Of a DNA stretch of 64,000 bases, positions 1 through 64,000 are shown piece after piece. The stretch comes from Patellaria atrata CBS 101060 (taxonomy: Eukaryota). The position numbers and the translations under genes were made by a program. Below the pieces are notes generated by a model. The model ran no database searches, was not told where the DNA came from, and worked only from the letters and a program-made list of their open reading frames with translations. Location of the stretch: positions 1,297,623 to 1,361,622 of the forward strand of contig MU006095.1 in assembly GCA_010093705.1 (NCBI GenBank), written 5' to 3'. Position 1 is the first letter of the stretch. Each line of letters starts with the position of its first letter.

Positions 1-1646
1 TACGATACCACCGACAGCCAAACCACCGAGGAGCGAAACACCCCTATCGACACCGATGGCGATGAACATGGGACGAGACCAGAGCGTGGAGCCGAAGGCC
101 ATGCCGGAGCGGAAGAGATCGTTAGAGGCGAAGAGTGAGGCCGCGTACTGGGGATAGGACATCGGGACGTAGATGAAGATGCACTGGAAGATGACGTAGA
201 CGGAGGTGGCATAGAGTGTGATACCGAGGGCGGTGGCGATCCAGTGGAAGTCGGGTCTAGCGGTCCAGGCGAAGATGAAAAGACCGATGGGAGGACCGAA
301 GGTGGCCCAGAGCGAAGGGCGTAGACGCCATTCCTGTGGCCTCCAGCCGTTCTTCTTGAAATCGGGGAAGAGGATGACGAAGATATAGTATGAGTATATG
401 ACCATACCGCAGATACAACCGACGACGATGGACAAGAAGACGAGACCGGTTTCACCGATGTTGAAGCCGTACATGGGCGGGTAGACGAGAGGGAACACCT
501 CGAAGAAGGCGTAGTAGATACCGTAGATGATACCGGTGTAGACGTTGATGTACAAGATGGCGGGATCCTTGATGAAGATCTCGAAAGGCTTGACAACCGC
601 GTCAGCGAAGATCTTGCCGAAGGTCATGTCGGCACGAGCCAATTCAGTAGCAGACTTGATGCCCTTGTTTCCGGTGAGCTTGCGGAGGCGTTGGGCACGG
701 TTTCGGAGAATGGTCGGGGTGTAAGTCTCGGGAACAAAGAAGAAGAAGAGCACGAAGATCGGGCCGGCCATCCAGACGATCTCCCAAAGGGACCAGCGCC
801 AACCCTTGACGGGGACGGCGAAACCGGACAGTAGAGGACCGACGGCGGGAGAGACGAAGGCGGAGGACACCCAAAGGGCGAGTGGAATAGCTACGGTCAA
901 GGGATCCCACATGTCACCCATGCTAGCACCACCAGTGGCCAAGCAGGGGGAACCGAAGAAACCTTGCAGGAAACGCAGGACCATGAGACCACCGAAGTTG
1001 TCGACGACGGAGGTCGGGATGGAGATGATGGTGTAGATGAAGAATGTGGAGATGTAGGGGATGTTGCGGCCGAAGTGGGGAATTTCAGACATGGGAGAGA
1101 ACAACATGGGACCTGTTCCGTAACCCAACACGTAAAGAGCCAAACCCAATGAGGCCTTGAAATGGCCGACGCCAAAGTGCTCCATGATTTGAGGGATGGA
1201 GGAAACATAGATGGCGGAACCGGTGTACACGACGAAGGTGTACAGATCGATGATCAAGGCAGTGACGAACTTCTTTCCTAAAGACCAATTTTGCGGGTTC
1301 TCTGGATCAGTTGGTGTATACCTGTGACAGAATTATTAGCATGCATTCTAATTGTAAACGGCAAGGAAACGTACCAGTCAGCCAAGCAATCACCCGAAGC
1401 TGTTCGCTTTACCTCCAATGCATTTGGGATGTTATCGGAAGGTCCACCGCCCATGCCATCCTTCAAACTATTCGAGTCCGAAGGTGTCGAAGTGGCATCC
1501 TTCTCTGCATTTGGGTGATGAGTTACGCAGTAGTCGGCAGGGTAGACGAAGCCGGGCTTCTCTTCTTCGTACAGAAAGACTCTGTTTCCGGTGATCCATC
1601 TCATGATCTGCCCGAAGGGGGCATCACGGATGAGGTCTGAGACCAT
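1..1646 (-). CDS. MFS drug:H+ antiporter, DHA1 family (Flr1/Mdr1/Caf5-like); 3' end runs off the window. Exons 1646-1375 and 1321-<1
   Basis: ATG at 1646. Intron 1374-1322 (GTACGT..GCTAAT..CAG) joins DW-YTPTDPENPQNW. Downstream frame has DHA1 motifs GPMLFSPMSE-x4-GR, LRFLQGFFGS, GWRW and PETY, with many hydrophobic segments. Confidence 0.92.
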
Positions 1647-4600
1647 CTTGAAAAAACTTTAAGATTCGTACTCTAATGGTAAGGACGTTACGCTCGACGT
1701 AATGAGGGTATATATGCAAAAAAGGTCCAACAGGTGGTATATTAGGGAAACGCTGGTTCTAGTAGAATGAGTCTCTGGCCGACAGCGAGGTTGATGTATT
1801 AATTAAGCGTACTGATTCAATCGACTACCCACGTCTCCGGAGTAAGGAAAAGAGGAATTGACTAAAGAAGGATATCTAAAGAACTGCTTAGTGAATTTGG
1901 TCTGACTTGGAGGCGTAGACCAGATATATCAACTCCTACAGCCTTCTTGAGCGCCAGAGTCACCAATAGTTCCAGTACCAGCAATCCGTAAATGCTCGTC
2001 CGACCTGTCCGGTTGCATTATGTCGTCCAAGGCTGGGAACACTATACCTCAGCGGAGTTTCCACCAAGTGGACTGGGGCACAGTACGGAACTGGGAAGGC
2101 GTGACTAGATTCTGCAGGAATACATGCTAAGAATCCGAAGGTGTGATATTCGTCGTTCGGTTTACCAATCAGCTATCCAAAGACGTATCTGACTACGCGC
2201 CTCCAAGATGGGAGTTAGCCATATTCAGGGGTAGTAAAGCGGTAGGATAAAAGCTTGAACATCCTTCGGCGTTTTTGAGTCGATGCTGATCAGACCGCAT
2301 GGCAATGACGCCGGAGCGACCAAAGTGGAACTGATGGGTGGGCAATAAGAGTTTGTGCGTCGTTGCTGAAAGATGCCCGGACATGGGTGACTCAGCCCTA
2401 CGTGTGATCGATGCCAGCCTCATGCAACTATAATTTAGCTGCTTGCTTGTTACGACTTTGAACGAAAATTCTGAAAAAAAAAAGAGTGAAAAAAAAAAAA
2501 ATTAGAATTGGAGCTGAATATCTTTGACCACCTTTCAACACGCTGAATTGATGTAAATTCTAATATTTTCTTCATACCTACGGCCTTTGGACATGTTCGG
2601 CCGAGTGATCTACAAACCACGCATATTGCCTGATGGACTTCTATCTCACGTCTGACCTAGACACCCTGGCATGTTTTACCGAGTCTCGGTATCTTGGGTG
2701 CTTGGATAAGTTTGAGGCCTGTAAGCAAACATGGGTGAGACTCAATGTGCAGATGATTGGACCCGGGTGGTTGGGAAGAACTGCAGCCTTCGGATTGAAG
2801 AAAGAAAGTATTTCAAATCGGTCTAACGAGCTGAAACGTATTGGGTACTATGAATATCATTGTACAGTACTAGTATAGTGTAGGTACGAATGTGATGACC
2901 AGTTTCTCAACGGCATCTGCGGCGCTGTAATAGACTACGGTGTGATTGATGTTCGACACGTGGAGTACTGGGGGTACCGTTCCATTTGAATCGGCCCGGT
3001 TATGGGATGATTAGTATGAAATCGGGACTGGTACTTACCTCAGCTGGTGATCAATTATGGTACAATAATGAATGGAGATTGGTTACGGTCAAGGGAGCCG
3101 AGAAGAGCTGATGCCTAGGTGGAGAATGGATAGAGGTCAGACTGCATATTCCTAAGGCATGCGTTGCTCCATGCTGCGTTGCCAAGTCAGATCGGTTATC
3201 TCCCGCATTCAGACAACATGCTCTCCCATCGGAACGGTTGCATCTTCAATTCGCTGGAGTTTAGAGGATATACAGTCATCAGGTACAGGACGGCGAAGAT
3301 AACTTCCTTGTGTCTTTGTTGGAGGAAGAGTTGTCGTCGGTGATCAAGCGTCGGGAGGTTAGGTTCGGTCTTGGTCGGAAGGAAAAATTACAATCTCAAA
3401 CAGGTCATCACCTCACCAACAGCCCCTGTCAGCTATCCGTATTCGTCCCCGGAGGTCGATGCGGCTGCACAGCTGCTCATCTCTTGTCTTCACTTTTAGC
3501 CTCACATAAGTGAAATAGCAAGTCAAAGGTATACAAATTCAATCGCTATCGGCTGTGTGGCTGGGCATTGTGCTACAATGTATACTTGGCGTCTTGATCA
3601 GAAACCGTGCCCCCTTATTTTGCCTGGACTTTCCATATACGGAGTACGAGACGATGTTTTTGTGAAATTATGACCTGAGACGACAAGGTTCTCACCGGGT
3701 AGGCACCTAAACTGAACGACAGTCTTTTACATCAGCACCGAGGCAACGATGGAGATAACCACTCATGGCTATCACATTCGGCTGTGCCGTAACACCAAGA
3801 GGACAAGATGACTGTGCCGTCAGAATGAACCTGTTGATATCAGTACCTCAGTATGAGATAGCTTCCAAGTTTTACTGGTAGACAACCAACTGGGCCTCCT
3901 GCTTGCAGGCATAGAATGATGGGATACAACCTTCATGACTGTTCCGTGCTGTCCCGCCTCACCGTTTACCTTGAGACACAGCATAAAAGTTATATCCCGC
4001 ACTGTACTGTACAGTACAAAGGGGACATATTACCTAACCATCCTCAGTCACACAACCCATCTCATCTCGCTCGTCATCCTCTCCTCCTACCCAGAGCCAA
4101 TATCAAATCAAACCCGCCCAAACTATCACATATAACAAAGTAAAAATCAGGATTTCCGCCATCTGCACACGGTCCGCCCCGAACAAGGGTGACAGTCAAC
4201 CCCCAGATCCGTGCCGGTTCAAGCAGCGCCCAACGATTGGCCACGACGAAGCGATCAGGCCCAGAGCAACAACCTTCCAGAAGGAAAAAAAAAGAAAAAA
4301 GTCCGCCGAGGATGATGCAACATTCAAACATTCCGTGCATGTCGTCCGTAGTGTATTAATAGGCGAGCAAGACACGTGGAGACGAAAAAAGCCACCCTCA
4401 GTTCCTGCGTCACCCCCTTCCCTTCCCGCCCCAACCTTCCACCCTTCGTTCGCTGCCGTGTATTTGTTAATGAGGACGAAGATGCGCGCGATTTGAGATT
4501 GTAGATCTGGGATAACCATCGAAAATGGAATGAGCGCCTCCCGCTGTAAATCTCCCGTCTTGCGTGATTGCTCTCTTCAGGCACACCCCTCCGCCAGCAG

Positions 4601-5775
4601 GGGGGGATGGCCACGCCGTTTACGCTGCTTTGCATGTCCTGTTACACTGGGTTTGAAAATCTCCCAGGCGACGGTAAAGTACGGGATAAACATTCGTATT
4701 TTGGAGGAGTTGGAACGTGATTCAGCTCACCGTTTGTAACTTCCTCCCATATGGCAATCGCTAAGGTACTGCCTTGTGGACACCAATAAGGTAGCTGTGC
4801 AGTATCTCTTCCCCAGATTCTCAATCACACAACTACTCCTCAATCACACTCCTTCCATCGATCACATTACCAGCAGAATAAATCATCACACCATCACCTC
4901 TCCTTTTACAAACCGCCGTGACTGCCAACCCAAGCCGGGGTAATATTCCTTACCTTAACAGTCCAATACCCCACCCCCTTCCCTCCGCCCCATTTCATTT
5001 CGATCTACTTACCCCTCCCCTCCTCTCTCCCCGAAAACCTTACATAAACAATCCGTCCGCTCTCGTCCATCCCACCCTCAACATCTCACAAACACAGACA
5101 AAGGACGAATCTCATCCGGTTTCATCTCCCAGGATGGATCCGCGCCACGGGTTCCTGCATTTCCCACCCCTTCGGAGGCTGAAAGTTAAGAATAGAAAAA
5201 GAATTATGGTGGAACGTCTAGATTAGGTAACTTAGGTGAGAACGGCATCCCTTAGATGAGGGAGTTACGCACATATGAGATTGACGGGGGACCCGTGGGG
5301 GGGGGGGGGGGTTTTGGAATAGGAAATTGTAGGCACTTGTCTAACCTATGAAATATGAACATAAATGTTACAATCGAAAGTCGAACTGTCCAAGTACCCT
5401 TATCATCTAGAGACCTTTTGTATTATTCCACAGCATAATAGTCTATCTCACTGAATTGACTACGCTATACACTGACTGATTCCATGTCTATGGAGGAAAG
5501 TGAAAATGGGCCAAAAAGCCAAATACCACTTAAAGGTGTAATAAAACCAAGGTGAAAATTATACGAAAATAGAAAATCTCAATTCTTAGGGGTATATGCG
5601 CACAAACTAGACTGAAAACCATCCCACCCAAACTTCCATGCTCCATACATATACAGAAGAACCCATTACCCTCCAATATCCATCTCGACGGCATCAGAAA
5701 AGAGGACCGATATACTGTACACACATACTCCTATTCATGAATCATAGTGACCATCATAACTACCCCAGAAACCCA

Positions 5776-7579
5776 TTACGCCAAAGCAGGGAAAATCCTT
5801 CCCGCCACTCTCCTCCACGTTGGCCTTTCCTCTTCTTGGCGACGAATCGCCTCTTCCTCAGCCTCCCTCTGTATTCCTAGCATGGCTAGGACACGCTGTC
5901 TCCCGCGCTCCCTACGCGAGAGGGTCTGGTCGGGAGGACAGCCATCCGAACTCTGCTGGCGTGGTACAGTGCCAGCAGGGGGGATGGCTTGTCCAGAAAC
6001 GGCGCCCAACTCGACATCACCCGGCATTGGCGAACTCTGTACCACGGCTCTCTCGTGCGCAAGCATGGCTCTCAGCCCCTCAGGGAGAAGCGGCGAGACC
6101 CTCCTGTGTACGTGGCCCCGACCCGCACGCTGATCCTGTGCAGCCTCGGCTGCAACGCGCTCCCTCATTGTCCTGATCGTACGTTCGCGGCGGACCATCG
6201 CGTTGGTTATGACCTCAGGACAGTAGCCCAATGGGAGGGCAGAAACTTTGCATATGGGACAGAGGGAAGAGATTTCGAGGAGAGCTTGATCGACGCACTC
6301 GGGATGATAGATATGCTTGCATCTGAGTTCCCGGACGCTATCTGTCCCGGGTTGGAACTCCTCAAGGCAGATGGAACACGTATCCTGAGAATACGCGACG
6401 GAATGATGGGTGGTGATGGGGGCGAGCGTAGGGTGAGTGGGTGAAGAAATGGGAGGGTCGGAATGAATTGTTCCTGCCATTAGCAGGTTGTTTCCCGGAG
6501 TTTGCTCCGGGTCGCGCGGGAGCTGCGTTGATGCCCTTTGATCGGCACGGTACGTATATACGGGCATTTGGTCAAGAAGTTCTCGGGGAACCGTTAAAGC
6601 TTTCACACCAAGCGTCTCAAGATCGACTTGGCCGTTAGCAATGCGTCTGCGTAACAGCGTGCGTCGTCTACGCTGGAGAAGATGCATGGCCAGCGAAGTC
6701 ATTCCGACGACGAATATTAGAATGCCTAGTACGATAAGAAGAAAGATCCATAGACTGGGAAGATTGCTTCTATCGCCTGAACGATTGTTAGATATCATTT
6801 TTGTGACTCTGCGTAGCGCTACTTACCAGTGTCAACTATGGTAAATAAGCGCACGTAGGAATCCGAGCCAAAGGTTGAGGCTAGCTGAGGCCCATATGGC
6901 ACTTGTGATACATTTCCAGAGTACAAGTCTAACTGGTCCATGAGAATGGAACCCGTCATACCTGGTAGTGCATATACAGGGAACCTGTAGCGAGATTTCC
7001 AGCGACCGTTTTCCCCCAGCATCCACGACGGATCATTCATGGGTGGGGGTTGTACTGTGCTGTCGTTTGGAATGTAGAATAGAAATGCTCGTATTGGGTC
7101 ATCTGTCACGGCATCGAGAAGGGCAAGCGTGCAAGTAGGCGACAACCAAGGAGCCAATGCAATTAGTTCATACCGTTCTTCCGGTAAGTTATTTCGTGTT
7201 GTGGCGTTATCGGGAACGTGAATTGCTAAAGCTTCCTTACACTGGGTGATAGCATCAGGAGGAAGGGTGGGAACGTAGAGTAATCCAGAGACATCATCGC
7301 CAGGCGATACGGTGTTCGTTGATAGAGTGCGGATGCTGTCTCGTTTGTCGTATTCAAAGGAAATATCGCTCTGAAGGAGTGGAGAGTTTTATTAGTGTCC
7401 CTCGGATTTCGCGGAGAGGTAGAAACTCACGCTGACTTGCTCGAAATCATCGCTGTGAAGTTCGTGCAGGGCAGGATCAGGAAAGGCGATGGTGACAGTA
7501 TGAAGTCCTCGAGCAGCTATTCTCAACTGTCAAAAGATTGCTCAAGTCAATTGTGCATGAGTTGAGCTGACGTACCCAT
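5776..7579 (-). CDS. Transmembrane RING-H2 E3 ubiquitin ligase with luminal N-terminal domain. Proposed exons 7579-7576, 7516-7431, 7370-6827, 6776-5776
   Basis: RING-H2 motif CSICLEEF..VRELRCKHIYHPECVD..CPIC follows a TM helix (LWIFLLIVLGILIFVVGM). Introns 6826-6777 and 7430-7371 are canonical and keep the frame. The 4-nt first exon (ATGG|GTACGT) is less certain. Confidence 0.85.
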
Positions 7580-8332
7580 ATTAGTGGCGGAAGGCGGAGA
7601 CGGCTTGAGTGACGACGAGGCACAACAACAAAGTTGAAGGTGAAGGAAAGGTGCGCACAAAAGGCGTAAGCAAATAAAGGCGTCAATCCATAGAAATCGA
7701 GCGTAGAGAGGCTAAAAGCAGGTAAAAAAGGAGCGAAAGAGAAGATGTCAAAGGAAAGAGGCCTGGTGTTGATAGTTCCAGGCGAGAATGAGGTAGTTGG
7801 AGAAAGGCCGGGCTCTGTTTGAAGGTGTCCGAGCCTTTGATGGAGCACGCATGGACTTGGCACTTTAGTTCTAGGCGACAACGCGCGGGAAATAGACGCG
7901 ATAGAAGTGAAATTTAAGCGAAAGATTCACTTGACTCGTGCGTTATTTATTTTGAGCCGCCTAACTTCTTCACCTCCACTCGGCTGTCTTTAGAGATACC
8001 GTAGTATTTCGTGAAGTTGCACCTTGCGCTCACATCGGTCTTCAGATTATCATAACATCATAAAACGCAGATCCTTAAACATCATACACCCATTCTGTCG
8101 TTCGATTTGTAGTTCCACTCATTCGAACCTTCCAGCTTCCCCCGATCGAGTTCTACCCCACCCCCAAGCCTGATAGGTTCAAGCAACACCGTTCACGCTA
8201 TAAGTCAGCAGCGTAACAAGTATCGAGTAGAAGTTTACTTACTTCGCGACTTCTTACTTGTACAGTTCAACTCCTTGCGTCACGGGACAACAGAACGCGA
8301 GCACACCTCCCGAGGTCGCGTCCGTACTCAAG

Positions 8333-10470
8333 ATGCCTCCTGTAGCAAACAAAGCGAAGGGCAAATCCCAAGCACGCGATCAACACAGACAGTCGCGAAG
8401 CCGCAACACCACTCCCATTTCTGGCGGTACAGGCGTTTCCGCTGTCATCGAGTCCAGTGCACCGTCAAACGCCCAAGCTGCTCTCGCCCAGCTCAAGATG
8501 ACCATCGAAGCAATACTCGACAGCCACGGAGGAAGCGGGGCCAACATTCCCAGCGCCGGCTTGTTGAATACTTCGCTCGACAAAGTCAAGAATCAATTCC
8601 TACCCCCAATTAAAGTGAGAGGAGAGATATCGGATCGTGCGATGAGGGCTCTTGCTTTGAAGAGGAAGGATCGCATGGAGCAGGAACGGGAACGGGAAAG
8701 GGCAGATCGAGATGCCGAGGACCGAAAACAGAAACAGAAGAAAATGGGCAAGAAGAAGGAACGACCATCGGGCGATGAAGATCGACCTTTAGCTGTAGGA
8801 GCTCATGGTCTTGCCAGGCAAGATGGTGTTGACGTTCACAAAGGTTGGAACTTTCTTTCAAACCTTTCTAACATCTGCCAATTCAATATCCTAAGTACAA
8901 GTCAATATCACAATTCTGCCTTAGTTCAAGTGACCTGAAGACACTTAAACCATGTGTCATTCAACATTTTGACCCATTAGAGCAATAGTCGTAACATTCA
9001 CTTATCCGTTCGCGTCAAACGTCAAATCTCCTCGTGTGAAAGTAAGGGTACTTCTACTAACGCTGCTTCTCTTTCGCAGCAGACACTTCATCTTCAATTT
9101 CCTCCCCCGAGTCGCAACCAGCACCTCCTCCAGACTCGGGCAAAATGGACGTTGCAGACTCCCCACTGTCTACTGGAGATCATCAACCTCCACCTGCGCC
9201 TGCCATACCCCACTACCAAACCTTTGGCTCTGATCCCTCCACTTTTGACGATCCAACTATTTACCATATTCGCGATATAATCGAGGATATGACAGAAGAG
9301 GAGAAGAAGGAGATCCTTTGCGTAGCTGATTATCCGCACGACGACCTCCACGACCAGACTTGCGGAACACCTCCCGATAGGGACTTTAGCAACGCGAAGC
9401 CCGCTCAACAGACAGCAGCAAACGTCTTCGCAAATTATGTTGAACCGTACATCCGCCCATTGAACGAAGAGGATGTCGCATTTCTCCAAGAGCGTGTAGG
9501 TACTTCCATCCTTCAATGTCCAAGGAGCGCTAACATGTTGGAAAAGGGCGATCGCAAATACGCTTTCCTCATACCTAGATGGGGCGCACGTCATTACAAG
9601 GAAGTATGGGCTGAAGAGGATGGAGCAATGGCAATTGACGGTGGTAACGAAAAGCTACCGCCCAATGAACCCCGAGGCAACGCAGAAGACATGAATGACG
9701 ACATCGCCGAAACCGAAGAAATCTCTACCGGTCCTCTACTTTCACGTCTTCTATCCACCCTCCGCCCCGCCGCCAATAATGACACCAATGGCGACGCAAC
9801 TAATGGCGACATGGAAATCGACCATGAGCCCAACGGTGACGCTACACACCCACCACCCCCCGCAACATACATGCCTGAATCTAGCCAAGCGGCCTGGAAA
9901 GCGTCCCCGCCTCCAAATCTGGACTATGCGAACATGGACGAGCGCATCCTCCAAGAGCTCAGACATATGGGCTTCTTGTCCGCCGACTCCTTGCCCCCAA
10001 CCTACGACGATCACCTTGACGACGCAGTCGCCGCCCGTCTGCGCCTCCTGCAAGCCGAGCTCCGCCAGCAATGCATCATCAACGGTGCTCGCAAGGCCCG
10101 GTTGCTCGAACTCGCAGCCGACCGTCTCGCACAGCAGGAATACAACACCATTGCGGACGACCTCGACAACCAGCTCAACGCCGCGTACCTCAAGCGCAAC
10201 CGCAACATCGGCAAGGGCAAGAAGAACGCGAAGAGGCCCGGTGGTCCTGGAGGTGGGAGTCATTCAGTGGCGAACCCAGGGCTCAGCAAGCCCGCGATGG
10301 GTGAGCCGATTCGCTTGCTCATGGAGAGGAAGGCCCAGTGGAATCAGCAGATTGGTCCGATTGTTGGTATGGGACAGGCGAGGTTGCCCGAGGGCACGAT
10401 TTTCGATCCCCAGACTATGGCCAGGCTTGTTGAAAAGGAAAAGGAGATCTTTGACCTGGACCTAGAATAG
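8333..10470 (+). CDS. NGG1: SAGA/ADA histone acetyltransferase subunit Ada3/Ngg1. Introns 8844-9079 (or 9082) and 9496-9546
   Basis: Recognised motifs GAHGLARQDG, FDDPTIYHIR, GTPPDRDFSNAKP, YIRPLNEEDVAFLQERGDR, and the Ada3 C-terminal helical region LRLLQAELRQQCIINGARKARL..QEYNTIADDLDNQLNAAYLKR. Confidence 0.9.
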
Positions 10471-11032
10471 GCCGTCAGATCTTCTTTGGAGTACATTGGC
10501 GTTCTTGTATTGGGAATGCGGGTTGGACTCTTATGGTGGCTGGATCCGAGTGCGTTTCTGAAGTGCTTGGTGGTTGAGCTGATATATGGCTGTTCTCTGT
10601 ACAATATTGGTGGCCTACGGTGTTCCGGCTTGGAACAACGGTATATGCGATTCATTCAATACTTCTCGGTTGGAGTATTACACAAGGTACATCCGGCTCA
10701 TCCAATACTTCTTGGATGGAGACGGAAGTATTACACATTGCAGATCATGGAGGAAAGGGAACGAGGGGATGTCATTAGCAACTGCTTGATAACAAAAATA
10801 ATTCATGAAAAATCTTACAAAATCAAGCACGATAACATTGAGCGAGGGCCCAGAAGTGAATTTCTTTGAAATCGTAGATTGGAAATGTGGAATAGTTATG
10901 GAGGTATCGCAAGCCATAAATTCGGAACGCCTGTGCCTAAATAGATCCTATCTAATCATTTATTGTAACCTAACTCATCTCGCATAAGATAGTATACCAA
11001 GGGGGCAACGTCTCATATCAAACACAAATCCC

Positions 11033-12736
11033 TCATAACGCTGGCTCGACCGCTTTCACCCCAGGCAACTCCTTCCTAGTAGGTAACTCCCCTCCATCCT
11101 GCCCGAGCAACTTCCTCTGCAATTCCCGCTCGATATTCCTCGTGTCTCCCCTCTGCTCCTCAAGTCTCTCAATAGCCAACTGAATATTATAAAGATGCAT
11201 CTCCAAGGGTGCTTCCTCGCTGACACCCAACACATCCGGCGCGCCAACTCGTTCCCTCAAATCCTCCAACCCGGCCGCGATGCCCTGCAGCTTCATGACG
11301 GTGTTGCTGACGTGCGCCCAGGCTATGCGTCTGTAGGCTGAGACCTGCTGCAAGAGGGCGAGCTGCTCGGCGAGCTTCTTCTTGGAGTGGCGGTTCCCGC
11401 CGAGCTTGGTCCAGAGGGAGGCGAGGAGCTCGTCGCGGGAGGAGGAGAGGGTGAGGCCGTCGCGGGCGGCGATGTCGGCGATGATGTCGAGGCGGGCGTC
11501 GAGGTTGTCGAGGATCTTGAGGAGGGCCTGCGCTTCGAGAATCAGGGTCGAGATCTTTTCTTCTACTGCAGAGGTGTGTTCGAGGTAGCGGGCGCGGACC
11601 AGACCACCCGTGTTTAGTTTGGATTGGAAGGGGGAGAGGAATGTAGGTACGATGCCGAAGGTTGTGCTCGGTGCACTGAGTTCGGACAGCACGCGTAAGG
11701 TCCACCGGTTGATGCTGAGGATGTGGTCGACGGTCGACCCGATGCGGGAGTTGAAACGGGTCAGGCTTGAGGATGCTTCCCGTGCCGTGTCGATGAAGCC
11801 TGTGAATTCGAATTCGAGCTCGTTCCGTGAGGGGAGACTGGAATACTTGACTACGAGTTTGAGATCGCGGATTGAGGCCTCGGAGTGCTTCATCTCAACT
11901 GGGAGGCTTAATGCGGTTTCCGAGGAGGAGAGAATGTCCTCGAAGGAGGATTGGACGTTCATGAGACGGTCAAATTCGACGGGGCCGGAGGGCTCCGAGG
12001 CGCAGAATGGGAGATCCAGGTAGGATACCCCTGGGATTTGGCAGATGGGGGAAAGAACTGCAGTTGCCGAAGAGGCGACAAAGTTTCGTACGCCTAGTAT
12101 GAGAGCGAAGAGTATACTGATTGCGAGTGCGAAAGACATTAGAGGTTTGAGAAATAAAAGGGCAGGAAAGAGGATGGAGAAGATTAAATTGATGGTCGGA
12201 TGAAGGACATTGTTCCAAAACCATGCAATGTATGTCCCGATGTCTCCTTGCTGTACAATGCGCTCTTCAACTTTAGGAGGTTTCGGTCTACCGGGAGATT
12301 TTCGAGCCTGATATCCTTGAAATCCCTCACTTGCTGTAGTCCGTGAAGTACGTCTGTGTACCCGGGAACCACGTTGTGGAGTAGCCCTAAACGATGAGCC
12401 CTCCATATCTTGATGCATGGAGGGCATGATGAACTCGGGCTCTACGGAAGCTTGCCTAGATTTTATACGTTCGGACTGCCGGGTAGCGAAAGGAGTAAAC
12501 GTCTGAGAAGACGCCTTTGACTTCCGTGGTGTAGCGTGTGGTTGTTGCTGCGTCCGGGGTGATCGAGATTGTTTCGAGGTTACTTCGACCGGAGCAAGGC
12601 TGTCATTTCCTATATCCTCTCCTGAGTCTTCTTCAAGATATTCTCCATCACTGCTCTCAGTTCTGTCTGATTCCATTTGTCCCCAGGATTCGCTCAGTGT
12701 CGATCTCGAGACGTTCGTGGTACGCGCCATTGCCAC
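11033..12736 (-). CDS. Uncharacterised fungal membrane-anchored protein: disordered N-terminus, hydrophobic segment, CxxP..LPFC motif, long helical/coiled-coil C-terminus
   Basis: Intronless 567-aa ORF with coding-like GC3 bias in the 3' half, TM-like stretch (INLIFSILFPALLFLKPLMSFALAISILFALILGV) and heptad-rich C-terminus. Confidence 0.8.
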   Translation of the reverse strand: MAMARTTNVSRSTLSESWGQMESDRTESSDGEYLEEDSGEDIGNDSLAPVEVTSKQSRSPRTQQQPHATPRKSKASSQTFTPFATRQSERIKSRQASVEPEFIMPSMHQDMEGSSFRATPQRGSRVHRRTSRTTASEGFQGYQARKSPGRPKPPKVEERIVQQGDIGTYIAWFWNNVLHPTINLIFSILFPALLFLKPLMSFALAISILFALILGVRNFVASSATAVLSPICQIPGVSYLDLPFCASEPSGPVEFDRLMNVQSSFEDILSSSETALSLPVEMKHSEASIRDLKLVVKYSSLPSRNELEFEFTGFIDTAREASSSLTRFNSRIGSTVDHILSINRWTLRVLSELSAPSTTFGIVPTFLSPFQSKLNTGGLVRARYLEHTSAVEEKISTLILEAQALLKILDNLDARLDIIADIAARDGLTLSSSRDELLASLWTKLGGNRHSKKKLAEQLALLQQVSAYRRIAWAHVSNTVMKLQGIAAGLEDLRERVGAPDVLGVSEEAPLEMHLYNIQLAIERLEEQRGDTRNIERELQRKLLGQDGGELPTRKELPGVKAVEPAL

Positions 12737-13191
12737 GGCCTTTTGTTAAGCAGAACAATGAACGCTTTAGCGTCTGTAGATGACTTCGTGAAGAGGGAAC
12801 ACTATTGTGGTTGAAGAACGCGTGATTCCTGAGTGAAAATGTACTTATTCCAGACTGCAGTTATGTCAGTATATGCGGCGGGTGGGGGATAGGTAGGTGA
12901 GAAAGAAGGCAGGATTGAGGTATATCTCTATCCTTTGGTACATACATGTGGAGTGAAGGTAGGGTCAACCTGTATCTAAGCGATTGTGGAACTTAACTAG
13001 GTGGCTCAGCAGGTTATTAAAGGTGAAATAAAGATTTAAGGTGCCGTGGGCTGTATATATCAACATCATGGTGAATGTTCAAGGCTGCAAGGTGGGAGCT
13101 CGTTGCGTCACAGGTGTTTTGTTGCTCGCTTCCAATCCAGTTTGGTCGCGTCCTCCTCGAACAATTTCTCCAGGCGCAAACACCCATCTCA

Positions 13192-14787
13192 ATGCACATA
13201 GTACGCGCATCTGCGCGAATAACCCATCTAAACAATGCATATAGAGGAAGCAGACCTCGAATACGCATCAACGGGGTGCAATGGATTCGTCAATGTTCTT
13301 GTTCTGTCCCGCAGGCTGCACCATCAAGAACTCCTGATCCTACCCTGAACCCTACGACAAGTGACCCGCCTACTCCTCCTGCTGACCATCGAACCTTAGC
13401 AACAGCTCAAAAGCTGTTTATTACATCGCCCTACAGTCCTGGCTCACCTCTATTCCTTCCAAATGGCGCGTATATGTTTAATAAGCTCATATCATTCCTC
13501 CGCGCTCAGTATCATGAATTTGGTTTCCGTGAAGTTGTTACTCCAACAATTTACAAAAGATCATTATGGCAGACATCGGGGCACTGGGATAACTATGCAA
13601 AAGACATGTTCGAGGTTCAAGGACGAGGTGCCACAGGCCGCATTGCTAATGTCGAAGCTGGGCAAGACGAGGAGTTCGGCCTGAAGCCGATGAATTGCCC
13701 AGGACATTGCCTACTCTTTGCCAGCGAACGACGAAGTTATCGTGACCTACCCATCCGATTCGCTGACTTCAGCGCCCTGCATCGAAATGAGATTTCTGGT
13801 GCATTGAGCGGATTAACCCGCGTCAGGAGGTTCCACCAGGATGATGGACATATCTTTTGCACACCGTCACAAATACTGGATGAAATCAGGAGTACTCTGG
13901 AATTCATACGAATTGTCTACGATACGTTCAACCTTGGCCCATATAAGCTAGTTTTATCGACTCGACCTACGGACTCTCATATCGGTACACAAGAGGAATG
14001 GGATCGGGCGGAAGGCCAATTGAAGGACGCACTTATGGAAAGTGGACGTGAATGGGGTATCAATGAAGGCGATGGCGCATTTTACGGCCCGAAGATAGAT
14101 ATAATACTGAAAGACTCGGACGGAAAGGAACATCAAACGGCTACAATCCAGCTGGACTTCCAGCTAGGACAAAGATTTGGTTTGGAGTACATCGCTCCAG
14201 CTCCAGAGTCGGATAGGAAGGGTGGGACCTCTCTCGAAGTTGACAATGAGCTGAAGACTAACGGACCCTTCGTTCCCGTGATAATTCATAGAGCGATCTT
14301 TGGATCGTTGGAACGCTTCCTCGCACTGCTAATTGAGCACTATAACGGAAAATATCCCTTTTGGATATCTCCACGACCCGCTATCATTTTAAGTGTTACC
14401 CAGGACCCGGATGTGATAGAATATATCTCTAAAATTAAAGAACAACTGAGCAGCGGAGAACCAAATGAGTCTTCGTCAACGGCTAGTTTCAAACGGCAGA
14501 AACTAGGCATTGAGCGAATACATATAGATACTGACCTATCTCATAGACATTTAAACAAAAAGATTGCTGAGGCGAAGAGCAAGGGATACAACAACATTAT
14601 TGTTGTGGGGGGAAGAGACGTGAGAGAAAATGGTCTATCCTTGGAAATATGGCATCAAGACCGGCTTGATGACACCTTGAGGGTTCGAAACTCAATTCGG
14701 GGTACTAATAAGATGGCGACAAACGATAAAATGACCGTCCCACAAGTTGTACAATTTTTCCAGAGGCTACAAAGCATGTACTTATAG
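13192..14787 (+). CDS. MST1: Mitochondrial threonyl-tRNA synthetase (class II, no N-terminal editing domain). Start chosen at 13192; upstream in-frame ATG at 13075
   Basis: ThrRS motifs LWQTSGHW, LKPMNCPGHC, HRNEISGALSGLTRVRRFHQDDGHIFC, GAFYGPKID, IHRAIFGSLERF. Arg-rich, acid-free presequence MHIVRASARITHLNNAYRGSRPRIR. Confidence 0.92.
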   Translation: MHIVRASARITHLNNAYRGSRPRIRINGVQWIRQCSCSVPQAAPSRTPDPTLNPTTSDPPTPPADHRTLATAQKLFITSPYSPGSPLFLPNGAYMFNKLISFLRAQYHEFGFREVVTPTIYKRSLWQTSGHWDNYAKDMFEVQGRGATGRIANVEAGQDEEFGLKPMNCPGHCLLFASERRSYRDLPIRFADFSALHRNEISGALSGLTRVRRFHQDDGHIFCTPSQILDEIRSTLEFIRIVYDTFNLGPYKLVLSTRPTDSHIGTQEEWDRAEGQLKDALMESGREWGINEGDGAFYGPKIDIILKDSDGKEHQTATIQLDFQLGQRFGLEYIAPAPESDRKGGTSLEVDNELKTNGPFVPVIIHRAIFGSLERFLALLIEHYNGKYPFWISPRPAIILSVTQDPDVIEYISKIKEQLSSGEPNESSSTASFKRQKLGIERIHIDTDLSHRHLNKKIAEAKSKGYNNIIVVGGRDVRENGLSLEIWHQDRLDDTLRVRNSIRGTNKMATNDKMTVPQVVQFFQRLQSMYL

Positions 14788-14915
14788 ATTACGGCTGGCG
14801 AGAAAATATGTACGTTACCAGCTATGATTGCAGCTATCTAATGACGAAAGAATGTAACATAGAGGCGAAACTGCGGACGCTTCCTATACAAGTCTTTCAA
14901 AAGTTCTCCTGTTCC

Positions 14916-15926
14916 CTACTTGAGGCCAACTAATTTGCTGCTCAACTCCCACAACTTAGTCTCCTGAGCTTCATCAAACGCGAAAGGCGCATATCCCCTT
15001 TCTTGCGGAGCCGCATCCTCCTTCGCCTGCCCGACGATCTCGCAATCCTCGAGATACTTACCACCTTGGCCCTCTATCGCCCTACTCACTGCTGCCCAAA
15101 CACTGGTCGCAGCACCCTGAGCCTGCGACTTGAAAAACTTCTGAAATTCCGGAGTCATCCATCCGTCGATCATCTCCTGTGGGACATGAGCTTGCGCCCC
15201 GCTCCAAACGAATCCTGGATGCAACGAGATGGCATGGATCCCCTGAGGTCCAAAGACTCGATCAATGTAATTGGCCATCCAAGTACCTGCGATCTTTGAC
15301 TGGGCATACGCGATCCAGGTATTATACCCTTTCTCGAACGTGATATCATCCCACTGCACGGGAGCCATGCGATGAGCTCCAGATGATACTACCACCACGC
15401 GAGAAGCAAACTCAGGGCTCGCGCCCTTCAGCAACGCATGCTTCAGCAGATTGAAAAGCAGGAATGGAGACAGGTAGTTCACGCAGAACTGTGACTCCTG
15501 TCCCTCGATCAACTCTCTCGTCTGCGGCCAGCTTATTCCCGCGTTAAAAACCACCACATTCAAAATATCGGTCTTTGCCAATATCTCCTCAGCTCCCGCA
15601 CGCACCGAAGCAAAAGATGCCTGATCCAACTGGATTACGTCGACGGTCCCGGTCCCGTTGCTTGAGGAGAGAATCCCCTCCTTCACTTTCTCGCCCTTCG
15701 CTTTGTCGCGTGCGGTCATGAAGACGTGAGCGCCAGTTGCGTGTAATGCACGAACGGTCTCGAGACCCAGGCCTGAGGACCCGCCGGTTACGAGGAAGAC
15801 CTTTGAGGTGAGATTGTTCTGAAGCCCTTCGTCGGAGATGATTTGGAGAGCGGTGGGACGAGCATCTCCAGGGCCAGAGGGGGTAGCGTGGGCTGAGACA
15901 TAAGGGGATGGAGAGGTGGTGGACAT
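14916..15926 (-). CDS. Short-chain dehydrogenase/reductase (retinol dehydrogenase/WWOX-like subgroup)
   Basis: TGGSSGLG nucleotide-binding motif, FNAG, VVVVSSGAH, catalytic YAQSK, LHPG, QGAATSVWAA; intronless 336 aa. Confidence 0.92.
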   Translation of the reverse strand: MSTTSPSPYVSAHATPSGPGDARPTALQIISDEGLQNNLTSKVFLVTGGSSGLGLETVRALHATGAHVFMTARDKAKGEKVKEGILSSSNGTGTVDVIQLDQASFASVRAGAEEILAKTDILNVVVFNAGISWPQTRELIEGQESQFCVNYLSPFLLFNLLKHALLKGASPEFASRVVVVSSGAHRMAPVQWDDITFEKGYNTWIAYAQSKIAGTWMANYIDRVFGPQGIHAISLHPGFVWSGAQAHVPQEMIDGWMTPEFQKFFKSQAQGAATSVWAAVSRAIEGQGGKYLEDCEIVGQAKEDAAPQERGYAPFAFDEAQETKLWELSSKLVGLK

Positions 15927-16411
15927 ATTGGTGTGAGTTTGAAAAGGGACTTGACAAATTGGAAAGGGGATTTGATATTGCTATAAGAGCTGGTTCTGGA
16001 TGTGAAGGTTGAGCTTTACTTGGTAGACCGAAGGGCTTGACAAGTAGACAACAGAGTCCATATTTCTCCTTTTATATCTTGAACAGAAAATCCTTCTATA
16101 TCACTCCCTTCTATCAGCGCAATTCCTTCCCTATCGCATCTCCTAAATCCCCAAATAGGCAAGGCGTAACCGGAACGGTTATTCCTCGGCCTGCGTTTAC
16201 CTCATCACTTAGCCGCAGCTCGGCCTTTCGGTCTCCCAAATCTTTTACAAAGCAAATCCTCCAGAATTTCGCCAATCACAGAACTCTTTGTCTCATAATC
16301 GGCCCTAAGTATAACCGTCAAGAAGGTAATTCTACTGCATATTCTTGGATGTTACAGCGAGCAGACTAAAAGAATTGGTCTCACAGCAGAACCTAGGGTT
16401 GCAGAAGGATC

Positions 16412-17914
16412 ATGAGTGTTCAGTTTAGTTTCGGTTTTAGCGGAGATGATATTGAAGAGGAGGACGTGACGGAAGTAGAAGGGGATGGTGAAAGAGGAGA
16501 GGGTGCGGCCGTCGGTGTGGAGAGGAATGGGGAGGGGGAGGTGCAAAGGGTTGAGGCCTGCGTTGAGGATGTGGAGTTGTTGGTAGGTAAGATATCTTTT
16601 CCTTCTACTATTTTCCGTTATACACCTTCCTTTCAGATTGTGTCAGATTCTTCTTCCTTTTTCATCTCATTTCATTCGAAAATTTCTCTTCTGGATCACC
16701 TCTGCTCTTCTCTTGAGTCTCGGAGATAACCCTCTCTTTAATATTATGTCTATTCAATACCGGTCCTATTTTCCCTTAATTATCTGTGCAACCGTAGTTC
16801 CATTGTTTAAAATATCGTTTCTCCTGCGTATCTGAAATCGAATGAATCCGACCTGGGCTGCATCTTCAATTGAATAATGCACTCATCATATCTTTGATAA
16901 ATACTATCCTCATTGTGTGCTACAGCTCTCAAGTCTTCCATCCAAGATCTCGTATAGCACCTTAAAACTTGAGTCCCCGAAAGGACGCAAGCTGAGCATA
17001 CCTCGCCGAGAGTTGTTTGATATCCGGATGCAGCTCATGGTTGAAGATGGAAACGACGACTCCACCCCCGTCACTGGACTCGATGAGTCAGATATCCAGA
17101 CCAATGTGTACGAGGGCGGTTTCAAGAGCTGGGAATGCTCGATCGACTTGGCAAAGTTGCTCCTGGATCGAGGACCGAGGAAGGATATCGATGATCTTTG
17201 TAGAGTTGATCACGTTATCGAGGTATGATTTTGGATATTAGGCCGATTTCTTCCGCAAGAGGTCGTACAATTGATCTAACTATTTTGTAGCTCGGTTGCG
17301 GAACTGCAGTACCATCCCTTGTTCTTTTTCATTATGCTCTCACCCAGGAACTGTCGATTCACTTCACTTTAGCCGATTACAACGCGGCAGTATTAAGGCT
17401 AGTCACTCTACCGAATCTTCTCCTGATGTGGGCAAAGACAATGCCTACAACAACGACATCCCCTTTTTCATCCGAAAACCCAAATCCACTCCTTGAAAAC
17501 GCGGCAGGAGACCTGGAGCTAAGCCCGGAGATTCTTAGCGCTTTCCAAAAAGCAGTCACAACCCAAAATCTCGCCCTGACCTTGATCTCGGGCTCTTGGA
17601 TGCCTACAACCCGTTTTCTGCCGCTCGTTGTTTCGGCACCGGATATGAACACTCTGGTTCTAGCATCCGAAACAATATACTCCCCAGCAAGTTTATCCGC
17701 TTTCACAGAGGTCCTTGTGGGAATCCTTGAAAGAGTGCGAATAGGAAAAGCAATGGTGGCTGCAAAGCGGATCTATTTCGGCGTTGGGGGTAGTGTGGAT
17801 GCGTTTAAAGAGGAAGCAGCGGCTAAGAAAGCTGTAGCTTATGAAATCGAAAATGCAGAGGTAGGTGGTGGAATGGGAGTAAAGAGATGTCTGATGGAGG
17901 TGCAAATGATGTAG
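16412..17914 (+). CDS. HPM1: Histidine protein methyltransferase 1 (METTL18/Hpm1-like). Exons 16412-16582, 16926-17222, 17291-17914
   Basis: N-terminal FSFGFSGDDI; YEGGFKSWECSIDLA; spliced SAM motif I VIE|LGCGTAVP; LASETIY; VAAKRIYFGVGG. Both introns are GT..AG and phase 0. Confidence 0.88.
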
Positions 17915-19595
17915 CCTGGTGCTATGAGTGTCTAAAAAATGGCTCTGGTCTCCTCCTGTTAGGGTAGACAGCTGCTAACAAGTTGATTTCGTACAACAAA
18001 CGCATCATTCTCGACTCTACGGAGTACTACAGCAGTTTCTCCTATTATGCTGTACATCTACCATATCCCCACATTTCAACAATCATAAGTCTTCTTCCAC
18101 CTACTGTATTCGTACATATGTTGAGACACAGAAGCTAGAGACGCTAGAGACATGCGCATCGAAAAGCAAATATCACACCACTTCGCTCTAACTGACATCA
18201 TGTTTCAGCTTTAGGATCAATCCATATCTCAGGATGCACAGCTACAGTAGCCCCATAGCAAAGGACCAGTCTTTCTTCTCAATACATAGGTTCCATTCCC
18301 AGACGCTTTCTATCCTGCAACCGCGGAATATTTTGGCCAATGGTGTCCACAACTTCCCCTCGGATTCGGCTTAGAACTTCTTGGAATGCAGAAAATAGCT
18401 AACACGACGCTATCAACGGCGCAGTAGCGGTGGGAATGGAACGGCACGTTAGTCCCGCGCTGCTGCTTCATTCGGTACCAAAAGCTGCAAGATTGCTACA
18501 CCAACGTCCAAGAAAAGTTGTGAGAATATCAGATGTGAAATATGTTCTGGTTAGTGGGGTCGATTAGGCCTCCTGTTACACTACGAAGTCGGGAGAATCT
18601 CGTCGTTGACCAGATCTTCGGTTACCTCCTAGTTTTAGGGGACACTGCGGAATACTGGAACGAACAGGCTTTTGATTAAGCTTGCTTTTGTCTAAAGGAG
18701 CTTATCAGGGACCAGGGCGCCTATTTCGTACCCCTTGTCCACATAATCACCTACTGCAATTTATTTTTACAATATAAAAAACAGGAAGCTATTGAACCGG
18801 GGATTTTGGCTATCGGTAGTGGCGTCACCGGTGTCGGGCTATTTTTCTTTTCGGATAGTCAGTTAAGCCACTTGTTGATTTCCCCAAGTCTCCCAAACAG
18901 GGCCACAGGAGGATTTGAAAAGAATGAAAGCTGAATTTACAGCGGTAGTTGCTGACAGACATGAGTTGTTCAGCTTACTAGGAAGAATACGTGGACTGGA
19001 TATCATTTCGTATAGAAGTAACCTCGGACTAGTTCTAGCTTTTGAACTCGGCCATACCGCAGAAATACGGAGTACTGTTTACCGCAGGTCCAGCTTTCTG
19101 AGGGATGAAGAGGCGACATTTCGAATCATTTCCCAAATTCCCAAGAGGCAAGCGGCATAAAATGCACAACTTTATATGGAGTTCCTGGTAGCACCTGCAT
19201 GGCAACTCATAGCGGCCAATCCGAGACACGGAAGATTTCTAACCCCAGGCACGACCTCCTCCCAGACCTCCCAGATGGTCGTAGCTTTCTTTCAAAAAGA
19301 ACGATTCGAACGATTTGGGAACTTCATTTTAGGCATGACAGGCATGATAACGCTCTAAAATACGCCAATCCTTAACATCTACTCGATTGGCGGGACAGCG
19401 GGGGATAATAGCAGCAAATATATCTAGGGCTACTTTAACTACTTCCTTGTCTTCCGTACAGTACGAAGTCAATCTCCCACAAACCTCCTAAAAGCTGTGC
19501 ATCACGTCTCTGTCCGTTTCGATATACGACATACGACATCTGCCTTTGCTTGTCTGTCTATCTTATCGATTGAGAAAGACTCCCATTCTACCGGC

Positions 19596-21911
19596 ATGTC
19601 GAACATGGTCCCTCTATCACCCGCTCAGGCCATGTCTTTCGTTCATCAGGACCCTCGCGCCCAGATTGACCATCCGTGGTGGCCCCAGGGACCGAGTATA
19701 GACGATAATACCAATGTCACACTTAGTACTGAAGCCATCGTGCAAGCACCCGCGCCCATACAACAGAAGTCCCAACGAAGCGCTTCTGTAGCACAAGCCA
19801 AAAGTTCCGTCTCTGTGGCGTGTATAGCATGTCGCAGTAAGCATCTTAAATGCGATGGCGGCGTGCGATGTTCGCGCTGTCAATCTGAAGGCCTCACCTG
19901 TCAGTATGTCAAGTCTAGGCGGGGTTGGAGGGGTCCTAGGAAAGCGAAACAAGCAGAGCAGACGGCAACGAGTGAGTATACTCTGGTCGCTTAATCCAAC
20001 AGGATGGAAAGGAGTAATATGCTTATTCGGCTCCTACAGATACCCAGGATGCTTATGCTGCAGCTCAGCAACAGCATCAGCAGCAACAACAGCAGCAACA
20101 ACAGCAGCAACAACAGCAGCAACAACAGCAGCAACAGCAGCACCAGCAGCAGCAATCGCGAGACGTTTCAAGTGACCATAGCCGTAAGTCCGCCCACAAA
20201 CGTATTACCGAATTCCGACAGTATTGACGTATCCTGTCATCTAGAAACCATTAACTGGCACTCTGGAAATATCAATGGGTCTCAATTTTCACCCTCATCG
20301 GTTGAATTCGGACACAATGATGCTTCGTCCATCGATAACAATCTGACCACATCGACAGCGGGAACCTCACCATCGATTGGGAATGGAGTCCAACTTAATA
20401 GACCAAGAGGACAATTTCAGGTGACATACGTCCCACCACCTCAGATTCCCGAGAACAATCCCCCCACCAATGCAAAATCTGCCTTCTTCCAGTACTTCTG
20501 GGGGACGCATCCATTCCTCCTCCCGCAGAATTACCTAACTGAGCTTATGCGAGAGCGACCTCTGCCAATTCTTCAGCTTGCAATCGAGTTCCTTGGTTCA
20601 TCCTATTTACCTAATGAACCTACTGAGGTCTATCGTGATGCTTTGGAGAGATCTCTTTTTCAAGGAAGTCCTCCCAGAGATGGATATACCGTACAAGCAC
20701 TACTCATCTATGCCATCGGTTTGCATGCTCATGATAACTCGCAACGAGCCACACAGGTACTACTCGTGGCGACTAGCATGGCCCTGGAACTCGGTATGCA
20801 TAGACGAGATTTTTCTGTCAAGAACGGCCATGGATCCCCGATACTGGAAGAGAGTTGGAGAAGGACATGGTGGGAGCTGTTCATCGTTGATGGAATGTTT
20901 GCCGGAGTCAACCAATCCGTGTCCTTCCCATTGCGAGATGTGATGACTGACGTACCATTACCCTGTGAGGAAGATGAATATATTTCTGGTGTAAGTTTAG
21001 AATCACATCCCATCAGAAGAGATACTGACTTTCAAAGAACATCCCACACCAATTGCGAACGTTAAGTGACTACGATGATTCGTCATTTGCGAGTGAAGAG
21101 ATTGTCTTCTCGTCTGCTACATACCGAATTGACGCAATGCGTATAATGGGACGTATCCTCGCAGTGTCTGCCCTCGATCCCAACGCCCCTCACGCCTGGC
21201 ACGCCGTCGACGTGGTGGATGCATGCTTAGTCAACTGGCAACTCCATCTCCCTGCCGAAAAGAAAGAACTAACTGACCGAAATGGCAAAGTCGATGAGAT
21301 GCTCTTCCAAGCATTCATGATCTGGAGCGGGTACGTAGTGTCAGACATCCAATTTTGGAAATAAGCTGACTCTACTTTTCAGGAGCTCCATACTCCTCCA
21401 TCGTCCTCGTTCAACCCTCTACTTCCGTGACGTGGAAGACATAAAAAAGTGCGTCTCTCAGTGCCAAACCCTGACTCCAGCCACGGACCGCAATACACAT
21501 ACTGCCAAAGCCGTCCGCGCCGCCGGTGACGTCTCGAAGCTCATTACACTTCCCACGCCATTGCAGAACCACACGAGCTTCTTCACCTGCATGGTCGTTA
21601 TGGCCTCGGTCGTCAACCTGTCCTACTGGTCCTTCATCGTGCCAGATGGGGAAGACGGTCTCATCAAAGAGCATATCAGGCTCAATATTGGTGTGTTGCG
21701 GACATTGAGTGATCTTTGGCCCGTAGCAAGTACGGTTTTGAAGCAGGTTAAGGGCGTTGCGCATGAGATGCTCGCGAGCAAGAAGGCGATGAGTATCAAT
21801 TACTGGAACTCGATTGCCGGGGATGAGATTCAGACACTTATTGAGGATGCAGAGGTTGATGACGGGATGGATGGTGATGCGTCGGAGTATGTTCAGGGCG
21901 TGAATGCTTAA
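19596..21911 (+). CDS. Zn(II)2Cys6 transcription factor with fungal-specific TF domain and polyQ tract. Introns 19972-20039, 20184-20244, 20991-21037, 21331-21382
   Basis: ACIACRSKHLKCDGGVRCSRCQSEGLTC; middle homology region ALELGMHR..EESWRRTWWELF; VPLPCEE; LLHRPRS. All four introns restore one frame. The 3' end could be extended by a further intron. Confidence 0.9.
20066..20155 (+). repeat. (CAG/CAA)n coding repeat: 30 codons, 28 Gln and 2 His, built on CAGCAGCAACAA units
   Basis: Read directly; lies in the spliced frame of exon 2 of the Zn2Cys6 factor. Confidence 0.9.
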
Positions 21912-22921
21912 GAGGTGGATTAGGAGTTCATCTTGCTGTCCCGTGATTCGATTCGATTACGTATATGGCCCTTTTGATTTCGACGGTTTGGATTCTACAT
22001 CATATCGAACCGAACTGTACTTGTACCCATTCTACGACCTGGAACCTTTACCCGAAACCAAAACCGCCTGCCGAGGAAACCCACAGCTACGTCATCTTTC
22101 CACAGATTAGCTCATCCTCGAACAAAATATTATACAGAAATAGCCTTCGGTAAAAGGCTAGAGTTATATTCCCTTCCGGGGACGTCACATCCCGCGAGAC
22201 AAAGAACTATGGCTGCGTCAACACGTTCTGGAAGACTTATCAAATCGTACATAGACCCAAGATAGGCCCTATAACTGCTATCTATCGCTATACCGAGATT
22301 CGCACAATGCATAGTCGATGTGCGAAACAGAAGACAGCGAACGCTGACTACGCCACGCGGCCGTCAAGAGCATCGTAAACACACGTGGAGAGGAAAATAA
22401 CATGATACACCTAAACATCTACTGGTATCATGTACACTACAGTGTACGACGAACTTGCGGGGCAATTGTTGAGGAGGATGATACCCCCACCGTAACGGGA
22501 GGACGATATCCGAACTCCTGTAGAGTATTCTACGAACGGGTCTTTTTTGGTTTCTTTTTCCTTTTATGTAAAGAGGCGTATAGGTTAGACAGAGATAGCA
22601 ATCTTGAACTCTAAAAAAAAAATAAAAATAAAAAAAAAGATGAAAAATTCAATCTTTGATGTAGCTCTCGGTTTGACGTGCTACAAGTTCTCTCTAAAAT
22701 GTGTCTCTGATCCTACTGTACCCGCCAGACGGGAATAAGGAACTGTACGACGAGAATACCCTTCTCACTTCTCGCAGTAGAGATCCGGTAAGCATCACAA
22801 CGAGTACTGATTGCGTATTCTACAGTGACGATTCTCCCGCTTCCGACCCTAAAATTACACATTACCTTACCTTACCCTAGCCTAGTGTAGGTTTCCCCTT
22901 CTGCTACCTCTTCCCGATAAC

Positions 22922-24949
22922 TCACTTCCCCCCAACACCCCCCAAAACATCAACCCACGCCGCCGGTCTCCTCCGCCCCGTCCCAAGCACCTCCTCCACA
23001 TCCGCACCCCACCCCAAAAGCACCTCTTCGGCGCCCCACTCCGCCATACCCATCAGCCCCACGGGAATCTTTCCATCGGCCCCCGTCCCCTTCGCTTCGG
23101 TCTTCCTGTCTGCTACGGGATCCACAAACCCCACCGGCACCGATAGAGCCGGGACGCCCGTCAGGTTAGCGAGGAAAACGTATTCCATGCTCCTAATAGT
23201 CATATTAGCGTCCGAGACACCTAAATTGAGGTCCGCGGCGCCCTTGTCGATTCTCCACCCGGCGTTCGGCGCCGTCGGCGTGACAATCACCGCGTCCGGA
23301 TGCGTTTGGAAGACGTGGGCAAGGTGCGACATGAGGACGCCCCTGAGCCGTTGGGCGGCCATGAAATCCTGCGTCGCGGCGCACGCGCCGACGGCGAGGT
23401 TGATCTTGACGCCGGCGGAGAGGGAGGCGTGGCGGGGGTAGTTGGAGCCTTGTTCGGACAGGATGGTGAGGGCGTGGGCGAACTGGGCCGAGTGGATGTG
23501 CGGGAGCGTGAAAGGGAGTATTTCGTAGCCTTTCTCTTTTAGCGTGTCGAGCGTGGTGTTGCAGATGGATTTGACGACCGGGTCTGCGCGGTTGAACCAG
23601 GGTTCGTATATTGCTATTTTCTTTTGGCGTTGTCTTGCTAGGGGCCGTGGGACGGGCCAGCTCGACGACGGTCCTGGCTGAGCCATGACTCGATAGCCTA
23701 CTCCTAAGTCTCGCACGCTCGTGGCCATCGGGCCTATGCATGTCACGCTCGGGCATAGGCGCGGTGTCGGGACTGCCGATACCCGTCCGTGTGAGGGTTT
23801 CAGACCCGAGATGCCGCAAAAGCTGGAGGGGAGACGGATGGAGCCCCCGCCGTCGACGCCGAGAGCGAGGGGGATGAGGCCGCTGGAGATGGCGTAGGCG
23901 CTACCGCCGGAGGAGCCGCCGGTGTAGTAGTGAGGATTGTGTGGATTAAGGGGGGTACCATGGTGGTGATTGTTGTTTGTGACGTCTATTTTGAGGGATC
24001 AGTTAAGGTTGAGAGAAAGAGAGTAGATTGGTGGCAGGTTGTGTTGGGGGAAATGGGTCGAGATGGGAAGATAATGAGACAATAAGGATATAGAGAATAC
24101 TCACCAATCCCAAACTCATGCATACTCGTCTTCCCCAACACAATCACACCCTCCCTCTCCCACATGCGCACAGACCAACTTGTCTCATCCTCCCTGTTCC
24201 CAAAATCGTAAGGGCTCCCATAACGCAACATATACCCCTTCAAATTGACTTCATCTTTCACCCCAACTGGGATACCATCCAGCAAGCCTAACTCTCTCCC
24301 CTCTTTCCATCTTTGGGTAGATTCCCTCGCCACTCTTCTGACTTCATCAACTTTGACTTGCAAAAATGCGACAGAATGCTCCCCATCCTTTTCCTGTCCC
24401 TCAAGAATTCCCTTCTTGCATATCAGCGGTAGTAGGAACTCTACTACATCTTCCGGTGTACATTTTCCGCTCTTATATGCCTCGTAATAATCTTTGATGG
24501 ACCAATACTTCCCCGGCGCGTCAATAGACATCAACCTCAGGTCTTGATCTGGGTTTGTATAGCTCTCCGGATCCGGCAAGCCCGGCTCCTCGATCGGCAC
24601 AACGGTAGGGTCGTACCGGCATTCTCTATATTCGAGCGGGAGAGCGCGGAGCTTGTTGAAGCCGGCGTTGTTGTACAGGTAGCGGGCGACTGCTGGGACG
24701 GAGGCCACGCTGTGAAGGGATGTTAGCTATACTAATCTCCAGGGATTGCAAGTGTATGGCAAGTTATATTGGACGAATTGGTTTGCTGGGGACTCGGACG
24801 TACAGTTCACCAGCATAATAGAGCGGGAGGCCCCGGAGTTTAGGGTTCTTGTTTGGGGGAGGGGTCTCATAGGCAACTTCGTGAGCTATGGGAGGTGGGT
24901 AGTTGTGGAACCGACGCTTGAGGTCGCGAGCTGGTGGAGTGTCTGCCAT
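22922..24949 (-). CDS. Amidase-signature family hydrolase (GatA/FAAH-like). Exons 24949-24804, 24709-24105, 23985-22922
   Basis: LDGIPVGVKD (catalytic Lys), GKTSMHEFG, NPHYYTGGSSGGSA, GVDGGGSIRLPSSFCGISGLKP, ANLTGVPALSVPVG; canonical introns. Confidence 0.9.
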
Positions 24950-25434
24950 CCTTGTGGTTACTCCAATTTGTATCAGGTCAGGTCAGATACGGAAGAACTA
25001 GAACTGAAAGAATTAACCCCAAGCTCGAACAGTCGGGACGTTGATCTATTTTGTAGCTACCTGAGAGCATTATCTGATTATGGATAGCTCCCGTCCTATT
25101 CTAGCGGGGAGGCCTGAATAACGCCACATCAAGAGACATGACAGTAAAGGTAGAGCAGAAAGACTTGTATCAATTCATTCATATAAAATTCATTGAATAT
25201 CAATACAACCCATAATTCCTAATACTTGCCATGCTATGCAACCGAGCCTGAAAGCTGATCTACCGTTCAATGATTTTCCATCATCGTATACCCTCAACAG
25301 TGGTCTCGTCTGATTAACCGTGCTCGTCACTACGCTCAGCTCAGACCATCATTTAGCGTGCTGTTATCGTCATCTCACAGTTCTTCAATGGCTCTTATAA
25401 TGCGAGTTCGGCTGAGCCTTTGCCAGACAAATGT

Positions 25435-26371
25435 TTAACGACTCTTCTTAGGGGTGGAATCCGGCATTGCTTGAGTATCACCCATTCGGTTGTACTCCCT
25501 CTGAAGACCCTCAGTTTGCTTCTTCAAGGTAGCGATATCGCGATCCTTCTCCTCCAAGAGCTTCTTGAGTTTTCCCACCTCACCGGCCTTACCAGCAGCA
25601 CCGAGCTTGGCGGCGTCGGTGCCCTTAGCGGAAGAATCACCCTTGAGACTCTTATTCTCTTCCTCGAGACGGAGGACATCGAGGATCATGACATAGGTGC
25701 GGTTGAGGATGAGTGAGAGGAAAAGGGTGAAGCCGCAAAGGTACATGTTGCGCTGAGAGTAAAATTTGCGGGCTTGAACCTCCATGCGAGCGCTACCACC
25801 AAGAACTTCAGTACTGTTTCCATGAGCGTTAGTGCTAGTCGTCAGGGATGGGATGGGCAAGTCCATGATATTATTAGGCGAACGTACCTTCCACGGTTGT
25901 CTTTGGATGCCGCAGCGACCTCGATCTGAACGCGATAGACACGATTGACGCTGTCAATGAACAGAATCAATATGAATATAAAACATATCTGGTCATATTA
26001 GCAACCTACCCAGGTCTCGAGTACTGGTACAAGGCTGACATACCTTCATTCCATATTGTAATTTTGCTATCAGAGGGTTCTCCGAAATGAAGTTGAACAG
26101 CTTACGGCGCCATGTGAAGGGAAGAGGCACGATAAGCGACATGAAGATTGCCATCTCCGTAACAAGCATTGCAAAAACCTGTGATCCATAGCGTTAGTGA
26201 GGATGATGGAAAGGTAAACAGAGCTTGTATGAGAGACACTGCTGGTCTAGAGATATTGCGTTTCTCACAGCAAGACTATGACACGGTACTGTCGTGTATT
26301 CGATGTCTCCATCTGGTGTACACTGCATGAAGGTAATTGTATGGACTTACAAGAGAGTAGTAGAGCGTCAT
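25435..26371 (-). CDS. ER membrane protein BAP31/Yet3-like. Exons 26371-26351, 26178-26044, 25988-25888, 25813-25435
   Basis: MTLYYSL|VFAMLVTEM start, ILFIDSVNRVYRVQ, RMEVQARKFYSQRNMYLCGFTLFLSLIL, coiled coil, C-terminal KKSR (KKxx ER retrieval). Confidence 0.92.
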
Positions 26372-26952
26372 GGTTGCAGTGTTTATAGACGATGTAAGTC
26401 TTGTATGGATTGCTCTGCTTTATGTGGTTTGGAAAGGTTTGAGAAGGAAGTACAATGTATGAGAGAGGAGTCGTTGTGGGTCTTGAAGGAAGTGTTTATG
26501 TGGAGAGGTGAAGAAGAAGTGCAGGCTGAGATGAGTTCTGTAAAGTAGAATTATGACGTGGAGGGAAAGAAGAGGAAGCTTGGAACAACCGTGCACGAGC
26601 CAAGGCATTTACTGTGCAGTGCAGTATCAACTCCTTTCCTCCAATTCATCCTTTTTCTCTAAAACTCGAAGAAGTACTGACCATCTTGAAGAAACACTGT
26701 CACAATATATCAACTAGATGGCCCAACTGATACATTTCTGAACCGTTTCTACAATCACGTCAGGTCAGGTACCGCAGCGTACTATGACCCGTGAAACCTG
26801 ATATGGGGAACGGCCTGGTCTAAAGAAAATATACGGGCACTCTTTAGCACTGTGCAGTGTATTTACCTGTGACGCGCCTGCGACGACCTGACCGCCCTGA
26901 TTGAAGAGGCTGCTGCACGATTACAGCTCTTCACACGTAATATTGTACAGCG

Positions 26953-26988
26953 GGAATCGTACCGGGAATCGTACCAGGAACCTGTACC
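26953..26988. repeat. Three 12-bp direct repeats (GGAATCGTACCG / GGAATCGTACCA / GGAACCTGTACC) in the BAP31-DUS3 divergent intergenic region
   Basis: Read directly. Confidence 0.6.
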
Positions 26989-27372
26989 TACGCGTCTTCA
27001 GCCATTTGTACGGACAGTAAATGCTCCCCGTGATAGAACGGTATAGTGTACATCTATACAAATAACAAGAAATCAATTCTTCACTTGATTGAAGGAACTA
27101 CATCATTAACAGTTTGCCGAAGATCAGCCGATATAAATTGTATCCTTTGCGATATTCTTCGACAATCTGCAATTGTGGCTACTGCTTCATAGTCGGAGGT
27201 GCTGTACTAAACACTGACTTTTTGCTCACGATTTTTCTCGTACACCTATTCTCTGGAGAATACAATCTCATGGATTTTGATTGCTCAAACACACACTCAT
27301 TTCTTAATTAGTCATATCTCTTCCGGTTTAGAATCTATTTGTCTCAAACCTCCATACTTCCATTGTCAAGTC

Positions 27373-29785
27373 ATGGAATCAAATCTTCAGGACAACCTGG
27401 AGTCCGCCACTTTAAAACGTTCGGCAGAAACACAGCCAGAAATTTCTACTAGAGAGCAACAATTTGCCACCGCGGAAGCTCAATTAGACGGCTCACCGGC
27501 CAAGAAGCCAAAGATGGAGAATGGCAGTTCTGATACAGGTCAAGGGGAGCAGCAAGATAGGAGAAAAGGAGTAGCTCCCATCAAGGCTGAGTATGCTATT
27601 AATTCCTCAAATTGCCCCGCTTCTAAATCCCATCCTGTGTCTCACGTGCCTTCATTTATATAGCTCTGAATGTTACTAAACAATCCCAGATTTCTCGTCC
27701 ATGGCCTCAACGCGGTTTCCACCCGTGACGACATAGTCGATGATGACGCTGCTGAAGCTTCTGGATACGACCCACCGCCCAATGACCGCTCCAAGGACCG
27801 CTCGAAGAACAAATATCAGAAGAAACCCAAGGGACAAAACACCAGCCGTAGTTTCGGAAGTTCTCGCGACACGCTCCAACTATGCTCATCCCGGGCCCTC
27901 TCATCAGAATTCAGTCCCTTAGACTGTAGATTTGGTGAAAAGTGTAAGTTCGAGCACGACCTTCGGAAGTATCTCAGCGAAGGTAAACGCTCAGACCTTT
28001 CTACCTTCAATGGTGTTTGTACCGTCCATGAGGCCAGGGGTTGGTGTCCCTTTGGCTGGAAATGTCGATTTGCGGGATCTCATTCCACGGAGCGAGAGAC
28101 CGAGGACGGACGGAAGGAGCTCGTGCTGATCGAAGACGAAACACGTAAGGCGCTGGTAGAAAACGGAGGAGCTCCTGATGGTGAAGTAGGCGTTGTCAAT
28201 GTCGTGAGTTCGCAGGCTAAGATAGACCTCGAGAGACGACGGACCAAGACGCCCAAATCGGATGCATATCTCGAATGGTTAGCAAAACACTCTGCGGACT
28301 TCGACCGGCGTCCCACCGACTCCGACGAAAAGAAAGAAAATGGTGCCCAAGAACCCGATATCGTCATGGACGACCAAGAGGACACCAAAACCGCCCACGA
28401 AGAAAATCGGGCCCGCTTCACAGACCCACCTCTCCTCCCATCCGAAAAGCGCCGCATCTACTACGGTCCCGAAACGCCCATCCTCGCACCCCTCACGACC
28501 CAAGGCAACCTCCCCTTCCGCCGCCTCTGCGTCTCTCTCGGTGCCCAAATCACCTGGTCCGAAATGGCAATGGGGCTCCCACTTCTCCAAGGCGAGAAGA
28601 CCGAATGGGCACTCATGAAAGCGCACGAATCCGAACTCGCATCTCCTAAGTTCAATCCCAGTAATCCTTCGAGTGTAATCGCGGGTTACGACAATAGCAA
28701 GGATTTGCACTTCGGTGCCCAAATCGCTGCAAACAAGCCTTGGCTAGCAGTCAAGGCCACAGAGGTCTTAACGGCGCTATGCCCCCACCTCCGTGCCATC
28801 GACCTCAACTGTGGTTGTCCCATCGACCTCGTTGTCCGCTCGGGGGCGGGGTCTGCTCTCCTCGATAACGGCGGCAAGTTAGAGAAAATGCTCCGAGGCA
28901 TGAACCTCGTCAGCGGTGAAGTCCCTATCACGATCAAGATCCGCACCGGCACCAGGGACAACAATCCCACCGCTCACAAGCTCGTCAAACGGCTTGTCCT
29001 GGGAGGGCAGGAGGCGCTGGATGCAGGCGAGGGCGCCGCGGGCGTGGCCGCCGTTACTCTGCACGGGAGGTCAAGACAGCAGAGGTACACCAGGAGCGCA
29101 GACTGGGAGTATATCGGCGAATGTGCGGCGCTTATCAAACAACTCCAAAAAGAGCACGACGAACTCGCCGACACGGCCCGGGAGACGGACGCGAGATACC
29201 TAGCCAACGGCGGCAAAGTCTACTTTATCGGCAACGGCGACGTCCTAAGCCACGTCGATTATAACACCCACCTCACCGGAGCGAACGTCGACTCTGTCAT
29301 GATCGGCCGCGGCGCCCTCGTCAAACCCTGGATTTTCGAGGAGGTAGAAGCGCAGCAGTATCTGGACAAGTCCTCTTCTCAGCGACTTGAATATGTCGAG
29401 CGCTTCGCCAAGTTTGGCCTCGAGCACTGGGGCTCGGACGAAGTCGGCGTCGGCAATACGAGACGCTTTCTGCTCGAGTGGTTGAGCTTCAGTAGGAGGT
29501 ATGTCCCGCTTGGGTTGCTGGAGCATTTGCCGCCGAGGATGCAGGATCGGCCGCCGAGGTTCAGGGGAAGGGATGACATGGAGACGTTGATGGCGAGTGA
29601 TCACTATAAGGATTGGATCAAAATAAGGTGAGTGCTAGTTCTCGTCGTGGGGTTTCGAGCTTGATATACGTGTATGCTAATGTGTACGCTGTTGCAGTGA
29701 GATGTTCCTGGGGCCTGCACATCCGAATTTCAGGTTCGAGCCGAAGCACAAGTCGAACAGTTACGAGATCGAGGCGGAGGGATAA
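27373..29785 (+). CDS. DUS3: tRNA-dihydrouridine(47) synthase Dus3. Introns 27591-27689 and 29628-29697
   Basis: [15 protein letters not shown] fingers ([25 protein letters not shown]); [37 protein letters not shown]; spliced C-terminus [23 protein letters not shown]. Confidence 0.95.
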
Positions 29786-30321
29786 GGATAAGTAGACTGG
29801 CGGAGCGGAGCGGAGTTATTATAGCTACGAAACTCTCCCAAAAAGCCTCCAGCGGTGGAATACTGGGTGGTAGCTGCGGCTAAAAAATATCGAAAAAAAA
29901 CTTTTCTACTATCACTTTCCGTGGAAGTAGCTAACAGTCAACGAATATTTCTTACGGAAGAAATGGTATAAGAATATCTAAGTTTCGAACGAACGTGTTC
30001 TTGATAGATAAAGCTCCCCACCCACACGGGGCGAAACCCTGAATATAAAATCGCTTGTTATGGTTCGGTTAAAATGGGGTCCTGTAGCTGTACTGTATAA
30101 GGACGTATACATCTACACACCACTACGCTTATACTCTACAGCTTTCTTAGCTGTCTATACGCAACCTGATTATTTTGGGAAAATGTGTGCCCTGCGCCAC
30201 TGGGTTATAGCACAGCTTAATAGATAGCATATTTTGAAGTTCTGCATAGCTCTGATGGACTGAAGAGTTAAGCCAAAAGGATTACACGCGCAGCGATTCA
30301 TGCACAGGTGTTTGCAGAAAA

Positions 30322-30900
30322 TCACAGCGCAGCGAAGCAGACATGTGAGAGAAGCAGGGTTGAAATAAACTTTTGGATTACATGATCAGATATATGGATG
30401 CCTCCTATATGAATAGTATAACTACATTTGCTGTGGTAATAGTAGACAGAACTCAAACATCGGTTAGGCAACGTGATATTTTGAGTTTTGAAGCCACGCA
30501 AGACCATATTGATTGTTTTAGTCTCTCCGCGGAAGATGTGCGTGATACTTTTCTCGTAAGAGAAGCTTTTGAATCCAAGAATGTTGGCCAATCGCGGATA
30601 CGGCGCTGCAAGCCGCGCGGTTGCAATTGGCTTCGGGGGGGTTTGGAGGGTACGATAGAGTGGTAATATGGAGGCGGCAAAGTGTTCTGGGAAGGATGGT
30701 TAGTGAGCCGTGTGGCTGCCTAAATGCGTTATGTGCTTCATCTGGGCATACTTCCGCCTCCTTTATCAAGTTTTCTTCTGCATGATGTTAGCGGATTATT
30801 TGCTAGGATAGTTCTTAATTACCCCTGAGAATCGAGATAGATTGATAGATAAGACATTTGAATTCTCGGGGATTTTCTGTCTAGACATGATGAATGAAGA
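30322..30900 (-). other. Possible spliced orphan gene or decayed gene; reading frame unresolved
   Basis: Two well-formed minus-strand introns, 30822-30778 (GTAATT..GCTAAC..CAG) and 30751-30686 (GTATGC..ACTAAC..CAG), flank a 26-nt exon. No recognisable domain. Confidence 0.35.
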
Positions 30901-31838
30901 TCGAATCTGCGTCAGGTCTCTGTTGGCCTGTAAAAACAAAGGGATGCCCCAATAGGGTTCTTCCACGTGATAAGATTTCCTTTGCCCAGTAGAGTAAGAA
31001 GTAGCCACAGCATGTGAATTGATTAGACAGAAGGATATCTTATTGTCGTGTGGAGCCCTGGATGGGTCTTAAACTGCGAAGTCCAGGATGTTGATGATGC
31101 GCTCTGACAATATAGGTGGAGCTTTAACCTCTACAGCGCGCTAGCATATGTTGTGTGTTTCTGCAAGAGTCCCGGAGCCACTAAACGCGTTTGTATCCTT
31201 GACCATGTACAGAAGGACGCAAGGAAAACTGCAAGGCCATCAGTGTCCGTAAAGGGCTTGACTCAGAGAAATAGCGAGAGTGGCCTTTTTTCGTCCGTGA
31301 GATGCTTATCGCTGGCGCGGACAAATTGATATGCGACTATGCATTGCAACTGGGGTGACAAGCACGTCACCAGATCAAGCAATCGTATCGCAGTAGTCGC
31401 CGTCCGCTAAACGATGATCTGATGCACTGTAACTCGTTACTCTCTCGCCATCTTCGCCGTTCGATAGTTTAGTTGTACGTCGAAGTCCCGGGATTGTAAC
31501 TGCTAGGCTTCCCTTGTCTGTCAACATGCAAGCTGCAGCCATCCGCACCACGTCACCTCCACCTTGTATCACCTAGGTGACCTGTCATCCCAGCGCAGGG
31601 TGCGGGTGTAATGCTACATGCAACAAGCGGGTATGCAGCTGTCATGTCATTTTAAGGCGAGTTAGGGAATTCTCTCGTTGAATGCTTTTGAGGGAATTGA
31701 GTGGCGTACGGGTCCAAGTACAGTACGGGTACAGATTCTCAATATGGCTGTGATTGATGGTGTGAGTGTGGTACAACCAAGAAGAGATTAACGGGTAAGT
31801 GATAACAGAAAGATTGAGCTTGTTGAAGTTTGAGTCCT

Positions 31839-33155
31839 CTAAACCAGGAAGGTCCAGAAGCTGGGGTAGACGAATTCCTCCTCGAAGAGGCGTCGTACTT
31901 GGTCCAGTACAAACTTCTCGACTTTACCAACGTTTTTTAGAACAGTCTTTCCGTTCTCCTTCTGACCAATTTCGCTTTCCACGCGGATCTCCTCGAGAAG
32001 TCCGCCAGGTTTTGACCTTAAATGCTCCTGTGGTTGGCGATAGCCGAAGCCTCCCACTTCAGGCTCAGAGTTAGACTCGGCACCGACGAGAGCGTCTGCA
32101 TCGTCTGGAGATAGAAAACAGAAATGTGCTCTTTTTTTAGTGTATGCTAGGATTGCTACACCATCGAACGACAAGCCTGTGATGTTGAGTTTTAAAGGAA
32201 TGCCGACAAAACTAGGCATAGGATAATCAAGTAGAATTTCTGCAGTCAGTGATAACTTGACATCTCCGTTATACTTAACTCGAGCAACGACTTGAAGGTC
32301 TTCAGGATTTCTCTCACGCATGCGGAGCGGGGGAGAGGATGGCGGTGAGTTCTGATTTTCATCATGAATAGGGTCTTCTTCCAGATTCAATCTTGGATCT
32401 CGTAGGCTCGGCTCATATTGATGTTGAGAAGTTGGTCGAGAACTCGGATCATCAATTGAAGGTGCCAGGGAATTCAAGGGTCTGGATTGATAACGCAAAT
32501 GCGCCGAATCTGGCGTCTGGATAGGATGATGTGGATGATGGCTGTGGTGTTCTGACCAACCATTATGGAATTGCGCGCCTGCCACAGCCGCGAGTGGGGT
32601 AGAAGTACCTGATATACCAGCACTTAAGGGAAGATGAAAGTAATTGAGATTCGATGTTCCCCCAGGTATACCAGGCGTCGGTGCTCTGGAGAGTATGGGA
32701 CTGCCAAGTTGGTCTGCAGATAAAAGAGTGCCACGGAGGCCTGGAAGCCTCGTATCAATGTACGGTCCGGGTCTTAGATTGTTCGATAACGACGGTCCAC
32801 CAAGTCCATCTCGAGAGGGAGTTTTGGACTGCAGCTGATCCTGAAGTCGACGTTCTCGCAATGACTTTGCAGACCGTTCATGTGCTGCGTCATCCTCGAC
32901 GGTGGTGGATATTCCGGCTTCATTGTCTACATCCTCGTCATCCTCATAAAAGTCCGACAGAGGATCACATATATCCTTGAGTTCGACCTGTGGAGCTACT
33001 TTACCAAAGTCGAAAGAGTGGACCTTAACAGAACGGATGAATCGTGGGAGGGTCACCTGCTGAAATTTGTCATGAATGAAGGCACGAATGGTCTCGGCGA
33101 GAGCGAGTCCATCGGGGCCGTCGGTGAGAGTTTCCCAGTTGATATCAACTGACAT
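31839..33155 (-). CDS. MDM12: ERMES complex subunit Mdm12 (SMP domain)
   Basis: [81 protein letters not shown]; terminal [10 protein letters not shown]. Confidence 0.96.
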
Positions 33156-35031
33156 TGAATTTTCCGTGATGAAGTTGATATAGGAAGGTCGGATGCCGAT
33201 AGCGTTTTCCAGTTATGATGAACAGATGGAAGGCTGCGGTTCCATGGGCCAAGAATAAGTTCCAAGGGTGATCCCCATCTTCTAGATCCTGTCAACTTGG
33301 CATCAAAAGGAAAATCTACGGAAAATCTCGCAGTGTGGGAAATCTGTCGCAGGGCTAACAGGGGCAATTGTTATTGAGGAATTGACTCCCTTGTTCGCTG
33401 CGATAATAACCTCCACTTCTGTTCGAGAGAGTACTCGTAGAAAAATAAAACATTCTAAATTTATGGCAAAGTCGCTAATGTTCGTATCTTTCTTTCATAT
33501 CCAGATGCTTGAGTGCCTGAGGAAGGGCTTAAATTTTCGCTTGCGCATCTCCTCTCGCCACACAGCCAGCACTGCAACACCACCACTTCACTCCACTTCA
33601 TCTACACATTCATCGACACAGGTATCATTACAATCTTCTCATTGTCCAGATAGATTGATCTCGCTCAGTACAATGTGGGCCCGCAATATGATGTGCTTTT
33701 CATTGCGCCTCTCCACCTCACAGACTGGGAGATACTTGCTTGCTCCATGCATCGAACGTCGGACCGGAGATGCTCTACGAAAGCAGACAGCGATTGCTCA
33801 ATTCGGTTCAACTCCAGATGTATAGAGCTTTATCGTGGATGTCAGACCGGGGAAGCTTTCAACTTGCCTTGGTGAGGTACAGTATCCGTACAGTACGCAT
33901 CAAAATGATCGTCGATCTCCGATATTTTCTTTACCCCAGCATAGAAGATCTCTCGAAATTCGAAAACATGCTCTCAACCAAGTCACAAGGCAATCTGTGC
34001 CGGAAGAAAGATGAAAAGTCGTATACATTCTGATTGGCTATATATAAGGGGACTTTATGACCTGGTCTTCCGAATTTAAAGAAGCACTATCCGTCGATCA
34101 TTGTGCATTGGTTAAATTGTAGAGTTCGAGATTATTGTTCCTTTTCACGTGCGACCGATAATAGCGTCTGATATAGGGGTCGCCTCAAACTGTCCAAGGT
34201 TATCCGTCGTGTCTCAGCATGTCTCAACCGTTATTTATCTCCGCACTTGCAAAACGCCTCAAAGACGAAGTTCCTGTTGGTCACAGTTGGTGGCTTACGG
34301 CCCGTTCCTGACGGAAGATCGAAGCTTGAGAGCAAGACATACCGTAATCCTCATCCGCATGTTTCATAGGTGAAGTTGTTCTGCTGCTGTTGTTTCTTCG
34401 GCTTGCAGGCCATTCCTTCTCAGCATCATCCCAACCATTATCTTATATATCATGTCTCAGGAGGCTCATATTTCAAAGCAATATCGGAACTATTCTTGAC
34501 CATTTGAGCTGTGACCTTCGGAATTTACCCTAAGGAATTGGTTCAAAGTGTGTTTATGACTAGTGTGGTTTCTCGAACGGCACGGTTATGAGTTTCAACA
34601 TGTCTTGTGTTCCCAGTCAAGTGACAGCGGGATTATGCATATGTTAATAACGGCGATACGCCATCATCGCCTTACGAGGCGGAAGCAGCTCCATTTGAGA
34701 GGAGAAAGGGTACGAATTGAAATCCTCCCCCCTGGCTTGCGACTGGAACTCCATGACCGTTCTTGTACTGTACATGATGCTGTACGATGGATTGAAGGAA
34801 CAATAATGAATAGTCGCAAGGATTGATGTCTGATCTTCGCCGTTGCATAGCCGTATGCGAGCACCCGGCTGACTGCCGCAAATACCTCAGCGAGCAGACG
34901 ATTGGCGAGAATCTTGCAGTATCTCTAGTAAGGTCGAGTGAGCAATGGTTGGTTATTTTAACCGCGGGTAATATTTGTTTACTGGCTTTTACTACTCAGA
35001 GTGCCTCTCGTGCTACCTGGGCGTTGAACAA

Positions 35032-35090
35032 CCTTGAGCCTTGAAGCCTTGAGGTGTCAAAAGTGTCAACCGTGTCAACCGTTTCAACCT
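35032..35090. repeat. Short tandem motifs: CCTTGA x3, then GTGTCAA/GTTTCAA x4 at 9-bp period
   Basis: GTGTCAA at 35054, 35063 and 35072; GTTTCAA at 35081. Confidence 0.65.
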
Positions 35091-35826
35091 GACAAGCGTT
35101 CAAAGAAAAATCCCTAACTTGGCAAGTAGCATCCACGTAGGAAACGCAGGAGTTACCTGAAAGGTACGGGTACAGTTAAGGTATCTATTCGGTCCATTAA
35201 AGCTATCCCTCCCTTTTCAACCGCAAGGTACCTGAAGGTAGGTATACCGTTATCAAGAAACGAAGTAAACGCTCAACCTGCAAGCCCCGTCAGCCGTCTG
35301 CCGGCACTCTTCCCTGGTACAAAGAAATATTACTCGATTTAACACAGGACACAAAAAGTCCTACATGTCCATTACCCAGTATTAGCCCAACCTCGCCGAA
35401 TGTTTCATCCTAGCGGAAAGCTGTTACTAGCCTGGAAGATCATGTATGCCAACCGAACAACCAATTGCTGCCTTAAAAAACTCACTCGCATTATGAGTGT
35501 TTGGTCGAGCTTTGGGAAAACAATGTTGAGGGATAATACAGAGCTCGAAAATCCAATTCATGCCCGGTCCTTTATCAAACGCCGGATCAAATGCCCCCCC
35601 TCTCCCCCTTTCCTTGGGGAATAACCCGCTTTACCATCCAACGCCGACACTTTTGTTTCCCATGACGCCGCTAATGCTCGTACCTTCAGTCCAGAGGTTT
35701 GACAAGACCGACCCTGCTCCAAAATGTGTCAAGTTGCGCCGCGTGAGAAATGTAGTGAACGTCCCGCGTTTCTAATCTACGATGTCCGTTTCGCGTGACA
35801 CCGATTGTCATAAGATGTCGGCCGGA

Positions 35827-36079
35827 TCAGGTCTACTCGGTAACACGCCGAACGAACCACGGTTAGCTCAGTGTAACTATGACACCGCGAACAAGGCGGA
35901 ACCACGAGGTAAAGGGGGAAACGTACCTGACAGCCGTTATCGCAACTATCACATCTGTCTTCATGTTTGACGTGCTTTACGTTCATCACTCCGCAAGGGG
36001 CCGTTCTCGACGAGGCGCACTCTGCCAACATGATGGTCTGGTGGCCACAGGAGAAAGTATGGACGACTTTGTTGCACAT
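35827..36079 (-). CDS. 52-aa Cys/His-rich putative zinc-binding microprotein MCNKVVHTFSCGHQTIMLAECASSRTAPCGVMNVKHVKHEDRCDSCDNGCQT. Intron 35926-35833
   Basis: ATG in CAATATG context after a C/A-rich leader; TATAAAA on the minus strand at 36423-36417; intron GTACGT..GCTAAC..TAG followed by ACC TGA; regular C-x8-CGH-x7-C-x7-C-x13-CxxC pattern. Confidence 0.7.
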
Positions 36080-37007
36080 ATTGAGAGATTGGTGAACTCG
36101 TTGGTGGGCTCCTGATATTGGAAAATTCGATTGAACTTTGACTTCGAATGGTCAAGGGGTGAGCGAAAATGAGGCGAGGGGAGTCTTTGTGAGCCAATTG
36201 CTTTGGAGGGAGACGGATTCGGTTAATGTTGGAGGTAGCCAAAGCAGCAAGATAGGCAGAAAACGAAGCAGTTCGGACGGAATACGGGCCTATGAGATGG
36301 TCGGTTCAAAGGCTAGGAGGAATTTCGAAGCTGGTGAGGAATGAGGATAAAATTTCAAGGGGGGAACAGAAGTTGACCGAAAATCATACCTTTTGCGTTT
36401 TTGGTGATGGAGGGAGTTTTATAGAGGCATTATGAGTAGCCCAAGATGACGGTACTTTCTGGTGATTTAATAGATTATTGCCGTTTGCACCATCAAGTGC
36501 GACAGTGCTGGACGGCCGTTGGATCCACGCGGGAAGGCAAGGACATGTATGTATGTACGGGCCATTTCGAGGTGACAAGGAACACAGGGCCAAGAAGAGC
36601 AAGTAGCAATCCTGTGCAGAAGAGTTGAGTGTGCAGAGAGCTTCCTTTGCACCCACCCCCCGGAAGATGGCCTGTACCGGTAAGGCATGTCCATAGGGGG
36701 TGAGCGAAAGACTTGAGGAGGCAAAGACTCTTGCTCCATGGCTGAAATGATTAGAATGGCTGTGGGAAAGGCCAATGATTATGCCGGAGTCTGTTTAGCG
36801 GCAGTATTGGCTCGCTCTCTCGCAGAAAACTGAACGAGTTCTGCAAGACTTCGCAGTTTTCCGCGTACTGTACCTAGAACTACCTGAAGCGTGACTTTGC
36901 CAACTTGCTAACATACACACAGTTTACGTTGCCAGAATGAGCATCAAAACTTGTTTGCTAAAAGCTTCTTCCACCTTGAACATCTGACAGGATGGCAGTT
37001 CATGGCA

Positions 37008-37044
37008 CTCAGTGTGCTCGGTGTGCTCAGTGTGCTCAGTGCAC
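37008..37044. repeat. 9-bp tandem repeat (GTGTGCTCR) x3 plus partial copies
   Basis: Read directly. Confidence 0.7.
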
Positions 37045-40000
37045 ACAAAGGCCACCTTGGACCAATCCCCCTCCCGCGGTGATTTATCTTTTTTTTTCAA
37101 TTTGGCCACATCCACTCCACCACCCTCTCAAGTTTACGGATGCATTAATTGCGTATGTGCCACATTCAAATCCGCGCATAACTCAAGCAAGACTAGCAAA
37201 CGTCGAGTTGAGATACTGTGCCTCGTACTGAGACAGAGCCAACGCGGAAACGCTGGCCTCCACCAGGGTTAATATGCGGGATACCCGGTCAATATCGAAT
37301 ACTTGTTGCTTCGAGAAACGAGGGTTAAAATGGCAAAAGTCAGGTAAGGGCAAGCTCTCGATATAATCACAACCGATGGAACCATTCAATAACAGTGACG
37401 ACTTGGAACTTCTTCCGGCCGCCGTTGAAAGCGCTTCCGCCATCCACTTTCCCCCGCCGTTCTTCCACAGAGAGTACGGCGATCAGCGTGTTCCTGTTCC
37501 TTTCCGGGTAACTCGTCACAAGTTGAGTTCCATCTCAGATCGTCCAGCCCTGTGACGCCTATCTTTCATCTACTTCCGTATCAAAACGAGCAACGAAGCA
37601 CGACTGCTCAGCAAAGGAGGTAGCCCAGAATCTCCAGAAACTCTTGGGCCTTATGGTGAGTTAGTTTCAGTGGACTTGGACTGCTTGACGTTCCGCTTTG
37701 AGCTATAGACCTGTTGCTCAATGCTCAATGCTCACGGCTTTTCTTCTTGGACCGATTCTACTCTTGACTACTCATCCCTCAACGTGGTCCTTCCTCAGCC
37801 TAGCACAGGGTGTTTTGGACCTTTTGATACGTATGAGGAGTAACTAATCCAGGGTTTCGCTTCATTACTTCCCCCTCTTCGCTCTCTTACCCAAATCTTC
37901 CTAGTACCTCCGCACATGGCACCCTTGCACCCTCTTCTGGGTGCTACAGCAGAGACGGTGACACTGCTGGACTTGAGCAGTGTCATGGACGAGTGGACTG
38001 AGGAAGACAGATATTTACCGCGTCAATACTCAGAAGGTAAGTCTGTCAGTCCCATCAAATGGTTTCATCGCGTGTAACATAGACCGGCGGTCCGCCCTTA
38101 CATATAAACATCCGTGCGTCTATACACTAAAATACAGTGGAGAACAGCGTCTGTTTTGCAAAACTTGTCCATACGAATTGAGGTGATCTCCTTTAGGGTA
38201 CTCTCGGCTTCTTGCTTCAACTGCCTGATCTTCCTTTCACAGAGCGCGGAGCGGACCTGACTGCATATCAAAGTCAGCAGATTTCAACATGTCATGGTCA
38301 AACAGTCGCGCGGCCAGTGGCAGGGCTCTCTCAAGCGCTGTGCTACGAATTATTAAAAACGGTCAGCTGGGGTTTAACCTGGAATTTCAACAACGGCTTG
38401 CATCCGGCCTCAACGGTAGAGCATCCGAGGCGATCTTTTGAAGTCCTTATCTGCTTTAGTTATGGAGCCTAATAAGCAGCCAAGAGATGACCTCTCGTAA
38501 GACCAACCGAGACAACATAATGATCCTCACCCTTACTGCTTGTATACTGTATAGATATCGATATATCTGACGTTCTGATATCCTTTTGAGATTTTGACAG
38601 ATATGCTCTACGCTAGTGGAACAAGCTATACTGGCTTCTCCACAATCGGTGATTGTTGATAAATCAAGAGACAATCAATCTATAATATCTGCAGGGTCAT
38701 TACTCATTCAAGCGTTCTTTTTATGGTAACGAGGCAAATCCAAGGTGGAGTAAATCTGGCAACGATCAATATCATTTGAAGCGGTAACAACCCGGAATAG
38801 ATCATCTGCGTCACAGACCTCTTGATGGCTGTTTCAGCATATACATGTACCTAACAGTACTCAAGTCAGTGGAGATAAAAGCCGTAACGCCATGGTTGAT
38901 CAGTCCACCAGTGATGCGCCACATAGAAAATTACGACAATAATGGAACCGGAGGCAGCGGAAAGACCAAGATGGATGTTCCAGGCCACCCCTCTTAACAC
39001 GACTTGCGCCAGAAGATTTCACATCAAACTGATGACGATGACGAGGAGGGTGGTGGTGGGAAGAAGAGGAATGATTGTATAATCCCAACTTTCAGCTCGG
39101 ATCCTACATTGACCGTTATCATCTTGTGATATCAACTCCTCTACTCAAAGGAGAATCTGTATCATGCGGATTGATGACCATTATCCCTCGGCATAATATT
39201 AAGCGGCTTCCTAAATGTACGGAGCACTCATCAAGGTTCCTATAAATTTTCTGGAGGCGCCGGATTTCGCCGCGCACATAGAACTAGGTAAAGGTACCGT
39301 AAGGTAAGTAAGGTAATGCCATGACCTCGGTTGTTCTTAACCTTGATAGCTCCTTCTCATCGAAGAAATCTCGGATTCTCTATGTTCCTTTCCCTCTCGT
39401 TTCATGATTTTCACCGTTGAAACCTCAAAAATCCTTTTTATCTTTTTCTCTCAAACAAAATAGGTGGGGAGTTCCAGGCTTCCAACAGCCACCTCACGGC
39501 TACGGTCCGCTGCTAACCGTCCGAGATAGCGCGGGAACAACAGCGGGGCATCCTTCTTCCATCTGCAAGCCAATAATGAGACAGTTGGACAATTCCTTTT
39601 TGAAGGCGAAGGCAATGATGATGCGATCGCCCTCCGTAAAACTGTCTCGATTTGTTGACTATGTCACCTCCTTGAACTCGTATGCGGCCTTGACGCTGGA
39701 AAGTTGGGCCTCCACAACTTTCTTCTGCGCTGTCGATCTGTTTACACGCGAATAGAGCACCGAGATGGCCCTCCAGGTCTGGCTCTATGAGCATATGACA
39801 ACGCCACGACTCAGGGTATGCGAGCAGTTTGAGAGCGCCCAATAGCTTAACTGGTCATAAGCAATAGACCAAATGTCTTCAAACCCGGTTTTACCCTGTT
39901 CTTCGGAATGGACGAAGGGCTCGGAATAAGGTACGCGAGAGCCCTACTCTCATATGTTTGGAGCTTCCCCAGTTCCCCAGATACTGGCAGAGTACATGAT

Positions 40001-40461
40001 CAACGAAGTATTACTTTAACTATGAAGCCCCCGGACAGCCTTATTGGTTCCTCTTGGATTCTCTAGGATCTATCAATCTTATCGTCCAAACATTTCATCT
40101 CAGGCTTCAACATCCATCCACAAAATCCTGCAGCCGGATCACGCGGGCTTTCCTACTCATACGCTCACTGCATGCAAGCCGTGCCCCCTGTTTTGCGAAA
40201 GGGCTTATAGCCGTAAACCAAAAGCAATTCTATACCAACTATCGAATTGAAGCGACCCACGTGCTGATCACAACATTTCTTCTCTTCGCAATATCAAACT
40301 CTTTCGAATATTCTTCGTAATTCTGTCCGGCCAGGCCTTACAGCTTGTATCACCTGAATGAAGACATAAAGCTCTGCCTTTCTCCCTCCTATCTGATGGA
40401 CGATATCAAAATTCACTCACACACCAATTTTCTCCACAAAGTCTTATCATCACTCATTGCA

Positions 40462-40902
40462 ATGGATTCTCAAAGCACAACTATCATTGAGCCAGCTACC
40501 ACATCCACCATCCAGCCCTCCTCTAGCAGCGTTAGATCACAATCTACTCCAGCACCTCCGGCGCTTGAGCGTCGTGGCTCTAGCTTTCTGTCACTCTCTC
40601 CCATTGCATCTGACTCCTATCCGCTTTTGCGTCGCCCCTCTACCTTCTTAGTGCTTTCTCCTAAGGCATCTGGTTCCTCCTATCCTGTTACACCACTCGT
40701 CTCTCCACCAGCAGTCAATTCTACGGTGAATCCTTTATCACTTGTTCCTGAGGTTGGAAATCAGACTGTTCAAGCACCTCTCCACCGACGATCAAGCAGC
40801 GTGAGCAGCGACGGCTCAGCCAGACCGAGATTCCTGAAACTCGGCCCTGTTCATTTCGGGGGGGAGCAAGGAGTAGGTGACTTTGCAGAAGTCGAAGAGT
40901 GA
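40462..40902 (+). CDS. Small Ser/Pro-rich disordered protein with internal 20-aa duplication and C-terminal RFLKLGPVHFG motif
   Basis: ATG in GCAATG context; 146 aa; repeated RR-x-S-x-FLxLSP. The C-terminal motif resembles conserved fungal hypothetical proteins (from recall, not searched). Confidence 0.7.
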   Translation: MDSQSTTIIEPATTSTIQPSSSSVRSQSTPAPPALERRGSSFLSLSPIASDSYPLLRRPSTFLVLSPKASGSSYPVTPLVSPPAVNSTVNPLSLVPEVGNQTVQAPLHRRSSSVSSDGSARPRFLKLGPVHFGGEQGVGDFAEVEE

Positions 40903-42245
40903 AATTGGAACGACTTAACACGGACAATTGCGAGTAGATAGACCACTCACTGTTTGAGATCACGGACAAATTCAGGGCGTCGAGCGTAATATCAATGTAT
41001 TCAAGGCGGGGCGCAAACTAGGGGCACTTGTGGATCGCACAATTTCGAGATTCTTGACGTTGAGCTTTATGAAGTCGCACAAAATTTTCGTATATATTGG
41101 TAGATCTTGGTCGATTCAACGGGCAGGACTTGGCGGGGGGGGGGGAGGCGCTTGATTTACTTGATTAGCAGACCAGATCTACAAAAGCATGCCGAGCAAT
41201 AGATGCTTCTCTTGGACATTCTCGTCCCTCTCTTGGAATCTCTTGAACCTCGATCACGCGTGAGAAGGTGCGTGCGGACTGTGGAGCAGCTGTCTTCCCT
41301 CCTTCAGCTGCTTGCTTTGAAAGGTCTACCGTTCACAATTGCTTTTTCGTTCCCGATAGCGTAAAATTGATTTTCTGCCAAAACCCCCCCCCCAATGCTT
41401 TCTTCCTTCGGTAAGAAAACACACTGCAAAAGCTTCCTTCGGCCGCTCAGCAGCCCGCAACAAGCATTTTTCTTAGCTACTGTTAGTGCTCGACAATCGA
41501 GGAAGTTCAGGCGGGGGGGTTGTGCGAGATTATCTCCCCATCACACCCTACTGCATGCAAGGCGGCAGGCTCAGCAGCGCCGCTGAGCTATAAGCGACGG
41601 GGAAGGAGTAAAGCGGACTACGTTTGTAGGGCAACGGCCAATCTAACTGGAAAGCTTATGGGTGAGGGCTGCGGCGGACGTGGGATTGATGTGTGTGGGG
41701 GGGAATTGGTATGCTGGATAGGTGAGATGTTGGAAATGGTGGGGAATATGGGATTGGAGGTGAGGTTGAGGGGAAGAAGTTGGTAAGTTCCGCAAATGGG
41801 TTGAGGAGGATTTTGTTTACTAATTTTTCTACTTAGCGGTGCCAGTTGCACGGAGAGTACTGCCTAATCCTAATTATAGCGCTGAAAAATTTAGTGCGCT
41901 ACTGTGGTTTTTATGTACTTTGGATTAATAGCCGCCTATTATTGCTGTAGGTACTTACGTTATGGGCCTGTTAAAGCCACCCGCGTTGAGATCTTTATGA
42001 AGCTATAGAATTACTAAACGAAGTGGAACGTTGTTTCCATTTACCCTTCCATGCCTAAAGTTCTCATCCTGTATTTCGGTTGTAGGTATGCTCATGGAGA
42101 TTCAGCGGTCTGGTCCCTGACCCTAGACTATAATTTTAAGGACTTACGGACGTACTATAAATGACTGTTCATCACGAGGAGGCTCATAATAATATGTATA
42201 CGGTCCCTTCTAAAAGCACTCACCAGTTGCTCCAATTCCCTTTTC

Positions 42246-42718
42246 ACAGGATGATTTGGGTTGTAACGAACCTAAGGGAGCCTACGAGAGCACGTCACAT
42301 TCGTCCTCAGCTTCCATTAAACAAGCATACAGTGACGGGAGGGTATACGGACACTTCAAGACGTATTTTTAGACCCGAGTTGACTGTAGGACTTACTGTA
42401 TGCCCAGAGGAGCTATCTAGTGCAGGAATCCCCATACGGACAAGACATTATTCCAAACCCAAATACTCTTTATTTACTTAACGCGGTATTATATTTTGTT
42501 GTAGAACACGTAAGATATGATCCGTATGGGGATTCCTGCCACCGATAGCTCCTCTGGGGCATACAGTAGTCCTACAGTTAGCTCGGGCCAAAAAGTATGT
42601 TTTGAAGTGTCCGTATACTTTCCCACAGTGACTGATAGGTGCTGACCCGAATGAGATACTGCGTGTAAAGTCCTGTAGGGCTTTCCAGGTTTGTCACCTG
42701 TGTTCAATCAGATCCTGT
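42246..42718. repeat. Long imperfect inverted repeat (foldback): arms ~42246-42440 and 42521-42718, 80-bp spacer; MITE-like or hairpin RNA
   Basis: Core arms 42337-42440 and 42521-42624 are about 85% complementary by hand alignment (e.g. GTATACGGACACTTCAA / TTGAAGTGTCCGTATAC; GCAGGAATCCCCATACGGA / TCCGTATGGGGATTCCTGC). Outer arms are more diverged and end ACAGGAT...ATCCTGT. Confidence 0.88.
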
Positions 42719-43587
42719 CGCTCTACCACACCCAGTCTCAGTTCTTCGAACAATTTTTTTACTTTCTACTTCCGGGTTCAGGGGTCCTGAATTCATCGTC
42801 TTCCAGTTCGGTGTAGCATCGGAGGATCGAGAGTCCCACGCCGAACTTTTTAGGACCAAATGAGGCTTTAGATAGTAACTGGTGATAGATGGGTAATTTG
42901 CACGTTGTTACGCTTTGTGGACATCTGATTCTAGTGCTCCCGGGTCTATCAGGAGGTGAGGAATGGATAGTTCTAGGCGCCCCTGAGAAGGATCCCTCGA
43001 TATAATTCATACGCTCGGTGACCATAAAGAGGAGAAAGGTAAGATGATTTGGCTGACAGATCCTGTCAACCTAAATGGTCTAGAATATGGCTTCTGACAA
43101 TTTTCTTAGTTCTATGCCATGGTGAATTTTTACGTCGTGGGATAGAGGGGTAGTTTTGAGCCCCGCGGAATGACGGCATAGTCTAAGTAGACGACCTCGG
43201 GATTTTTCAGTAAGGTAGCTCACTTACCAATTGCAAGCTTACGATTGGTTTACGAATTGTGAAGTATCTGATTAATTGAATTCTGAAATTTCCCTTTTCC
43301 TTATTGGGACGGCATTAGTCATTCAGGGAAGCTAGATACCCTTTTCCACCAAGACGCCAAAAGCTTCTTTAGGATACTGAAGTCATAATCAAAGACGTAA
43401 CTTATGCGTCACTACAGTCGAATTATCGAAATGGGCCAAGCTACCTTAATTCGACTTCCTTCCAGCTGTTCCGACGCGTCCTTCAACTGCCGGCCCGCCA
43501 TTTTCAGTACAAGATATAATTCGAGTGATCGCGCATCGATTTTCCCCAGCTGTCAATTTCAGTCTTGTTCGCGAGATATTCGATATC

Positions 43588-45937
43588 ATGGACGGTATGC
43601 TTGCACAGACTAAAGGCGCAGCTGAGATGGTTATTCGAGGAGGTCAAAATCCGAAAATTAAGCAGCTCAATCAGTACACCGAGGATGTTCATAACTCGGA
43701 TGCTAGGATCACGTCAGATTATGGTGTCAGGAACAGTAACACAGACGACTGGCTGAAGGTTGTAAATGAGGATAAAACAGGCCCTATGTTGCTCGAAGAT
43801 CCGTTTGCTCGCGAAAAGGTATGATATCGATATCGATATTGATGGTATACAACCCGTTAGCAGGCCTGGCTGATGAATATTTACAGATTCACCGTTTTGA
43901 CCATGAACGGATTCCAGAGCGAGTTGTTCACGCTCGTGGTACTGGAGCTCATGGGACGTTCAAGCTCTTCGAGAGTGCAGAAGATGTCACATACGCCGGC
44001 GTATTGACAGACACGTCAAGAGAGACACCAGTTTTCGTTCGATTTTCAACCGTACTCGGGAGCCGTGGTAGTGCAGACACCGTCAGAGATGTTCGTGGAT
44101 TTGCCACAAAGTTCTACACCAAGGAGGGAAATTGGGATATCGTGGGGAATGATATTCCAGTTTTCTTCATTCAAGATGCTATGAAGTTTCCAGATGTCAT
44201 TCACGCGGGTAAGGTAAGTGTGTTAGCTTTCATTTGTCCCCTACCAGTCCTGATCCTGACCTTTTTCAGCCCGAACCCCACAACGAAGTCCCCCAGGCTC
44301 AAACTGCACATAACAATTTCTGGGATTTCCAATATCTACATTCGGAAGCTACGCATATGTTCATGTGGGCCATGTCTGACAGAGGAATCCCACGGTCCTA
44401 CCGCATGATGCAAGGGTTTGGTGTCAATACGTTCTCACTTATCAATGCTAAAGGGGAACGTCACTTTGTTAAGTTCATCTGGACCCCGGAACTTGGTGTT
44501 CACTCATTTGTCTGGGATGAAGCTCTGAAACTTGCTGGTCAGGATCCAGATTTTCATAGGAAAGATCTGCACGAGGCCATCGAGAATGGTGCTTTCCCAA
44601 AGTGGAAATTCGGTCTTCAAGTTATCCCAGAGGACAAGCAGGATGATTTCGACTTTGACATCTTGGATGCTACTAAAGTCTGGCCGGAAGAACTAGTGCC
44701 GATCCGCTACATTGGTCAAATGGAACTCAACCGTTGTGTGGATGAGTTCTTCCCGGAAACTGAGCAGGTCGCCTTCTGTACTAGCCACATAGTGCCTGGT
44801 ATAGGATTCTCTGATGATCCACTCCTCCAAGGCCGCAATTTCTCCTATTTCGACACTCAATTGTCCCGTCTTGGGATCAACTGGCAGGAACTCCCAATAA
44901 ATAAACCAGTGTGTCCCGTCATGAATCACCATCGTGATGGTCAAGGTCGACACAAGATCTCTAAAGGAACAGTCAATTACTGGCCAAATAGGTTCGAGGC
45001 AGTAGCCCCAGCAAAACCGGAGGAAGGTGGTTACGTTGACTATCCCGCCAAGGTTGCTGGTATCAAAGCTCGGATGCGAAGCAAGAAATTCCAGGAGCAT
45101 TTCAACCAAGCTCAACTGTTCTACAACTCCTTGTCTAAGGTGGAAAAGATGCACGTCATGAGTGCGCTCTCGTTTGAGTTGGATCACTGTGAGGACCCCG
45201 TTGTTTATGGTCGTCTCACACAAAGACTTGCAGACATCGACCTTGATCTCGCACAAACAATAGCAAAGCAGGTTGGCGCGCCTGTACCGCAAGAATCCGG
45301 GCGACCCAATCATGGCAGGACAGCCAAGGGCCTCAGCCAGTTTGATTACATGCCTGAAACCCCGACTATATTGTCTCGTCGGGTGGCGCTCATTATTGCT
45401 GATGGTTATGATGCTGTTGCATATAATGGTGTAAAGGCCGCGCTCTCAGCAGCAGGTGCGGTACCGTTCACCATCAGCGTCCGTCGTTCTCCCATCTTCG
45501 CCGCTGGCGAGGACCAAGGGACCGGTAAGGGTCAGAAACCCGATCATCATTTAGAGGGCATGCGGTCGACAATGTTCGACTCCATATTCGTACCCGGTGG
45601 CGTAGACTCCATCGCAACACTCCGCAAGAACGGACGCGCACTCCACTGGGTCCGCGAAGCATTTGGTCATCTCAAAGCCATCGGTGCTACCGGTGAGGCC
45701 GTCAGCTTCGTCAAGGATGCTTGCGCCCTCCCTGGCTTGAGCTTTGCTGAGACGGGCGACGTGGTCGATAGTTATGGGGTTGTTACCAGCAATGAGAGTA
45801 AGCCGGAGAGCTTCAAGGAGGCGGTTAACTTGGTCAAGGGTGCAAAGGACTTCGTCACGGCGTATTTTTATGCGATTTCCATGCATAAGAATTTCGATAG
45901 GGAGTTGGATGGCTTGTCTTCTAAGTTGGCTTTCTGA
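43588..45937 (+). CDS. catA: Large-subunit monofunctional catalase, intracellular CatA/CAT-1 type. Introns 43819-43886 and 44214-44269
   Basis: [15 protein letters not shown] (distal His), [39 protein letters not shown] (proximal Tyr), C-terminal DJ-1/PfpI-like domain ([19 protein letters not shown]); no signal peptide. Confidence 0.95.
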
Positions 45938-48900
45938 GAGGTTTGGACTTCAAGTGGGTTCAGTGTATATAGATAGGGAGTATAGGTAGCCCATTAATCA
46001 TCCATTGAGATGAAAATTCTCTATCCGTGATGTGAGACTTTGGCCAGGTAGTTCAAACTGTTGATTGTATATATATCCTGCTGATCGAACTTCGAATTGG
46101 GATCGAACAATCAAATGAAAGTGGTGTTGATATTGTTACAGATACATATCCTCTTCAGACTATAACGTGACCAAATCCCCTCCCTCTCCCTTCTTACCTC
46201 AGAAATTAACCTAGCTCCTACCCTATGAAGGTAGTTCATAAAATAGCTCCTACTCCATGGTGCCATTGAAGGTTTTGGGAGTTTGAGAGATTGATATAAG
46301 GCCCCGTCCCTCCACCCCAACAGAAAAGTTCGTTATCCCATATTATGCTTGGTATACATCAGCTCCTGTAGCTGTCAAGTACGGAAAATTGAGATATGTG
46401 GTTCGTTCGTACGGTCGAGTTGTACGTTTCCTTGGGTGTCTTTTGTGTGTTTCTCTTTTTTGTCCAAGGAATTTGTCGGCGCTTCGGGTAGAAAGGTACT
46501 GTACAGTGTGCGAGGACCTCATTTATAGAAGAAGAGGTAGTTCGTACTTATGTACTATAGTTCCTTTTTATGCATTATAGTTCCCAGCAGTCCGCTCTGG
46601 CTGTTAATAACCTCCTATCTCTCTCATTGTACTGCGTAATTGAGATTGCTAGTCAAGGTAAGGACCAGCTGCGCGTCCTCCACCCCAAGAGCAGGTTCTC
46701 TTTCTTTGTGTTGTCTCGATTCGTACTCTTCAATCGGTGTATATTTCTTTATACACTCAATATACATACTCAGGTCCAAGTATCTCAATGGCTCTTCCAG
46801 AGTATATGTGACCTCCCTCCCTCCAGCTAGTGATCTCTCTTGTTGTCTAGCTCATCTCATACAAGGGGATGGAAAATGGAAGAGAAAGTATGCTATTTTT
46901 CAGGGATCGATCGCGTCTTGATATCCACATTAGTGTATGTGCGGTTGGAATTCATAAACATCCTACTTCTTTCCCGAGAAGGTGGACTGGGATGGGCCTT
47001 GAGGTGTGGGCCAGCGTGGAAGGTATTGTTGGAACTTCTATTTCGTTATCAATATGGTGGACATACTTCTAGTAGTGCTACTAATGTACACCTCTTCAGC
47101 CAGAAGGCGTGAGTACGATAGAGGGGCATGGATGAAGGCACCTATACGATTTTAACAATGGAGAGAGCGGAGAGATTCGAGGGAATACGTTTAGCACACC
47201 CGATAGATGTGCAAAAACTGGAACATGACAAGAGGGCTTGGTGCATAACTATATGCGCTCATATGAGCTTGACTGGCTTTGCAGGTCTCTAGTTGACTTC
47301 GAATTTTCATCTTTGGCGATTCCCTCAAGGTGGCATATTGGAACATATCAACCACCATTTGTTCCATACATGAATCGGTAATAAACCTTCTTGATGCACA
47401 ATTAAATTGTGGAGTTCTACCAAGAAGTACTTCACTTGTAGAGCAGGTCCAAGCTGAAGTTGTGGGTACGGTACCTCCCTTTTGGAAAGATCGTTGTCCA
47501 TTATGTGATGATAGGGGTCGGACACGGATATTTCCTGAGAATCGTACTTCCTAACATGAACACCGGTTATTGAATCACGACCGCCATTCCCGATGCTGTA
47601 CGCGATACGGAAGTACTTTGTGAGCTACCTGGCGTAAAGTACAACCTATACTAACACAGGTAAATGGAGCTTTGCAACATGATTCGATGTTGACCTGATG
47701 CATGAGAGGTGTGCCCCAACAGCTTGGAACCGACCTCTAATCTCCCTTTTGGACAACAATAAACCAGCCTTTTCAAGTTCAACCGATAATTTGATGCTAT
47801 GGAGACGATATCTGTGAGTTGTCAGTTGCTGGAAAGCAAGAGAAGTACATTATCTCCCTTAACCTTCGGAATTTACTGAACCTTGCTCGTTCCTAGACAT
47901 ACTGTACATGAAAGGCAGATCAACGGCCCGACTCTCCGCCTAAACTCGAACGACGCCCTCTCAGCCGCATAGGGGATATTTGAAAGAGATACAGAAGCAG
48001 CTGGGAGTGAATGGCGGCAATGATGTATATAAGCTCCCATAACTTACCGGCTTCGGATATAGCGCTCCTGCTTGCACGGGTAAGAAAATCCAACTTGGCA
48101 GCTCTAACGCCCCTTGGTAGACTGGTATGCCGGATGGATCTATGGGAGCCCTAGGCACTAGACTCGACTTTACAAGTATAGCCAGAAAGATAAGGGCGGC
48201 GTTACCTCGAATCAACAACATAACCAAGTGACAATAGCAAGAAAATCGAGGAAAGATATTGGATAGAAGAACAACATGAGATCCTTCTTTAAACCATATT
48301 CAAAATGACCGCTTATGAGGAATATAACATGCTTACGGTCACACCTCTCGTAGGGGCTGCATTTCAGCATCAAAATTACAATGTCCTAGACAGATTCTGT
48401 CAAAGTCTGTGTAGACCAACTACCGGCAATCTTCTAAGATAGTTCTATTGGGTAGAGGCCTAAACGCAACAATCCTACAACGAGAACTATATGACACCCT
48501 GAGACAAAGCAAGATTGGACACACTTATACCTTAGGCTCTAATGCATCAAAATTTGATCATAACGAGCCGTTTTCGCTCGTCCCTTTTTCGCTTGTCCCT
48601 TTTTACGGGACCAGGCCCCTAATATTCGTTTTGGTTTAACTGCAGAAACCTCATGTCGGCTTATATCAGAAGTGGGACCCTCAGCTGTACAGGCTCTTAT
48701 CTACGACTGTTCACGATGAACTACCGTCTCATACCCATTACCCCTCTTCTGCCATACCTTCTTTTGCCAATACAAGGCCTTATTCATACGACTGCGAAGT
48801 GTTGACGAATTATCTTGTACTGTACAGTACGCCTAGCTATCGTAGATAGATGTCAGCTTCAGTCAACTCAACATGGGGTAGAGCTGCTCACTATGAGCTC

Positions 48901-50631
48901 ACTACTGACGTGTACATTTCATTCTAACATTCATTTGTGAGTTTAGGCTCCGGTGTAGTTTTTCAGGTCTTCGCTCTTCTCCCATCCATTTCTCTTTGAG
49001 ATCCAGAACTCCCGACCAGTTGAGCAACTGTAATTCAGATTGGTGTTCGCCCATGTTCTTACCACGCAATAATGGTCTCCTCGGAATGGTAGGATCGAGT
49101 TAAGGGGATGACGTGCATCTCAGTAGCATTTGCATTTTCGATCGCAGTTCCTTGTCGTCTATTCTATGCTTATGTCTTACTTAATCACCCCCTTGGCGCC
49201 TGATGCGCTAATTCCTTCTTCTCCTCTTTTAACACAACGACCTAGACCACATCTCTCAGTAGAACTGACCGGTCAATAACCTGAATGGTTCGCCTCGCTT
49301 CCATGTTCCATCTTCATATCTTCAGCTCCCTTCTTCACTGTACAATATGTGACATGTCACAATTTTTTTTTGGCTTTAGAGGAAGTGAGCATTACAACAT
49401 ATCTTCAGATATAGCCGGGTAAATATGCATTCGATAGCCATTCTGCAGCAACCGTAACTCACGTTATCAACATTCAAGGGAATATTCTTCGCTCATATTG
49501 GACACAGTCCTTTTAACAATGTTGGTGGCTGATCTTGGTGTAGGTCTGCGTCCCTATTAAGCTCGACCTAGAGAGGTATATCGTCTATATTTATGACGCG
49601 TTGGCCCTGCGTTACCTGCAGCCCTGCACAGAGATATCAACCTAATCATCCTAATGTCAACTGTAGTACAGAATCTGGTGCGTAGCGAGAAGCCAACAAG
49701 CGCAACCAATCATACATTTTTCAACCCGCTGAGCGACGATCACATGTTCGACCACGTATGTGGGCTGAAGACCAAGCAACTTCTCTTTGATCATGTCAGC
49801 TTAGCCGCAATTCCCTATTCAGTCGCTATGCATATCTCATCGCTTCTTACAGCGTCTGTGTAACACACTCTTGTGGATTTCGGTATTTTCCTGGGCGATT
49901 CGTGATGGTGGCACAGTCCTTGCAGTCCAAATTTCTTCTTTTCTCCACTATTCTTCTCGGTTTCGGGAATATTGGCGATTACTCTAATTCGTTGTGAAAG
50001 AGATCGTTCTACGTATATGCAATCCGAGGACCGGATTCGACGATAACCCAACCCCGCAAAAACATTAAACCAGCTGTTCAAATATATCAGTAAACCTTCA
50101 TGGTTGCGGCGTGGTCATGCGGCGTAGGCTCCAGTGGAGTAAGATATGGTAAACCTGGAGTTTCCGGTGAGACATTCCCCGCTGGTTTATTCGTATGTCT
50201 CGTTTAAGGAACGGGAAAGTAGATCTTGAAATCTGGATTAGAGTGATGCGGGAGGAAGCGAGAAGCGAAGGGTCGCTCCCTAATGTGTTTCCTCCGTGGA
50301 ATCCTTCGTGCGGTGGCATGTTTGATATGCGGAGAGTGATATGTTTGACTATATAAACATATGGCATTAGAAGTGGTTCATTGAGTAAGTTGTACCAGAC
50401 GCTGTGCTTGAGGTTGACTTGTCCTACCATCTGTACAGACACTCAGGTTGACGTTGATCTTTGGTGGATTTTACAGTGGCAAGAGGCTTTCTTTCCCCTT
50501 GAAACCCATATTACATCACTATAGTTTGTCACTTTACTGTTCTTTCAATATATCTTTTCCATCAAATTCTCTACATGATAACGAAACTTCTGAGTTGTTC
50601 ATATTGTATGCTCCTTCCCATTAGATCGAAA

Positions 50632-52806
50632 ATGCTCCGTCTATCAGAAACAACTCGATTGATTCCGAGAAACTCGGCCTATAACCTTCGAAAGATGCGG
50701 TTTCACCGAGCCGCTGCTATAGCCACCATCAGTACGCAATCTCAAACAGCTATAGGCTCTAATCCTAGTACGGACGCTTTCCTATCCAAGGATAAAGACA
50801 TCGAAAACTTTGATCCGGGTTTCAAACATTTAGTGACCAAAGTCATCCAAACTATGAAACAGGAATTTCTCCACAGCTCTAGCGATGCCAACCCGTTTCC
50901 TACAAATAAAGTTCTTAGCAAAGAGGATAACGTCAGGGACACAACAGCTGCTTTCCGACAGTTGCCGACACCTGGGTTTCTGCATCCTACTGCCGCTATG
51001 GAGAGCAAGGCCTTCGGAGAGTTGAAGCCCTCTGGGCGACTTCGAATGTTTAATGAGGAAACGCGTCTGAGAGAGGAGAAGAAAGCACTCGAGGAGCGGC
51101 GTATAAAGCTTCTTTTAGACCAACATAGAGCTGATTGCAAGGCTCAAACCGGTGATCCGTTTTGGCAGGAGATCTCAAAATGGGAGAAGGTTACTCAGGG
51201 GGATTTTTTAAGTCACAAGTGGCAAGTACGTCATTTCAGCATGTCAAGGCACCACAAGAAGTGAAATGAGTGACTACCACTAGAGCCTCTATCATATTCT
51301 GCTCTATTGTTTCACTTGGACCGATCACTAATCAAGACTAGGTTGCCAATGCTGTTTATGAACTTCAAAACATTGTAAAATTCCTGGATTCTGTTCTCCC
51401 TCCTAAGGTTCCTGGTCCGCGTATATCCACTCAACCAACTACATGGATTTCGAAAAGAGATTTCATTGACGACGTCGAAAAGGGCATGCTTCAGACCACA
51501 ATGGCGGTGAAATTGACCCCTTATATACTAAGCCGCATTAATTGGAAAGATCCAGTAGCTGATCCGATCCGAGTACAATTTCTCCCGCTGAGATCGGCCA
51601 TGTCCTTAGATCATCCAATGGTAGAATTGGATTCGCTACATGAGAGGAATGACATGCCAGTTCCTGGACTTGTCCATAGATATCCCGACCGAGTGCTATT
51701 CCTAGGTATGCATAGTGCAACTCCTTATCGTTTTTTCAATACCAATAGTTACGTGTGCTATATTAACCGCCGTATGAAGCAACACATATCTGCCCCCTCT
51801 TCTGCCGGTTTTGTACACGTGCCTACGCGATTGGGCCTAGGACCGAATGGTTCATGAGGCAAGCAGAGGCCGAAGCGATGAAAGATAATAGTGCGACTGG
51901 CTCTAAACGATGGGCCGCAATGTACGATTATATCGAAAAAACACCTGCTGTTAACGATGTAGTCGTCTCCGGAGGTGATGCTTACATGTTAGCATCCAAA
52001 CAGATAAAGAGTATAGGAGAGAGTTTACTATCCATTCCACATGTTAAGCGCATCAGGTTCGCTACTAAGGGGCTTTCCGTGGGTCCTATGAGGTTTCTGG
52101 ACCCAGACGATGACTGGACGAACAACTTACTCGGACTAAATAATCTGGCTAGAGAAGTTGGAAAAGAAGTATACGTGCATACACATTTCAATCATCCCAA
52201 CGAGATCTCGTGGATCACTCAACAGGCAATGCGTAGGCTGCACAGGAAAGGCTTGCGTGTTCGAAACCAGGCAGTCATGCTCAAGGATGTAAACAATAGT
52301 GTGCCGGTGATGAGCGATCTTATCCGCAAACTTAGCGACATTCACATTGACCCCGTAAGTAATTACTCTTGAGAATCCACAATCATCAGAAACAACATCC
52401 AGCTAATTAATGGAAGTACTACGTCTACATCCCGGACATGACACCCGCGATCGAAGACCTCCGTGTTCCATTACATGAGTTTATTGCTATTGAAAAAGCA
52501 ATCATTGGCAGCATCGGAGGTTTCAAGATGCCGAAATTCGTCGTTGATGCCCCTGGTGGCGGCGGTAAGAGGCCCGCCATGAGCTACGAGTCGTATGATA
52601 GAACTACGGGAATTTCGACCTGGACAGCTCCTGGTGCTATGCCAGAAGGCAAGAAAGACAAGGTTTTTACTTATTATGATCCTTTGTGGTCTCTGCCATG
52701 GTTGCAGAAGGGGAATTTCAACCTTCCAAAAGAGCAAGAAATCAAAGAAGAGGTTACAGAGAACTCCGCCACAAACAAATCTGTAGACAAATCTACCACT
52801 GGGTGA
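50632..52806 (+). CDS. KamA-family radical-SAM/PLP enzyme (lysine 2,3-aminomutase-like) with predicted mitochondrial presequence. Introns 51226-51341, 51706-51779, 52355-52416
   Basis: Spliced protein has PGLVHRYPDRVLFL, CPLFCRFCTR (CxxxCxxC), DVVVSGGD, RIRFATK, HTHFNHPNEI, RNQAVML, PYYVY and VVDAPGGGGK (PLP Lys). Alternative upstream ATGs at 50575 and 50608. Confidence 0.9.
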
Positions 52807-53238
52807 TCTTCGGTTTCCTTTCCGTTCTACATTCCTATTTTGGGTTTCTATTCTTTCTGTCTTTGATTGAGGGTATCGCAGTTTGATTGGCATCTGCTCG
52901 CTTGGTGGCTATCTGATTGTTAAACCTGCGTTAAATAGCATTGCCTGGTGGTATTCTGCTGTTCTAATCTCTCTTTTACATATTGCTCTGGCGGATATGC
53001 TCTTATTGTGAGGTAATACTGTTGGTTACACTTAAATATGCAGATCTATCTAAACCATACAAAATCAATCTCATTTCTACAAATTCAGATCATTCTTTTT
53101 TCGTACCGGGGCATGCTTTCCTCCTTGACCTTATTAATCGTCTTTAATAACTCCTTTTTGAGTCACATACATAATGCACCGTTTTTCATGCCAATGTTCG
53201 CTAGACTGTCCCTATCCCTGAATTTTTGACTAAAGCGC

Positions 53239-54240
53239 TCATCCATCGACCTCAATATCTCTAATCTTTCTCTTACCCCCTACACTACTTTCTTGGTTTG
53301 GTTGCGCATCATCATCTCCCTCAGTCCACTCCACAACCTCCCACTCTACACTCATGTTTCCATCCGCAGATGTATGCCCACCTTTCTGGCGCTTCAGGCG
53401 TCCAAGTCGGCTATCCGAGACCAGGGATTCAAACCACGGAGCCCCGAGATACGGTGAATGGTGTACTATTCTTTGAACCGCAGGGAACACCTCCTCTCCC
53501 CTTTCCCTTCTCCTCAAAACCGACTGCTGTTGCCCCTGTTCCTGCATATGTACCTCCTCCCCTCTTTCCCTTTCCCTTTCCCTTTCCCTTTCCCTTTCCC
53601 TTACCTCCTGCTCCACTTCTTCTTCCGCCTCAGATGCTGCTTCGGAACTCAATCCACTCCTTACTCCCAACTCCCTTAACATCCCAACCACATCATCCTC
53701 GTCAACGCTCCCGAGCGTCAGGCTTATCCTCTCAGCGTCCGCTCTTGTTCTTTCATGCCAGCTCGAAAGCTGTGTCCCGCAGTAGCCGCAGAATTGCCGC
53801 AGTGTGGAAGGGGGTGTGTGGAAGGTCCGCCGAATCGTGCGGTGAGTCTCATCGGGGTAGTAGGCGTATGTGCTGCTGTGGTACCAGGAGAGAGGGATTC
53901 GGAGGAAGGGTGTGAAGGGGGTTGCTTGGTGGCGGCCTGTACATCAGACAGGGTTAGCTATTGTTGGGCTTGGAGGGTTGGAGAGCTAGGGAGATGTTGG
54001 GTGTGGGAGGAGCGACGTCCAACGTGGGGGATCAGAGGGGATGGTGTTGGATAGGGAGAGGAAGCGCTGAATATGGAAAGAGCATGTTTGATAGGGAAGG
54101 CGAAATGTGGGGTTTGGGGAAATCGTACGATTAGAGAGACTGTTGTCGATGATGAGTTCGAGGGCTTGCGCCGAGTTTGAGGGAATGCTGACGAGGTAGC
54201 GGTTACGTCCGCAGGCGCAGGAGCCGTGAAGTGTGGTCAT
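53239..54240 (-). CDS. GFA/CENP-V/Mss4-like zinc-fold protein of unknown function. Intron 54128-53937
   Basis: N-terminal LHGSCACGRNRY; spliced exon 2 has LRIPLSWY, YYPDETHRTIRRTF and RQFCGYCGTQL; C-terminal GAPWFESLV and VEWEVVEW. Confidence 0.78.
53565..53600. repeat. (TTTCCC)6 hexanucleotide repeat encoding an Arg-Glu run on the minus strand
   Basis: Read directly. Confidence 0.85.
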
Positions 54241-56889
54241 GATCGTTGGATCTTCCAGGTTGTAAGGTCTCCTCCCGTCGACTGCCGTCATGCAGGTGGA
54301 GGTTACGCGGCGTGGTATGCAGAAGAGTGGATGTTGTGATGGCCTAAGTTGGAATTGAGAGATTGTAAGTGAGTAGTTAGGTCTGGCGACTACTAGGGAC
54401 CGCCATTGAGTGCTTCGTGAAGAGTAGTGCTGGTGTACGGTGTACGATAGCGAGGGGAGAAAATTATACGCGGTAAAGGTGATGTCAAATTGATGCATGA
54501 CTCGCGCGTAGGCCAGACGCTTCGACGCTTTTCCATCTTCATCTCGAACTCTTGAGAACTTGAGCTGCTTCAACACAAACCTACTACGAGCCATCACCAT
54601 TTCCATTCGGGTTGTTCATCTTCTGCTTGACACAGATGGATATGCTGATGTGACGATTCCATTCCGCATAAGAGCTCCCCAAGTGTACTGTACTGTACTG
54701 TACAACGGATAACTCAATTAAGCTCCCCGCGCCTATCACCGAGACACGTTCACAACCCCATACGCGACTTCGAACGTAGTGGATATGTACCATCCCGCCG
54801 AAATAATAAATATCGGACTATACAACTTCTCTATCAATGAGTCTCTACGAGCTGTGTGTTGTAACTTTGTAAGCCTCTATATCGGCAAAGAAAAGCCCGT
54901 GAGCGGCGTAGCTCTCATCGTGTCATGGCTGCAGAGATAGCAGATATTGCAGATACAGACGGTATATTGACGGACTCGTGAATATCCCATTGCGCACCAG
55001 GCTGCCGGTACAGGCGCTCGGGGGGAAACGAAGAATTCTGCAGGCTAGGTCGGTTCCCTCATCACGTCTTCTGTTTCCAGTAGCTCCATATTTGTGTTTC
55101 TTTCTGCTCCAATCCAGTATTCACCTCATTTTCTTTTTCAGTCTATCCTCTTTGTCCGAGATCTAGGGTTTCATTTCTTAGTTCTGTTCGTTTCACATTT
55201 GTTTTTTCATCTGGCTGGTTCTCGTCTTTGCAATGTTTCCTCTTTTGTCCTGTCTTGACCCTGTATTCCGACCGTGGAGTTGGATATTTCCTTGGAACGC
55301 ACATATCACTCTCGCCATCTTTGCAACGACGTCGATAAAAGGTCCTGTACCCCTCGTCACACCGCATTACAGGAGGAAATCCATGGATATATCCGAGTAC
55401 TGTGCCGTAAGATTTACCCACTCCGGCTGGTGGCTCTTCCGCTGGACCTAGGATCGATGCCGGGTCAATCCGAACGTTACTGATAAGCATTGGACGAGAA
55501 TCCTTCAGCGTCCCGTAGGGGTACTATCATGATGCCTTGTTTACGGGGAAGCACAAACTATCTGGCGAGCCTGGTAGATCCCTACGAGTAGCTAAACATT
55601 TGAGGAAACAGGTTCTGAAAATGTCTGACCGGCCGTCTGACCCATAACTGCACTATTTGAAGCAAGGATCGGAACTGAATCTGCGTCCCCGAAAGAACTT
55701 CTTGAACATATATCCCGGGGTCACAAATAAATCTAGGGTGCCTACTCTGATTGTGCCTTGCTTCAGGTAAATGTATTTCCACTGCGGACGGATATAGTCG
55801 TCTATGGGCCTCTATAGTGTGCTCAAACAAATAGTATGTCTTTACTACCTCCTTGCCCTTTCAGTCCAAAGTTGTATAGAATTCACAAAAAGAGCTAATG
55901 TCAAGACCAGGAATCTTTTACCTTAAAACAGCATCTCCGCAAGTCTCTTTCGTACTCCAGATGCAGTGGCGTGATAGGTGGTAAACGTAACCAATACATC
56001 CACACCGAAAAGTTGCCCCTCCTGCTTCGACTATCATTGGGGAAGGTTCCTCTACTCCGCACAAGGGGGGCAATCAGTTTGCCACCGGCTGTGACAAACT
56101 ACCACACGCCTCGGCAGCTGACGCGTAGGGCTTTGCTGCTCTCCTCGACTTTTATACGTGGAAGTCTTTGTCCTGGTACCGCACGCAAACCCCTTCAAGC
56201 TCATGCGATTTTGAAGTAGTTCGTCCTCCCTTCTTACCATTTTCCGGCTTTTCTGTCTTTTCTAGGTAACATCTAGGACCTCTAAACTGACTGTGCTCTT
56301 GAAGTTCCAAAACTCAGTTGCTATTATCCCTCCTCTTCAAGTTATTCTGCAGATCATTCCCATCAAGCATTATCTTCATAAGTATTTTTTACAACATGTA
56401 TAGACACCTTGTTCAGAAACTTAATTTGTCTAGAGTTAAGCATGTTCAGCAAACTACAACATTCATGGCTGGGATGTTGCTTGAACTTTCCGTATCCTAT
56501 GTCGCTTTTGGACTCTGTCATAGAACAAACTCCTAAATTTCCACACGGACACAGCACGATCTGGATCACCTTTGCAAATTGAATGATAGCTGTAATAGAT
56601 TATACATGGTATTTACACTGTGTTACCATTAGATACTAAGTAACGACTTGTGCATTGTTCTCATACACGGCCGTAGAGCACAGTTTGACCACAGTGAACT
56701 CCCACAACATTTTGTGTACGAACTGAGCACTCGCAATTCTTCTTTAAATCTCTGTCTATGCAACAACGTCTCCGTATATTCTTCCCCATCGATTTTTCTT
56801 AATCATAACCTACACATATTTTCACAATCACCTACACAACCTCAAACATCTACATCAACACCAACAACTAAATACCTACCCTCCCAACG

Positions 56890-57360
56890 ATGGATCAAAC
56901 TCCCCGCTCGACGATGGAACAAATGGAAGAACTATCTCGACTCTTACAAAACGCTTGGGCCCTTCCACAAGGGCAAACTCCTCACAACCGGATCACCGAA
57001 ATCCCCTTACCCCCACCGAACACACCGAGTACACAAACAACGGACGGCCTCGCTCTCGAACCCCCCTTTGCTACACTAACACTACAGCCCAACAACGATA
57101 GCAAGGCTCTCGAAACAGCTCTAAACGCGCTAACCCTAACTAGCGACAGGAACGCCTGCTATACCTACACATACATCGGGAGCTGCGGCCATGAGGACAA
57201 GCACTGTGCTCGCTGGGATATGTGTGGAGAGAGTGATTGCACCCATGATCATACGCTGATTGTTAGAGTACAGTTGCCGCATTCCTGTGAGGAGTGTCTC
57301 CAGGTTCGGATGACTCTGCGACGTGCGTATGACGGTATGTACATGGATCGAGGACAGTGA
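56890..57360 (+). CDS. 156-aa hypothetical protein with C-terminal C-x8-CGH...CxxC putative zinc-binding domain
   Basis: Intronless ORF after a C/A-rich leader (56820-56889); contains CYTYTYIGSCGHEDKHC..C..C..CEEC. Confidence 0.6.
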   Translation: MDQTPRSTMEQMEELSRLLQNAWALPQGQTPHNRITEIPLPPPNTPSTQTTDGLALEPPFATLTLQPNNDSKALETALNALTLTSDRNACYTYTYIGSCGHEDKHCARWDMCGESDCTHDHTLIVRVQLPHSCEECLQVRMTLRRAYDGMYMDRGQ

Positions 57361-57948
57361 GTTGAGCTCGATGTGACTTAAACTGATTGCTGGATTGTGA
57401 GTGTGGTGAGATCGTGTCATCTACTGATTGTGAAGCGTGATAATAGCATTGAAATTCCTTGGTTTCTGGGAGTAAAATGTGTACGAATGGTCATTTCCTT
57501 AGTTTTGGATGGCTGTTTGTTTTTGGGACCCCTTCATTAGAACTGGAATGAATGTTTAATGGTACTGTATACACCTACCATACTCCCGAGAACGTTTTTC
57601 TTGCTAGTCTACTATGTGTGTATGTTGCAGTTGTTCAAAGTGTTGAAGAGCTTATACCCAACTGCGTCGTACCTTACTTCCTTGGACATTGACCTGGGGT
57701 AAGTATCCAAACCCATAGAACTTAATCATCGGCCACTACAGATCTCATATCGGTAATGGGTACGTAACACAAGACTTCAGTGGCCAGAAAGTACGAAGAT
57801 GAGGCCGGAACCAATTCACTTCAATGGAATGAAAAAACGTCACACTAGAGTACAAGTGTATACAAAAGTCGCGTATAGAGTGCAATATATAATAGATAAA
57901 TTTTATCGTTTCTTTGGGTTACAATTCGCATGTGCTACGTTTTACAAC

Positions 57949-58054
57949 GATCCTTTCCCCTCCCCTAAGGTCGCTCCTTCCCCCTTTCCTAAGGTCGCAC
58001 CTTTCTTCTTTCTTACGGTCACCCCTTCCCCCTTTCCTACGATCGCTCCTTTCC
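57949..58054. repeat. Degenerate 24-bp minisatellite, about 4.4 copies (consensus GCTCCTTCCCCCTTTCCTAAGGTC)
   Basis: Units start at 57949, 57973, 57997, 58021 and 58045. Confidence 0.8.
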
Positions 58055-61000
58055 AACCAGGACATATTAAACGTTGGACCCGCCTTCCGGCTTTATTCTT
58101 TCGGGAGGGCCTTAAATTCAACATTGACAGAAACTGCTAACGCTAAAACTGCTGTGAACATGCGGTCAAGATGGGCCATCCGTCGGTGTACTTGAATCGA
58201 TGTGCCGCACGCGAGAGGATTGAAGCCATTTTCTTTCTTGATTACATGTTATACTTTTGATCGCTTTTTCTTTTATCATTCTCTTCTTGTTAGGTGGAGG
58301 TGTGAGACCTCTAGCTAAAAAAATGAGAAGAGGGAGATGTAGAACGGTATATAGTAATACTGATTGTCAAATGATATAGTTCTCTTTAGCTTTCTACATT
58401 TGGTGCCGAGAAACCGATGAGTTCATACTCCGTAGAGTCGATCTCTTACCTTCACTAGAATTGTACTTATTCGCAGAATGATCCCACAAGCTCCAACGCA
58501 GCAGTACTATTAGGGGATTGAAGAATATTTGAGCAGGCGTGAACGTTTGTGATACCCAAATTTGTTACTAGCAGCGGATGGTGAAAGCATGTACTATCCC
58601 AGTACTCGCCCAGTCAAGGTCCGACGGTGATATGCTCCATCGGAAAGACAAGGTCCATTCCAATGCAGTACCAGAATATCTAACGAAATAGAGTTTGGAG
58701 ATCTAAGTATACTAATAGAATACCGAACCGGATAGCCTCTAGAGATATATCCTTAGCTCCTAATCAGTATTGAGCAGATGCTCAAGGAGATCGACCTTGA
58801 TATGACATTCCTGAATGTCTCCGTTGATCAGCAAATGCCAGAACCATTGAAAGGGGTTCTTGTGGAGCCGGCCCACGAGAGAATCCTTGTGAACTGCGTG
58901 GGATAGAGAATTTTGGGTTTAAAGGTCAAGTGTGCAAAACCTTGAATTTCCACAGTAAGTGAATATTCGCAATATTTGCTGTTGATTTGAGTAATGAAGA
59001 TAAGGCAGTGATGCTGTATGAGTCGGTGAATCGCTCCGCTCGATCTTGCAACAGGATTTGATAGTAATTGAGACGCCGGCCATGAACCCGGCATGCAAAA
59101 TCGGACCTCAAGCTGAAGTGGGGATGATCGTATCTGCCCTTCGTCACAGTGGGGATTCCCTGGTCTCGATACCCCCTTCAGACTTTCCCTTGTCTGTACG
59201 AGCAAGCCAGAGCTCTGCTTTAACTATCGGCGTATGGTAAGGGAGGATTGACTTGAGGCGCAGTCGACACGAGCAAGTTCGTGTCATCATGGTAAGGTGG
59301 AAAGCGCAATTAGAGAACGTTTTTCGTTTCACGATCGGACTGAATCAGGCATCTTTTGTTATTGCAACTACACTCCTATCCTTTGAAGGGTAATAGAGAA
59401 AGAGTCATTATAAATTTGAAGCGAGTAGCCGAGTGCATCCTTAACTTGACATGCGCAGATTATCGGGAGAATTCCTTACACCAGGGGATTGGAATATGAG
59501 GATATGTAGCGGAATGACCCGAATCAGTAAGCAACAATGGCACATTGTGAACTTAGTGTTTTATCGAACTTCTTCGCATCATCCGAGCACGTTTCTTGCG
59601 CCTTGGAAGTACGGACACGAAGTCCCAATACGGCGACTCGATCGGGCAGCGGAAGATGCCCGCTAAGGTAGCCCTGCACGTACTCGGTATTAGGCTTCCA
59701 TATTGCACATAATAATAATAGTTGATAGTAGGTAGTCATTCTGAGGCATGTCTACAAAATTTCTTGAAAATCTTTACTATTTTGGATGCGCTGAAAACAG
59801 ACCATTGCTTTACGGGCGTCCTGTTGAAATATTTTGATCCATTTTATGTCCTATTTTAGGTGAAACGTTCCAAAAGGTTGCCCAGAAAACAGTCTTTCGC
59901 CACGTCCTAAGCAGGATTCTTCAGGTTCTCTTGGAAGAAAGATACCTCGATGATTTGATAATTCAACTGGGAGAAGAAAAGCAAGAAATGTTGGATTAAG
60001 GTGCGAAGAGTGGATATTGTTAGTAACACCAGATAAACAGATCAGAAATGAGGGAATTAACATTTGACTAGTTTATGAGTTGACACTAGAGGACGTTCGT
60101 CCAAGTAAGAAATGAATAAAGTCACTGTATTGCTTAATGGTTTAAATGGCTGAGAGACTGGAATTCAACAAGATCTTGGAACAAGACGAAGCCCAACCAC
60201 GATCCTGACTCGCTAAAGAAAGCTTGATTCAGATAAGTTCCTTGATTACCATATTTTGAGCAAGAACAGCGGATAGGGCGGCGGGACATCTAAACGTTTA
60301 TACGAACAGTACAGCTTTAGCGGGGCCTCGGATCAGTCGGGCATCTGAGGTATAGACTTTGTCCTAAGTCACTTCGCAGCGAGCTGTCCATATTGGGTAA
60401 TCCTTGTAGTGTCGATACTTATCATTTGTTGGAGTCTACAGTATGCCATCAAGTGGAGAGATTTCGATCAGCAACTCACAGATGGGAATCCTCAGATCAG
60501 ATCATTCGTGTTTTATGTACCGCATTACCAACGCAGACGGGAGTGTTCCTTCTTGGAATAACTGAATGTGACCCACTCGTTATCGAGTCAAGTCAAGATG
60601 TTGGCGGTTCAGAAACGAAAGTCAATGACTCTTTCGAGTTCGACATTGGAGTGCAGGAACAAAAGCAGGCTCAGTTTAGGCTCTTTCAGCCTCCATGAAT
60701 GAAAATTATTGAAGGCGGTCTACCAGCCATCAAAGAAGACAAAAGTTGACATGCGTGAGACAATGCTGCAGAATAATGCCTGTTCAAAATGATGAAAATG
60801 CAACCAAGACTGGACGACAGAAGTTGCATGTGGCGCGAGGAGGAGGAGGAGGAGAGGTTTGAGTAGGGTGAAAGAGACGGGAGTAAAGAGGAGTAGTCAT
60901 GGAGGAGTTTTCCAATGAAGAAACATACCATTCCTCTTTAGGCCTAACGCGGCTTATTTTTGGCATGACCGTTCGTGTTCAACCATCCGTGCATATCCAT

Positions 61001-61724
61001 CCCGACGTCTTCGCACCAATCGTCATCACGACGGAGAACAACGATGCTACTCATGCCACTCTTCCCGCTCCCTGACAACCCGTATACCAGTACTCTAGAG
61101 GTACCTAGTTCACTATACACAAAAGTCTTACGAATGCGATGTACCCGAACCGTACTTCCTCATAGTCCGTCTCTTGAGGAGTGAGTCTGCATCCTAGCTT
61201 TCGCTCGTCATATTGCTGAACAAGGCCTACCAACGGCGTAAGGCTTTGCAGTAGCCTTCGTATTACAGTGGCATCCTGGCAATTGCCACTACCTTTCAAC
61301 ATGTAGAATATGGACTACGGCTGTGCTCGCATCGCATACCCACACCTCACACCGTACGGCAAGAAATTGCCCTAATCGATTGGAAAAGCTGACTCGAATG
61401 ATACGGTCACATCACGAATGTCGACAGACTCAGATCATAGTAGCTATCTAGCGAATATTGGCCGAGAATGCTCTAGCAAGATGATATCAGTTCATGGTTA
61501 TAAGTATTGCTTTCTCCACTGTCATCACTTCTCATCTCTATCAAGCAAAATCAATAAAGGAACATCTCCCCCCTTTCACATTCGCTTTTCATCTATTTCT
61601 TCAGAGAATCATTCGTTTCTTCTCTGTAAAAGTCTGTCGCTCTAGATAAAATTCTAACGACATCAATAATTACTCTCCCCTATTACACTCGCTTACCAAG
61701 GCCGCACCGACAAAATCTACCGAT

Positions 61725-63312
61725 ATGCGCACGACGATCGCAGCTCTCGCTGTGATATTCCTTAGCACAGCAAGTGCTAGTCCATATGCTGCAGTGTCGA
61801 GTAGCTTAACCCCCGTCCCGACTTCCACCGAGACTCCATATGAGCCGTACCCGACTTCCGAGACTCCATATGAGCCTTACCCGACGTCCACAGAGACTCC
61901 ATATGAGCCTAACCCGAGCTCCACAGAGACTCCGTATGAGCCTTACCCGACTTCCGAGACTCCATATGAGCCATACCCGACGTCCACAGAGACTCCATAT
62001 GAGCCGTACCCGACTTCCGAGACTCCATATGAGCCATACCCGACTTCCNNNNNNNNNNNNNNNNNNNNNNNNNNNNNNNNNNNNNNNNNNNNNNNNNNNN
62101 NNNNNNNNNNNNNNNNNNNNNNNNNNNNNNNNNNNNNNNNNNNNNNNNCCATACCCGACGTCCACAGAGACTCCATATGAGCCGTACCCGACGTCCACAG
62201 AGACTCCATATGAGCCGTACCCGACGTCCACAGAGACTCCGTATGAGCCTTACCCGAGTTCCACAGAGACTCCGTATGAGCCGTACCCGACTTCCGAGAC
62301 TCCATATGAGCCATACCCGACTTCCACAGAGACTCTTACCCCCTATCCCACGAGCACTTCCGTCCTCACAACTTATCAAACTGTAACAACATGTCCGATC
62401 ACCTATACCACAACATCGGATCATTCGACTTACGTCACTACGAAACTCACCACGAGCACGATCGTTGTTACCTCCTGCAAGTCTGGTTGCCATCATCCTC
62501 ATCCTACGGAGTACCCTCATCATGACACTACTACCAAGACCCATACTCCTCACGTTCCTGATGCTACAACCATAACCTCTTATATCCCAACAACTGTTAC
62601 CTCTATAATCACAAAATGGGTTCCTTGTTCTACTTCCGTCGGCCATGAGGGTACTTCGACTTACTACTCGACTTGGCTCACCCCAACTGTAACCACCACA
62701 CTCTATTCTACCAGCATTTCTACCTGCATCACCCTCTATCCGACCACGAAACCTCACTCTTCCGTTCCCCCAGCAGTGACGACCCCAATTGCTTCTCCCC
62801 CATATACCACCCATGTCCTTCCACCCGTGGACACCTGTCCTCCTGCCGCAACAGTTACAATCGTCAAGACTGTGACCGTTTCCTCCGGCCCTGCTCCCAC
62901 GCAACCCCCGGCTAACTGCCCTCATTGCTACGAGACTGTCACAATCACTCTTCCTGGTGATCACACCACTACAATCACCATCCCGCTCCCTCCCAAGACT
63001 GTCACCTCAACAATCAGCGGTAGCACCACAAAGAGCCACTCTACAGAGACCCCTTCTACTGAGACCCACTCGACCAAAAGCCACTCCAAGAGCCACTCCT
63101 CCAAGCCGCCAATGGGCACCGGTAGCTACTCCCATTCTAGCAGCGAAAGTCACAGCTACAGCTGGAGCCATCCGACCAGCAAGCATACCTCAACTGAGAT
63201 ACCGTACCCGACCGGCCCGACTAGCGAGTCTACATCTATTAAGACGACTCAGACGCCGTATCCCACCGGCAGCGCACCTACCTATGGCGGCTACAACGTC
63301 TACGGCTACTAG
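61725..63312 (+). CDS. Secreted/cell-wall Thr/Pro/Tyr-rich tandem-repeat glycoprotein; spans the assembly gap
   Basis: Signal peptide MRTTIAALAVIFLSTASA; ETPYEPYPTS(T) repeats on both sides of the gap; Thr/Cys-rich VTTCPIT-type segments; ends YGGYNVYGY*. The frame change falls inside the N gap. Confidence 0.85.
61828..62335 (+). repeat. Coding tandem repeat of 30/33-bp units (GAGACTCCATATGAGCCNTACCCGACNTCC[ACA])
   Basis: Read directly; copy number unknown because of the gap. Confidence 0.93.
62049..62148. other. Assembly gap (exactly 100 N, probably placeholder length)
   Basis: Run of 100 Ns flanked by the same repeat. Confidence 0.99.
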
Positions 63313-64000
63313 TTTAATCAATGTGAAGACGTCTTTTCTTCCTTTTTTCTTAGCGAAACGTTCTGTGAGTATTTTCTTTTGGGCATAGCATAGCGCGGTT
63401 GGGTTGATTTTCACTGATACGATCCTTTTGACCCATGACAGTGCGGCGTTTATGGGTATATATTGGGCAAAATACTATATAGTGTGCACGTACTTTTGGA
63501 TGTATATTTGGGTGGTTTTCTGATTTAGAGCACTGGAATTAATATAGCTATAGACACTCCTTATGATGGGTAGGATAGATAATTAGGTATTTTTAATATA
63601 TGATTACGCTCTTTAAGTCCCTGTTCTTCAACTGCTGCATGAAAGGCGCACAGAAAGGGTGGTTTCTTTATTCTCCTCTATTTTCTTATACTTGAATGTG
63701 AGATAGTACACAAAAACAGCCGACTTCCCATTTAGGAAGGCCACGATGTCGCCCGTTTGCCACGCTAAATCTGGCAAGGATTATTTTTAGGTGATCGACC
63801 AATCGCTGATTGGTTGCGAGCCACATCACAACGCAGGAATATTGAATCAAACATCCTTCAAGAAATCAAGGCTAGAACTAGAATGAGATTATGACACGGG
63901 GTGGATATATTGATTTTCATAGTAAGCGCCGCTATCGTACAGGGTAATCTGGACTGTTGAGGCCTAATACAGTACCTTTGGTTAATGCTAGTGCCTTCTC

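Follow-up and report, generated by a model that had tools for sequence, protein, structure and literature searches.

A candidate mitochondrial lysine 2,3-aminomutase of Patellaria atrata is one copy of a widespread, unclustered fungal gene

We identified a gene for a 640-amino-acid protein related to lysine 2,3-aminomutase (LAM, KamA) on the forward strand of the window, the 64-kb stretch of Patellaria atrata DNA analysed here. The coding span, 50632-52806, runs from an ATG at 50632 to a stop codon ending at 52806, contains no in-frame stop, and is divided by three introns, all with GT..AG ends and branch-like sites (Table 1). Exon 4 finishes with the clade-typical end YYDPLWS, followed by a poorly conserved tail and the stop codon. 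A search of the genome with exon 3 indicates that the gene is single copy. The preliminary description had called the radical SAM motif CxxxCxxC and the PLP-lysine motif GGGGK intact, and both are present (C324/C328/C331, and K562 within PGGGGK). Its statement that CxxxCxxC is visible only after splicing is incorrect: exon 3 contains the entire motif, which can be read in the unspliced stop-to-stop frame 51767-52372, and splicing only joins it to a start codon.

Table 1. Features of the aminomutase gene (positions in the window; residue numbers in parentheses after an equals sign are those of the clostridial enzyme)
Feature	Position	Strand	Description
Exon 1	50632..51225	+	Codons 1-198; a presequence-like N-terminus, then a long linker, a predicted helix and the beginning of the conserved core (FWQEISKW, aa 177)
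Predicted mitochondrial presequence	50632..50721	+	6 Arg, 1 Lys and 1 Glu among residues 1-30 (own heuristic)
Charged helix, aa 136-171	51037..51144	+	AlphaFold helix 14-49 of P0001; not seen in other stored homologues
Intron 1	51226..51341	+	116 nt, phase 0, GTACGT..CTAG
Exon 2	51342..51705	+	HRYPDR: R311 (= R112), Y312 (= Y113), R315 (= R116)
Intron 2	51706..51779	+	74 nt, phase 1, GTATGC..GAAG
Exon 3	51780..52354	+	Radical SAM core; SGGD, RFATK, HTHFNH, RNQAV; PF04055 and TIGR00238 matches
CxxxCxxC	51791..51820	+	C324, C328, C331, plus substrate Arg R333 (= R134)
8-residue insertion, aa 344-351	51851..51874	+	Missing in 80% or more of 36 eukaryotic homologues; low pLDDT nearby
Intron 3	52355..52416	+	62 nt, phase 0, GTAAGT..GAAG
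Exon 4	52417..52806	+	D518 (= D293), D555 (= D330), PGGGGK with K562 (= K337)

The public protein P0001, which its source calls a kama family protein of Patellaria atrata, matches residues 123-602 of this model without a difference. Its gene model differs at both ends, starting at M123 without the presequence and reaching its end through a fourth intron (52689-52752), which we rejected, as the donor, GTCTCT, is non-consensus and DPLWS is kept in homologues. The reading frame is open from 50503, and over codons 1-122 the other five frames carry 3-13 stops. We prefer the three-intron model because the frame is open upstream of M123 and because homologues retain the DPLWS end.

Eukaryotic metagenome loci carry introns at the same positions, a recurrence beyond chance that supports the introns as real. 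Scanning metagenomes with an alignment of exon 4 yielded 80 loci, reduced to 45 after removal of 24 near-duplicates and 11 that could not be scored by script. An intron occupies the intron 3 site in 34 of these 45 loci and the intron 2 site in 31 of the 32 that could be scored there. Among 52 loci examined for the intron 1 site, 29 of the 31 that show the exon-1 motif have an intron (24 with GTR donors found by script, plus three GTC and two GC donors found by eye). Two prokaryote-style gene calls, P0010 and P0013, run on across introns at these sites, among them that of intron 2. The three spliceosomal introns of the preliminary description are thus well supported at the sequence level. A recent transfer into Patellaria atrata was rejected, the intron sites being common to the whole clade; a Pleosporales grouping was not rejected (AU p 0.224).

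Profile searches place the protein within the KamA family and outside its narrower models. P0001 scores 223.5 bits on TIGR00238 (KamA family), above the curated cut-off of 199.2, and fails on TIGR03820, the KamA/AblA lysine 2,3-aminomutase equivalog (234.1 versus 525.4 bits), the AblA-like model (202 versus 396), the Eam model TIGR04368 (177 versus 650), the BlsG model TIGR04468 (164 versus 600) and the EpmB model TIGR03821 (151 versus 369.3). Nine relatives likewise fail the narrower subfamily models. The closest solved structure by sequence, and the sole one, is clostridial LAM (2a5h, E 1e-58). The AlphaFold model (pLDDT 91.3) has the LAM fold (PLP fold type VII) as predicted, with 2a5h as best Foldseek match (E 4.8e-30, TM 0.62/0.74) and the next match at E 1e-5. 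Judged by profiles, retained motifs and predicted fold, the KamA-like identity proposed at the outset is upheld, and the protein is a KamA-family radical-SAM/PLP enzyme outside KamA/AblA, EpmB, Eam and BlsG as their models define them.

Clostridial residue numbers were transferred through the alignment to 2a5h, in which R134, S169, D293 and D330 are the contacts of the substrate lysine. All four have kept equivalents (R333, S383, D518 and D555). Together with K562 these are conserved in all 36 eukaryotic and all 26 bacterial clade rows, and Y515 is conserved in 35 of 36 and 25 of 26, respectively. At the D330 site, occupied by D555 in the fungal protein, the BlsG reference carries Thr instead. 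The LAM_C profile is matched only at positions 3-29 of 127, and the 640 residues include only four cysteines (169, 324, 328, 331), leaving no counterpart of the clostridial C-terminal zinc site, formed by cysteines of the KamA multimerisation domain.

A 62-row IQ-TREE tree, built from a 115-row FastTree set minus one long row and redundant rows, recovers 21 eukaryotic rows as a single clade (support 98/98), although for four of the 21, all unnamed proteins, the eukaryotic label itself came from the first tree, which makes the result circular to that extent. The clade is nested in a 49-row subfamily (100/100, stem branch 0.88) whose bacteria belong to the Myxococcota, Verrucomicrobiota, Latescibacterota, rhizobia, cyanobacteria, Bacteroidota and Streptomyces, and this tree resolves no bacterial sister group of the eukaryotes. 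The subfamily is separate from KamA/AblA, BlsG and EpmB. The phylogeny suggested in the preliminary description sets the eukaryotic clade apart from KamA/AblA and EpmB, and the profile scores set it apart from Eam. Named homologues occur across Dikarya (Orbiliomycetes, Dothideomycetes, Leotiomycetes, Sordariomycetes, Eurotiomycetes and Agaricomycetes) and, beyond Dikarya, in Physarum and one chytrid (Phlyctochytrium, a search match outside the tree). By these comparisons the gene is genuine and conserved. It is a widespread fungal gene, already annotated in databases in hundreds of copies.

The start of the protein was assessed with our own heuristic rather than a trained predictor: within the first 30 residues, at least three Arg, at most one acidic residue and a net charge of at least +3. 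The ATG at 50632, which has A at -3, yields such a start, as do two further ATGs in the same frame upstream, at 50575 and 50608, and the hydrophobic moment of the first 30 residues (0.50) exceeds the protein's own 95th percentile (0.46). A blastp search with residues 1-176 matched only P0001 significantly. The same pattern is found in 36/54 and 51/75 named eukaryotic homologues, with truncated models and Lys-rich starts among those that fall short, and in 22 of 25 raw genomic loci, compared with 1/53 presumed bacterial homologues, 154/4479 internal windows and 22/147, 4/51 and 2/32 unrelated eukaryotic ORF starts. Import into the mitochondrial matrix is likely because the pattern is enriched across the clade, and we consider a matrix location very probable. 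The arginine-rich, acid-poor N-terminus noted previously is confirmed, and the designation 'probably mitochondrial' is retained, now with a presequence-like start that recurs across the clade.

No partner genes had been seen in the window, and this holds: none was found among the 45 + 8 ORFs examined, the neighbours are housekeeping genes, and extension to the whole genome had the same outcome. Exon-wise searches of the genome, which can miss split genes, gave no match to AblB (control searches were positive), KamD (PF09043), Kce (PF05853) or a poly-lysine synthetase; the PF09043 search is sensitive enough to give matches in 18 of 50 bacterial genomes. Matches to the EpmA model TIGR00462 are below its cut-off, the best two reading as ordinary lysyl-tRNA synthetases, and the sole efp-like match is eIF5A. 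With neither ligase (EpmA) nor target (EF-P) found by these searches, the protein modification put forward in the preliminary description gains no support. A fungal gene cluster was rejected as well, as 24 long eukaryotic loci are flanked by housekeeping genes (ATP1, cyclophilin-RRM, Vps10, ELMO, Nup85). Comparison of neighbours at eukaryotic loci with the ORFs at 40-62 kb of the window showed no co-clustering among the clusters listed (scan of 92 of 161 ORFs). A pair of nearby GNATs proved unrelated to each other.

The bacterial loci are mostly solitary too. After kamA, the commonest neighbour families are a phosphodiesterase (13/80 loci) and a WYL regulator (12/80), and EF-P, EpmA, AblB, KamD and Kce are absent among the 88 ORFs scanned with Pfam out of 914 filtered neighbours at these 80 loci. 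Nor is the gene an isolated curiosity: a solitary position is the rule for the subfamily even in bacteria, and the gene is common. We examined 50 of the 80 bacterial genomes, in which EpmA is above cut-off in 39, KamD in 18 and AblB in one, and a second KamA-family match is present in 37. The remaining 13 have the gene as sole KamA; four of them have EpmA, and nine, mostly incomplete MAGs, have no EpmA, KamD or AblB above cut-off. Among the carriers are Latescibacterota genomes with EpmA above cut-off and no other KamA.

A few bacterial members have telling neighbours. The gene order is marR-kamA-symporter-ablB in a Fulvitalea member, and a Streptomyces member lies in a cluster with vioC, vioD, a carbamoyltransferase and a glycosyltransferase, which we read as streptothricin-like; some others are found within PKS/NRPS or MetRS-like clusters whose product is unassigned. 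Because relatives adjoin ablB or lie in clusters of the β-lysine antibiotic type, lysine is the likely substrate here too, with this contextual support coming from bacteria at 31-46% identity. The 49-row subfamily looks like a general source of β-lysine recruited to different ends. According to the accessible part of bioRxiv 10.64898/2026.05.15.725110, Myxococcus MXAN_4699, in a two-KamA operon, affects predatory swarming. We did not count it as evidence on the subfamily, as it is known to us by description and a two-KamA operon was unseen in the 80 bacterial loci.

Compared with Clostridium subterminale KamA (2a5h) and the KamA/AblA enzymes of Bacillota and methanogens, the fungal protein has in common the fold, CxxxCxxC, the PLP lysine (K337) and the residues R112, Y113, R116, R134, S169, D172, R198, H230, Q258, Y287, Y288, Y290, D293 and D330. 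It is, however, only 31% identical in the structural alignment, belongs to a separate clade, lacks the zinc site and has its own N- and C-terminal motifs, a presequence-like start and introns, with no fermentation or ablB genes. BlsG (arginine 2,3-aminomutase) and Eam (glutamate 2,3-aminomutase) share family and mechanism; Eam has Lys/Asn at the two Asp sites. E. coli EpmB (YjeK) shares the family, the cofactors and the lack of a clostridial zinc domain, but it is distant in the tree, has Glu at the D330 site, and acts with EpmA and EF-P, for which the fungal genome has no counterparts. The enzymes of Streptomyces β-lysine clusters (streptothricin type) belong to the same 49-row subfamily and share the RFATK-type motif, a C-terminal extension and aerobic hosts; they are 31-32% identical and are clustered with NRPS or ligase genes, whereas the fungal gene lies amid housekeeping genes. 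β-Lysine is given as the streptothricin precursor in the accessible text of PMC10604320. The negamycin KamA2 is likened by description, not sequence, from the available portion of bioRxiv 10.1101/2025.07.31.667836, which ties a kamA region genetically to negamycin. The annotated fungal homologues (Neurospora crassa P0349, Q7SH66, 50% identical over 431 aa; Podospora PODANS_1_13090; Aspergillus oryzae/flavus) are in the same clade or are close matches, with presequence-like starts and intron sites in common, and the window copy differs from them in its longer leader, extra helix and 8-residue insertion.

A literature search covering few subscription papers turned up neither a biochemical study of a fungal lysine 2,3-aminomutase nor an already characterised fungal orthologue that would have forestalled the original proposal. 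Neurospora NCU02663, which we equate with P0349 by name only, is listed as L-lysine 2,3-aminomutase in the accessible text of PMC3364853, where its level in delta-vvd is ~50 times that in white-collar mutants and where its deletion strain has unchanged cellulase activity, the only trait scored. It also stands in a 391-gene column in the visible part of PMC5395666, which, from 391+5=396, we infer to comprise the genes up in delta-sah-2. Such a rise would fit poorly with an SREBP-driven hypoxia gene. The suggested link to hypoxia thus has no support from these partial sources, as the Neurospora gene is reported to be light/VVD-regulated and, if the column is assigned correctly, is among the genes rising upon loss of the SREBP factor. 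PMC5295593 also has an entry for NCU02663, but it is a weak ChIP peak lying 5.7 kb away and was left out of the evidence. L-lysine 2,3-aminomutase is also listed in Moniliophthora in the part of PMC3948071 available, and PMC4022528, PMC7402349 and PMC10886707, as far as their accessible texts go, concern other aminomutases. The Podospora orthologue is not in the supplements of PMC10886707, PMC7969656 and PMC4683621, an absence uninformative on location.

Given the analyses above, we propose that the protein is a mitochondrial lysine 2,3-aminomutase that converts lysine to β-lysine inside mitochondria, and assign this reading a probability of roughly 0.6. Taken singly, lysine is a likely substrate, and the copy in Patellaria atrata is very probably active. 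The mitochondrial matrix provides cluster assembly, ferredoxin electrons, SAM and PLP, a supply that would explain why the protein has a presequence and why no dedicated helper genes accompany it. The nuclear gene product would be imported into the matrix, where, following known LAM chemistry (described in the accessible parts of PMC9081730 and PMC2821294, the latter also treating the LAM/YjeK split), a reduced [4Fe-4S] cluster would cleave SAM, the adenosyl radical would abstract H from C3 of the PLP-lysine aldimine, and the amino group would move from C2 to C3, yielding β-lysine. The gene itself is probably of bacterial origin, acquired once and early, and now an unclustered core-type gene.

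Some alternatives concern the protein and this particular copy. Translation might begin at M123, as in P0001, giving a cytosolic or dual-located protein; the ATG context there is fair, GC by codon position is flat over codons 1-122, and at 176 residues the leader exceeds that of each of the 105 stored homologues with a presequence, whose leaders have a median of 79 and a maximum of 136. We find this improbable, as 165 codons are open upstream of M123, codons 1-122 stay open in only 47 of 20000 shuffles, and presequence-like starts are the clade norm. The enzyme could instead act on another diamino acid, for example ornithine, or have shifted substrate in the fast-evolving window copy, a reading to which we give similarly low weight: no named lysine equivalog model is passed, the branch is long, D518 is directly preceded by Ile-Pro, the insertion lies in a loop, and some bacterial members belong to the PKS/NRPS or MetRS-like clusters, but the four lysine-contact positions are all kept, and a rhizobial enzyme whose gene adjoins efp and epmA likewise has Pro ahead of the D293 site. 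That the copy is decaying or silent is very unlikely. Its terminal branch (0.68) is twice the median (0.32), among the most divergent, and 9 of 127 conserved columns are altered (rank 34 of 37); yet the frame is open, the introns are canonical and the catalytic residues are all present. Near-invariant columns are kept in 118/127 cases against 116/285 for other columns (p 5e-26), consistent with purifying selection, and a RIP signature is absent (TpA/ApT 0.77 in the gene versus 0.78 in the window). The relaxed selection that the preliminary description had allowed for is therefore not seen, the changes avoiding conserved columns.

Other alternatives concern the fate of the product. In our guess, unlinked catabolism ranks first and a stress solute second. 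It is possible, and we suggest it only tentatively, that free β-lysine is degraded through an unlinked route in which general aminotransferases and acyl-CoA enzymes act. Less probably, β-lysine, or N-epsilon-acetyl-β-lysine made by a general lysine acetyltransferase, protects spores or exposed hyphae against stress, as might be suggested by the ablB-adjoining subfamily member, a LYC1-like acetyltransferase in the genome and the strong difference reported for NCU02663 between delta-vvd and white-collar mutants. Against this, AblB has no match in the genome and is above cut-off in just one of the 50 clade-bearing bacterial genomes, and the LYC1-like protein is encoded on another contig and has an acidic N-terminus and no presequence. 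We also doubt that fungi and slime moulds have a mitochondrial β-lysine system with a dedicated, unrecognised acceptor, retained since before the chytrid-Dikarya split or gained via early transfer, in which an enzyme with no relationship to EpmA or AblB joins β-lysine to a protein, RNA or lipid of the mitochondrion or incorporates it into a small molecule. Slightly more doubtful still is that the enzyme runs backwards, salvaging β-lysine from bacterial material to α-lysine for mitochondria. The equilibrium is on the β-lysine side, and fungi make lysine themselves. On the other hand, the reaction is reversible (accessible text of PMC9081730), many carriers are bacterivorous (Myxococcota, Physarum), and nine of the 13 sole-KamA bacterial genomes, mostly incomplete MAGs, have none of the three partners above cut-off. 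An MCH-like transporter gene is head-to-head with the aminomutase gene at six of 17 fungal loci with sufficient upstream DNA, but the pairing is mostly in related Sordariomycete-like loci and is absent in the window. Attachment of β-lysine to a mitochondrial protein or RNA, as in bacterial EF-P modification, is highly unlikely: EpmA is above cut-off in 39 of the 50 clade-bearing bacterial genomes, four of them without another KamA, but a second KamA-family match is present in 37 of the 50, and the fungal genome offers only the sub-cut-off lysyl-tRNA synthetases and eIF5A.

Of the undescribed mitochondrial β-amino-acid pathway envisaged in the preliminary description, fungal β-lysine metabolism remains plausible, whereas the variants invoking protein modification and hypoxia are unsupported. 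Radical lysine 2,3-aminomutases have been described in bacteria and archaea. A presequence-bearing clade in aerobic eukaryotes implies that β-lysine may be made in fungal mitochondria, where the literature searched describes no fate for it. As the window gene is one divergent copy among hundreds annotated, the interest lies in the clade rather than in this locus, and the question should be cheap to test, since a Neurospora deletion strain is reported in the accessible text of PMC3364853. If the proposed function is correct, mitochondrial iron-sulfur biology would gain a radical-SAM client, and an assay on the clade would be the first for an unnamed subfamily that is also common in myxobacteria and Verrucomicrobiota.

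The public protein model of the aminomutase gene (P0001) starts at M123 (window 50998) and includes an extra fourth intron (52689-52752) with a non-consensus donor, and as a result of these two choices it lacks the predicted presequence at one end and the DPLWS terminus, conserved among homologues, at the other. The four-exon, three-intron model of the preliminary description, which keeps both, is the better fit to the homologous proteins.

The two nearest genes in the window, a catalase and a weakly GFA-like gene (table), do not recur beside aminomutase homologues. A different neighbour was found elsewhere: an MCH/MCT-like MFS transporter gene lies head-to-head with the aminomutase gene at 6 of the 17 fungal loci that have at least 3 kb of upstream sequence. 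The best match to this transporter in the Patellaria atrata genome (G000:C7:1420191, 35-39% identity) is on the same contig as the aminomutase gene, about 70 kb away. The genome also contains one LYC1-like lysine N-acetyltransferase gene (G000:C2:1434298, locus L197), whose product has no presequence.

Features near the aminomutase gene and its homologues
Feature	Location	Strand	Setting
Large-subunit catalase gene	window 43776-45937	+	nearest gene to aminomutase
Weakly GFA-like gene (E 0.025)	window 53239-54615	-	nearest gene to aminomutase
MCH/MCT-like MFS transporter gene	L112, L125, L132, L133, L158, L175		upstream of kamA
marR, subfamily kamA, sodium:solute symporter and ablB in a single run	L097 8970-13800		Fulvitalea plasmid
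Subfamily member near MetRS-like gene	L098 8503-13879		Klebsiella plasmid
Subfamily member near MetRS-like gene	L095 13965-19938		Streptomyces replicon
Lone subfamily kamA	L037, L042, L069, L078, L079		Verrucomicrobiota (G028, G033, G046, G049, G050)

Two divergent homologues, P0153 and P0143, contain long insertions and have a C-terminal tail of bacterial type; they are possibly separate eukaryotic acquisitions. The Physarum copy clusters with those of Aspergillus, Penicillium and Hirsutella (99/95 in a 62-row IQ-TREE analysis), in conflict with the species phylogeny. This grouping in the protein tree suggests either transfer between slime mould and fungus or the retention of old paralogues.

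Among bacteria, none of EpmA, KamD or AblB scores over the curated profile cut-off in the Verrucomicrobiota genomes with a lone subfamily member, and some of these loci carry an Rrf2 regulator gene upstream. EpmA does exceed the cut-off in G003 and G005 (loci L061 and L050), as well as in G006 and G029, bacterial genomes whose sole KamA-family gene is a subfamily member; in these organisms, the subfamily protein may substitute for EpmB.
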